DNA of 64,000 nucleotides from Mobula hypostoma (Eukaryota): positions 102,858,001-102,922,000 of the forward strand of contig NC_086104.1 in assembly GCF_963921235.1 (NCBI RefSeq). The letters run 5' to 3'. Below the pieces are notes generated by a model. It searched no databases and was not told where the DNA came from. It saw nothing but the letters and a program-made list of their open reading frames with translations. The position numbers and the translations under genes were made by a program. Below are positions 1 to 64,000 of this stretch, in pieces (position 1 is the stretch's first letter; every line of letters begins with the position of its first letter).

Positions 1-1505
1 TAAAAACCAAGAGAAGGCAATGGAAAACACAATAACAAGACAAAAAGATGAAATATAAAGGTAAGCTAGACAGTGATATAAAAAAGGACACCAAATGTTT
101 CTTTCAGAAACAAGAAGGCTAAAGAGGTGAGAGTGATTATCGGACCACTAGGAAATGACACTGGTGAGGTAGCAAGGGGATCAAACAAATGTTGGGTGAC
201 CGAAAACAGTATTTTGCATCAGTCTTCATTGTGAAGAACACCAGCGGAAAACCAGAAATTCGAGTGTCGGGGCAAAAGTGAGTGCAGTTGCTATTACTAA
301 GGAGAAGCTGCTTGGGAAGCTGCAAGGTCTGAAGGTACAAAGGTCACCTGGACCAGATGGACAACACCACGGGTATTGTGCCCTCGCTCAAGAGTTTTCC
401 GCATTTTCTCGATCTAGACAGAGATAACTCCAGTCTCGATGTAGCTGTACTTGAAGGTGATTTCGTTATTCACCAATGTGTTACAGAATGCAAGGAGCTG
501 GTGTAAAAAGACAGTATTTCTCAGTACTCTAATGGAAGACAGATTCAAATATTGATTAAAATTCCTTCAACTTCTAACAAGTGCATCTAACTACGAAATG
601 AAAGGTACAAACAATATAAAATGGCTGCCCTGATGATGAAATCTAATTGCCTAACAATACGATAATAAACAATCAACAACAGCTGTGAGCCCACGAGAAA
701 GCAGTGAGATCTAGTAATGAGAAATAAAATAACAATCCAAACTAGGCACAACATAACAATTGGGTTTAGAAAAAGTGTAGCTGAAGAGATTATGGAGGCA
801 TTACTAATGATCTATTAAACATTACTATTTTCTGGCATGTTCTACAGTACTGGAAATGGGAAATTTACTCCAGTCTTTAAGAAGGGAGGGAGGCAAAAGA
901 AATAATATTATAGGTCAGATAGCCTGACCTCAGTGTTTGGAAAGATGTTAGAGTCAATTATTAAGAATGAGGTTTCAGGGTACTGGGGTGGGGGGGGGGG
1001 GTTGGAAATTGAGGCATACAAGACGTAGGGTTGGGTGTAGTAGATTGTTCCAGAGATGGGGAGGGAGGTGGGTGGGGTTGAGGATCCAGAGGAGGTTCAG
1101 AAGAACATTTCCAGGGCTGAAAGGGTTAATGTATAAGGAGCGGTGTATGGCTCTGGGCCTGTATGTGCTGAAGTTTAGAAGAATGAGGGGAATCTCCAAT
1201 ATTGAAAGGCCAACAGTGGATGTAGAAATAATGTTCCCTATAGTGGGGGAAATTCAGCACCAGACAGCGCAGCTTCAAAATAGAGGGAGGTCCCTTCAGA
1301 ATAGATATAAGGAAGAATTTCTTTAGCCAGCGTGTTGTGTATGTATCTGTCAAATTCTTTGCCACGGACGGCCGGAAATGAAGGGTTATGGGGAGAAGGC
1401 AGGGGAACGGAATTGAGAAGGATCATAATCAACTATGATGGAACGGCAGAGCAAATATGATGGGCTGAATGACCTAATTGTGCTCCTCTGTCTTAAGGTC
1501 ATGGT
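1..1505 (+). mobile_element. Degenerate CR1-type LINE ORF2/3' fragments, interrupted by an unclassified insertion at ~375-760
   Basis: Decayed CR1 motifs (YFASVF, SPGPDG, ALGLY..FRRMRG) and a CR1-like 3' UTR; many stops and deletions. Confidence 0.8.
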
Positions 1506-3119
1506 TATTCAACATGATCGTAGCTGATCCACGCTGAATCCAATTTGTGTGCCTGTTCCCCACCCCTCAGTTCCTCACTCCCTTAAATAGTTATCTAACT
1601 CCACTTCAAATATTCCCAATGACCCGGTCTCCCCACCCTCAGGGGCACAGAATCCCACAGATTGTTCACTCACACATAGAATCCCAGAATTCCAACCCCT
1701 GTCCATGGCTCTCTCACTGGTGGAGAGAGATGGCCTATCAAGATGCACAACAGATCTCCTATCAGCCCCCTTAGGATTGTATGTGACTATACACTAAATC
1801 CTGGCCCAAACTGTCTCCTCTCTGCTGGTAAATCATCCCAGGAATTTTCCTGATGAATCACCTCTGGACTGACTCCAATGTTACTCTTATTGTTTCTTCT
1901 AGCTCAGGGAACAAAACCATGCACAGAATTCCAGATGAGTCCTCACCAACACTGTGTACATTGGGAACTACACCGCCCCGTTCCTAAACTCCACTCCCTG
2001 TGCAGTAAAGGCCAGAGAGCCGTCTGCTGTCTGAACCACTTGATGCAGAATCACAATGTCATCATCAGATTTCCTTCCACTGTCTCTGTGTCATCAGGAG
2101 ACTTGGACATCTCACATCTCGTTCCCTCCTTATGGTCATTAAACAGTGAACAACTGTGGCCAAGAACTGATCCCTAGACAATTCCAAAAGTTACCTCCTT
2201 CCAGTCTGAAATCGACCCACTTATTCCAGCCACTCATAAAACACCGGGGAGCTCAGTGGGTTAGGAAGTGTCTCTGGAGAGGAATAGACAGTGGACAAAA
2301 TCATTGTGTCACCTTTTCTCATTTAGGAAATCACTTTGTTCAACATCCTGTGGTTCTGACTGTCTGCCACTGAGACCACGTTTGTTTTCTGTTTTCTCAT
2401 AAGGATGTACTGAGTAACAAGCGACCAGTGGCATTCACACCACACAGAGTCAATCTCCAACGAGAAAGCATCGTCACCTACTCTTGAGGGCCAATGGCAT
2501 TGCTGACTCGGAGTTTACCACCATCAAATGTCAGGAGGGTCACAATAATCAGAAAGTCTTCAGAAACAGCAGTGTAAATACAATGTGTTCTTAGTAAATC
2601 TGAGGGACAGGCCCAGAATGTGAGGTGACATGAATGGAGAGAGGCAAACTGAGCCAGGTCATAGATTGGCGAAGGACAGAAATGACCCATTCTGATGCAG
2701 AGAGAAGGCAGAGAATTTGAGATTGTTCTCAGATGACTGAACTGTGTCCAGTGAGAAGATACAGTGTTGTTCCTCCAAATTGTGTTGAGCCTCACTGCAA
2801 CACTATGACATTAGACGCCACCATAGAGACTAAAATTATCTCAAATAAATGTTGTCCTTCATCCACAGCCATCCATTGTAAACCTTTTACAAGGTATAAA
2901 AGGCAAGTGATTTGTGTATGGGTACCTCAAACACAACAGCTCGTCAGTTCTGCTGTGTCTGTCAGTTCATCAGCATTTGAATGCCACCGATCCCTGAATG
3001 CGGAGAAGGAGATGTTTGGAAGACAGCACACCAATCATAGCATGAAGAACCCAAGTACTTGTACATGTCCGTGATCTGAGATGGTAAATTCCCAGGGAGT
3101 TTATAGCAGTGAGATGTCA

Positions 3120-3390
3120 ATCACTGGTTCTCAGTTTGCAAGGGATTGACTGGACCATCACACCTGCAAATACACCAGCAAGTTCACACTGGGGATAGAC
3201 CATTAACCATTAACATGGCCTGTTCCATGTGTGCAAAGAGATTCATTCCATTAACTCACCTTGTGATGCTCCAGTGAGTTCACAATAAGTAGAGGCCACT
3301 CTTCTGTCCTGAGTGAGCAAAGAGATTTACTCAACCATCACATTTGCTTAACAGCAGCAACTTCCCATCATGGAGAAAGTTCAAATAAAC
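3120..3390 (+). pseudogene. Decayed C2H2 zinc-finger gene remnant (about 3 fingers)
   Basis: Manual translation gives [22 protein letters not shown], then [21 protein letters not shown], then CPE*AKRFTQPSHL. These have TGEKP-like linkers with stops and frameshifts. AATAAA at ~3588. Confidence 0.7.
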
Positions 3391-4254
3391 TGTATGTTAA
3401 ATTTTTAACCATTGTGGTGGCTGAATCCAGTTACTAGTTCATGACTGATTGTTAACGTCTGATTCTGCAGATATTGTGGCTCCTCAGCACTCCTAGATTT
3501 GAACCCTGATCATTGGGAATGGGAGAATTTTTGTCTACTGATATTAATCTTTAATGCAACTGGAGTTTAATATTGTGGATCTGTGACAAATAAATCAGTT
3601 CTATTTCAAATCCTGTGTCTCAGGTTTTCACTGTCCCTGGCACAGGCCCAATGTACAGTAGAGAGGCCACTCAGTCCAACTGGTCCCTGCCTGTGTTTCT
3701 GTTCCATATCAGTCCTTTTACATCCATCCCTGCTGTTCACCTCTCACACTCCCTGTGATGACAGGGTGCAACTGGTCAGCACTCTGTGGGGAAAGAGGAT
3801 TCCCTTGTATTCCCTGCTTGATTTTCTCCAGACTGAATAACACTATGAGCTCACTGTGGTTTTGCCCCAGACATTCCTTGTTCCTCAGGATTATGGACCA
3901 AAGAGGAATGTTGTGTGTGGTTAAAGTCCTCTCCACCCCGCCCCCCCCCCCCGTTCAACGTTATGGGTAATTTTCACTGATTTCAAAGAACTGTGCCTCA
4001 CACAGCTTGGTTGTTGAACACACCACTCTCTTCTAAGGTATGAGAGCAGAACGGTGGGCAAATCTTCAATGGAGCAGAGCCAGAAACCAATGGGGGGGTG
4101 GAGGGGGCAGCACCAGACAGGACTTTGGGGATCCAGAAAGTAGTGGAGCTTAGAGTTTGCAGGGAGGAGGAGGAGCAGGGAGTCAGACTAGGAGGATGTG
4201 GCTACAAATGAAAGATCAGAAACATGTGGAAACTAATTGACTGAAAAACTGTTT

Positions 4255-4455
4255 ATTTCTGCAAAAATGCTGGAGGAACTGAGCGTGTCAGGGAGCATCT
4301 AACGAAAGGAATAAACTGTCGACGTTTTGGGCCGAGACACCCCGCTCCCCAGTGCCTAGAGAGTCTAATCTGTTGCTTAGATACTGCCTGAGCTGCCGAG
4401 TTCCTGCTGCACTTTGTGTGTTGCTCTATATTTCCAGTATCTGCAGAATCTGTTC
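4255..4455. repeat. Two oppositely oriented Penelope-like terminal-repeat tails
   Basis: aaaaatgctggaggaactgagc...gtcgacgttttgggccgagac (minus) followed by ctgcctgagctgccgagttcct...tttgtgtgttgc...atctgcag (plus); same family as 34063-34160. Confidence 0.6.
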
Positions 4456-4554
4456 GGCCTTACTGTATATCTGCATTTGGAAGTGGATGGGATTTTGACA
4501 TTGGACACACAGAGTACTTGTTTATATTGAATACATTGTTTGTGGGAGGTTGCT

Positions 4555-4715
4555 NNNNNNNNNNNNNNNNNNNNNNNNNNNNNNNNNNNNNNNNNNNNNN
4601 NNNNNNNNNNNNNNNNNNNNNNNNNNNNNNNNNNNNNNNNNNNNNNNNNNNNNNNNNNNNNNNNNNNNNNNNNNNNNNNNNNNNNNNNNNNNNNNNNNNN
4701 NNNNNNNNNNNNNNN
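4555..4715. other. Run of 161 N (gap or masked sequence)
   Basis: N run. Confidence 0.99.
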
Positions 4716-4959
4716 ACAAAGGGCTCCGGGGAATGGGACCGGGGAGATTTCGGCTGAGGGAATGGGAGCGGGTCTCTCAGAGACTGCTGAGGCCCAGCCG
4801 TCTAAAGCCAGGGATTAAGAACTTGGGGAAAACAAGATCAAAATCCTTCCGTAAGCTTTAGTTCTCGAGAAAATCACCTTTGTTGAACCTCCTCTTGTTC
4901 GGGACCTTTCTACCCATGAGAAAGTGTTTTGTATCATTCTCTCCGGGTACATATGATAT

Positions 4960-5159
4960 TGTAGGTTTTCGCAATATCAGCATGAGGCATTTTATGTTTA
5001 AGAAAAACTGGAACAACTCATTTATTGTACTCCAAACATTGAACACAAAGCGGGGAAACAACACTTCACGTCATTAGATCATTATGTGAGAGCAGTCTCT
5101 TACAATGAACCCAATTCAATGTCGGTGGTTGTGAATTATGCGCGTTTACACCTATGACA
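4960..5159 (-). repeat. 3' LTR of the Gypsy element (TG...CA), preceded on the minus strand by a polypurine tract (~5163-5178)
   Basis: tgtaggttttc...cctatgaca, homologous to 7559-7672; adjacent ccctcccctccccccg. Confidence 0.7.
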
Positions 5160-6449
5160 TTACCCTCCCCTCCCCCCGAAGAATTTCCATTCTCAAACCG
5201 TGCCTCACAAGCTTTAGTAATTTCTGTGAGGCCTTCCAGCCCGGATGTGAGAGACCATGTAAGGAGTTAAAAACAATCTGCCTCCTGTCTGCAGGCGTTA
5301 TGTGGTGAGGGTGACTGGTTGAGGCCCCACACAGGAGAGAAACCCCAGCTTCCCCGAACTTAATGTCAGCCAACCGCATGTCCGTGACTGCTGTTCAGTT
5401 CAGTAAGCCTGGATCTCTGGGTCAGTAACTTGGTCGGTTGCCATTCCTCATAGTCAACCCCCATGTGTATGGCCTCAACAGCTGGCTATATCAGTCGTGA
5501 ACTTGGATACTAGGGCAGGTGGCATTGCTGCCGTGCAGACCAAGGGTCTGATGTTTTGGCCGTGGTGTGTACGAGGGGATTGTGGTCCACGAACGCTGTG
5601 AAATGGCGACCCTATAGAAGAAAACGAAAATGGCGGCAGCCAGATAGACACCGAGAATCTCAAGGTCGGACGTGCGATACTTCCCTTCGAGGGGATGGAG
5701 CTGGTAGCTGAAGAAGGCAAGTGGGTGCCACACAGTTCTGACCAACTGTTCGTGCACAGCACCTACAGCCCAGTCTGAAGCGTCAGTGCTAGTGGCTGTA
5801 GGTGCAATGGGGAGCCAGTAGGGTCGTATTGAAAAGAGCTTGTTTGGTTTCATCAGATGCCCCGGTCATGTCTGACCAGTCAAGCATGTGATGAAGGTAT
5901 TGCCTTTAAGTGCCCTATATATAGGTGGAGCACGAATTCAGCAGGTCACAGAATGCCGCAGTGATAGATATTCACCATACCTAAAATCTGTAGTTTTTTA
6001 GTAGTGTGAGATGGTGGGAAATCCATAATAGGAGTTACTTTTGATGGGAGGGGTATTGCACCTTTTATGGAGGTGTGCGATGCCCGAGAAAGTCAATGAT
6101 TGACAACTCAAACTGGCATTTTACCAGGGTTAATAAACAACCCCTATAGGCTTAAGTGCTTGAAAAGGGTGCAGAGATGAGATATATGTTTGGATTTGAA
6201 TGCACTGGCGACAAGTATGTCTTCCAGGTGAACAAAAAGTAAGTCAGAGTCCATCAGCCATTGGAATGTCTGTGCTGCATTTTTCAGCCCAAACAGCATG
6301 CACAGAAACTCAAAGAAGCTAAACGGGATTATCACAGCCATTTTGGGAGTGTCTTCTGAGCACGCGGGCACCTGATGGTGGCCCCTAAATAAGTGGAAAG
6401 GACTTTAGATAAAAAATAACTTTCCAGCTAAATGTGCTGAAAAGTCTTC

Positions 6450-7140
6450 GGAGTGATGCAGCTAGGCAGAATGCTCTCTATGGCACATCGGTAGAAATTT
6501 GTGAGTGTTTTAGTTGACAAACCAAATCTCAAACTCCTAAAGAAATATAGTCACTCTCTTGCCTTCTTTATAGCTGTAGCAGTATGTTGCATCCAGGTTC
6601 GGTCCTCAGAAATATTGATACCCAGCAACTTGAAATTGCTCACTCTCTCCACTTCTGAACCCTCTGTGAGGATTGGTTCGTTTTCTCTCATCTTAGCCTT
6701 TCTGAAGGCCACAAGGCCTTTTGGTCTTGCTGGCATTGAGTGCAAGGTTGTTCAACTAAGTGGTATATCTCTCTCTCGTACGCCTTCTCGTCACCATCTG
6801 AAATTCTGCCAACAATAGATGTGTTGTCAGCAAATGTATAGATGACACTTGAGCTATGCCTAACTACATAGTCATGGATGTAGAGAGAGTCGAGCAGTGG
6901 GCTAAGTAGACATCCCTAAGGAGTGCCAGTGTTGATCGTCAGTGAGGTGGGGATGTTATTTCCAATCTGCACAGATTGTGGTCTTCCAGTGAGGAAGTCG
7001 AGGATCCAGTTGCAGAGGAAGGTACAGAGGTCAGTTTCTGGAGCTTTTCCATCAGAACTGTAGGAACAATGGTGTTAAATACAGAACTATAGTCAACACA
7101 GCAGCATCCTGACATAGGTATTTGCATTGTCTAGGTGATC
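6450..7140 (-). mobile_element. Rex1/Babar-like LINE RT fragment nested in the Gypsy element
   Basis: [17 protein letters not shown] and NFKLLGINISEDRTW..AIKKA motifs. Confidence 0.65.
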
Positions 7141-7543
7141 TGGCATCCTGCAGCTGCGGGCGTTCTTAGGTTTGAGGCCTTGCTGGCCGGGCTTATTGGG
7201 GCAGGGAAAGGAGGAGTGTTGATGCACCTCTGCCTGGCTTAGTGTAAACGATGAGCTATTTTAGCAAGCTCCCTATAGTCCTTCAGGGGTGCATTAACGA
7301 GGGCTATGCGCACTTGATCAGACATTTGCTGCATGAAGAGTTCTTTAAAAAAACAAGCATGGTGATTTTCCAGGAGAGACAGCATGTGATCCATTAGCTC
7401 TGACAGCTGAGCATCACTGAGGCAGGGTAAGGAGTGCAACTGTCTGATGTGCTCAGACACCGATAGTGGAAAAGGTGAGTATTCAACTATCGATGTTTAT
7501 CATGTTCAGTCGGGTGTTCAGTAACTCTGGAAACATCTTAGGG

Positions 7544-7672
7544 CATCGGGATCACCAATGTAGGTTTTCACAAATAAAACGGAGTGAAGCATTTTATATT
7601 TAAGCAAAACCTTAACTCAGTTATTGAACTCCAAATACTGAACATAAAGCTCAGTAACAGAACTTCATGTAA
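7544..7672 (-). repeat. Primer-binding site (7544-7557, tRNA-Trp-like) and truncated 5' LTR (7559-~7672)
   Basis: Minus strand reads ...TACA-T-TGGTGATCCCGATG, two mismatches to TGGTGACCCCGACG (complement of the tRNA-Trp 3' end); LTR begins tgtaggttttc as at 4960. Confidence 0.7.
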
Positions 7673-7689
7673 TCCTTCTGTGTTTTAAG

Positions 7690-8455
7690 GTCTTATGGTC
7701 CTGGATGTATGTGAAACATTCTATGTCTAATCCTTTCACACAGAGGTGATCTGGTTAATTTTGGGGGAGTTGAAATGCCTGACTGGTGTAACCCAATTCC
7801 CATTACACCTCTGTGTGATTTACCAACATACCTGCTCCTCAATCTCCCAACAGCTGCTGGGAGACTAACAGTATAATTTCAGCAATGTGTATGATATTTT
7901 ATTTATTCCTAAACTCCACTCACACAGCATCCTGTGAAGAACCTTCTGAGACGTCGTTCCTCATTACAGTAGCGACGGTCTCCTTGATCAATAATGCAAC
8001 ATTCCTCCCTCCCCCTCTTTTACATCCTTCCCTGTCACATGTGAACCTTCTACACCTGGAGTGGGGAGTCTCCAGTCCTGCCCAGTTTTCACTTACAGAG
8101 TCAGAGTTGCACAGGACAGAAACTGGCCCTTCGGCCCAACTCATCCATTCTGACTAAGATGTCTACCTGTGTGAGTCCCATTTGTCAGTCTTTGGCCCAT
8201 TCTCTCTAAACCTCTCCTATCCATGTGCCTGTACAAAGACCCGTTAAACATCATAACTGTACTCTCCTCTGCAGCTTCCTTTGGCTGCTGGTACCATATA
8301 CCCACCACCCTCTGTGTCGAAAATGTTGTTCCTCGGGTCCCTTTTGAGTCTCTTCCCTTTTACATGATGTTCTCCAGTTTTAGACTCCCCTAAACCTTCT
8401 GCCCCATTCCAGCTTAACGTTGTTCTTCCTATAAGCGGGTGACCAGAACTGCAGA
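7690..8455 (-). mobile_element. Old CR1 fragments (endonuclease region and 3' end)
   Basis: DREGCKRGGG..VALLIKET motif; CR1 3' UTR remnants. Confidence 0.6.
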
Positions 8456-8995
8456 AATGCAGACCAGTGCTGAGGTAACAGTAGCTGGGGGTGGAGATTT
8501 CAAAGACAGGGTTCTCTCATTTCTGAGGAGTGAGGGGAAAGAGTGGTCGGATTTGGAATGTCTAATTAGTCCAGGTCGCCCGGTGAGGAGTGAGAATTCT
8601 GAGTTAGTATCCGCCCTTACTTCTCTGGCGAATAAATGGAAAAATGAGTTTCGAAGTCCCAGCTACGGTAGGCTCCGTCTATTCTCTGGAATAATGCCCA
8701 CCCCTGAAGGGGAGGAGCAGTATGAGACTTGGGCAGAGCAGACCTCTCAGTGTTTAGATGAGGGGCAGTGTTCTGACGATGAAAACTGACAGAGATAGTT
8801 TGAAAGTTTGAATGGGCGTGCCGCTGATGTTGTGAGAGCCGTCAGGTTGAAATCTCATGTAGCGACAGCTGTCAATTATCTGCAAGCACTGGACAATAGT
8901 TTTGGCCCAACTGGAAGCCCAATGTAGCTCATGGTGGGGTTTCAGAACATGCGTCAGCAGAAGGGGCAGAAGCTTTCTGGTTTTATTTTTCATAG
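8455..8995 (+). mobile_element. Gypsy gag (PNMA-like capsid) fragment
   Basis: YGRLRLFSGIMPTPEGEEQYETWAEQ...ESLNGRAADVVRA resembles Ty3/Gypsy gag and PNMA; contains stops. Confidence 0.7.
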
Positions 8996-9865
8996 GAATG
9001 ACCATCCAGCATGAGAACTTATGGACCTGATACAACTGCCATCAGAAGTTGCTGTATTGAAATGTAAGGGTCACTCTATAATGACCACAATGGAAATCCG
9101 TGGAAATACCTTCGCAAACAAAACTGGAAAAAGAGCAGCAAGAGAAGGAATAAAGGAAATAGAACAAAACCAGATACCTGTAAATGAAACCATGGAGACC
9201 AAGTTAAACTCTGCATCACAAACAAACATACAAGATATTTAAGAAATGCAAGATCAATGCTCAAATGAAGGGAAGTGTTACTGGATGGAAAATGGTGAGT
9301 TGATAAATAACGATGGAGTAAGGAGCTATGGCACTAGTGATAGACTAGTGGCCCCAAATGAACTGCTTCCTCATCTGGCACAGTAGATATACTCCTTGGG
9401 GCACATTGGAGTGTAAAAGATAGTCAACAGATTCTCCCAGTGGTGGTGGATGCAAAGTTCAGGATGCAAGCTCGACAAACAGTTGAAAGGTGTATGACGT
9501 GTCAGAAAACAAACCCCGGATCAACAGAAAAGATACCACGACTCCGGGTTCCTGCCCCACTTGGTTCGTTTTTCCATCTACAAGTGGACTACATTACTTT
9601 ACCAAAGTGCCAAGGATATTCAGATGTGTTAGATGAGTGGACAAATTTCAAGATGGGTGGAAGCCATCCCAGCAAGAAGAGCCACAGAGACAAAACTCCG
9701 ATTAAGGACTATATTTCGAGATGGAGATTGCCATGTCATATTGTCTCTGACCAAGCAACATATTCCACTGGAAATGCTTGTCGAGAATTACATGGACTGA
9801 TGATCATTGAATGGTCTTTTCATTGCTCACATCATCCAGAGTCATCAGGACAAACTGAGACAATG
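8996..9865 (+). mobile_element. Endogenous-retrovirus-like pol fragment (RNase H C-terminus plus integrase), degenerate
   Basis: LPSEVAVLKCKGH...GNTFANKTGKRAA; CMTCQKTNP; HLQVDYITLP; SDQ; HCSHHPESSGQTETM. Confidence 0.7.
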
Positions 9866-9869
9866 AAAG

Positions 9870-11010
9870 GAGGGGCTAAGCGAAGTGATGATGGCGCTAA
9901 ACGGTGACTTCTTTGCTTGCATCTTTGGAAATAGCTCTATTTCTATCTGTGATATCTCTTTTTTTCCCTTTTCAAGGTTCTTTTGAAGACCCTGACCTGG
10001 AGTTACACTCTGACTTTAGTTCTTTGCAGGAAAGAGACCTGCTCTCAGGGCCTCACGACCTGCCACTTTTTGATATCCCAAGGACGTGGCCTGGAAGACC
10101 AGTCTGCCTTCAGGGTGCTGGATTTTCGTGGCTCTGGAGACAGGCTCAGTCAAGGCTGGTACCCCTGACTGAGGCATCACAGGAGAACACAGAACATTAG
10201 GAGCAGCGGATTAGCTGCCATGGGCTGTGTGTCCATAGACCTGAGCCTTTCTGGGACCGACTCTCCGGGCGCAGAGCTTGGAAAAAGTGACACAACAGAC
10301 TTTTAACATCATTAATCAGCGAGTTGTTTGTTATGTCTCTCCTCTCGCTGTGAAACAGGGACACCACTTTTTCCCTTAGGGAGAGAGAGAGAGAGATCTT
10401 GTGGTATGTCTAATTATGGGTGAACGAATAGTCTATGGGGTACTGCAACTCTGTCTTCATTGATGCTTTGCTGCATGCTTGAGTGCTCAGTGAAGAGTGC
10501 CGATGCTCTTTCACTGGTGGGAGAGGAGGTTCATTGCTTTGTTGCTGCTTGTGTGTGCCAGGGGGAGTTGGGGGGCTTTGGGGTTCTAATGTTTAACTGT
10601 CAATCATTCTTTGGGGACTCCTCTGTTTTCATGGATGTTTGTAAAGAAAAAGAATTTTAGTTTGTATATTATACACATTTCTCTGACATTAAATGTACCT
10701 ATTGTAAACCCAGTGGCTCTATTAAATGTCATACACATTTTCTTAATATTTCACCAATACTTTTCTGCAAACGCTTCAATACTTCTGTTTCAGGAGATAA
10801 TTTCAGGCTGTGAACTTCGTTTCATGAACTTTAATTCTGAATACTATTTGTTTACTTATTGTTTGCACGATTTGCTTTTTACACATTGGGTGTTTGAGAG
10901 TCTTTTTTAATGAGTTCTTCTGTGTTTCTTTGCTTTGTAACTGCCTCTAAGGAGATGAATTTCAAGGCTGTAAATAGGATACATACTTTGATAATAGATA
11001 TACTTGGAAG
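9870..11010 (+). repeat. Unclassified interspersed repeat and LINE-like 3' tails
   Basis: The 10750-11010 tail resembles the reverse complement of 12140-12330 and 23935-24150; (GA)n at 10381. Confidence 0.4.
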
Positions 11011-11050
11011 TTTTTTTCTAATTTCATGTCCTTTTGGGGAGTGACAGTTA

Positions 11051-11631
<581 letters not shown>

Positions 11632-11661
11632 AGAGATAAAGCGACAATTTAAAAACCCAAA

Positions 11662-11703
11662 GGCTCTTTTCAGAGCCACTCAGATTGTCTGTGGAAGGGC
11701 TGA
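11662..11703 (+). terminator. Histone 3' stem-loop (11662-11677) and histone downstream element
   Basis: GGCTCTTTTCAGAGCC followed by GTGGAAGGGCTG. Confidence 0.95.
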
Positions 11704-12337
11704 GCACCCGCTGGGTGAGTCTGGGGATTTCCGTTCTGGGTGTCTGCCACAGACTCGGTCGAAATCGCTTTTCCTCCCCTGAAGAAAAAACAAACTGCAT
11801 TATTTCTCCTCGGAACACTCTCCTTCAACCCGGACTCCCTCCTACACCCGAATTGTCTCTTTTTATCGAAAATGTATTTTCTTCCGCCATCGTCAGCACT
11901 TCCGGGATGATTCCAGAGTGGCGCTTGAATAGAGGTAAAGCGCGCAATCTGATTGGTGAGTGAAAACGCCCAATCAGACGGCGGCCTCAGTCACCAATGA
12001 ACAGGCGGCAGCAGGGAAAGACATCGTGTAATGTGTGCGTCCATAGCAAAATATTTTTATAGAACAGGCCAAAGCTAAATAAATGTGTGAATATGAGATG
12101 TTTCACGATCCTGATCCATTTAAACTATGTTGCCCAAAAGTTTAATATTCAAAGTTTATTTATCAAATATGTACACCGTACACAACCTTGAACTTCATCT
12201 TCTTATAGGCACCCATAAAGTAAGAAAACAATATAATCCATGAAAATCCACACACCGTCAAACTAGCAATGTGCAGAAGAGGGCAAATCGTGGAAATAAT
12301 TTAAAATTAATACACAGGATACACAGAAATAATACAT

Positions 12338-12929
12338 AGTAGAAACATAGAAAATAGGTGCAGGAGTAGGCCATTCGGCCCTTCGAGCCTGCACCGCCAT
12401 TTATTATGATCATGGCTGATCATCCAACTCAGAACCCAGCCTTCCCTCCATACCCCCTGACCCCTGTAGCCACAAGGGCCATATCCAACTTCCTTTTAAA
12501 CATAGCTAATGAACTGGCCTCAACAGTTTGCTGTGGCAGAGAATTCCACAGATTCACCACTCTCTGTGTGAAGAAGTTTTTCCTAATCTCGGTCCTGAAA
12601 GGCTTCCCCTCTATCCTCAAACTGTGACCCCTCGTTCTGGACCTCCCCAACATCGGGAACAATCTTCCCGCATCTAGCCTGTCCAATCCCTTTAGGATCT
12701 TATACGTTTCAATCAGATCCCCCCTCAATCTTCTAAATTCCAACGAGTACAAGCCCAGTTCATCCAGTCTTTCTTCATATGAAAGACCTGCCATCCCAGG
12801 AATCAATCTGGTGAACCTTCTTTGTACTCCCTCTATGGCAAAGATGTCTTTCCTCAGATTAGGGGACCAAAACTGCACACAATACTCCAGGTGTGGTCTC
12901 ACCAAGGCCTTGTACAACTGCAGTAGTAC
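12338..12929 (-). mobile_element. Young 5'-truncated CR1 with (TTTCTATG)n tail
   Basis: Open RT C-terminus (LYKALVRPHLEYCVQFWSP...); nearly identical to 24521-25125. Confidence 0.92.
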
Positions 12930-13465
12930 TGTGCATGACCCGCAGAGTCCCCGAAAGTTAGTTCTGCGATATGGTGTACTCGTATTGAATTGCTGATCGA
13001 TAGAAAACATGACAGTATTTTTTTATTATTTAAAAAGCATCACGTTATGAACGGCACGGAAACTGTGTTTGGGATTGCAACGTGAAGTTGTTTTGCGAAA
13101 GGATCGTGAATCTCAAGTAGATTCTGAATAGGATTCAGGACAGTTACATCGCCTAATGGCAGGTAATTAACCGCTATCACCGCAATTAAGCTGCATAGAC
13201 AACAGCAAAAATCTACCCCGCAAGAATTAGCTCTTTGTGTAAAGTTGTGCATGAATGTCTGAAGATCAAACCAAGCTGATATAGGAAAGGTTAAGTCTCG
13301 GTGTCCGTACGTCGGGTAGGGAGAGAGACCCCAGCATGGAACAGGACGGACAGGTGGACCACCAACTGACATCACAATTGCTTCCAAACTGAAAATCTCC
13401 AAGGAATTGGTTGTTATGTTTCATTGTTGAAATATTGGAGAAATTCTTTCAGCGAGACATTGAGT

Positions 13466-13481
13466 GGCTGTTAAAAGAGCC
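13466..13481 (-). terminator. Histone stem-loop of the H2B pseudogene (one stem mismatch)
   Basis: Minus strand GGCTCTTTTAACAGCC; the H3 genes have GGCTCTTTTAAGAGCC. Confidence 0.85.
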
Positions 13482-13510
13482 GTTGTGTTTCGTCAGCACT
13501 CTGTGGAGTT

Positions 13511-13869
13511 TCACTTGGAGCTGGTGTACTTGGTCACCGCCTTTGTCCCTTCCGACACGGCGTGCTTGGCCAGCTCCCCGGGCAGCAACAGGCGCACGGC
13601 AGTCTGGATCTCCCGAGAAATGATGGTCGACGGCTTGTTGTAACGGGCTAGGCGGGAAGCTTCGCCTGCGATGCGGTCAGAATTGTTGTTCACGGTAGAG
13701 CTCATGATGCACATGGCCTTGGAGGAAATGCCTGTGCTGGGGTGAACCTGCTTCATCGCTTTGTAGATATAGATACCATTAGTCTCCCTCTTCGCTCTCT
13801 TGCGCTTCTTGCTGCCCTTGAACGCGGCTTTCTTGGCCCCTTCTTGGGAGCTTTCGCCAGAACAGGCAT
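13511..13869 (-). pseudogene. H2B: Histone H2B pseudogene
   Basis: ATG at 13869 gives [11 protein letters not shown], then a 1-nt frameshift; the other frame continues [42 protein letters not shown]...AVTKYTSSK. Many substitutions in the histone fold (e.g. [19 protein letters not shown]). Confidence 0.92.
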
Positions 13870-13920
13870 TTTTCTGTCGGTTTCAGTCCCAAAAATATTT
13901 GGAACCCACTCGGAATTTGG

Positions 13921-13953
13921 ATTAAATAAGCAGTGCTCCCATCCTATGCAAAT
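13921..13953 (-). promoter_or_regulatory. H2B octamer element and degenerate TATA
   Basis: ATGCAAAT 13946-13953 (ATTTGCAT on the gene strand) just upstream of TATTTAA; this is the canonical vertebrate H2B promoter layout. Confidence 0.8.
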
Positions 13954-14092
13954 GAGGGATTCAGGAAAGCTAGTTGCTTGATAAAGTATCAAAAATATTC
14001 TTCGATTGAAACCTTTAGATTGAATGGAAGGCGCTTCATACAGGATTAACCACCCCGGTGTTGGTTTGTTCCAGTAGCTAGAACATTCTTGG

Positions 14093-14220
14093 ACAAGAGA
14101 CACTGCAGATGCTGGAAATTCGGAGCAACACACACAAAAATGCTGGAGACACTCAGCAGGTCAGGCAGCATCTATGGAGAGGAATAAGCAGTCGAGTCCC
14201 TTCATCAGGAATCATCATCA
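14093..14220 (-). repeat. Penelope-like terminal-repeat tail
   Basis: ctgcagatgctgg...cacaaaaatgctggagacactcagcaggtcaggcagcatctatgg...ttcatcagga. Confidence 0.65.
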
Positions 14221-14299
14221 ATACTCTGGGAACGGCTTCACCAACATCATGTACAAATGCAACATAATCTCCCAACTCCCACATCCATAGACAGTCCTG

Positions 14300-15170
14300 T
14301 GAAATTGAGAGTGATGGTGGAGGGCTGCTTTTCTGATTGGAAGCCTGTGACCAGTGGTAGACTACAGAGATCAGTGCTGTTTCCCTTCTTCTTGTCATCT
14401 ACATCAACAATTTAGCTGAGAATGGGTGTAAGATTTGAATATTACACCAGACATAAAACTGGTAGTCATCTGGGGATGTGTAGGAGGCTGCAGGGGTGGT
14501 GAATTTAAGGAGTATAAAATCATGAGGTGTATAGATAGGGTCAATGGTCAGAGCTTTTCCCCAGGATAGAGGTGTCCAAACTAATGTGCATAGCCTTCAG
14601 GTGGAGGGATAACTTTTACTAGAAGAAGGTGGCAGGTATGTGGAATGAGCTGCCAGAGGAAGTGGTACAGGTGAGTACAATAAAGTGTTTAAAAGACAGT
14701 TTGACAGGTACATGGATAGGAAAGGTCAGAATGACATGGGTCAAATGTGAGGAAGTGAGACTGGTTCAGAGAGGCATCAATGAGATGGGCCAAAAGGCCT
14801 GTTTCCATACTGAGTATTTTTATGACTCCAGGCAGACAGGATACAGGTTTAAGGAGAGGAGTGTGTGATTTACAAGGGGCCTGAGGAAGAATTTCTTCCT
14901 TCACCCAGAGGGAGGTTCCAATCTGGAACGAACTGCCTGATGGGCTGGTGCGGGCAGGTATATAACCATATAACAATTACAGCACAGAAATAGGCCATCT
15001 CGGCCCTTTTAGTCCGTGCCGAACTCTAACTCTCACCTAGACCCACCGACCTGCACTCAGCCATAACCCTCCATTCCTTTCCTGTCCATATATCTATCCA
15101 ATTTAACTTTAAATGACAACATCGAACCTGCCTCAACCACTTCTGCTGGAAGCTTGTCCCACACAGCTAT
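14300..15170. mobile_element. Mosaic of old CR1 3' fragments in both orientations
   Basis: WNELPEEVV motifs; CR1 3' UTR remnants. Confidence 0.6.
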
Positions 15171-15389
15171 CACAATTCACTTGGTTCATTTCTGATACCT
15201 CTCTCCCCTTTCTTGATCTCTCTGGAGACAAATTGCTGACCAACAGCTTTTATAAATCTACCAATTTGCAGTTACCTTGACTATACTCTGTCTCGGTAAA
15301 AATGCTATTCCCTTTTCCTAGTTCCTTCGAACCACTGCATCTGTTCCCAGGATGATACATTCCTTTCCAGGACACTCAGTAGGTTTACC

Positions 15390-15845
15390 AGCACTGGAAG
15401 GATATGTACAGATGATGTCTTGGCTATGGACTCTCCATCTGAATTCGAAGATAGAAAGGGGATAGTATAAAAAAGCAAAGGGGAGTGGTAGAGCAAATTC
15501 TAGTAACTGATTGATGGATCCAGGTGAGGAGGAATGATTGATGGATGAAGTAGGGAAGAGCAAAAATAGCAAAAGAAACCTGGAGGTGGAGGCAACGAAG
15601 AACTGAAGATGATGGAATCTGGTAAGAAAGGAAAGTCGAGCATGGAACAAAGTGACAGAGGTGTGGAGGTAAGATGCAACTAGTGGGAGGAATAAGCTGG
15701 TGGTGTGTAGGTGATGTGTGGCTATAGCGGGTGGAAGAGGGGAAAGAAACCAAGTGATGGGGCTTGTAGGAGGAATTGCGTAGATCAGGATGAGGGTGAA
15801 AATGGACAGGGGGAGCAGTTCACCACAAATACGAGAATTCAATCT
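15390..15845 (-). repeat. Degenerate Penelope-like 3' region
   Basis: Purine-rich tract similar to 18725-18925 and to the reverse complement of 33780-34060. Confidence 0.45.
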
Positions 15846-18630
15846 TATTCATATTTTTTTTAAGTCTTTCTCCATTTCCCTTTCATAAAATAACACGTGT
15901 GATCTAAAATCAGCACATTGAGGATGCTAAGGTTTCCTCTGTTGTTGAACAACATCACCTCCTTTTTTAAGATAAAATTTTGATCCTTGAAGACAAAGCA
16001 ATTGTGCAGGTGTTGAAACCTACTGAATTAAGAGAATAAAACACACACAATCAGCCTTGTATATAAAACCAATCCATGAAATGGAAGCCTTTCCTGAAGT
16101 ATATTCCATGAGTCTTGTTCTGCTGTCAGTGCAAGTATGTTACAGAGATAAATAAAGCTCCTTCTCAATCTTTCTCCTTGGAAATAGATGAGAATATAAA
16201 AGCCTCACGTAATAGGATTAAAAGAAAGGAGTTTGTTGGGAACTAAAGAACTTAACAGCTGAACACACTGGAAAACATCCAAGCAGTGATGGCTGACCAA
16301 ACCTGTCTGTGAGATAACCAACCATTAGCTTCAATTCTGCCACTGAATCTTTCAGTCATGGGCACAAATAAAGGAGGATTCTGAAAACTCCCATTCATTC
16401 CTCAATCCTACTTTATTTTACTTGTGCACAAGGAGAACAGCATGGCCCCTGTCACACACACTGTTCTGAGTTCTGAACAGGGAAACATTGTTTTTATTCA
16501 GAATTCATAGCAGTTACTGATACTGACCATTTGGTAAACTGTGTATGTTTGAATTCATGTCTTGCAAGATCAATTACCATTGACAATATGTGTTAAAATT
16601 CAATAGAAACCACAATCTAACAACTGCTGATACTTTGACATTAGTAAAGTAATTGTCCCTTAGTTGGTGTATGTTCCTTGAATTCTTCCATTACATTCTT
16701 ATCTTGTCTCCAGTAAGCCAAAATGGCTCCTGTTTCCTCCTGTGAAAATGGAAGCTGCATTCATCAAAGACCTCACTTTCCTGGGCGGTCTGTACTTTAT
16801 CTCCGATCCATCCTTGCCTGGACAAGAATTAACCTTTGCCTTGCCACAACTTCCAGAGTCAGCTGCTCGTTCGCTTTCTCTGAAACCACTTCCATCCTGA
16901 CAGTTCCGTAGCTCTAACCTTCAAAAGAATCATAAAGCTGTAGAATTGTAAAATCAAAAGTGATGACACAGAAGTAGGCTACTCTGCCCATCATATGAGT
17001 GCTGGTTAAAAAGGAGCTACTTCACTTAATTTATTTAACACTTCCAGCACTAGATCAATGGCCTTAATGGTCACAGCACTTAAAGTCCACAACCCATCCT
17101 TTTCGATATGAGATGAGAGCTTCCACCTCTACCACATTTTCAGGCAGTGAATCCCATGACACAGCCACCCTCAGAATGAAAAAAAAAACTCCTTGCTTCC
17201 TTTCTAATCCTTCCACTGAGCGCATAAGTCTATGTCCCCCTTGATTTTGATCCTACGTTTAAGGAAAATAGGTCTTCCTTATTCACTTTCTGCAGAATCC
17301 TTTTAATTTTGGACTTCTATTAATTCTCTCCTTAGCCTCTTCTGTTCCAAAGGAAGTGACCCTGGCTAATACAATGTATTTTTTCAGCACTTAAACTTTC
17401 CATTTCTGATAACATCCACCTAAATCTCCTCTGCAGTGCAATTGTGTTTCTTGCAAAGTGGTGTATGACTGTGCACAGAAATCAAGCTGTGCCTTAATCC
17501 TTGGTATTATAAGTTCCAGCATGCTGCTACTTCCCTTTATGATACTTTATGCTGCTTTTTGTAAAGGAAAGCATCCTCTTTGCCTTTGTACCCAGTTTAT
17601 CATCTTCCTGTTCTGCTATGTTTAATGATTTGTAAACATGAACTTCAAGGCCACTCTCATGAATTGTATCATCCTTTGCCTTGTTGCAGATTCTCATACT
17701 TCACGTTCCTCTAGATTAAATTCTGAGATAAGATTTTGACCTGAAACATGGACAATTTATTCCCAGCCCCCACAGATCCTGCTTGACCTGCTAAAGTCCT
17801 CCAACAGAATGTTTGCTGCTTAACATTGTGTAAGTTGCATTAATTGTTGATTGATATGTGCCACGTGGTAGATTTTGTTTACTAATTTATATGTGAGGCC
17901 CCTTGAAATATTTTACAATATGAATGACAAAGTCTGGAAATAATCTGTCAGTTTTGAAGGGCATGGGCAGGTTGAGTAGAGAAAGCTATGGCAGATGGAA
18001 ATGTGACCTTCGGCCCAAGGGAGATGGATCTATGGGACCAGCATGAAGGAGAGAATGGGGTGATTTTTCTCCTCCAAATGCCATGAAAATCAGATGGCGG
18101 TACATGGCACAGGTTCCCTTAAGCTGTGTACTGTCATTGGTGCTCACTGGTTAAACTCTTGGCTCATCTTTTCTAGACATGACTTGCGTTATTCTGAATA
18201 GTCATGTCATTCACAGTACTCACCTCTTGATCTTCACAGCATAACCTCTTCCCAATCTTACATCCAATATCGGCCCTCAAAAATTAGGGTATAGTTAATG
18301 TCGAAACATAAGCAATGAAATAAGCTACCTTCAAAAAGTTTGCAAAGGTTGGACAGGTTCCACACATCCATTTGGACTTGAGGGATGGATCTGAGAGTAA
18401 TTAAGGCACAGAACCACTCTAAGTGGAGAACAACTGCAATGGATTCAGTACTTTGGAAATTAGAGCAAAAAAATGAGTGTAGCAGGATCAGTTTGACAAA
18501 ATTACCATGGCACTTCAGCTCATATTGAACTATTAACAATTTAATATCCAGTATGCTGAAGTTTTTATTCAAATGGAATGCAATATTAGGATTACAGTAG
18601 ATTAGAAAGAGACATGGAAAACTGGTAAAC

Positions 18631-18925
18631 ACACTGCAGACTCACACAAAATGCTGGAGGAACTCAGCACTATCTATGGAAAAGAGAGACCTGTCGATGT
18701 CTCTGACCAAGACACTTCATCAGGACTGGAAAGGAAGGGGAGAAGTCAGAGTAAGGTGGTGGGGAGAGGGGAGGAAGATGTACAAGGTGGCAGGTGATAG
18801 GGGAAACTGGGAGAGGGGGAGTGGGTGAAGTAAAGAGCTGGGAAGTTGATTGGTGAAAGAGATAAAGGACTGGAGAAGGTAGGAATCTGATAGGAGAGGC
18901 TTGAAGACCACGGAAGAAAGCAAAG
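18631..18925 (-). repeat. Penelope-like terminal repeat with degenerate hammerhead-like core
   Basis: Minus strand CAGTC-CTGATGA-AGTGTCTTGGTCA-GAGAC-ATC-GACAG at ~18691-18727. Confidence 0.65.
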
Positions 18926-21270
18926 GGATAGGGGACTCTATAGTTAGGGGATCAGACAAGCATCTCTGTGGACGCAGGAAAGAAACACAGGTGGTAGTTT
19001 GCCTCCCAGGTGCCAGGGTCCGGGATGTTTTTGATCACATCCATGATATCTTGAAGTGGGAAGGTGAACAGTCAGAGGTTGTGGTACATATTGGTACCAA
19101 TGACATAGGTAAAAAAAGGAAGGAGGTCCTGAAAACAGACTACAGGGAGTTAGGAAGGAAGCAGAGAAGCAGGACCACAAGGGTAGTAATCTCGGGATTG
19201 CTGCCTGCCCCATGCGACAGTGAGTACAGGAATAGAGTGAGGTGGAGGATAAATGTATGGTTCAGGGATTGGTGCAGGGGGCAGGGATTCATATTTCTGG
19301 ATCATTGGGACCTCTTTTGGAGCAGATGTGACCTGTACAAAAAGGACGGGTTGCACTTGAATCCGAAGGGGACCAATATCCTGGCAAGGAGGTTTGCTAA
19401 GGCTATTGGGAAGAGTTTAAACTAGAATTGCTGGGAGAGTGGAAACTGAACTGAAGAGATGGAGGAAGGAATGATTGGCTTTTTAATGCAAGAAGCATCA
19501 TGAACAAAGCAGATGAGCTTTGAGCATAGATCAGTACTTGGAACTGTGATGTTGTGGCCCTTACAGAGACTTGAATGGCTCAGGGGCAGGAATGGCCTCT
19601 TAGATGTTTCAGACAGGACAGGGAGGGAGACAGAAGAGGTGGGACATGGCACTGCTGATCAGAGATACTGTCACGGCTGCAGAAAAGGAGGAACTCATGG
19701 AGGGATTGTCTCCTGAGTCTCCGTGGGTGTACGTTAGGAACAGGAAGGGGTTAATAACTCTACTGGATGTTTTTACAGACCACCCAACAGTAACAGGGAC
19801 ATAGAAGATCAGATAGGGAGACAGATTCTGGAAAAGTGTAATAAAAACAGGGTTGTTGTGGTGGGAGATTTTGATTTCCCAAATATTGATTGGCGTCTCC
19901 CTCGAGCAAGGAGTTCAAATCGGGTGGAGTTTGTTATGTGTGTTCAAGAAGGTTTCCTGACAAAATATGTAGATAAGCCTACGAGAGGAGAGGCTGTACT
20001 TGATCTGCATTGGGAAATGAACCTGGGCAGGTGTCAGATCTCTCAGTGGGAGAGCATTTTGGAGATAGTGATCACAATTCTATCTCCTTTACCATAGCAT
20101 TGGAGAGGGATAGGGACAGACAAGTTAGGAAAACACCTAATTGGAGTAAGGGGAAAAATGAAGCTATCAGGCAGGAACTTGGAAGCATAAATTGGGAACA
20201 GATGTTCTCAGAGAAATGTACAGCAGAAATGTGGCAAATATTCAGGGGATATTTGTGTGGCGTTCTGCACAGGTACATTCCAATGAGACAGGGAAAGGAT
20301 GGCAGGGTACAGGAACTGTGGTGTACAAAGGCAATTGAAAATCTAGTCAAGAAGAAAAGAAAAGCTTATGAAAGATTCAAAAAGCTAGGTAAAGTTAGAG
20401 ATCTAGAAAATTATAAGTCTAGCAGGAAGGAGCTTAAGAATGAAATTAGGAGAGCCAGAAGGGGCCATGAGAAGGCCTTGGCAGACAGGATTAAGGAAAC
20501 CCCAAAGGGAGGGGAGGGAGGGAACGTTGAATCAGACCATGAGAGGCTTGCGTCGGGCATTTTCATGCCTTACAAGGCGCAGATTGGAAGTCTATGTGGG
20601 ACAGCACTCCTCACACACCCCCAAGGCATTCTACAAGTATGTGAAGAGCAAGAGGATAAGACGTGAGAGAATGGGACCTATCAAGTGTGACAGTGGAAAA
20701 GTGTGTATGGAACAGGAGGAGATAGCAGAGGTACTTAATGAGTACTTTGCTTCAGTATTCCCTACAGAAAAGGACCTTGGCGATTGTAGGGATGACTTAC
20801 AATGGACTGAAAAGCTTGAGCATATAGACATTAACAAAGAGGATGTGTTGAAGCTTTTGGAAAGCATCAAATTGGATAAATCACTGGGACCATACAAGAT
20901 ATACCCCAGGCTACTGTGGGAAGTGAGGGACGAGATTGCTGAGCCTCTGCCAATGATCTTCGCATCATCAATGGAGACAGGAGAGAATCCAGAGGATTGG
21001 AGGTTTGTGGATATTGTTCCCTCATTCAAGAAAGGGAGTAGAGATAGCCCAGGAAATTATAGACCAGTGAGTCTTACTTCAGTGGTTGGTAAGTTGATGG
21101 AAAGATCCTGAGAGGCAGGATTTATAAACATTTGGAGAGGCATAATATGATTAGGAATAGTCAGCATGGCTTTTTCAAAGGCAGGGTGTGCCTTACAAGC
21201 CTGATTGAATTTTTTGAGGATGTGACTAAACACTTTGATGAAAGTAGAGCAACAGATGTAAGTGTATATG

Positions 21271-21842
21271 TGTAGCCCTCAGGCTTGATTAACTCGCATT
21301 GGTCTAGGGGAAGCAGCCATTGGCCCTTCCAAACTGGGTAATCATGTTTGTGTGGATGCTGTGTGATGTACCCCAGTACAATCCCACATCACAAAATTTC
21401 AGCCAGTACACAGTATGCAATTAAAGGACTACACTTCATAACTCTTACTTCGGCTCTGTGGTTAGTAGAGAAACAAATTATAAAAGAAAAGGGCGCCACA
21501 TTTATTAAATAGTTTGTGCACAGTAAATCGGTGGAGCTCACGCAGTAGGTATTCCTCTACAAATGACCTCTGCCAAAATGTCGCCGACACTCGGACCCCC
21601 GGATTCTAGTCTCCGCCATCCGGTCATTTCCCAGCGCTCCTCACACATGTCCTTCCTCTTCCTTCTGCTCGACCGAAAAGCCCACGCAAAACCCCGGTTC
21701 CCAGATACACAAGAAAGAATAACAAGTCTCCCATTGGATAGCCCTGAATACCAAAGTCCCATTATCTCTAATCATAACCCAAACATCGCAGCTACAGAGA
21801 AACCATTACCTCAGCAATTAACATTACAGAGAAGCCATTACA
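21271..21842. mobile_element. Solo LTR (572 bp) inserted in the CR1 RT
   Basis: TGTA...TACA termini; 4-bp TSD TATG (21267-21270 and 21843-21846) splits the host codons for VYMDFSK. Confidence 0.8.
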
Positions 21843-22483
21843 TATGGATTTCAGCAAGGCATTTGATAAGGTACCCCATGCAAGGCTTATTGAGAAAGTA
21901 AGGAAGCATGGGATCTAAGGGAACCTTGCTTTGTGGATCCAGAACCGGCTTGCCCACAGAAGACAAAGAGTGGTTGTAGACGGGTCATATTCTGCATGGA
22001 GGTCAGTTACCAGTCGTGTGCCTCAGGGATCTGTTCTGGGACCCCAACTCTTTGTGATTTTTATAAATGACGTGGATGAGGAAGTGGAGGAATGGGTAAG
22101 TAAATTTGCTGAATACACAAAGGTTGGGGTTGTTGTGGATTGTGTGGAGGGCTGTCAGAGATTACAGCGGGACATTGATAGGATGCAAAACTGGGCTGAG
22201 AAGTGGCAGATGGAGTTCAACCCAGGTAAGTGTGAGGTGGTTCACTTTGGTAGGTCAAATATGATGGCAGAATATAGTATCAATGATAAGACTCTTGGCA
22301 GAGTGGAGGATCAGAGGGATCTTGGGGTCCGAGTCCATAGGACGCTCAAAGCTACTGCACAGGTTGACTGTGTCATTAAGAAGGCATGCAGTGTATTGGC
22401 CCTCATCAACCATGGGATGAGTTCAAGAGCCGAGAGGTAATGTTACAACCATATAGGTTCCTGGTCAGCCCCCACTTGAGTAC

Positions 22484-22841
22484 ACGACCCACCCAGCCAA
22501 CACACTTTTCGTCCCTCTTCCCTCCGGGAGAAGGCTTAGGAGCTTGAAGACTCGTCCGGCCAGATTTGGGAACAGCTTCTTTCCAACTGTGATAAGACTG
22601 CTGAACGGATCCTGACCCGGATCTGGTCCGTACCCTCCAAATATCCGGACCTGCCTCTTGGTTTTCTTGCACTACCTTACTTTCCATTTTTCTATTTTCT
22701 AATTATTTATAATTTAAATTTTTAATATTTACTATCGATTTGTAATCCAGGGAGCGGGAAGCGCAGAGTCAAATATCGCTATGATGATTGTACGTTCTAG
22801 TATCAATAGTTTGGTGACAATAAAGTATAAAGTATAAAGTA
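22484..22841 (+). mobile_element. LINE 3' fragment with (AAAGTAT)n tail inserted in CR1
   Basis: Interrupts the host ...cacttgagtac|tgtgctcagttctgg; tandem tail at 22821-22841. Confidence 0.65.
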
Positions 22842-23022
22842 TACTGTGCTCAGTTCTGGTCACCTCACTACAGCAAGGATGTGGAAACTATAGAAAGGGT
22901 GCAGAGATTTACAAGGATGTTGCCTGGATTGGGGAGCATGCCTTATGAGAATAAGTTGAGTGAACTTGGCCTTTTCTCTTTGGAGCGGCAGAGGTTGAGA
23001 GGTGATCTGATAGAGATGTAAA

Positions 23023-23230
23023 ATGCTTGCCCCAGAAGGCTGTGGAGGCCAAGTCTCTGGATGCTTTCAAGAAAGAGATGGATAGAGCTCTTAAAGATAG
23101 CGGAATCAAAGGTTATGGGGATAAGGCAGGAACTGGATACTGATTGTGGATGATCAGCCATGATCACAGTGAATGGTGGTGCTGGCTGGAAGGGCCGAAT
23201 GGCCTACTCCTGCACCTATTGTCTATTGTC
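23023..23230 (+). mobile_element. Short CR1 3' end with (TATTGTC)n tail nested in the older CR1
   Basis: AVEAKSLD..FKKEMDRAL plus 3' UTR; host resumes at ..aagatgatgagaggc. Confidence 0.7.
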
Positions 23231-23934
23231 TAAAAGATGATGAGAGGCATTGATTGTGTGGATAATCAGAGGATTTTTCCCAGGGCTGAAATGGCTAACA
23301 CAAGAGGACACAGGTTTAAGGTGCTTGGAAGTAGGTACAGAGGAGATGTCAGGGGTAAGTTTTTCACAAAGAGAATGGCGAGTGCGTGGAACGGGCTGCC
23401 AGCAACAGTGGTGGAGGTGGAAACAATAGGGTCTTCTAAGAGACTGTTGGATCGGGACATGGGGCTTAGGAAAATAGAGGGCTATGGGTTACCTGAGGTA
23501 ATTTCTGAAGTAAGTACATGTTCGGCACAGCATTGTGGGCCGAAGGGCCTGTATTGGGCTGTCGGTGTTCTTTGTTTCTAAACTCTGAGTGAAAAATTTG
23601 CCCTTCAGGCCCATTAGATCTTTAACCTCTCACAATACATTTATGTTCTTTATTTATTCTCTGGCCTGGGTGAAAAAGACTGTGACCATCTATCCTATCT
23701 GAACCCCTCACAGTTATATAAACCCCTATAAGATAACCCCTAAGCATCCCACATTCCAGAGAAAACAGTCCCAGTCTATCCAGTCTCTCCTTGCAACGCA
23801 AATTCTTCAGTCACAGTCACATCCTTGTGAGTGTTTTCTGCACCCTCTCCAGCTGAATCACATTGTACCTGCAGCGAGGTGACCAGAACTACGCACTATA
23901 CCCCAAAGGCAATCTCACAACATCTTGTACAGTT

Positions 23935-24515
23935 CAAAGTTAATTTTGTTATCAAAGTATGTATCTGCTACCAAATACGACACTGAGATTTATCTTCTTC
24001 AGGCATTCGCAGTAGAACAAATAAATACAATAGAATCAATTAAAACTGCACACAAAGACTGACAAATTATGCAAATAGAAATAGAAACAACTAATGATTA
24101 TAAATAATAATATTGAGAACACAAGTTGTAGAGTCCTTGAAAGGGTGTTCAATGATCAGTTCAGTATTGTGGTGAGTGAAGATGTCTGTGCTGGTTCAGG
24201 AGCCTGATGGGTGAGGGGTAATAACTGTTCCTGAACCTGGCAGCAGTCTTTGTAGATGTGGTCAATGGTGGAGGGCTTTTGCTCGTGAACTGTGCTTTTC
24301 ATTCTTGATCATTGGTGTTTCCATACCAGAGCATGATGCAGCCAGTCAGGATACCCTCCACTGTGCATCGATAGAAGTTTGTCGGAGTTTAAAGGATGTG
24401 ATGAACCCATGTAAACTTCCAAGAAAGTGTCGCCATGTTTTCTGTGAAGTGACAGTTACATGCTGGTCCCTGCACAGATCCTCTGAAATGATAAATTCCA
24501 GGAATTTTCCTCTGA
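23935..24515 (-). mobile_element. Rex-like LINE 3' fragment (related sequence at ~28033-28200)
   Basis: KFLEFIISEDL motif; the 28033-28200 segment reads EWCHNNHLSFNIHKT...FKFLGVN on the minus strand. Confidence 0.55.
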
Positions 24516-24520
24516 TATAA

Positions 24521-27500
24521 CATAGAAACATAGAAACATAGAAAATAGGTGCAGGAGTAGGCCATTCGGCCCTTCGAGACTGCACCGCCATTTATTATGA
24601 TCATGGCTGAGCATCCAACTCAGAACCCCGCCCCAGCCTTCCCTCCATATCCCCTGATCCCCATAGCCACAAGGGCCATATCTAACTCCCTCTTAAATAT
24701 AGCCAATGAACTGGCCTCAACTGTTTCCTGTGGCAGAGAATTCCACAGATTCACCACTCTGTGTGAGGAAGTTTTTCCTAATCTCGGTCCTAAAAGGCTT
24801 CCCCTTTATCCTCAAACTGTGACCCCTCGTTCTGGACTTCCCCAACATTGGGAACAATCTTTCTGCATCTAGCCTGTCCAATCCCTTTAGGATTTTATAC
24901 GTTTCAATCAGACCCCCCCTCAATCTTCTAAATTTCAACGAGTACAAGCCCAGTTCATCCAGTCTTTCTTCATATGAAAGTCCTGCCATCCCAGGAATCA
25001 ATCTGGTGAACCTTCTTTGTACTCCCTCTATGGCAAGGATGTCTTTCCTCAGATTAGGGGACCAAAACTACACACAATACTCCAGGTGTGGTCTCACCAA
25101 GGCCTTGTACAACTGCAGTAGTACCTCCCTGCTCCTGTACTCGAATCCTCTCGCTATAAATGCCAGCATACCATTCGCCTTTTTCACCGCCTGCTGTACC
25201 TGCATGCCCACTTTCAATGACTGGTGTATAATGACACCCAGGTCTCGTTGCACCTCCCCTTTTCCTAATCGGCCACCATTCAGGTAATAATCTGTTTTCC
25301 TATTTTTGCCACCAAAGTGGATAACTTCACATTTATCCACATTAAATTGCATCTGCCATGAATTTGCCCACTCACCCAACCTATCCAAGTCACTCTGCAT
25401 CCTCTTAGCATCCTCCTCACAGCTAACACTGCCACCCAGCTTCGTGTCATCCGCAAACTTGGAGATTCTGCATTTAATTCCCTCATCCAAGTCATTAATA
25501 TATATTGTAAACAACTGGGGTCCCAGCACTGAGCCTTGCAGTACCCCACTAGTCACCGCCTGCAATTCTGAAAAGGTCCCGTTTATTCCCACTCTTTGCT
25601 TCCTGTCTGCTAACCAATTCTCCATCCACATCAATACCTTACCCCCAATACCGTGTGCTTTAAGTTTGCACACTAATCTCCTGTGTGGGACCTTGTCAAA
25701 AGCCTTTTGAAAATCCAAATATACCACATCCACTGGTTCTCCCCTATCCACTCCACTAGTTACATCCTCAAAAAATTTTATGAGATTCGTCAGACATGAT
25801 TTTCCTTTCACAAATCCATGCTGACTTTGTCCGATGATTTCACCGCTTTCCAAATGTGCTGTTATCACATCTTTGATAACTGACTCCAGCAGTTTCCCCA
25901 CCACCGACGTTAGGCTAACTGGTCTATAATTCCCGGGTTTCTCTCTCCCTCCTTTTTTAAAAAGTGGAGTTACATTAGCCACCCTCCAATCCTCAGGAAC
26001 TAGTCCAGAATCTAACGAGTTTTGAAAAATTATCACTAATGCACCCACTATTTCTTGGGCTACTTCCCTAAGTACTCTAGGATGCAGACCATCTGGCCCT
26101 GGGGGTTTATCTGCCTTCAATCCCTTCAATTTACCTAACACCACTTCCCTACTAACATGTATTTCACTCAGTTCCTCCATCTTACTGGACCCTCTGTCCC
26201 CTACTATTTCTGGAAGATTATTTATGTCCTCCTTAGTGAAGACAGAACCAAAGTAATTATTCAATTGGTCTGCCATGTCCTTGCTCCCCATAATCATTTC
26301 ACCTGTTTCTGTCTATAGGGGACCTACATTTGTCTTTACCAGTCTTTTTCTTCTTACATACCTATAAAAGCTTTTACAGTCAGTTTTTATGTTCCCTGCC
26401 AGTTTTCTCTCATAATCATTTTTCCCCTTCCTAATTAAGCCCTTTGTCCTCCTCTGCTGAACTCTGAATTTCTCCCAGTCCTCAGGTGAGCCACTTTCTC
26501 TGGCTAATTTGTATGCTTCTTGTTTGGAATTGATACTATCCCTAATTTCTCTTGTCAGCCACGGGTGCACTACCTTCCTTGATTTATTCTTTTGCCAAAC
26601 TGGGATGAACAATTGTTGTAGTTCATCCATGCAACCTTTAAATGCTTGCCATTGCATATCCACCGTCAATCCTTTAAGTGTCATTTGCCAGTCTATCTTA
26701 GCTAATTCACGTCTCATACCTTCAAAGTTACCCCTCTTTAAGTTCAGAACCTTTGTTTCTGAATTAATTATGTCACTCTCCATCTTAATGAAGAATTCCA
26801 CCATATTATGGTCACTCTTACCCAAGGGGCCTCTCACGACAAGATTGCTAATTAACCCTTCCTCATTGCTCAAAACCCAGTCCAGAATAGTAGTTGGTTC
26901 CTCGACATGTTGGTTCAAAAAACCATCCCGCATACATTCCAAGAAATCCTCTTCCTCAGTACCTTTACCAATTTGGTTCATCCAATCTACATGTAGATTG
27001 AAGTCACCCATTATAACTGCTGTTTCTTTATTGCACACATTTCTAATTTCCTGTTTAATACCATCTCCGACCTCACTACTACTGTTAGGTGGCCTGTACA
27101 CAACTCCCACCAGCGTCTTCTGCCCCGTAGTGTTACGCAGCTCTACCCATATCGATTCCACATCTTCCCGGCTTATGTCCTTCCTTTCTATTGCGTTAAT
27201 CTCTTCTTTAACCAGCAACGCCACCCCACCTCCCCTTCCTTCATGTCTATCCCTCCTGAATATTGAATATCCCTGAACGTTGAGCTCCCATCCTTGGTCA
27301 CCCTGGAGCCATGTCTCTGTGATCCCAACTATATCATAATCATTAATAACAATCTGCACTTTCAATTCATCCACCTTATTACGAATGCTCCTTGCATTGA
27401 CACACAAAGCCTTCAGGCGCTCTTTTACAACTCTCTTAGCCCTTGTACAATTATGTTGAAAAGTGGCCCTTTTTAATGCTTGCCCTGGATTTGTCGGCCT

Positions 27501-28032
27501 GCCACTTTTACTTTTCTCCTTAGTACTATTTGCTTCTACCCTCACTTTACACCCCTCTGTCTCTCTGCACTGGTTCCCATCCCCCTGTTGCGAACTAACC
27601 TCCTCACGCCTAGCCTCTTTAATTTGATTCCCACCCCCCAACCATTCTAGTTTAAAGTCACCTCAGTAGCCCTCGCTAATCTCCCTGCCAGGATATTGGT
27701 CCCCCTAGGATTCAAGTGTAACCCGTCCTTTTTGTACAGGTCATGCCTGCACCAAAAGAGGTCCCAATGATCCAAAAACTTGAATCCCTGCCCCCTGCTC
27801 CAATCCCTCAGCCACGCATTTATCCTCCACCTCATCGCATTCCTACTCTCGCTGTCGCGTGGCACAGGCAGTAATCCCGAGATTACTACCTTTGCGGTCC
27901 TTTTTCTCAACTCCCTTCCTAACTCCCTATATTCTCCTTTCAGGACCTCATCCCTTTTCCTACCTATGTCATTGGTACCTATATGTACCACGACCTCTGG
28001 CTCCTCACCCTCCCACTTCAGGATATCTTGGA
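24521..28032 (-). mobile_element. Young CR1 LINE: ORF1 C-terminal esterase part and near-intact ORF2 (APE endonuclease plus RT)
   Basis: ORFs 27647-28096, 26313-27641, 25068-26297 and 24717-25001. The ORF2 pieces are in one frame, separated by TAG at 26313 and 25068. Motifs GITETW, GDFN, SDH, QGSVLGP, FADDT; (CATAGAAA)3 tail. Confidence 0.95.
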
Positions 28033-28529
28033 CAGAAATTAACGCCCAGAAATTTAAAGTTTCTGCCCTCTGCACCTCTGATCCCCTAATGGGCACTGGC
28101 TAATGGATGCTCAATTTCTTCCTACTCTCGTCAGGAATTAGTTTGTCAGTTTTGTGGATGTTGAATGACAGGTGGTTGTTGTGGCACCACTCACTCAGAT
28201 TTTTAAATTTATAGATGACTTCAAATTTGGTGGTATATTTCATAATTTAAAATAAATCTAATCTAATCTAATATAATATAAAGTACATAGATGTTACTAT
28301 ATTCAACCTCCAAGATTAATCTTCTTGTGAGCATATACAGTAAATCCAAGAAACACAGTAGAATCACTGAAAGACTGCACCCAACAGGAGCAGGTGTAGG
28401 TTACCAATACCCTCAGGGCTGGGTTCCGATGATGGAGGCAAGAACCCACACGGTCTCACAGCTGAACTACACTCCACAGGACCCTTTCATTCACTGTGTT
28501 CATCTTCCCTGGTTTAACTTCCCAAAACA

Positions 28530-31260
28530 GAGTCACAGATTTATACAACACAGAAATAGTTCCTTTGGCCCAACTCATCCAGGCCGATCAAGCTGCCGAA
28601 CTCAACTGCACCCAATTGCCTTCAATTAGGCCATTTCATCCCAAATCTTTCTTCTCCATGTGCCTGCTCCGACGTATTTTAAATATTGTGAATATACCTA
28701 CCTCTACAACTTGCTCCACGTATCCTTCCGTGGGAAATGTTGCCCCTCAGGTCCCTTAAAATCTTTATCCTCTCACAACATATTTATGCCCTTTACATAT
28801 CAACATCCCTCCACTGAGGGGAAAAAACTCTGACCATCCACCTTATCGATGCCCTTCATGATTACATAAACCCGTACAAAGTCATTATACTCAGCCCTTA
28901 TACTTCAGAGAAAAGTCCCAGTCTATCAGTTCTCTGCTTATAACTCCAGCCCCAGAGATATCCTTGTGAATATTTTCTACTCCCTTTCCAGCTCAAATGA
29001 CATATTTCCTGCGGCTCTGTGACCGAAACTGCACATAGTTCACCAAGTACAGTCTCAGGAATGTCTTGTGCTCAGTCACATGACCTCCAGGGAATTGTAC
29101 TCAGTGCTCCGACTGGTGAAGGCAAACGTATCAGACGTCTCTACACCACCCTGTCTATCTATGTACTCACAGCCCCTTGTCTCTCTGTTTTACAACACTC
29201 ACCAGGGCCCTGCCATTTATGCCCCAATCTAAATTACCAAATTGGCTCACTCTGTTCTTGTCTGAGTTAAATTCCATCTGCCATTTCCTTGCTCATGTTC
29301 CTGAAGAATCTATATCACAAACTTCAGAATGGTCCACTATACCACCAATTTGGTGTCACCTGTGAATGTATGAGTTAAGCCATTTACATTCTCATCCGAA
29401 TCACCAATGCATATGAGAAACAAGAGAGCAGATGCTCCGATCTAAAACCGAAAGTGAGGATTCAAAAGGGGCAAGGATGGAGGAGAACAGACATTTCAGA
29501 GGGTCACAAGAACTGGAGGAAGGTAGAGAGTGTTAGTGTGAGGCTACAGAAGAATTTATGTCTGATTGTTTATTTATCCATAATTTAATAAACCTCTTTA
29601 AACCCCCACCTCATCTTCCTGTGCTCCAGAGAAAACAGCCTATCCAGTCTCTCATTGGAACTCAAGCCCTCCAGTCCCAGTCACTTTCTTGTGAATCTTT
29701 CTGTGCCCTTTCCAGCTGAATCACATCAAGGTGACCAGAACTACACATTAGTACCCGAAGTGCAGTCTAATCAACATCCTGTACAGTTGTAACATAACAT
29801 CCGAACACATGTACTCAACGGCCTGATCAATGAAGGCAAGTGAAGTCGAGCTCTTTCTTCACTTGCAGGAATTCTATCCTGAGGTCCCTCCATTGTGCAA
29901 CTATGTCCAGGGCACAGCTACTTACTGGGTAATCTTTTGCTCTGGTTTGACTGACTAAAATATAATATTCAGCATTTGTCTGAATTAAATTCCACCTGTC
30001 ATTTCCTGGCCAAATTTTGTAGTTGTCCTATGTCCCATTTTAACGTGAATGATCTTCTTCACTTCAGAATATTATCAGTTTTGGTATCAACTGCAGACTT
30101 AGTAAAGATGCCAGATATATTCTCATCTAAATTGTCAATATAGCCGACAAACAAAATACACAGAAGTACCACTGGTTACAGGCCTTCAATCTAAAATGGT
30201 AATTTATTTATCAAAACAATCAATTTATTAATCAACAGTCACATCCAAGTCATTAATATACATGACAAACAACATGGGACCAGGCACTGATCCCTGTGGT
30301 TTTAAATGATGAAAAGATCAAAACCAAATGGAAAGGTTTGTAATTGAAACTAAAGCAGAGAACGCTGGATACCCTCAGCCGCTCAGGAAGCATCTATGGA
30401 AAGAGAAACAGAGTGAATATTTCAGGTCATAATTTGTAAAGTGAGAGAAAACAAAGTTCATTTTAATTTGCAGAAAGAATTGGCAGAGAGATCCTTGGGA
30501 TGAAATGAATAGCAGGTCAAAAGAGTTAATGGGGGCAGAGATGGTGAATATGATTATCATATTGATCTGGTTTACATGATTCCTGAAGCAGCGTTTAGTT
30601 GATTCTCACTATTGCAGAATGTTACGGCACTTACAGGCCACTCAGCCCATCATCTCTATATCAACCATACTAATCCCTTCTTCTAGTATTTGGCCTGTAG
30701 CCTGGGTAATTCAAGTGTTTGATGAGACATTTCTGAAATAGTATCAGCAAATCTTCTGCCATTCTCTCTGGCAGTGTTTTCTGGGTAATCACTCCTCTCT
30801 CACTCTCTTGCCCTCTCAACCTAACACCCCACATCCCCCTTCCCATCCAGTGCATTATCTACTTTCGATATGGGGGAAGCTCTCTGCAATCTACCCACAC
30901 TCTTCCCCTCATCATTTCCTATATCTATCTCGTCTCCTCTCTTAAGCAGGGATCAGTGCTGGGTCCACTTTTGTTTGTCATCTAGATCAACGATCTGGAT
31001 GATAATGTGGTAAAACAGATAGGCACATTTGCAGATGACAGCAAGATTGTGGGTATAGTGGACAGCGAGGAAGGCTATTGAAGCTTGCAGTGTGATCTTG
31101 AAAGTGGAGTCACTGGTAGGTAGGGTCGTAGAGAGAGCTCTGGGCACATTGGCCTTCATAAATCAAAACGTTGGGTACAGGAGTTGGGATGTTATGTTAA
31201 AGTTGATTGAGGCCAAATTTAGAGTATTGTGTGCAATTCTGGTCACCTGTCTACAGTTAA
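28530..31260. mobile_element. Heavily decayed CR1 fragments, mostly minus strand
   Basis: Recurrent CR1 RT/3' remnants, e.g. gtgaccagaactacac and FADDSKIVG at ~31025. Confidence 0.55.
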
Positions 31261-32039
31261 TCACCTGTCCCAGAGAACGCTTGAAGTGGTAACAACAGGG
31301 AGAATAAATGCACATTTCCAAGACTTCAAACAATCAGGCGAAGTGGACAGGGTTTTGTGAAAGTGATCTCACGTTTCACAATTACATTCGAATCTTTGGA
31401 GTGGGAACACAAGCTGCGGATAAAGGAAACAGTGGTTGTCCTGAACTACAATGTCCATTTGATAAGCTGCTCCTTCAGAGGGTATCAGGAAAATGGAAGC
31501 TCACCGTGAATACTGAACCTACTGGTGACATAGAGAGATGGGAACGCAAGTTGTGAAGATGGGGTAAGGAGGCAATAGAGAGATTTTGGGAGGAAGTGAG
31601 ATTGTACATTTTTTGCAGGAAAATATGCAATAAAGCACATTCTCTAAATGTTGAAAGATAGCAGAATATTATCTGATGAAGGGGTTCCTGCCTGAGACGT
31701 TAACTCTGTTTCTCTGACCAGGGTTGCTGCCTGAGCTGTGTTTTACTTCAATTTCAGAATTCTGGTCTGCGTGTTTATTTTTTCCCAGAATATCATCGGT
31801 TAATTCTCGGAGCATTGAGCAGAAATTTGAAGAGGTTTGCATCATTTATCCAGGGCATGAGGCGGTAATGTTACAGACCGACCTTCGATATCGGATCTGA
31901 GCATCTGTTGTTTTTTTTCCTGGGACGCTGGGTTTCTGTTCCGTTGCGGCCAAACCGTTGGAAACTGACGGTTGTGGATCATAAAGAAGAGAAGCCGCCC
32001 TCTACTCTGTCTATCAAGAACTATTTCCACCCCTCCCGT

Positions 32040-32163
32040 CTCTCTCTCTCTCTCTCTCTCTCTCCCACCCCCACCCCCCGCATTGTCTGTCACAGTCTCC
32101 TCCCCTCCCGTCTCTCTCTCTCTGCACTGCCCGTCACTTTGTCTCCTCCCCTCTCTCTCTCTG
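32040..32163. repeat. (CT)n microsatellite tracts upstream of H4
   Basis: Three CT runs. Confidence 0.9.
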
Positions 32164-32178
32164 CGCGTTTCTCGGACA

Positions 32179-32200
32179 GGTCGGGGCGCTGTGTATAAAA
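32179..32200 (+). promoter_or_regulatory. H4 core promoter (GC-rich element plus TATA)
   Basis: ggtcggggcgctgtgTATAAAA, TATA at 32194-32200. Confidence 0.8.
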
Positions 32201-32245
32201 GGTGACACCAGTACAGAGTTTGTTACTGAACGACGACTGGAGTGA

Positions 32246-32566
<321 letters not shown>

Positions 32567-32598
32567 GGAACTCTTCGTTCTTCCAAACACAAAACAAA

Positions 32599-32640
32599 GG
32601 CTCTTCTAAGAGCCGCCCACCGCCTCACGGAGAGAGCAGT
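32599..32640 (+). terminator. Histone stem-loop (32599-32614) and downstream element
   Basis: GGCTCTTCTAAGAGCC followed by GGAGAGAGCAG. Confidence 0.95.
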
Positions 32641-33387
32641 GACCGGGGAGAGCAGGTCCCATAGCACTGACCTGAAATGTTAACTCTTTATTATGCGATT
32701 GAGTTTGAAACAAAGTGTTGAGGTTGTCAAGTAGTTATTTACAATTATCCCGAGGATACTGTCTGAGTGGTATTGGGTCATGAAGAGCGCGGTTGTACTC
32801 CCATTCTCACGGTGAGCGCAATAAGCCAATCAGAGAGCGGCCTCATTCACCAATGAACGGAGAGCAGCGAGTGAAGCGCCGAAAGTGCCCAGTTCCCCAG
32901 ATGACCTGAAATTTGAAAAGCCCGCCGAAAATGTAATTATTGAACCGTTGTCTGCAAAAATATGTATTTACTCGTTAATTCGCTCTATTTAACCGTGGAC
33001 TGAACTAGAAACGGGAGACGAAGGCTACATTTATTAAAACATATTCTCCATAACAGTAACAACCGCAAATACTTGCCCACCATAACCAGCTGTACACGGC
33101 GGGGTTATGGGGACCCATACGGGGAGAGGTTTATCTCTGGTGTACAGGAACCCTGACGGCGAGGGATGTTTATCTCTGGTGTTCGTGCTGCCGTTAACCC
33201 AACGGCACAGAACTGCCGATTCTGTGTTGGTGGGTCCGGCCGTGTTGGAGTCTGTAACAAACCGGGATGAATTATTGAACAATATTAAACAAAACACCCA
33301 CAGGGGAAGGTCAGAGGAAATCGGCGTGTCGGTAACACAAAAGGTGAATGAATAGGAAATGACAGCCCTTTCCACTGCTGGGTTAGT

Positions 33388-33403
33388 GGCTCTTAAAAGA
33401 GCC
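33388..33403 (-). terminator. Histone stem-loop of the inverted H3 copy
   Basis: Minus strand GGCTCTTTTAAGAGCC; flanks identical to 52267-52380. Confidence 0.93.
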
Positions 33404-33432
33404 TTTTGTTGTGCTTGGTGCCGAGGCCGGAT

Positions 33433-33618
33433 TNNNNNNNNNNNNNNNNNNNNNNNNNNNNNNNNNNNNNNNNNNNNNNNNNNNNNNNNNNNNNNNNNNN
33501 NNNNNNNNNNNNNNNNNNNNNNNNNNNNNNNNNNNNNNNNNNNNNNNNNNNNNNNNNNNNNNTGCAGGGCCATGACGGCCGAGCTCTGGAAGCGCAGGTC
33601 GGTCTTGAAGTCCTGAGC
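33433..33618 (-). pseudogene. H3: 5'-truncated histone H3 copy (contains the 129-N run at 33434-33562)
   Basis: [19 protein letters not shown] on the minus strand; the 5' half is replaced by a Penelope-like fragment from ~33620. Confidence 0.85.
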
Positions 33619-33619
33619 T

Positions 33620-34160
33620 GGGAATCCCATTTTTATTCTCCTTCCCATTCCATTCCGATATCTCAGTCCAAGGCCTACTCAACCGTCGCGATGAAGCCAC
33701 ATTCAGGTTGGAGGAACAACACCTTATATGCCGTCTGTACAGCCTCCAACCTGATGACATGAACATCGATTTCTCAAGCTTCCAGTAACTGCCCCTCTTC
33801 ATTCCCCATTTCCCTCTCTCACTTTATCAACTTCCCTGCCGAGTACCTCCTTCCGATGTTCCGTCCCCCTTCCATGGCCTTCTGGCCTCTCCCATCATTT
33901 TCCCCCTTCTTTTGCCTGATATCGATTTCACCAAAAGACTTCCCAGCTCTGAACTTCATACCCCACCCCCTCCCGGTTTCACCTACCACCTTGTACTTCT
34001 TCATCCGCTCCCCCTGGCTCGCTGCTTCTTCCACCCACCCCCCAACTTCTCATCTTTTTTTCCAGTCCTGATGAATGGTCTCAGCCCTAAACGTTGACTG
34101 TTCAGTCCTTTCTATAGATGCTGCCTGGCCTGTGGAATTCTACAGCATTTTGTGCATTTT
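33620..34160 (+). mobile_element. Penelope-like element 3' end (GIY-YIG C-terminus plus terminal repeat with hammerhead-like motif)
   Basis: RLEEQHLICRLYSLQPDDMNIDFSSF*; CAGTC-CTGATGA...AAACGTT-GACTG at 34063-34100. Confidence 0.75.
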
Positions 34161-34689
34161 GAAAGGCCTAGACAGAGAGGACATGGAGAAGCTGTTTCCT
34201 ATAGTGGGTGAGGCTAGGACCAGAAGCACAGCCTCAGAATAGAGGGTCATACCTTTAGAACAGATGAAGAGTGTGGTGAATTGGTGGAAATCATTTCAAC
34301 AGAAGACTGTGGAGGCCAAGTCATTGGGTATATTTAAAGTGGAGCTTGATGGTTTTGTTTATTAGTGAGGATGCCAAAGGGGTCATGTTGGAATAGGGTC
34401 GAGAGGGAATGGCGGACCGACCCGATGGCCTCATTCTACTCCTATATCTTATGGTCTAATACAAGCACCTCACTGTACTGCCAGTGCACAGACCTATAGA
34501 ACACAAGTACGACCATCCCCTACCCTAGAGGGATTGATGTGTGCCTGCACTGTGCTGGGAGGTGTAATGTTCTGTGGGTTTACGGTGGGGATCACTGAAG
34601 GGAATAAAGGGAGATAACTGTTTGTAAGATCAGGGAATTGAGACAAAGTGGACTGATATGGAAGAGGAGTTGAGACTTTGTGCCGAATG

Positions 34690-35300
34690 GCCATGATATG
34701 GAATTGTGGGCCAGGCCTGGTGACCTACTCCTGCTCCTGTTCTCTTTGTTCCTGTGGCAATGTGTGGGCACAGAGCTTCACGACACGGAGTGTTGTACCT
34801 TACAATCACACATCAGCAGCGGATTGCAGGGATGCGAACATTTATAACCTCTGTAACTGTAGAGCCACAGGACTTCCAACTCCCCACACAGTATGGATGT
34901 AATTGTAGTGTGAGGACCCAGAATGATACTACATCCAGAACTGTACTGCAAGGACACAGAGTATAAACCACAACCCTGCACCTTCAGGGCACAGTAAACA
35001 ACTCCCCCTGCCCCCACAAACACACACTACACTATACAGAAACAGTCAGCAGTGTTCTACAAGGATAATGAACCCTAAGTCCTTCACCAAAAGGACACAG
35101 ACTGATAAACTCTCCACACTGTGGAGTGAGTACACAGGCCTGTACACACCCAGTACTGTACTCCACTGTGAAACACCAGTACAAATGCAGTACTTCAAGG
35201 ACAGAGACTGACACTGGATTGAAATTTGAGGAACTGGTCAGATAAGAGCAAAGAATCTACTTCCCTGGTGGGAGAGTCCAGAACAAGGAAATAAGAGCCT
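34690..35300 (+). repeat. Locally duplicated ~600-bp block, copy 1 (copy 2 at ~37748-38330)
   Basis: Shared segments ccatgatatggaattg...atcacacatcagcag...gccacaggacttccaactccccacac...aaggacacagag...aaagaatctacttccct. Confidence 0.85.
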
Positions 35301-36574
35301 GACTGTGCGATGGGGATGTCAGGGTTTCACAGACAATGGCATCAGCCAAATGGGCAGAGCAGACATGGGAGGACTGGATGGGGAAGTTAAATCTATTTTT
35401 ATGCACTGATGAACTTAGAGGGTTGATCAGCTGGAGAGTGTGTGGGATTGCTGCAGTCACAGGGACACCACTTTTCAGAGGAGAGCACATAAAGGTGGAT
35501 AAATCCCTGGGACCTGATCAGTTGTACCCTAGGATATTGTGCGAAGCTAGGGAAGTAACTACAGGGGCCCTGGCAGAGAAATTTGTATCTCCTTAAGCCA
35601 CCGGTGCTGTACCAGAAGACTGGAGGATGACTAATGTGGTACTGCAAGAACAAGCCAGTGAACCTGACAGCAGTGGTTGTAAAATGATCTTGCTGGAAGT
35701 AGGGAGAGAGCGGGAGTGCAGACCAGTGCACAGTGAGTGTTGCCGGCTGCACTACTCTGTTAGCAGATTAACAATCTGAATGGTAATGTTGTTAACATAA
35801 AGTACTAGAGCAACACACCTGGGACCAAGTGGATCTGTGCAAGTATGTAGAGAATGCAGCATGTACACTCAAGAAGGAAATTAGTAAGGCCAAGGGGCCA
35901 TCAGGTGGCTTTGGCACAGATCAATGGTTAGAACAGTTTTCCCTTGGTGGGATGTCTACAACAAGAGGACTTTGGCACAAGATGAGAGGAAGGAGGGTTC
36001 GAGGGATCTGAGGAGGGAATTTTCTTTATCACTGTTGTTGGAATCTGGAACATGCTGCCTGAGGAAGTGGTAGAGGCAGGTACAGTCAGTAAGTAGCAAC
36101 AAGACCAGAAGCTGAGCGCCTCAGAGAATGTCTGTTACAGTGTTTTAGCCAGTCTGTGATATCACGTCTATGAAAGAGACAGAATAAACTGGCACAGAAG
36201 AGGAGGTGAGGCCTGGGACAGATCAGCCAGGTTCACACTGCATGGTGGGGCAGGGTTGAGGGGCCAGGTGGGTGACTCCTGCTCCTGTTGTCTTGTGTTC
36301 TGCTGAGTGTGGTTCCCACCTGGGACTGTCTGTTGCAGGGGTGGTGAGGAAAAAACCGTCGGGGTGTTGAAAGGGGATTGGACATGTCCTTCGGGGAAAT
36401 AACATACAGAGGTGGGGGCGGTGAGTAGTGGGGGGGACTGATGGGATTGTTGTATCAGGCTCAATGGTCAAATGTCCGATCCAGTCCCAGAATGATCCTG
36501 AGCCCAGGAGATATCTGAAGATTTCTGTGAACCTTCTAAACTCCAGGGCAGACAAGTCAGTGTAGACGTTCTGA

Positions 36575-37125
36575 AACACTGGTGAGGCCTCACCTGTGAG
36601 CAGTTTTGGCCCCTTATTTTAGAAAGGATGTGCTGAAACTGGAGGGGGTTCAAAAGAAGTTCATGAAAATGATTCCAGGATTAAACAGCTTGTCATATGA
36701 AGAGTGTTTGATGGCTCTGGGCCTGTATTCACTGGAATTTAGAATAATGAGGGGTGACCCATTGAAACCTATTGAATGGCCTTGATAGAGTGGATGAGGA
36801 GAGGATGTTTCCCGTGGTGAGACCAAGAGGGTACAGCCTCAGAATTGAGGTGCATCCTTTTAGAATGGAGATGAGGAGGGATTTCTTTAGCCAGAGAGTG
36901 GTGAATCTGTGGAATTCTTTGCCACAGGCAGCTGTGGAGGCCAAGTCTTTATGTATACTTAAGGCAGAGGTTGATAGATTCTTGATTGGTCAGGGCATGA
37001 AGGGATACAAGGAGAAGGCAGGAGACGGGGGCTGAGAGGAAAACTGGCTGAGTTATGATGGAATGGTGGAGCAGACTCAATGGGCCAAATGGCCTAATTC
37101 TGCTCCCATATCCAATGGTCTTATA
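36575..37125 (+). mobile_element. CR1 3' fragment
   Basis: FRMEMRRDFFSQRVVNLWNSLPQAAVEAKSL plus 3' UTR. Confidence 0.85.
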
Positions 37126-37747
37126 AGGCCTCACTTCTGTAAAAACTCTGGCACTGTATTCCAAGCACACGGAGCTGCCAGAGCACAGCACAAGGACAGG
37201 GATTTAACAGAACACAACAGTGGACAATCCCAGCATTGCACTGTCACATGTCCTATAGACATCAGCACCATACTGTATAGATACAGATCTTTATACATCC
37301 AGTTGTACAGATAAGTAACGTCAAAAAAAATCTGCAAATACTGGAAATGTACAAACATTTGTAAAATGAAAATACAAAATACTGAAACACTCACACATCA
37401 CGCTGCATCTGGTGAGTTTCCAGCATTTTCAGGTTTTATCTCAGTCCCACTAAGCTGGAACAGTGGGATACACTTGCCTTTTACACAGTGACATAACTGA
37501 CACTGGGCTGTGTGACCTGCACATCCCTGCAGTGAACTGACAGGAAGCAACAATACAACCCCTGCTCTGTACTGTAATGGTACAGAATGGTACGAGGCAT
37601 GGAACAATTCCCTACCCTCGATGGACAGGGAGGCAGGATGATTGGAGGGAGTTAAAGAGGAAAGTGATACAGTAAATGTTTGGAAGATTGGCGATTGAGA
37701 CCAATTGGACTGACACAGAAGAGGAGTTAAGATTTGGGGCTGATTAG

Positions 37748-38330
37748 CCATGATATGGAATTGAGAGGCAGCCCTGAGAGTCCTGGTGCCCCACACCTGC
37801 TCCTGCTCCCTGTGTTCCTGTGGGCACAGGGCTTCACAGCATGGAGTGTTGCACCTTAACATCACACATCAGCAGTGGATTGTACCAACGCAACAATTTA
37901 TAACCACTGTAACTGTAAAGCCACAGGACTTCCAACTCCCCACACGGTATAGATGTAATTGTCACCACCAGACCACTGTAGTGTGAGGACCCAGAACGAT
38001 ACAACATCCAGAACCGTACTGCAAGGACACAGAGTACAGACGTCAATCCTGCACCTCCAGTCACAGTAAACCCCCACACTACACTGTACAGAAACAGTCA
38101 ACAGTACATGACACGGACAATGAACATCACCTCCTTCACCGTAAGGACACAGAACGATAAAGCTCTCCGCTGAATGGAGTGAGCACACAGACCTGTAGCA
38201 CATCGTTGAACACCAGAAAAACCCAGCACCTCAAGGACAGAGACCTGTATAACCCTGCCACTCCACTGCGATTAATTGAAACGTTGAGATAAGGGCAAAG
38301 AATCTACTTCCCTTGCTGGGAGACTGCAGG
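37748..38330 (+). repeat. Locally duplicated block, copy 2
   Basis: Collinear with 34690-35300. Confidence 0.85.
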
Positions 38331-38769
38331 ACAAAGGGGGATGGCCTGATAATTAGAGCCAGGGTGAGCAATGGAGCTGTGGGGAGCTCTTGTATCCAGT
38401 TTTCAGAGCAGACATGGGCATGGCAAGCGGAAACTGAACCTATTTTAATGCACTGGTGAAGTAGATGGACTTTAATTTAATTACTTCAGTTGTAGAGACA
38501 CGGCGTTTCAGAGGACAGCATATTGACGTGGATCAACTCCTGGATCAGGATCCTATCGCTCTTTGTTTCATGAAGAGCTTTGTGATGTTCACAGCGGCTC
38601 CTCTGAGTGACAGCTCCTTCTTTCTCATCTCCTGGGCTGCCGACACACCTCAGCTGACACTCTGTGATTTAACCGTTCTTGACGTGCCGACAACCCGCTA
38701 TTCACCGATGTCGTTTCCCCGGCAACGATCCGGGGCAAGGCTGTTAAAGAATGAATGTGTTCACAAACC

Positions 38770-40240
38770 AGATAAAATCTACAGATACTGGAAATCCAAG
38801 CAATGAATGGGAAGTGGAATTAAAATGAGTGGCCACTGGGAGATGCCACCAGAAGGTGGACGGAGAGTAGGAGCTCAGCGAAACGGTCTCCCAATCCACA
38901 TCGGGTCTCACCAATATACAGGAGGCCACACCGGAGTGATCCCTGCGGAAAGCAGAAAGTGAGGGGGGTGGGGAGATGTGCTTGGTGGTGGGATCCCGTT
39001 GGAGATGGCGGAAGCATGGAGAATTACGTACTAGATGCGGAAGCTGGTGGGGATGGTAGGTGAGGACAAGAGGAATCTTATCCCTGGTAGGGTGCGGGAG
39101 GATGGGGTGAGAACAGATGTCCATCAAATGGAAGAGTGCGGTTGAGGGCAAAGTTGATGGTGGAGGCAGGGAAGCCCCTTTCTTTGAAGAGGGAGGATAT
39201 CTTCGTTCTGGAAAGAAAAGCCTCATCCTGAGAGCAGATGCGGCAGAGACGGAGGAACTGAGAGAAAGGGGTGGCGTTTTTACTAGTAACAGGGTGGGAG
39301 GAGGTATAGTCTGGGTAGCTGAGAGAGTCCGTGGGTTTGTAATCGACATCAATAGATAAGCTGTCTCCAGAGACAGAGAGATCGAGAAAGGGGAAGAAGG
39401 TGTCGAAAATGGAGGCAAAATTTGAAGGCAGGGTGGAAGTTGGAGGCAAAGTGTATGAAATCAACGAATTCAGCATGGGTGCAGGAAGCAGCACCAATGC
39501 AGTCGTCAATGTAGCGTAGGAAAAGTGCAGTTTGGTCACCAGTGTAGGCTTGGAACATAGTCTGTTCCATATAGCCATGTGAGTGCCCATGGCTACACCT
39601 TTTGTTTGAAGGAAGTGGGAGGAGCCAAAGGAGAAATTGTTTAGAGTGCAGACAAGTTCCAGTAGGCAGAGGAGAGTGGAGGGCGACTGACTGAGTCTAG
39701 TAGCCGTAAAAAAACCGGGAGCTTTGAGGCCTTCCTGGTGGGGGATGGAGGTGTACAGGGACCGAACATAAGATGATGGGGGCCAGGGAACTGAAGTCAT
39801 TGAAAAGATGCAGACTGTGTCAAGTGTCATGGATGTAGGTAGGAAGGGACTGAACTTTGGGGATAAAACAGAGTCGAGGTATGCAGATACGAGTTCACTG
39901 GGCAGGACAAGCTGAAATAATGGGTCGACATGGACAAGCGGGTTTGTGGATCTTGGGTAGGTAGAAGGTAGAAATGGGAGGCGCAGGAACTGTGAGGTGG
40001 ATGGGAGATCTTCAGAGTCAATAAGGTTGGTGATAGTGTGGGAGACAATGGCCTGGTGTTCCTTAGTGGGGTTCTGTTTGAAGGGTAATTAAGAGGAGGT
40101 GTCTATAGTTGCTGCTGTGCCTCAGCAAGGTAGAGATCACGACACCAGCCTACTACAGCACCCCTTTGATCTGCGGGTTTGATGGTGAGGTTAGGATTGG
40201 TGTAGCGTGGAGTGGAGTGGAGAGTAGAGCTTTAGGAAGG
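38770..40240 (-). mobile_element. Degenerate Penelope-like retroelement (RT plus GIY-YIG endonuclease)
   Basis: SLYTSIPHQEG, QTKGVAMGT, FLRYIDDC, FLDLSV, YKPTD..SSHP, and GLLYIGET..LGDRF (YIG motif); frameshifted. Confidence 0.85.
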
Positions 40241-40433
40241 AGTGAGGTTAGCATTGGAGAGAGAAGTGTTGATGTCTAGACAGTTGATGTCTCGTTGGCA
40301 GTTGGCAATGAAAAGGGCCAGAGCAGACAGAAGACCAGGATGGGATATCCAGGAAGAGGAGGAGGGTTGACGATGGGAGAAGGGGTTTTGCTCCCTTTTC
40401 TGTTTGGAGACCTGTGACCAGTGATGTGCTACA

Positions 40434-40606
40434 CACAGAAAATGCTGGAGGAACTCAGCAGGCCAGGCAGCGTCTATGGAAAAGAGTACAGTCAACGTTT
40501 TAGGAAATGTCGACTCTACTCTTTTCTATTGATGCTGCCTGGCCTTTTGAGTTCTTCCAGCATTTGTGTGTGTTGCTTGGGTTTCCAACATTGCAAATTT
40601 TCTCTT
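40434..40606. mobile_element. Palindromic insertion of two head-to-head Penelope-like tails with a 17-bp TSD
   Basis: Direct repeat accagtgatgtgctaca at 40417-40433 and 40607-40623; the arms are imperfect reverse complements. Confidence 0.8.
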
Positions 40607-43189
40607 ACCAGTGATGTGCTACAGGGATCCGTGCCTGGTTCCCTGTTGTTTGTCATGTATGTTAATGACATAGATGTGACTGTTGATAAATAAGTTCACT
40701 GATAACTGCTGGTAGTAAAGTTACAACGGGATGTGGATAAACTAGATGGAATTTAACTCACAGAAGTTCAAAATGTTGCACTTTTACAAGTTAAACTGAG
40801 ATGGATTTAGGCAGTAAGTGACAGGACCCTGGGATATTTTAGATCCAGAAGACCCGGGAGTACATGGTTCATTGAACATTACATAGAGAGGAGAGGTTGA
40901 GAGGGATGTGGGCCTAATGCAGGCAGATGGGGAACCTGGCTGGTGTGGATGAGTTGTACCGAAGGGAACTGTTTCAGTCCTGTATATGTCAATGACTCGA
41001 ATCTGGGAAGTTAAACCAGTGCAGGATGTACACTGTAAATGACAGGTTCCTGTGGAGTGTTGATCAACAGAGACTTTGAGGGTTCCTACCTCCACCACCT
41101 CCTCTGGCCACTGATTTCAGATACTGTACCAGCTATTCTCTGCTTTAAATATTTACCCTTCCGATCCCCTTTAAACCCCCTCCCTGTCACCTTAAATCTA
41201 TTCCCTTTAGTTTTAGACAGTCATGCAGAGGAAAACAGTCTCATATAGTTTTATCTACCTCCATAGTGTTACCAATCAGCCGCGCTCATGGCAGGAAAAC
41301 AAGACCCCGAATATCCAGTCTCATGATAACAAGCCCTCCAGTCTGGGTAATATTCTTCTGAGTCTTTTCTGCACAACCTTAGTCACATCATTCCTGTAGT
41401 GCGATGCTCCGAATGGTGCACGATCGCCAGATCTGGCCCAACCAAAATTCTGTACCACTGTAATGTGTCATTCCAAATCTTTACTCAGGTCTTCACCTGA
41501 TGTAGACAACCAGGACACACCACTTCCTCACAACCGTGTCAAACTGGGCTACCACTTTCAGGTAATTTTGTAACAACACTCAAGGCATCTGCATAAGTAC
41601 TTCAATGAGCAAGGCCCAGAGGGATATAGAATTAATGAAGAAAAGTGAGATTATTATACCTCAGCATGATGGTGGGCAGAAATGTGATGGGCGAAGGGTC
41701 TGTTTCTATGCTGCACAACTCTGACCATGGCATCCACCATTGCAGCGGCTTTTCTTACCTGGACACTCAGATCTGAGCTTGTCTCACTGAACCCCTTGTC
41801 TTCTGGGATGAAGCTTGGACCCTCCCACTGTGAACAAGCTGTCAGCCATCTCCCCTAACATTACCCACAATGCTTTACCAATTTCCCATGTAAAAGGACT
41901 GTTTTTGGTGGATTTGAGATGGGGTATTTTGGTGCTCTTTTGAGGGCTGGAGTCAGTATTTGACCACTGAAACCCTTATCCAATAGAAATCCACCTCTCT
42001 GGGTTCTGAATGTTTCAGGTGAGTCTGGCCTGAAGTGCTGTGTTCCAGGTTTCCACTGAATTTTCACAGTCAGAGGCTCCTGCAGCAGAGTAACAGAGAC
42101 TTCAGCCCATCATGTCTATACCGACCACTGGGGATCTGTCTCCACCAACTTATCACTTGGTTTGTCACCTGCTGTGTCTTGTGACTGAAATGCTCAATCA
42201 GGTGGTCCTTAACTACCTGTCTATACCACACCCTCAGGCAGTGTGTACTACATTGGAACCTCCCTCTGGGTAAAAGAGGAAATTCTTTCTCCGATCCCTC
42301 TAAACCTCCTACTCCTCTGCTTAAATCTCCACCCCTTTGTTGTACACACATCTGACAGGAGTCAGTGTTGTTCTGCACAGTAAAAGACCCTTCAGCTCAC
42401 CTGATCCATGTCTACCTGAGCTGATTACATTTGGCCCAGATCCCTCTGAACCAATCCTACCTATGAACCTGTCTAAATGTCTTTTAAACCCAGTAATTGA
42501 ACCCACCTCTACCTCTTTCTTTATCCACCACCATCTGCGTGGAGCTCGTCACCCTTTAAATATTTCCCCATTCACCTTAAATCTATGTCCTCTAGTTTGA
42601 GACCCCCCTGTGCTTGGAAAAGCCTTTGTCCATTCACACTGTCTATGGCCCTCATGGTTTAATGTCCTCTTTAATTTCGCTCCTCATCCTCCTAGCCCAG
42701 ATTATGCAGACTCTCCTTGTAACGCAAACCCACCAGAAGTGCTAAATCGCCTCTCCAGTCCAATCGCACCTTTCGGATTGTGTGGCATCAGAAGTGGGGA
42801 TTATCCACCATTAGCCCTACTAAGACATGTAATATCTCCTCCTTTGTACTTTTCATGTGCTCTGGAAATTCACTGCACCAAATGTAATCTCCAAACACAA
42901 TGCCATTCTCCTTGGGGAATACAACTGAGAACTATTCATTTCATTCCCTGCCCACCTCCTCTGGCCCCATGCACAAGCTGTCACTTTGCTCCAGAACAGA
43001 CCCTTTCACTCCTTGGTTACCCTCTTGTTCTTCATATACTTAAAGCACCCATTATCATTTATTGAGCATTCCCTTAATCGTAGCTGCCACTGATAATTTA
43101 TGACTTGTATTTGCCCTTCAAATCTCTCCTTTTGAACTCTCTGTACTGCTGAAGGACCTCCCAAGTCTTCAGTGCTCTTTCCCTAACAC

Positions 43190-43575
43190 ATCATCATTAA
43201 CATTATGTGCAATGTCGTAAGGCATAGGTGATCATGGTCTCCCGTCTGTCCCCAGTCTCAAGCTATTCTTATTCTTCTCTCTTTCCATGACCATGACCGT
43301 CCTTGGCTAATTGTCCCACAGAAGTGTCATTGCCTTCTTCTAGACAGTGTCTTTACAAGACAGCGACTACAGCCATTATCAATACCCTTCAGAGATGGTC
43401 TGTTTGGTGTCAGTGGTCACATAACAAGGACATGATGGGCACCGGCTGCTCATACGACCATCCACCACCTGCTCCCACTGCTTCCCGTGACCCTGATCGG
43501 GGAGATAAACAGGTGTAATGCCTTGCCCCAGTCTAACCTGCTGAGTAGCAGAGAGAAGCAGTGCCTTACACCTGT
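43190..43575 (-). repeat. SINE-like interspersed repeat with (ATG)n tail, possibly RTE-related
   Basis: catcatcat terminus and ttgccttc motif; family assignment tentative. Confidence 0.35.
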
Positions 43576-43639
43576 GGGCCAGTGTTAGAGTGGGAAGCTT
43601 CACTCAACAGGCTTGGTTCAAAGTAAGTTTGTAGCAAGT

Positions 43640-46475
43640 TCTTTCTTCTCTTTCTTTGTCTATTAGTACATAGTGCACTGAGAATTGGTCCAGAATTAAT
43701 TGTGGGTTCTTTGTGTGAGATTTGGGAACTCCGGGAGACCTTAAGTCTCCCTGATACCGCATCTGCATGAAGTGCACTGAGCTGCAGCTCCTTAGAGACC
43801 GTGTTAAGCTTGACGACATTCAGCTCACATGGGAGAATGAGGAGGTGATAGCTAGGAGCTGCAGTAAGGTAGTCACTCCGAAGTTGCAGAAGGCAGGTAG
43901 CTGAGTGATTGCAGGGGAGGGAAAAGGGGATAGGCAGCCAGTGCAGAGTGCCTCTGTGGCCATTCCCCATGACAACAGGTACTCCCCTCTTTGGATACTG
44001 GGGTATGCTGGGGGGTCGGGGAGATGACCTAGCAGAGGAAAGCCACAGCAGTCAGGTGTCCAGCACTAAGTCTGGCTCTGTAGCTCAGAGGTGAATGGGG
44101 AGATGGACACGCTGTCATGATTGAGGATTTGTTGATTAGGGGAACAGAAAGTGAGGGCAGGAATAGGATGAATTGGCAGATGAATGCAAGGCTGAGGAAC
44201 TGCTGCGGGGGGCATAGTTTCAGATTTCTGGATCACTGGGATTTGTTCTGGGGAAGACTTGGCCTGTACAAAAGGAAGGAGTTACACCTGAACCCAAGGG
44301 GAGGGGGGGTATTGGTAGGTTTGCTATATCTGTGGCGAGAGTTTAAACTATTTTGGCAGGGTGTTGGGAAGCCGAGTGATAGGGCTGAGGATGCAGCAGT
44401 TGGTATACAAGTCGGTGCAGTGTGTAGTGAGACTGTGAGGAAAGACATGCAGATGATAGGGCAAAATTGCAGTCAATGGGCTGAGGTGAACTGTACCATG
44501 AGGGCAAAATTGAAAAGGGTGTTGAATACAGGACTGAAGGTGTTCCATTTGAATACACAGAGTATACAGAATAAGATAGATGATCTTGTAGTGCATTTAC
44601 AGATTGGCTGTTATGACGTTGTGAGCATCACTGATTTGTGGCTGAAAGAATATTACAGTTAGGAGCTTAACACCCAAGGGTACACATTGTATTGAAAGGA
44701 CAGGCAGGTAGGCAGAGGGGGTGGGTTGGCTCTGTTGGTAAAAATGAAATCAATTCCTTGGAAAATGTTGAAGTCTTGAGGGGAGAGTTAAGAAACTGTA
44801 CAGGTAAAAAGACGCTTATGGGAGTTAAATATGTACAAGCATCTGAACAGTAGCCAGGATGTGAGCTGGAAATTACAAGGGATAGAAAAGGCATGCAAAA
44901 TGGGTAATGCTACAATAGTTATGGGGGATTTCGATATGCAGGTAGATTTGGAAAATCCGGTTGGTGCTGGATCCCAGGGGGCAAAATCTATTAATAAGGA
45001 GAAGGTGCTTGGGAAGCTGAAAAATCTGAAGGTAGGTTGTCCCCTGGACCAGGGTCATGAAAGAAGTAGCTGAGAGATTGTGGAGCGATTAGCAATGATC
45101 TTTCAAAGTTCACTAGATTCTGGAATGGTTCCAGTGGAGTGGAAATTTGGAAATATCACTCCACTCTTTTAGAAGGGAAGGGGGAGGTTAGCCTGACTTC
45201 AGAGGTTGGGAAGATGTTGGAATCATTATGAAGGACTTGCTTTCGGGGTACTTGGAGACACATGATAAAATAAACCAAAGTTAGCATAGTTTCCTTTAAC
45301 CAATTTCCCCCGGGATCAATAAAGTATGACTATGACTATGACTTAAGGGAAAATCTTGCCTGACAAATCTGCACTTGTTGTTTACTTGGATTTTCAGAAG
45401 GTTTTTAACAGGGTGGCGCGTATGAGCTTGCTTAACAAGATAAGAGCCCATGGTATTACAGGAAAGATAATAGCATAGATAGAAAATTGGCTGACTGATG
45501 GGAGGCAAAGAGTGGGAATAAAGGCCACCTTTTCTGGTTGGCTGCCAGTGACTAGTGGTGTTCCACAGGGGTCGGTGTTGGGACCACTCCTTTTCACATT
45601 ATATGCCAATGATTTGCTTGTTATAATTGATGCCTTTACTTTTCAAATCTTTTATTTTATTATTATTATTAATTGATGCCTTTACTGCCAAGTTGGTGGA
45701 TGATATAAAGATAAGTGGAGGGCCAGGAAGAGAAGTTTATGTTCATGCATTTTGATAGACTATTTTCTAAAAAGGAAGAAAATTCAAATATCCTTGGTGC
45801 AAAATTCCCAAAAAGTTAACTTGCCAGTTCAGTTGGTGATAAGGAAGGCAAATGCAACATTAGCATTCTTTCTGAGAGGACTGGAGTACAAGAGCAAGGG
45901 TGTAATACTAATGCTTTATAAGGCATTGGTCAGACCACACTTGGAGTATTGTGACCAGCTTTTGTGCCCTTGTCTGAGAAAAGATGTGCTGGCATTGGAG
46001 AGGGTCCAGTGGTGGTTCAAGAGAATAATTCTGGGAATGAAAGGGTTAATATATGTGGTGCATTTGATGGCCCTGGGCCTGTAATCACTGGAGTTTAGAA
46101 TAATGAGTGGGCATCTCTTTGAAACCTATCAAATACAGTGGATGTGGAGAGGATTGCTTCCTATAGTGAGTGAGTCTTGGATGACAGGGTACAGCCTTAG
46201 AATAGACCGATGCCAATTAAGAACAGAGATGAAGAGGAATTTCTTTAGGCAGAGGGTAGTTAATCTTTGGAATTCATTGTCACAGAGGGCTGTGGAGGCC
46301 AAGTCATTGGGTATATTTAGCGTGGAGATTGATAGGTTCTCAATTAGTCAGGGCATCAAAGATTACAGGGCGTAGGCAGGAGAATAGGGTTGAGAGAGAT
46401 AATAATCAGCCATGATGGAATGCCACTGCAGACTTGATGAGCCAAATGGCCTATTTCTACTCCTATGTTATATTG
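43640..46475 (+). mobile_element. Degenerate, internally deleted CR1 (ORF1 CxxC and esterase; ORF2 remnants; 3' UTR)
   Basis: ICMKCTELQLL; FLDHWDLFWG..LHLNPRG; LYKALVRPHLEYC; RVVNLWNSL. Confidence 0.8.
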
Positions 46476-46810
46476 TCCAGGATGTACTTCAAAATTCCCA
46501 TGACTAATTCTTTCACACAAAGGTGATCTGGTTAATTTTGGGGGAGTTGAAATGCCCAATTCCCATTACACCTCTGTGTGATTTACCAACATACCTATTC
46601 TTCATTCTCCCACTAACTGCTGGGAGAATTACAATATAATTGCTGCAATGTGTATATTTTATTTATTCCTAAACTCCGCTCACACTGTCTTGTGTGAGGA
46701 ACCTTCTGAGATATCCTTTCTCATTACTGCAGTATGGTCTCCTTGATCAATAATGCAGCATTCCCCAAACCCCTTTTTTATATCCGTCCCTGTCACATGC
46801 GAAGCTTCTA

Positions 46811-47190
46811 CATTGTCTGGAACAATGTTCTGTGGACAGGTGACACAAAAACCTTTTTGCAGAAATGCACATTGATACGTTTGGAGGGAAAAGGGCACTG
46901 CACACCAACACCAAAACCTCATCCCAACTGTGAAGCATGGTGGAAGGAGCATCATGGTTTGGGCTGCTTTCCTGCCTCACAGCCTGGACAGCTTGCAATC
47001 GTTGAGGGAACAATGAGTTCAAAATTGTATCAAAACATTTTACAGGATAATATCAGGGTAGCGGTCCATCACCTGAAGCTTAATTGAAGTTGGACGATGG
47101 ACAAAACAATGATTTGAAACACAAGAGTAAATCAACAACAGAATGGTTTAAAAATGTTTTGGAATGGGCAAAGTCAGATTCCAGCCCTTA
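46811..47190 (+). mobile_element. Tc1/mariner transposase catalytic-domain fragment
   Basis: WNNVLWT.D; PTVKHGGRSIMVW; GTMSSKLYQNILQDN; NDLKHKSKSTTEWF; VLEW..S; frameshifted, no TIRs seen. Confidence 0.8.
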
Positions 47191-47354
47191 ACTCTTTTTC
47201 ATTTTCATCAATTGAGATGCTGTGGCATGACACTTGTATGCAATTCTTTGGCTGATGAAAGCAGGCAGACCACACACCTTCTTCACAATCCTGTCTGCCG
47301 CTTTCAGGGACTGTGTAACAACATCTGAGCACCTATTCAACACTCGCCTAATCA

Positions 47355-47545
47355 CAGGAACATTTACAGAAACCAATTAACCGATGAGCTGATATGTCCT
47401 CAGACTGTGGGAGAAAATTGGAGTACCCAGAGTAAACGCACACATTCACAGGGAGAGGAAACGCTCTTTTTTATGGCGCCGAAATTGAACTCCGAACCCC
47501 AGATCCCTGAGCTGTAACAGTGTCGTGCTTACTGCCACACTGCAA
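47355..47545 (-). mobile_element. V-SINE-like element
   Basis: Reverse complement of the V-domain-like core (ctgtgggagaaaattggagtacccagagtaaac) with a tRNA-derived head remnant. Confidence 0.55.
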
Positions 47546-47634
47546 CATGACATCCCAGGTATTGTACTCAGTACTCTGAATGATGTACCAAATGCCTTCT
47601 TCACCACCCTGTCTCACTGTCCACTCGACCCCTC

Positions 47635-48580
47635 ATACTGGAATTTTCTGATTGGCTGCCAGTGACTGGTGGTGTTCCACAGGGGTCAGAATTTTGGATG
47701 TTGGAATTGATGTCTTTGTGGTCAACTGTGAGGATGATACAAAGATAGGTGGACAGGTCAGTAGAGATGAGGAAGCAGAGAGTGTGCAGTAGGACTTAGA
47801 CGGATTGGGAGAATGGATAAGGAAGTGACAGACAGAAGATAGTGCAGGGAAGTGTATGGTCATGCACTTCGGAAGAAAGGAAAAGCATGTAGGCTCTCTT
47901 CTAAATGGGGAGAAAATTCAAAAATCAGAGATGCAAAGGGACTTGGGAGGTCCTTGTGCAGAATTCCCTAAAAGTTAACTTACAGGTTGAGTCTGTGCTG
48001 AGGAAGGCAAATGCAATGTCAGCATTCATTTTGAACAAGGATATATGTTATTGGTCAGATTGCACTTGGGGTATTGTGAACAATTTTGGGCCCCTTATTT
48101 AAGAAAAGAAGATGTGCTAGCATTGGAGAGGGCCTGGAGAAGGTTCACAAGAATGAAAGGGTTAATGTATGAGGAGCATTTGATGCCTCTGGGCCTATAA
48201 CCGCTGGAGTTTAGAAGAATGAGGGAGGATCTCATTGAAACTTATCGAAAATTAAAAGACCTAGATAGAATGGATGTATAGAAGATGTTTCCTGTAGTGG
48301 TCACTCTAGGACCAGAGGGTACAGCCTCAAAATCAAGAGGCAATCATTTTGAACATAGATGACGGGGAATTTCTTTAGGTAGAGGGTAGTGAATCTGTGG
48401 AATTCATTGCCACAGATGACTGTGAAGACCAAATCACTGAGTATATTTAAAGTGGAGGTTCTTGATTAGTCAGAGTCTCAAAGGTTATAGAGGGAAGGCA
48501 GGAAAGTGAGTTTTCAGCCATGATGGAATGACAGTACAGAATGGCTGAATGGCTTAATTCTGCTCCAATGTGTAATGGTG
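47635..48580 (+). mobile_element. CR1 3' fragment, degenerate
   Basis: WLPVT.GVPQG, RKANAM.AF and RVVNLWNSLP remnants. Confidence 0.75.
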
Positions 48581-49639
48581 TCATTTTCAAATTTATCACT
48601 CATGCCATTTATATTCTCACCCAAACCATGAACGCCTGTGACCAAAAACAGAGCACAGATCCCTGCATCCCACACTGGTCACAGGTCTGCAACCTGACAG
48701 AAGGAAGTGAGGATGAAAATAGTCCACAGATGTAGCAGAGCAGGCACTGCAGGAGGTTACTGAGTGTGAGGCTACAGAGCAATTTATATTTATCTAAGCC
48801 ACTTCTGATTTTATATACCTCTTTAAATTCAATCCCCACATTCCTGTGCTCCAGAACAAACAGGCCCACCCTATCCCAGTCTCCTCCTGTAACACAAGCC
48901 CTCGAGTAACATCCTTGTGAAAGTTTTCTGTACAATTTGCAACTAAATCACATTGTTCCTTTAGCTAGTTGATCAGAACTGCACACAATACCCTAAGTGC
49001 AATCTCACTAACAGCTTGTAGAGTTGTAACACAATATCCCACCTCTGGAATTTAGTGCCCTAATCACCTTCTTTGCTACCTTGTCCACCTACATCAGCAT
49101 TCTCAGGCCTCTGTTCTGCATTGCTCTCCAGGGCACTGCCCTTTACTGTGTAATCATCTGTACTGGTCTCACCAACCAAAAGCTCCACTTGAGATTTGTC
49201 TGAATTAAATTTCACCTATCATTTCATGATGTATGTCCTATTGTAGTTCAGACAGCCTTCTTTGAAGATTGGGTAGTTACAGTCAGTATAATCTCCCTTT
49301 AGTGAGAGTACTCATGGTTACCTATATCCAGTAGGTCTTCATGTTTTCACTTAGTTTAGATGTTCATGTTCAGAATCCCAATACCATCACGTAACTCAGT
49401 CCTTCAATTCCCACCATTATTCTAAATCTTCTGTGCATTCTTTGCAACTTAATGACACCATTCCTATAATGAGGGTGAGTAAAGCTGCATGCAGTATTCT
49501 GGGTGTGGACTCAGATATGGCTTACTCAAAAAGAACATAACAGTCCAGCTCCTATCGCTGTCGAAGGCCAGTGTGCCAATTACTTTCTTCCCCATCCTGT
49601 CCACCTGTGATGTCACTTTTGTGGAGGTTTCAGCAAAAC

Positions 49640-49793
49640 AAGGGTTAAAATTATCAGTGACCTGGGTTCAAGTCCTGCTGTTGCCTGTGAGAAGTCTGTA
49701 TGTTCTTCCGGGTTTCCTCCGGATGCTCCAGTTTCCCCCCACAGTTCAAAGATGTACTGGTTGGTAGGTTAATTGGTCATTGTAAATCGTCCC
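49640..49793 (+). mobile_element. V-SINE (HE1-like) fragment
   Basis: B-box-like ggttcaagtcc, then gggtttcctccggatgctccagtttccccccacagttcaaaga...taggttaattgg. Confidence 0.65.
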
Positions 49794-51190
49794 ATAGAAA
49801 CATAGAAAACCTACAGTACAATTCGAGAGCTGCACTTCCTTTGCACAGCATTTTCTGAGTGTGGATGTTCAATAGGGCAACCTTCCCTCAGCTGACTTAC
49901 ACTGTTGACCAAGATTCCCTTGGAATTTTTGACACCTCCTTCATTCTGTCTGTTAGATTAAGAGAGTGATGGGAAAGATAGGCCAGCTGCACAGGTTAGG
50001 GTTGTAAACTGGAGCAGAGTAAGGTTGGGGGAATTAGCGTCTAGCCAAGGTTGATTTGGAGGAGAGCCCTGTGAGAGAGAAAATGAATGAATGGCAAAAG
50101 AAAGGAAGCCATTTATAAATGGAACACCAAGTATCCAGAAACAGAATGTTCCTGTTAGGGTGAAGGATAACCTGGCAGGTTTGGGCTAATGAGAGAAAAT
50201 GAGGCTCGGGTTGAAAAAGGAAACATACACTTCGTTCAGGAGGTTGCCATTGAACAACTCCCTTTCTGATTACAGAAGGATTCAGAATACTCTGGGGAAG
50301 AAAACCAGGATGTCAAAGTGAGGGTATGAGTTGGATCTGGCAGGTAAGGTTAAGGAGTCTCCCAAAGGTTCTCTAGCTGTTTGAAGAGTAAAAGGGTGAC
50401 AGGGAGAGATTAGGTCGCCTTGGAGATCAGCGGGGCTGCTGAGATCTTGAGTCAAAGGAGGTGGGTGGGATTTGTAATGAATATTTCTCCTCAGTGTTTA
50501 CTAAGGAGAAAATCATGGCTCAAGAGATCAAGGAAACAAGTGGAGATCTTTTGTAGGACATGCATGTCACCAAGGATGTATTCGCAACCTTACAACACAT
50601 TTAGTTGGGTAAAAGCCCAGGGCCTGACTGAGTGCTTCCTTGGACTTTCTGAGAGGATAGACTGCAAATTATGGAGTGCTCGTGGAGACATTTGCTTCAT
50701 CATTAGCCACAGATGAAGTTCCTGAAGTGCAGAATATGCCATTGTTAATCAATTGTTTAAAAAGAATAGCAAGGATAAGCCAGGGTAGTCAGCCTGACAT
50801 CGATAGTGGGGAAGTGATTGGAGGGGATTCTGAGGGACAGGAACCACCAGCATTTGGAGAGACAGGGTGTGATTAGGAGGAGTCAGCATAGCTTTGGTAG
50901 GAGGAATAGAGCCGGGTGACCTGTGGTGTGCCTCAGGTGTTGGTGTTTGCACCCTTGTTATTCATTTTTATATATAAACGCTTTGAATACAAATTCGCAA
51001 GGCTTGGCCAGTAAGTTTGTGGATGACACAAAATGAGGTATTTTTGACAGTGAAAATGATTACAGGGCGACCAAAACGACTCCCTCAAGATTCACCCACA
51101 TCTCCCAGGAAAGAACTAGAAAATAGGCGGTTGTAGTAAAGTTGAGAGGGAGTTGAAAGATGAGATGGCGCTGTCACTCTACTTCCGGTT

Positions 51191-51265
51191 GGTCAGGGCG
51201 GTGTGTATAAAAGTAGACAGCAGCGCTCGGTTTGACATTGAGTAGCGACTTGGAGCAACAGCAGA
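51191..51265 (+). promoter_or_regulatory. Orphan H4-type promoter and 5' UTR with no coding sequence
   Basis: ggtcagggcggtgtgTATAAAAgtagacagcag...gcgacttggag aligns with 32179-32245. Confidence 0.65.
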
Positions 51266-51544
51266 TAAAAAATTTAACTACTTGATTGGAATGAATGTTT
51301 TTGTAGACATATTGTGCCGCATTTCAGTTCAGTGTATGTCTTTGAAAACTCTTTGCCCCAAAATCATTTGTAAATGCAGTAAATTAAAATCGATCTCAAA
51401 ACTGTCTGTCCTCTCGTTTCCGGCAGTACTGAATTCACTCACCTCGAGAAGCTGTAAAATTTCAGATTAAGCTAATCGTTGATTTAAATGAAGGTGAAAT
51501 TTAATAATTTATTATTATATTCATTGTTAAATATGCCGGTTGCT

Positions 51545-51790
51545 TTTGAAATTGGCGGGCAATTTGAAATGGAACAGGAACTCACTGCAGTCTGATTGGC
51601 TGAATTCTGACCCTCCGTCACCAGTTTCCATATTTGGTCACAAGTAACATTCCCCACCACCTCCCCCACCGACCAACTTCAAACCGATGAAGGAAAGACA
51701 GCCAATCGAAACGCTGGACCCGATAATGGACATCTCCCTTAGAACCAATCAGGAGTTATTGGGCGGCTTCCATCAATCCCTTAAAAGCCG
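51545..51790 (+). promoter_or_regulatory. H3 promoter: CDE/CHR-like element, CCAAT boxes, degenerate TATA
   Basis: TGGCGG-gcaa-TTTGAA 51553-51568; ATTGG ~51595; CCAAT 51702 and 51745; TTAAAA 51781. Confidence 0.7.
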
Positions 51791-51850
51791 GTCCCCGCGG
51801 CTGCTCCGCCATTCCAAGCCCGGTATTGGAGACTGTAGTCGGATTGCTGA

Positions 51851-52267
<417 letters not shown>

Positions 52268-52296
52268 ATCCGGCCTCGGCACCAAGCACAACAAAA

Positions 52297-52338
52297 GGCT
52301 CTTTTAAGAGCCACTAACCCAGCAGTGGAAAGGGCTGT
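52297..52338 (+). terminator. Histone stem-loop (52297-52312) and downstream element
   Basis: GGCTCTTTTAAGAGCC followed by GTGGAAAGGGCTG. Confidence 0.95.
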
Positions 52339-53084
52339 CATTTCCTATTCATTCACCTTTTGTGTTACCGACACGCCGATTTCCTCTGATCCTCCCCTGT
52401 GGGTTTTGTGTAATATTGTTCAATAATTCATCCCGGTTTGTTACAGACTCCAACACGGCCGGACCCACCAACACAATCGGCAGTTCTGTGCCGTTGAGTT
52501 AACGCAGCGCGAACACCAGAGATAAACATCCCTCGCCGTCACGGTCTCTGTCCCCATACCCCTGCCGTGTACAGCTGGTAATTTATTATTGCCAAGTTTT
52601 CCATGTATTTGCGGTTGTTACCGTCGTAAGAATGGGTTTTAATAGTCTCCCGGTCCCATTTCTAGTCGAGCCTATGATTAATTCAGGGGACACTTCAGAC
52701 ACTGGAATTCAGGTTCTTTCACAGAACTCTTTTTCGCGTTACAAACTCTCCTTAGACCGCAGGTTGAGAAAGACCAGTGCAGAACCAAACGATAGACCGC
52801 GAGTATAAACTTCTGGCTTTTGGAAACTAAATGTCCAGCAACATTTAAACTGGTGAGTTAAATAACGTATGGGCGGTTACTGTAAAAACTATTCATGGGA
52901 TTAATGAGTCAAAGCATATTTTTACAGTCTATGGTTGAATAAGTAACTTTCGGCGGGCTTTTGCATGTCAGGTGATCCAGGGAATGGGTACTTTTGGCGC
53001 TTCTCTTGCTAATCTCTGTCTATTGGTGAATGAGGCCGCTCTCTGATTGGGTTATGGCGCTCGCCATGAGAATGGGAGCAACTC

Positions 53085-53180
53085 ATAAAAAAAATGCTGC
53101 CTGGCCTGCTGCGTTCGCCAGCGTTTTTTATCTGCGTTGCTTAAATTTCCAGCATCTGCAGATTTCTTTGTGTTTGTGAT
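53085..53180 (+). repeat. Short Penelope-like tail insertion with TSD-like gagaatgggag
   Basis: atgctgcctggcctgctgcgttc...agcatctgcagatttc; the paralogue at ~54700 lacks it. Confidence 0.6.
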
Positions 53181-55014
53181 AAGAGAATGGGAGTTTAATC
53201 TCCAGAACCTTAACGGCGCACTTTGTGACCCGATACCGCCCAGGCAAATTAGCTCAAAGATTGGTACAGGATTAGGCGTTTCAACATCGTAGAACGCACA
53301 AAGAAAAAGATTCTGCTGAGGCAATCTGAGCAGCTAGGGATTAAATTAAAATATAGAACCAAAAAGGTACATTGCAAAATGGTACAGGAGTAGTAGGATT
53401 GGGCAATATGTACTTCAAGGACTGCTGTAGGAGAAGTGGATTTTGAATTTGTGGGGCTTCGGCTCCAGGAATGGGGAAGGAGGGAGTTGTTCCGGTGGGA
53501 CAGGCTCCACCTGAACAATGCTGGGGCCAGGATCCGCATGAATTGGTGTGGATAGGGCCTTAAACTAAATAGCAAGGTGGTGGGGTGGATTCAACTGTTT
53601 GGAAAAGTGAGGATAAAGTTGAAATGAAGGAGAGGTTACAGAAGTTTCCAGAATAAATAAACTGGCAAAAGATCAAATTTCAAAGTAAATTTCAAACCAG
53701 TGTTCAAATGTCAAACTGCAAATACAAAAAGGAAGAATAATAATAATAAGTAAATAAGCAATAAATATTGAGAACATGAGAAGTGTCCTTGAAACTGAGT
53801 CAGTCCATTGGTTTATCCATGATGTAGTACACATTTTGTAGGCTCTTCCATTCAAGGGCATTGGAGTTTCCATCCTATCAAAAGGACAGGCAGAGGGAGT
53901 GGGGTGGCTCTGTTGGTTCAAAAAAACATTAAATCAAATCCTGAAAAGTGACATAGGATCAAAAGATGCAGAATCCTTGTGGGTAGAGTTTTAAAAAAAA
54001 CTGTAGGATTAAAAAGACTCAGATGGGAGTTATATACAGGCCTTGGAACAGTTGCCACGATGTGGGGTATGAATTACCATGGGAGATAGAAAAGTCACGT
54101 AAAAAGGGCAATGTTACAATGGTCATAGATTTCAATATATACAAGTGCATTGGGAAAATCCACCAGAAATGAGAGAATATCATTGAGCAGAAGTGAGTGT
54201 AGTCACTATTACTGAGGAGAAGATGGCTGGGAAGCATCTGAAGTCACCAAGACAAGATGAACTACACCCCAGGGTTCAGAAAGAAGTAGCTGAAAGGATT
54301 GTGGCGGTATTAGTAGTGATCATTCAATTACCATTAGATTCTGGAATGGCACAGGAGGACTAGAAAATTACAAATGCTATTCCAATCTTTTAGGAAGGCA
54401 AAAGACAGGAAATTATAGGCCAGTTAAATTGACTCCAGTGGTTGGCAGGCTGTTGGAGTCCATTATTAACAATGGCAGACAGCACAGACAAAGGAGTGTC
54501 AGAAGATGTTAACTTGGATTTACAGAAGGCCTTTGCTAAGGTGCTGGGCATCAGAATCGGGTTTAATATCACTGGCAGACTTCTGTCTGATAAATAAACA
54601 ACTTTTCCGGCGTGTTTTTCAAATTTCAGGTCATCCAGGGAACTCACTCTCTCTATTCATTGGTGAATAAGGCCGTTCTCTGACTGGGTTATTGCGCTCA
54701 CTATAAGAGAATGGGAACTTAATCTCCAGACCCTTCAATGTAACAACGGCGCTCTTTGTGACCCGATATCCGCTCCAGTCTGTGTTTGGAGCGGTTTCAA
54801 TCCCGTGGTGTAATTATCAATAATTACCTGACAACCTCGTCCACTGGATTTTCTGAAATTCAATCTCACATTAAAAGGTTAATATTTCAAAGAAGGTGGG
54901 AATGTGAGGAGAGAGTCCTCTTCAGTGCGGGGAGAGACGGGGGGGGGGTAGAAAAGGATAACCTCTAGATTTTTTGCTGACTATCTTTGGTTAAATTTCT
55001 CCGAAAATTCAGAC

Positions 55015-56220
55015 CATAAGACATAAGAGCAGAATTAGGCCATTCAGCCCATTGAGTCTGCTCTGCCATTCCATCACGGCTGATTCTGGATCCCACTCAA
55101 CCCCATACACCTGCCTTCTCGCCATGTCTTTTGATGCCCTGACTGATCAGAACAATCAACTTCTGTCTCCACAGCAGTCTCTGGCAAAGCATTCCACAGA
55201 TTTGTCTTAAAACAATCTTCCTTACCTCTGTTTGAGGCAGTGCCCTCTAGGTCTAGATACCCCTGCCATAGGAAGCATTCTCTCTACATCCACCCTACCG
55301 AGTCCATTCAACATTTGATAGGTTTCAATGAGATGCCACCCCCTCCCACATTCTTCTAAATTTCAGTGAGTACAGGCCCAAAGCTGCCAAATGCTCCTCT
55401 TATGTTAACCCCTTCATTCCCTGAATCATCCTTGTTGACCTCCTCTGGACTCTCCAATGACAGCACATCCTTTCTGAGATATGGGGCCCAAAACATTTGA
55501 TAATACTGCCAAAGTGACCTGACTGCTGTCTTATAAAGCCTCAGCATTATCTCCTTGTTTTTTATATTCTATTCCCCTTGAAATAAATGCCAACATTGCA
55601 TTTGCCTTCTTTACCACAGACTCAATCTGTAAATTAACCTTCTGGAAGTCTTGCATGATGACTCCTAATTCCCCCTGCACCTCTGATGTTTGACCCTTCT
55701 CCCCATTTAGATAATAGTCCTCACTATGCTCCTTTTACCAACATGCATTATCATACATTTCCCAACACTGTATTCCATCTGCCACTTTTTTTGCCCATTC
55801 TTCCAATTTGTCTAAGTCCTGCTGCAATCACATTGCTTCCTCAGCACTACCTACCCCTCGACCTATCTTCATATTATCTGCAAACTTTGCCACAAAGCCA
55901 TCAATTTCATTAAATCATTGACAAACAATGTGAAAAGTAGTGATCCCAATACTGACCCCTGAGGAACACCACTAGTCACCTGCAGCCAAACAGAAAAGGC
56001 CCCTTCTATTTCCACTCGCTGCCTCCTGCCCGTCAGCCATTCCTCTATCCATGCCAGTATCTTTCCCGCAATGCCATGGGATTTTATTTTGTTAAGCACC
56101 TCGTGTGTGGCACCTTATCAAACGCCTTCTGAAAATCCAAGTAAAGGATATCCACCTTTGTCCACCCTGCTTGTTACTTCCTCAAAGAACTCTTAACAGA
56201 TTTGTCATTCAAGATTTCCC
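55015..56220 (-). mobile_element. 5'-truncated degenerate CR1 with (TCTTATG)n tail
   Basis: WLQVTSGVPQGSVLG motif; cataagacataaga terminus. Confidence 0.85.
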
Positions 56221-57514
56221 TTCTGGCCAACCTCTGCCCGCAACTCCAGTCTTCTAGTGCAAGCAACATCCTTACAAAACTTTTCTGCATTCTTTCCAGT
56301 TAAACTATGTGTTTCCCGTCATAGGGTGACCAAAACAATACTTAGTCCTCCAAGTGAGGTCTCACTGACAACATATACAACTGCAACATAATGTCTCAGC
56401 TCCCGTACCCAATGACTGCCCTGCCGATGGAGACCAGAGGACAAACAACCCCTTCACCACACTGTACCAGTGACACCTCTTTCAATGTACTAAGTGTTTG
56501 TATTCCCAGATTTCTCTGTTCCATTACACTACCTAGTGCTCTATTACTCATTGTGTAAGCCCTGGTTTGACATCCCATTATGCATACCATACCTGTTGAA
56601 ATGTATTTGACATGATAGTGTAGGAGGGATAGAGTAAATAGTCTGGGAAAATGTTACCACAGTACTCAGTCAGGACAGGCTGAAGAGCTCAACCACTGAG
56701 GCTGCAAGGGTGGAACTGAGGAATAGGTTAAATTGGATTATAATATAGACCACCCAAAGGTCAGTGGAATTTAGGGTAAATTTATAGACAGATACTAGAC
56801 AGTTGCAAGATAAATAAGGTTTTGATAGTAGCTGATTTTAAATTTCCATATATTGACTGTGAACCCCATGGAGTAAAGGGGCTGGATGAAATAGAGTTTG
56901 ACAAATGTGTTCAGGGAAGTTTCCTTAATCAATATACAGAGGTCCCAATTAGAAAGAGTGTGATACTGGATCTCCTATTCAGGAATGAGACAGGGCAGGT
57001 GACAGGAGTGTATGGTAGAACACTTTGGACATAGTCATCATAATTTCATTAGTTTCAAGATAATTATAGAAAAGGATACAGTAGGTCTGGTCCTCGGGTG
57101 GAGATTCAAAATTAGAGCGTGGGACAATGAGTGTAGATTTGATAGAGGTACAGTATCCAAATTTATTGATGGGGTAAATGCAAGCAGGCTTCTCGCACTG
57201 AGGTTGAGTGAAACTGGAACTAGAGGTCAAAGGTTAAGGGATAAAAGTGAAAGGTGAAATATCAGGGGTACTCCTTCAGTCAGAAGGTGGTGACAGTGTG
57301 GAATGAGCTGCCTGTGGAGGTGATGATTGAGGGTTCGATTTCAATGTTTTAGAGTAATTTGGCTAAGTACATAAATGGGAAGGGAATGAAAGCTATGCTC
57401 TGGGAGTAGATCGACGTCACGAGGGAGAATAATAGTTTGGCATGGATTCTGTGGGTCAAAGGGCCTGTTTCTGTGCTGTGCTGTTCTGTGACTATTTGCC
57501 ACTCCTTGCCCCAC

Positions 57515-58224
57515 TTCTGGATGAGGAAGTGGAGGGATGGATTAGTAAGTGTGTCATCAGCAAAAAAGGTTGGGGGTGTTGTGGATAGTGTGGAGGGCTG
57601 TCAGAGGTTACAATGGACATTGATAGGATGCAAAACTGGGCTGAGAAGTGGCAGATGGAGTTCAACCCAGATAAGTATGAAGTGGTTCATTTTGATAGGT
57701 CAAATATGATGGCAGAATATAGTATTACTGGTAAGACTCTTGGCAGTGAGCAGGATCAAAGGAATCTTGGGGTCCGAGTCCATAGGACACTCAAAGCTGC
57801 TGTGCAGGTTGACCCTGTGGTTAAGAAGGCATACGGTGCATTGGCCTTCATCAATCGTGGGATTGAGTTTAAGAGCTGAGAGGTAATGTTACAGCTATAT
57901 AGGACATTGGTCAGACCCCACTTGGAGTACTGTGCTCAGTTCTGGTCGCCTCACTACAGGACGGACGTGGAAACCATAGAAAGGGTGCAGAGGAGATTTA
58001 CAAGGATGTTGCCTGGATTGGGGAGCATGCCTTATGAGAATAGGTTGAGTGAACTCGGCCTTTTCTCCTTGGAGCAACGGAGGATGAGAGGTGACCTGAT
58101 AGAGGTGTGCAAGGTAATGAGAGGCATTGATCGTGTGGATGGTCCGAGGCTTTTTCCCAGGGCTGAAATTGCTAGCATGAGAGGGCATAGTTTTAAGATG
58201 CTTGGAAGTAGGTACAGAGGAGAT
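57515..58224 (+). mobile_element. CR1 3' part, left half of a split host copy (resumes at 62201-62425)
   Basis: DIDRMQNWAEKWQMEFN...LGSRYRGD; same subfamily as 22070-23580. Confidence 0.88.
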
Positions 58225-61200
58225 ACTATACACTAGAATACAACAGCACAGTACAGGCCCTTCTGCCCTTGATGTTGTGCCATCCCACATATTCCTTAAA
58301 AAAAAGTACTAAACCCACACTACCCTGTAACCCTCTATTTTTCTTTCATCCATGTGCCTGTCCAAGAGGCTGTTAAATACCTCTAATGTTTTAGCCTCCA
58401 CCACCGTCCCTGGCAAGTCATTCCAGGCACCCACAACCCTCTGTGCTTTAAAAAAAACTTACCCCTGATGTCTCCCCTCCCTTAACTTTGTACATATGCC
58501 CTCTGGTGTTTGCTATTTGAGCCCTGGGAAACAGGTACTGGCTATCCACCCTATCTATGCCTCTCATAATCTTGTAGACCTCTATCAAGTCCCCTCTCAT
58601 CCTTCCATGCTCCAAAGAGAAAAGTCCCAGCTCCGCTAACCATGCCTCATAAGACTTGTTTTCCAATCCAGGCAACATCCTGGTAAATCTCCTCTGCACC
58701 TTCTCCATAGCTTCCACATCCTTCCTATAATGAGGTGACCAGAGTCTCACCAAAGATTTGTAGAGCTGCAACATGACCTCTCTACTCTTGGACTTTGTAC
58801 AGTTGCAACGTGACCTCTCCACTCTACTCTTGAACTCCCTAACCTTATTAATGAAGCCTAGCATCCCACAGGCCTTCTTAACTATCCTATCAAGCTGTGC
58901 AGCGACCTTGAGGGATGTATGGATTTGAACCCCAAGATCCCTCGGTTCATCCACACTCTTAAGTAACAGACCATTAACCGTGTACCCAGCCTCCTGATTT
59001 GTCCTTCCAAAATGCATCACCTCACACTTATCTCGATTGAACTCCATCTGCCACTTTTCTGCCCAACTCTGCATCCTCTCTATATCCTCTTGTAACCTTC
59101 GACAACCTACAGCTCCATCCACAATTCCTCCAATCTTTGTGTCATCCGCAAACTTACTCACCCATTCTTCCGCCTCTTCATCCAGTTCATTTATAAAAAT
59201 CACCATGTGGTCTACATGGATTGCTAAAATCCATGTAGACCACATCTACCGCCCTACCCTCATCAATTTCTTTTGTTACCTCTTCAAAAAACTCAATTAG
59301 GCTCATGAGGCACGACCTTCCCTTCACAAAGCCATGTTGACTATCCTTGAGTAGACTGTACTTCTCCAAATGCTCGCAGATCCTATCCTTAAGAATCCTT
59401 TCCAATAGTTTGCAGACCACCGACGTAAGACTCACCGGTCTATAATTCCCAGGATTCTCCCTATTACCTTTTTTTAAACAAGGGAACTACATTTGCCATT
59501 CTCCAATCCTCCGGCACCTCCCCTGCAGCCAAAGAGGATTCAAAGATCATAGCTACTGCTCCAGCGATCTCTTTTCTCACTTCCCACAGCACTTATCAAT
59601 CTTGATGTTTTTAAGAAGATCCAATGTTACTTTTTCCTTAATCTCCACATTGTCCAGCACACAGGCCTGTTCTATTTCGACCTCACCCCACATTGTCCAG
59701 CACACAGGCCTGTTCTATTTCGACCTCACCCTGATCAAGGTCCTTTTAACTTGTGAATACTGAAGCGAAGTATTCATTTAGGACCTCCCCAACCTCCTCC
59801 ACCTTCAGGCACATGTTGCCTTCTTTATCCTTTAGCGGCCCCACCTTCATTCTTGTCATCCTTCTGTTCTTCACATACGCAAGGGGTTCTCCTTAATCCT
59901 ATATGCCAAGGCCTTCTCAGGCTCCCTTTGAGCTTGCCCCAAGTCCTTTCTTAAACTCCTTCCTGGCTATCCTATAATTCTCGTGAGCCCCTCCTGCTTC
60001 TTATATCTAACATATGCTTCCTTCTTCCTCTTGACGAGTTGCCTCACGTGTTTCGTCAGCTATGGTTCCTTATTCCTGCCATTTTTTCTTTGTCTCAGTG
60101 GGACAAACCTATCCTGAACCCAGGACAAGTGGTCCCTAAACTTCCTCCACATTACTTCTGTGCTTTCATCCTTGAACATCTGTTTCCAATTTACTCTCGC
60201 TAGTTCCTGCCTCATCCCTTCATATTTAGCCCTTCCCCGGTTAAGCACTTTCCCATTTTGTCTGTTTTTATCCTTTTCCATAGCTATGCTGAAGCTCAGG
60301 GAGTTGTGGTCACTCTCACCAAAATGCTCCCCCACCAAGAGGTCTGCCACCTGACCAGGTTCATTACCCAGAACTATATACAGTATGGCCTCTCCTCTCG
60401 TCCGCTGGTCCACATACTATTTTAGGAATCCTTCTAGAACACACCTGACAAATTCAGCCCCATCTATCCCCCTTGCAGTCAGGAGGTGCCAGTCAATATA
60501 AGGGAAGTTGAAATCACCCCTAACTACAACCCTGTATTTCCTGCACCATTCTGAAATCTGCCTGCTTATCTGCTCCTTCGTGTCCTGAGGGCTATTTGGG
60601 GGCCTATAGACTACTCCCAGCACAGTGATTGATCCCTCCCTATTTCTGACTTCCACCCACACCGACTCAATGGATACTCCCTCTACAGCGTTTCCCTTTT
60701 TATAGCCGTGATACTATCCCTGAGCAGTAATGCTACTCCCCCCGCCTCCCCTTTTCTACCTCCCATCCTATTCCGTTTAGAACACCTAAACCCCGGTACC
60801 TGCATCAGCCAATCCTGCCCTTCCTCCAGCCAAGTTTCAGTAACGGCCACAACATCGTAGTTCTACATACTGATCCATGCTCTAAGTTCATCCCCTTTAT
60901 TCCTAATACTCCTAGCGCTGAAATAGACACATTTCAACCACTCTAATTGGCTACGTTTATGTTTTGTCCCCTGCCTGTTCTTCCTCACCAACTCAGAACA
61001 CATAGCATCATGCCCTTGTCCTTCCACTCTAATCTCTGCACTCAGATTCTGATTCCCACCCCCCTGCCAAGCTAGTTTAAACCCTCCCCAACAGCTCTAG
61101 CAAACCTGCCCACCAGGATATTGGTCCCTTTCCAGTTCGGGTGCAGCCTGTCCTTTTTGTACAGGTCAGACCTTCCCCAGAAGAGATCCCAATGATCCAG

Positions 61201-62200
61201 AAATCTTAACCCCTGCCCCCTGCACCAACTCTTCAGTCACGCATTCATCAGCTGTTTGATTGGGCAATTGAAAATTGAAAGCTTAAACAAATAAAAAGAG
61301 GGGTAGCTCAAGCAGAGCGGACAGTGAGTGAGTGGGCCAGTGAAGGAGTGGAGCTTTGAGGCTTCGGCGAGCAGAGGCTGAGGACGAGCTTGCTCCCAGT
61401 GAGGTAAGGCCGGCTAAGTTTCCTTAATTAATTTAATCAACTTAGGAGTTGGTAATGGAGGCAGTAGATAGGGCAGTCCAGTGATCTGATTGTAAGACGT
61501 GGGAAGTCAGGGACAGCACAATTGTCTCTGATGAATACACCTGCAAAAGGTGCATCCAGCTGCAGCTCCTGTTAAACCGAGTTAGGGAACTGGAGCTGGA
61601 GCTGGATGAACTTCGGATCATTCGGGAGGCAGAGGCAGTAATAGATCGGAGTTTCAGGGAGACAGTCACCCCTAAGAGTCAGGAGACAGGTAACTGGGTG
61701 ACTATCAGGAGAGGGAAGGGGAATAGGCAGAAAGAGCAGAGCACCCCTGTGGCCGTTCCAATCAACAATAAATATTACGTTTTGGATATTGTTGGTGGGG
61801 ATGACCTACCAGGGACAAGTTCTAGTGGTCGCATCTCTGGCACCGAGACTGCACCCTCAGCTCAGAAAGGAAGGAGGGAAAAGAGGAGAGCAGTAGTGAT
61901 AGGGGATTCGATAGTTAGGGGGACAGATAAGAGGTTCTGTGGGAAAGATCGAGAATCCCAGATAGTCTCGGATCGAGTTCTCAGTATTCTCAGGAGAGAG
62001 GATGAGCAGCCAGATGTCATGGTCCACGTGGGGACCAATGACATATATAGGAGTAGAGATGAGGTCCTGAAGAAGAAATATAGGGAGTTAGGAAAGAAGT
62101 TAAAAAGCAGGACCTCAAGGGTGGTAATCTCGGGATTGCTGCCTGTGCCGCAAGACAGAGAGGGTAGGAACAGGAGGTTATGGCAGATGAATGCATGGCT
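58225..62200 (-). mobile_element. Near full-length CR1 with inverted 5' segment (61253-62200 lies on the + strand)
   Basis: Minus-strand tail, ORF2 and ORF1 C-terminus at 58225-61252; plus-strand 5' UTR and ORF1 (CKRCIQLQLL, VIGDSIVRG, VHVGTND) at 61253-62200; GAGAT TSD. Confidence 0.82.
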
Positions 62201-62425
62201 GAGATGTCAGGTGTAAGTTTTTTACGCAGAGAGTGCTGAGTGCGTGGAATGGGCTGCCAGTAGTAGTGGTCGAGGCAGAAACAATAGGAACTTTTAAGAG
62301 ACTCCTGGATAGCTACACGGAGCTTAGAAAAATAGAGGGCTATGGGTAAAGCCTAGGTAGTTCTAAGGTAGGGACATGTTCAGCACAGCTTTGTGGGCCG
62401 AAGGGCCTGTACTGTGCTGTATGTT
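62201..62425 (+). mobile_element. CR1 3' end, right half of the split host copy
   Basis: gagatgtcaggtgtaagttttttacgcagagagtg... is collinear with 23343-23580. Confidence 0.85.
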
Positions 62426-62809
62426 TCCTTTATCTGCCTCTCCTTGCTCCACTTCTCTAACTGATCAATCCGCTCTGTAATCTACAATAACCTTCTTAAC
62501 AATCTACAAACACTCCTAATTTTGTGTTGTCCATCAACATACTGATGAAACCTTGTGCAATTACATCTAAATCATTTATATGAATAACAAATAACAAGGG
62601 TCCCAACATTGACCACAGTGGCATACCATTAGTCACTGGCCTCCATTCCAAGATGGTTAGTGAGACTGTAGATGACTCCAAAATTAGTGGCATAGTGGAC
62701 AGCGAAGATTATTCAGGATTGGAGTGGGATTTTGATGAAATAGTCCATTGAATGGCAGGTTATATAGCAGAATGTAAAGTGTAAAAGAGAGGAAAGAGAG
62801 TGGATATCT

Positions 62810-63400
62810 GAATGCTGCAGAGGTAGACATGAACGACAACAAAATGATGGATGAACTGAATAGGAATTTTGCATCAGTCTTCACTGTGGAAGACACTAGC
62901 AGTATGGTGGAAGTTCCAGGTGTCAGGGGGAATGAAGTGTGTGATGTTACCCTAACTAGACAGAGAGTTCTGGGGAAACAAAGTACAGTAGGTAAGTCAC
63001 CTGGACCAGATGGTGTACAATCCAGAGTTCTGAAAGAGGTGGCTGAAGAGATCACAGAGGCATTTCAAGAATCACTATATTCTGGAATAGTTCTGGAAGA
63101 ATGGGAAATTGTAAATATCACTTCATTCTTCAAGAAGGGAGAGAAGCAGAAGAAAGGAAACAATAGGCCGGTTAGTTTGACCTCATGTTTGGGAAGATGT
63201 AGGAGTCAATTATTAAGGATGAGGTCTCAGGGTACTTGGAAGCACGTGATAAAATAGGCCACTGTCAGCATAGTTTCCTCAAGGGAAAATCTTGCCTGAG
63301 AAATCTGTTGGAATTCTTTGAAGATGTAACAAGCAGGATAGACGAAGGAGAATCAGTTGATGTTCTGTAATCAGATTTTCAGAAGGCCTTTGACAAGGTA
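62810..63400 (+). mobile_element. CR1 ORF2 fragment
   Basis: LNRNFASVFT, KSPGPDG, NRPVSLTS, DFQKAFDKV. Confidence 0.8.
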
Positions 63401-64000
63401 CCAAACAGCTTGCTGCAAACTTTCACCATTGAAATAATAATTGAATCTTCTACTTTTTCCTTCCAACATGGTTGACCTAACATTCACCAATGTTATAATC
63501 CAGCTGCAAGACCCTTGCCCAATGATACCAGATGTGGACCACAGCTTCTAGCTACTCCCCCCCCCCCCCCCCAATGAATGATCTGAGACGTCTCTGATCC
63601 TGGCATCTGAATAAGTAACATACATCCAGAAGTATTGTTTTCATCCACGGAATTTCCTGTCTATACCCCTATCACTACCACATTCCTCTACCCCCTTCTC
63701 CTTTGAGTCACAGAGAGTCCCAGTGCCAGAGCCCTGTCCCTGGTGGCTTGTCCCTGATCTACACAACTTCTATTTCTAACTCGGGTCCCCAAGACCACCC
63801 AGCATTTGGGAATTGGAAGTTGTTTGAGAGTTCACGGTCACTGTTTTCCTGTGGAGGGAAGGAGAGAGGATGCCAAGGGATATTGACTGAAAGAATAAGC
63901 AGCATGTAATGGGTAAAGATTGCTGAAGACTGGTGGACACAGAGTGTTGGGAATGTATTAAGTAATCAGAAGAACAAAGTGGTGTCACAATATATCAGTA

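What the first reader, a model, noticed from the sequence alone, without database searches (positions are those of the whole stretch)
58220..62205. Near full-length CR1 insertion with a 5' inversion and TSD (twin-priming-like architecture)
Seen: a CR1 host copy stops at ...gtacagagGAGAT (58224) and resumes at GAGATgtcagg (62201). The uninterrupted relative at ~23335 reads gtacagaggagatgtcagggg, so the 3976-bp insert is flanked by a 5-bp duplication. Inside it, tail, ORF2 and ORF1 C-terminus run on the minus strand to ~61252. The 5' UTR and ORF1 N-terminus run on the plus strand and end at the same ORF1 position (QMNAWL), with ~20 bp duplicated at the breakpoint. Established: this geometry (inverted 5' part, internal breakpoint facing the TSD) is the twin-priming signature described for mammalian L1. 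Inference: a CR1-clade element underwent the same process, which I know mainly from L1.
Basis: partly seen in the sequence, partly recalled or inferred. Interest (0 to 1): 0.7.

Follow-up and report, generated by a model that had tools for sequence, protein, structure and literature searches.

The report
Twin-primed CR1 jumping gene in ray
An old CR1-type jumping gene in this ray genome landed inside an older CR1 copy with its first ~950 bases flipped, the pattern known from human L1 as twin priming. This is a clean example from a LINE group where cell assays on the one CR1/L2-group element tested (zebrafish ZfL2-1) found no such flips.

Summary
A + strand CR1-like host copy stops at 58224 and resumes at 62201. 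Related copies read straight through that point, and 5 bp (GAGAT) are duplicated.

The 3976-bp insert is one decayed, near full-length CR1-type LINE in two arms:
- **Minus arm, 58225-61252:** tail, reverse transcriptase, endonuclease and the ORF1 C-end.
- **Plus arm, 61253-62200:** about 200 bp of 5'UTR and ORF1 residues 1-261.

The arms meet at one ORF1 position and share a 20-nt inverted duplication (17/20 identical). The breakpoint end of the flipped arm abuts the duplicated target, with 2-3 nt of microhomology. This is the twin-priming geometry described for L1, down to the size of the internal duplication (L1 median 22 bp).

I rate twin priming at insertion at about 0.8. A later inversion, two separate events or misassembly each need coincidences.

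Three things were not testable here:
- reads spanning the junctions;
- an orthologous empty or un-inverted site;
- the family's exact 5' end.

No paper in the held library reports twin priming for CR1. One cell-assay study found none for a 5-bp-duplication element and argued the overhang is too short.

Earlier notes of this scan (s1-144199, s1-142523) report other 5'-inverted CR1 copies in the same genome. I did not check them.

The parts
57517..58224 (+). Host: left part of an older, 5'-truncated CR1-like copy (RT C-terminal region). It ends ...GTACAGAGGAGAT.
   Evidence: tblastn against the ORF2 of the 25k copy, residues 270-408. Alignment A1 to the uninterrupted relative at 23k.
58220..58224 (.). 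Target-site duplication, left copy (GAGAT). The + strand 3'-OH here is the inferred first primer.
   Evidence: Contig joints 58219->62201 with 5 letters fitting both sides, in 4 runs.
58225..58300 (-). 3' end of the insert: hairpin followed by a short non-poly(A) repeat-like tail (...TGTATTCTAGTGTATAGT).
   Evidence: Fold (stem GGCACAAC.../...UGUGCUGU around GGGC/GCCC). Alignment A1 with the host and 23k tails.
58225..61252 (-). 3' arm of the insert (cDNA from the first primer): tail, RT (58730-59592), endonuclease (60012-60967), ORF2 start (~61027) and the ORF1 C-end (61075-61248). It is decayed, with many stops, a ~190-nt RT deletion and a ~27-nt deletion.
   Evidence: Pfam RVT_1 and Exo_endo_phos_2 on ORF pieces. 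tblastn mapping. 84-91% nt identity to the same-subfamily copy in L002.
61233..61252 (-). Internal duplication, copy on the 3' arm (ORF1 codons ...LMNA*L; P0001 residues 256-261).
   Evidence: Inverted repeat I8, 20 nt, 85%. Alignment A2.
61253..61454 (+). Inverted arm, 5'UTR part. The inversion junction lies at 61252-61254. The exact family 5' end is not determined.
   Evidence: Many family contigs in four runs cover 61277-61321, so this is family sequence and not filler (tables 3-4). No match in other copies held here.
61455..62202 (+). Inverted arm, ORF1 N-terminal 5/6 (zinc-knuckle-like start, coiled coil, GDSL/SGNH esterase), with one stop at 61482-61484. The last 2-3 nt (62201-62203, GA or GAG) fit both the element and the target.
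   Evidence: tblastn of P0001 residues 1-261, 66% identity, E 1e-99. Pfam Lipase_GDSL_2. Alignment A2.
62183..62202 (+). Internal duplication, copy on the inverted arm (ORF1 ...QMNAWL).
62201..62205 (.). Target-site duplication, right copy (GAGAT). The minus-strand 3' end ...ATCTC here is the inferred second, internal primer.
62201..62450 (+). Host: right part of the older CR1-like copy, through its hairpin and tail.
   Evidence: Alignment A1. Fold. Family loose ends at 62426 continue as (TTTCTATG)n.

Best explanation
One retrotransposition event of a CR1-type LINE was resolved by twin priming.

**Inferred steps**
1. The element's endonuclease nicked the + strand after GAGAT (58224). That 3'-OH primed reverse transcription at the RNA's 3' tail and copied tail, ORF2 and the ORF1 C-end (58225 to about 61252).
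2. The second strand was cut 5 bp away. Its freed 3' end (...ATCTC) paired through 2-3 nt with the same RNA inside ORF1 (at ...GCUGA(G)). It primed a second cDNA that ran to, or close to, the RNA's 5' end (62200 down to about 61255).
3. The first cDNA ran 20 nt past the internal priming site, which gave the 20-nt inverted duplication.
4. The two cDNA ends were then joined.

**Result.** A dead-on-arrival, near full-length copy with its 5' ~950 bp inverted, enclosed by a single 5-bp target duplication. It has since decayed.

**Shown:** the geometry, the duplication, the overlap and the microhomology. **Inferred:** the order of the priming events and the use of one RNA molecule.
For: - **Host continuity and the 5-bp duplication:**
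- **Arms map to complementary parts of one element and meet at one point:** P0001 residues 1-261 on the + strand and 256-314 on the - strand. The inverted duplicate is 20 nt, 17/20 matching. Four other copies are collinear through that point.
- **Orientation fits twin priming:** the breakpoint end of the inverted arm faces the duplication, and the 5'UTR faces inward.
- **Microhomology:** 2-3 nt at the internally primed junction. In L1, about 70% of 5'-inverted copies have 2-5 bp there (PMC2912911).
- **Internal duplication size:** 20 nt here. In L1 twin priming, 17% of events carry an internal duplication, median 22 bp (bioRxiv 10.1101/2024.08.27.596794).
- **TSD length:** 5 bp is the CR1/L2 norm of 3-5 bp (PMC4245944).
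- **Same best relative for both arms:** P0011 is the best match of each arm among all copies held (78.5% aa on the plus arm and 67-68% aa on the minus arm; all other copies held score 71% or less and 59% or less).
- **The structure is old and real:** the duplicated 20-mers differ at 3 sites. The minus arm is 9-16% from a same-subfamily copy.
Against: - It is a single, old, decayed example.
- The duplication is only 5 bp, and 2-3 of those bases are ambiguous with the element.
- No orthologous empty or un-inverted allele and no junction-spanning reads were obtained (one search gave only short repeat contigs).
- The family 5' end, and so any microhomology at the inversion junction, could not be defined.
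- The same-subfamily test for the plus arm rests on one protein (P0011), with no DNA.
- In cell assays a CR1/L2-group element with 5-bp duplications (ZfL2-1) produced no 5' inversions. The authors argued that a ~5-nt overhang is too short to prime (PMC4245944).
Confidence: 0.8

Rival explanations
1. An ordinary full-length minus-strand CR1 insertion was later hit by a local inversion of its 5' ~950 bp. For example, two breaks, one of them staggered by 20 nt, could give the inverted duplication.
For: The final arrangement is topologically the same as the one observed. Inversions with an inverted duplication at a staggered breakpoint are known in general (own knowledge).
Against: One breakpoint would have to fall within about 2 bp of the boundary between the element and the duplication, at roughly 1e-3 odds. 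Only the ORF1-side breakpoint is duplicated. No inverted copy of the host-side sequence lies near 61253. The 2-3 nt microhomology and the 20-nt duplication size are what twin priming predicts.
Confidence: 0.08
2. Twin priming on two different RNA molecules of the same CR1 subfamily. The second primer used another transcript.
For: It is indistinguishable by geometry. An earlier scan note (s1-143373, not checked here) proposes such a two-RNA event for an RTE LINE/SINE pair in this genome.
Against: The first cDNA stops 20 nt beyond the second priming site. That is expected if both enzymes worked on one RNA. With two RNAs the end points need not coincide.
Confidence: 0.06
3. Two unrelated events: a 5'-truncated minus-strand copy, plus a separate plus-strand copy that later lost everything 3' of ORF1 residue 261 by deletion.
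For: CR1 fragments are very dense here, with at least 15 in 64 kb. Head-to-head pairs do occur, for example L001 3883-6323 (-) and 6823-8495 (+).
Against: It needs the truncation point and the deletion point to agree within 20 nt (about 1%). It also needs the deletion to end exactly at the host's duplicated GAGAT, and the host to remain perfectly continuous. A LINE fragment without a 3' end cannot insert by itself.
Confidence: 0.03
4. Assembly artefact: a mis-oriented segment in a repeat-rich region.
For: The region is all repeats. I could not lay junction-spanning reads. The runs of N in the window are far away, at 4555-4715 and 33434-33562.
Against: Only 20-nt imperfect repeats flank the segment, too short to mislead a long-read assembler. 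An artefact would not reproduce a duplication-bounded twin-priming geometry with diverged duplicates (17/20).
Confidence: 0.03

Closest known systems
Twin-primed (5'-inverted) L1 insertions of mammals (Ostertag & Kazazian 2001; statistics in PMC2912911 and bioRxiv 10.1101/2024.08.27.596794)
   Same: A single target duplication around both arms. The inverted 5' segment has its 3'-most position at the duplication. There is a small internal duplication (20 nt here, against an L1 median of 22 bp) and 2-3 nt of microhomology at the internally primed junction.
   Different: The element belongs to the CR1 group and has no poly(A) tail. The duplication is 5 bp, whereas 5'-inverted L1 copies have 10-20 bp. 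The inverted arm appears to reach the 5'UTR, whereas most L1 cases are also 5'-truncated.
Zebrafish ZfL2-1 / CR1-1_DR retrotransposition in cultured cells (PMC4245944)
   Same: A CR1/L2-group LINE with an ORF1 and an endonuclease-RT ORF2, a stringent-type 3' end, and a duplication peak of about 5 bp.
   Different: In those assays no 5' inversion was recovered, in either HeLa-RC or DT40 cells. The authors proposed that a ~5-nt overhang cannot prime. Here a natural 5-bp-duplication insertion shows the inversion.
Amniote CR1 (chicken repeat 1) elements (PMC4316615, PMC8665684)
   Same: ORF1 plus an endonuclease/RT ORF2. A 3' hairpin followed by a short repeat tail: the host family tail is (TTTCTATG)n, against ATTCTRTG in amniotes. 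After elasmobranch hits, the nearest RT hits are from turtles and birds.
   Different: This is a ray lineage with an esterase-type ORF1. Its placement inside CR1 proper, as opposed to neighbouring L2/Rex1 groups, was not tested by phylogeny.
Twin-primed L1 in the same ray genome (scan note s1-142519)
   Same: Same host genome and same type of 5' inversion.
   Different: A different LINE clade (L1, long duplication). I did not re-examine that locus.

Membership tests
Twin-priming product (5'-inverted LINE insertion) | One target-site duplication flanks the whole two-arm insert | tested here: met
   GAGAT at 58220-58224 and 62201-62205. The host is continuous in the 23k relative and in paralogue contigs of 4 runs, with 5 letters fitting both sides of the joint.
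Twin-priming product (5'-inverted LINE insertion) | The non-inverted arm carries the element's 3' end directly at one duplication copy | tested here: met
   The hairpin and tail end at 58225, next to GAGAT.
Twin-priming product (5'-inverted LINE insertion) | The inverted arm abuts the other duplication copy with its 3'-most element position, and its 5'-most position faces the inversion junction | tested here: met
   ORF1 residue ~261 lies at 62200-62204, and the 5'UTR lies at 61253 onward.
Twin-priming product (5'-inverted LINE insertion) | The arms are adjacent in element coordinates, with only a small deletion or duplication | tested here: met
   20-nt duplication, P0001 residues 256-261. 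The L1 median is 22 bp.
Twin-priming product (5'-inverted LINE insertion) | Microhomology between the target overhang and the element at the internally primed junction | tested here: met
   GA (against the element's own other arm) or GAG (against the other family copies) at 62201-62203. It is short, and 2 nt would arise by chance about 1 time in 16.
Twin-priming product (5'-inverted LINE insertion) | Microhomology or a defined joint at the inversion junction | tested here: inconclusive
   The family 5' end is unknown. No same-subfamily 5'UTR copy was found.
Twin-priming product (5'-inverted LINE insertion) | Both arms derive from one subfamily and have the same age | tested here: inconclusive
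   Both arms have P0011 as best relative. The nearest relatives of each arm are at a similar distance: 84-91% nt for the minus arm and 78.5% aa for the plus arm. No DNA-level reference exists for the plus arm.
Twin-priming product (5'-inverted LINE insertion) | Pre-insertion empty site at the orthologous locus, and no un-inverted allele | not testable with these tools
CR1-clade LINE | ORF2 with an apurinic-type endonuclease and a reverse transcriptase | tested here: met
   Exo_endo_phos_2 and RVT_1 on ORF pieces, each below the Pfam cut-off because they are fragments. tblastn to a near-intact ORF2 in the window.
CR1-clade LINE | CR1-like ORF1 with an esterase (SGNH/GDSL) domain (Kapitonov & Jurka 2003, as cited in PMC4245944) | tested here: met
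   Lipase_GDSL_2 on the plus arm. 66% identity to the intact 314-aa ray ORF1 P0001, which carries PF13472.
CR1-clade LINE | 3' hairpin plus a short (octamer) microsatellite tail, with no poly(A) | tested here: met
   Hairpins in the host and insert tails. The host-family tail is (TTTCTATG)n, against ATTCTRTG in amniotes. The insert's own tail is a degenerate ATTCTAGTG-like end.
CR1-clade LINE | RT phylogeny places it in CR1 rather than in L2, Rex1 or other neighbours | not tested
   No reference set was on hand. Indirect support only: after elasmobranch hits, the best RT hits are turtle and bird proteins at 40-44%.
CR1-clade LINE | Short target duplications (peak 3-5 bp) | tested here: met
   5 bp here. 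The norm is as cited in PMC4245944.

The most novel reading that the evidence does not exclude
Twin priming is a regular outcome of CR1 retrotransposition in rays despite overhangs of only ~5 nt. The proposal that short overhangs preclude internal priming (PMC4245944) would then not hold in vivo. The frequency of 5' inversion would be set by the host (elasmobranch repair or RNase H context) rather than by the LINE clade. Unchecked scan notes of further 5'-inverted CR1, L1 and other elements in this genome point the same way.
Probability: 0.3. Interest if true: 0.55.

Novelty: new member of a known kind. Interest (0 to 1): 0.42.

Why it matters
Twin priming has been documented almost only for mammalian L1. 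The one comparative cell-assay study held here saw no 5' inversions for a CR1/L2-group element and explained this by its short 5-nt overhang.

This is a natural CR1 insertion resolved to the base. Its target is known exactly because it landed in another repeat. It shows that 2-3 nt of pairing from a 5-nt overhang can suffice.

It gives a concrete template for a genome-wide census of such copies. That census would test whether 5' inversion depends on the LINE or on the host. The locus has no evident consequence for the ray, because the copy was dead on arrival.

Tried and rejected
- **Fetching full-length same-subfamily copies to date both arms.** The two best ORF1 hits (P0001, P0011) lie on chromosome-size records for which no DNA is served. 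P0041 likewise.
  - L001 holds only a 74%-identical family.
  - L002 holds a same-subfamily copy, but it is 5'-truncated in RT.
  - A short N-terminal ORF1 query found no closer relatives.
  - An exact 23-mer of the 5'UTR found nothing in metagenome contigs.
- **Laying public runs to bridge the junctions or find an empty site.** Only ~200-770-nt repeat contigs came back. They confirmed the host family's continuity and the private deletions of this copy, but not the junctions.
- **Aligning the 5'UTR to other copies to find the family 5' end.** No similarity.
- **CpG decay per arm.** Values were 0.32 and 0.41, not discriminating.
- **Inversion by recombination between the inverted, homologous 3' regions of host and insert (I1-I3, I6).** Rejected. 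Undoing such an inversion does not yield any simple precursor.
- **Snap-back self-priming.** Rejected. The inverted arm holds upstream sequence that is not present in the other arm.
- **Further 5'-inverted copies in the window.** A scan of all CR1 pieces found none.

Full report
**1. What is there**

The window is packed with CR1-like LINE fragments, at least 15 in 64 kb. Best protein hits come from stingrays and devil rays (Hemitrygon, Mobula, Hypanus). Earlier notes of this scan call the genome a ray.

At 57517-58224 a + strand, 5'-truncated CR1-like copy (the host) runs through the RT C-terminal region and stops at ...GTACAGAGGAGAT. It resumes at 62201 with GAGATGTCAGG... and continues to its hairpin and tail near 62440.

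The relative at 23335-23355 reads GTACAGAGGAGATGTCAGGGG without interruption. When four public ray runs were laid on the stretch, short contigs of paralogous copies joined 58219 to 62201 with 5 letters fitting both sides (7, 13, 7 and 2 contigs). Loose ends at 58224 continued GTCAGGGGTAAG.... So a 3976-bp insert (58225-62200) sits in the host with a 5-bp target-site duplication, GAGAT.

**2. Anatomy of the insert**

I mapped the insert against an intact 314-aa ray ORF1 protein (P0001) and a nearly intact ORF2 from the copy at 25068-27641 of this window.

| Part | Coordinates | Strand |
|---|---|---|
| Tail and hairpin | 58225-58300 | - |
| RT | 58730-59592 | - |
| Endonuclease | 60012-60967 | - |
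| ORF1 residues 256-314 | 61075-61248 | - |
| 5'UTR (~200 bp) | 61253-61454 | + |
| ORF1 residues 1-261 | 61455-62204 | + |

Pfam sees RVT_1, Exo_endo_phos_2 and Lipase_GDSL_2 on the ORF pieces. All are below the curated cut-off because the pieces are short.

The two arms share ORF1 residues 256-261. This is a 20-nt inverted repeat, 61233-61252 against 62183-62202, with 17 of 20 positions matching. Four other copies (19k, 27k and 44k in the window, and L001 from a public contig) are collinear through this point. The normal element is therefore not inverted there.

The insert covers all of ORF1 and nearly all of ORF2, so it is near full-length. It is also decayed:
- One stop in the ORF1 N-part and many stops and frameshifts in ORF2.
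- About 190 nt of RT missing at 59204-59220.
- About 27 nt missing near 58743.

**3. Junctions at base level**

- **Right junction.** The plus arm follows the family up to ...GGCTGA(G). The next bases in this element's other arm are AGAG, and in the other family copies GGGA. Here the sequence goes on as the host's GATGTCAGG. So 2 nt (GA), or 3 nt (GAG) against the other copies, fit both the element and the duplicated target.
- **Left junction.** The + strand runs ...GAGAT | ACTATACAC..., which is the complement of the element's tail.
- **Inversion junction.** On the minus arm, family homology starts at 61252. Bases 61253-61254 cannot be assigned. Many family contigs in all four runs cover the 5'UTR from at least 61277 (tables 3-4), so it is family sequence and not filler. 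I could not fix the family's 5' terminus because no same-subfamily 5' copy could be fetched.

**4. Mechanism**

Read on the element's sense (minus) strand, the order is:
- the duplication;
- the antisense of ORF1 residue 261 back to the 5'UTR;
- ORF1 residue 256 on through ORF2 to the tail;
- the duplication.

This is the product expected if both 3' ends of the staggered target break primed reverse transcription on one RNA. The + strand end ...GAGAT primed at the 3' tail. The minus-strand end ...ATCTC primed inside ORF1.

The first cDNA overran the internal priming site by 20 nt. For L1, that overrun is the accepted origin of internal duplications. They occur in 17% of twin-primed L1 inserts, with a median of 22 bp (bioRxiv 10.1101/2024.08.27.596794). 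Microhomology of 2-5 bp at the internally primed junction is seen in about 70% of 5'-inverted L1 copies (PMC2912911). A 5-bp duplication is the CR1/L2 norm of 3-5 bp (PMC4245944, citing Ichiyanagi & Okada 2008).

The geometry, duplication, overlap and microhomology are shown by the sequence. The order of priming and the use of a single RNA are inferred.

**5. One source or two?**

Among every copy I could compare, the Mobula hypostoma protein P0011 (itself an internally deleted copy, ORF1 N-part fused to RT) is the best match of both arms:
- **Plus arm:** 78.5% aa over 172 residues. The next best is L001 at 71%.
- **Minus arm:** 67-68% over RT residues 183-304. All other copies held are at or below 59%.

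The minus arm is 84-91% identical at DNA level to a same-subfamily copy in L002. The duplicated 20-mers differ at 3 sites. These figures are mutually consistent with one old insertion. They are a weak test, because no DNA-level reference exists for the plus arm.

**6. Rivals**

- **Later inversion of the 5' 950 bp.** One break would have to hit the element/duplication boundary to within about 2 bp. It leaves the microhomology unexplained.
- **Two independent events.** Two breakpoints would have to agree within 20 nt, a deletion would have to end exactly at the duplicated GAGAT, and the host would have to stay intact.
- **Recombination between the inverted, homologous 3' regions of host and insert.** Undoing it does not give a simple precursor.
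- **Snap-back synthesis.** It would duplicate the neighbouring sequence, not supply the missing upstream part.
- **Misassembly.** Only 20-nt imperfect repeats flank the segment, and the duplicates have diverged. I could not check spanning reads.
- **Two-RNA twin priming.** It cannot be told apart by geometry. It is less likely because the first cDNA stops right at the second priming site.

**7. Is it CR1?**

The following fit the CR1 group:
- Domain content: an esterase-type ORF1 and an endonuclease-RT ORF2.
- A 3' hairpin.
- A non-poly(A) repeat tail. The host-family tail is (TTTCTATG)n from contig loose ends, against ATTCTRTG in amniote CR1 (PMC8665684).
- A short duplication.

After elasmobranch hits, the RT piece's best relatives are turtle and bird proteins at 40-44%. 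I ran no RT phylogeny, so placement against L2 or Rex1 neighbours is inferred.

**8. Novelty**

Searches for twin priming together with CR1 found no report of it for this clade in the held library. Ichiyanagi & Okada 2008, the nested-target survey of vertebrate L2, CR1 and RTE copies, is not held, so a mention there cannot be ruled out.

PMC4245944 recovered 5' inversions only with human L1 in human cells, plus one Nimb-2_DR insert in DT40 cells. It found none with the 5-bp-duplication element ZfL2-1, and proposed that a ~5-nt overhang is too short to prime. This locus is a natural counter-example.

Notes s1-144199 and s1-142523 of this scan report other 5'-inverted CR1 copies in the same genome, and s1-142519 reports a twin-primed L1. 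I did not test them, and they are not independent evidence.

**Verdict.** The finding is real and correctly read. It is a new example of a known mechanism in a clade where it was not expected, of moderate interest to LINE specialists, with no visible effect on the host.

Noticed in passing
window 59204-59245: About 190 nt of the RT domain are missing compared with the same-subfamily copy L002:7368-7562. At the deletion point sits a perfect 18-nt palindrome: 59205-59222 is the inverted copy of the native 59228-59245. It looks like a fold-back or template-switch repair scar. It is perfect in an otherwise ~10% decayed copy, so it may be later than the insertion.
   Followed up: partly
window 59645-59730: A perfect 43-bp tandem duplication inside the linker between endonuclease and RT. 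The 100% identity suggests a recent event after the insertion.
   Followed up: no
window ~58743: This copy lacks about 27 nt encoding the conserved ...RPHLEYC.QF... motif. Hundreds of family contigs in four runs continue here with ACTGAACACAATACTCCAAGTGTGG...
   Followed up: partly
window 25068-28033 (-): A well-preserved CR1 copy of another family. Its ORF2 is split once into 442-aa and 409-aa ORFs. The ORF1 part begins only at about residue 186 of P0001. I used it as the ORF2 map.
   Followed up: partly
L001 3883-6323 (-) and 6823-8495 (+): A head-to-head pair of CR1 copies on a public 'metagenome' long-read contig (ENA ERZ21784934). The two copies overlap in element coordinates (both hold endonuclease sequence), so these are two insertions and not twin priming.
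   Followed up: partly
proteins P0015, P0065, P0069, P0116, P0168: Proteins labelled Pseudomonas aeruginosa, Klebsiella pneumoniae, Proteus mirabilis and Nocardia match this ray CR1 ORF1 or RT: 55-65% identity for the first four, 43% for Nocardia. They sit on 0.7-4-kb contigs. Most likely this is fish DNA contamination in bacterial assemblies.
   Followed up: no
protein P0011 (Mobula hypostoma gene model): An annotated 'uncharacterized protein' that is an internally deleted CR1 copy: ORF1 residues ~1-175 fused in frame to the RT N-part.
   Followed up: no
window 62466-62666 (-): Another CR1 RT fragment on the minus strand, directly after the host copy's tail.
   Followed up: no
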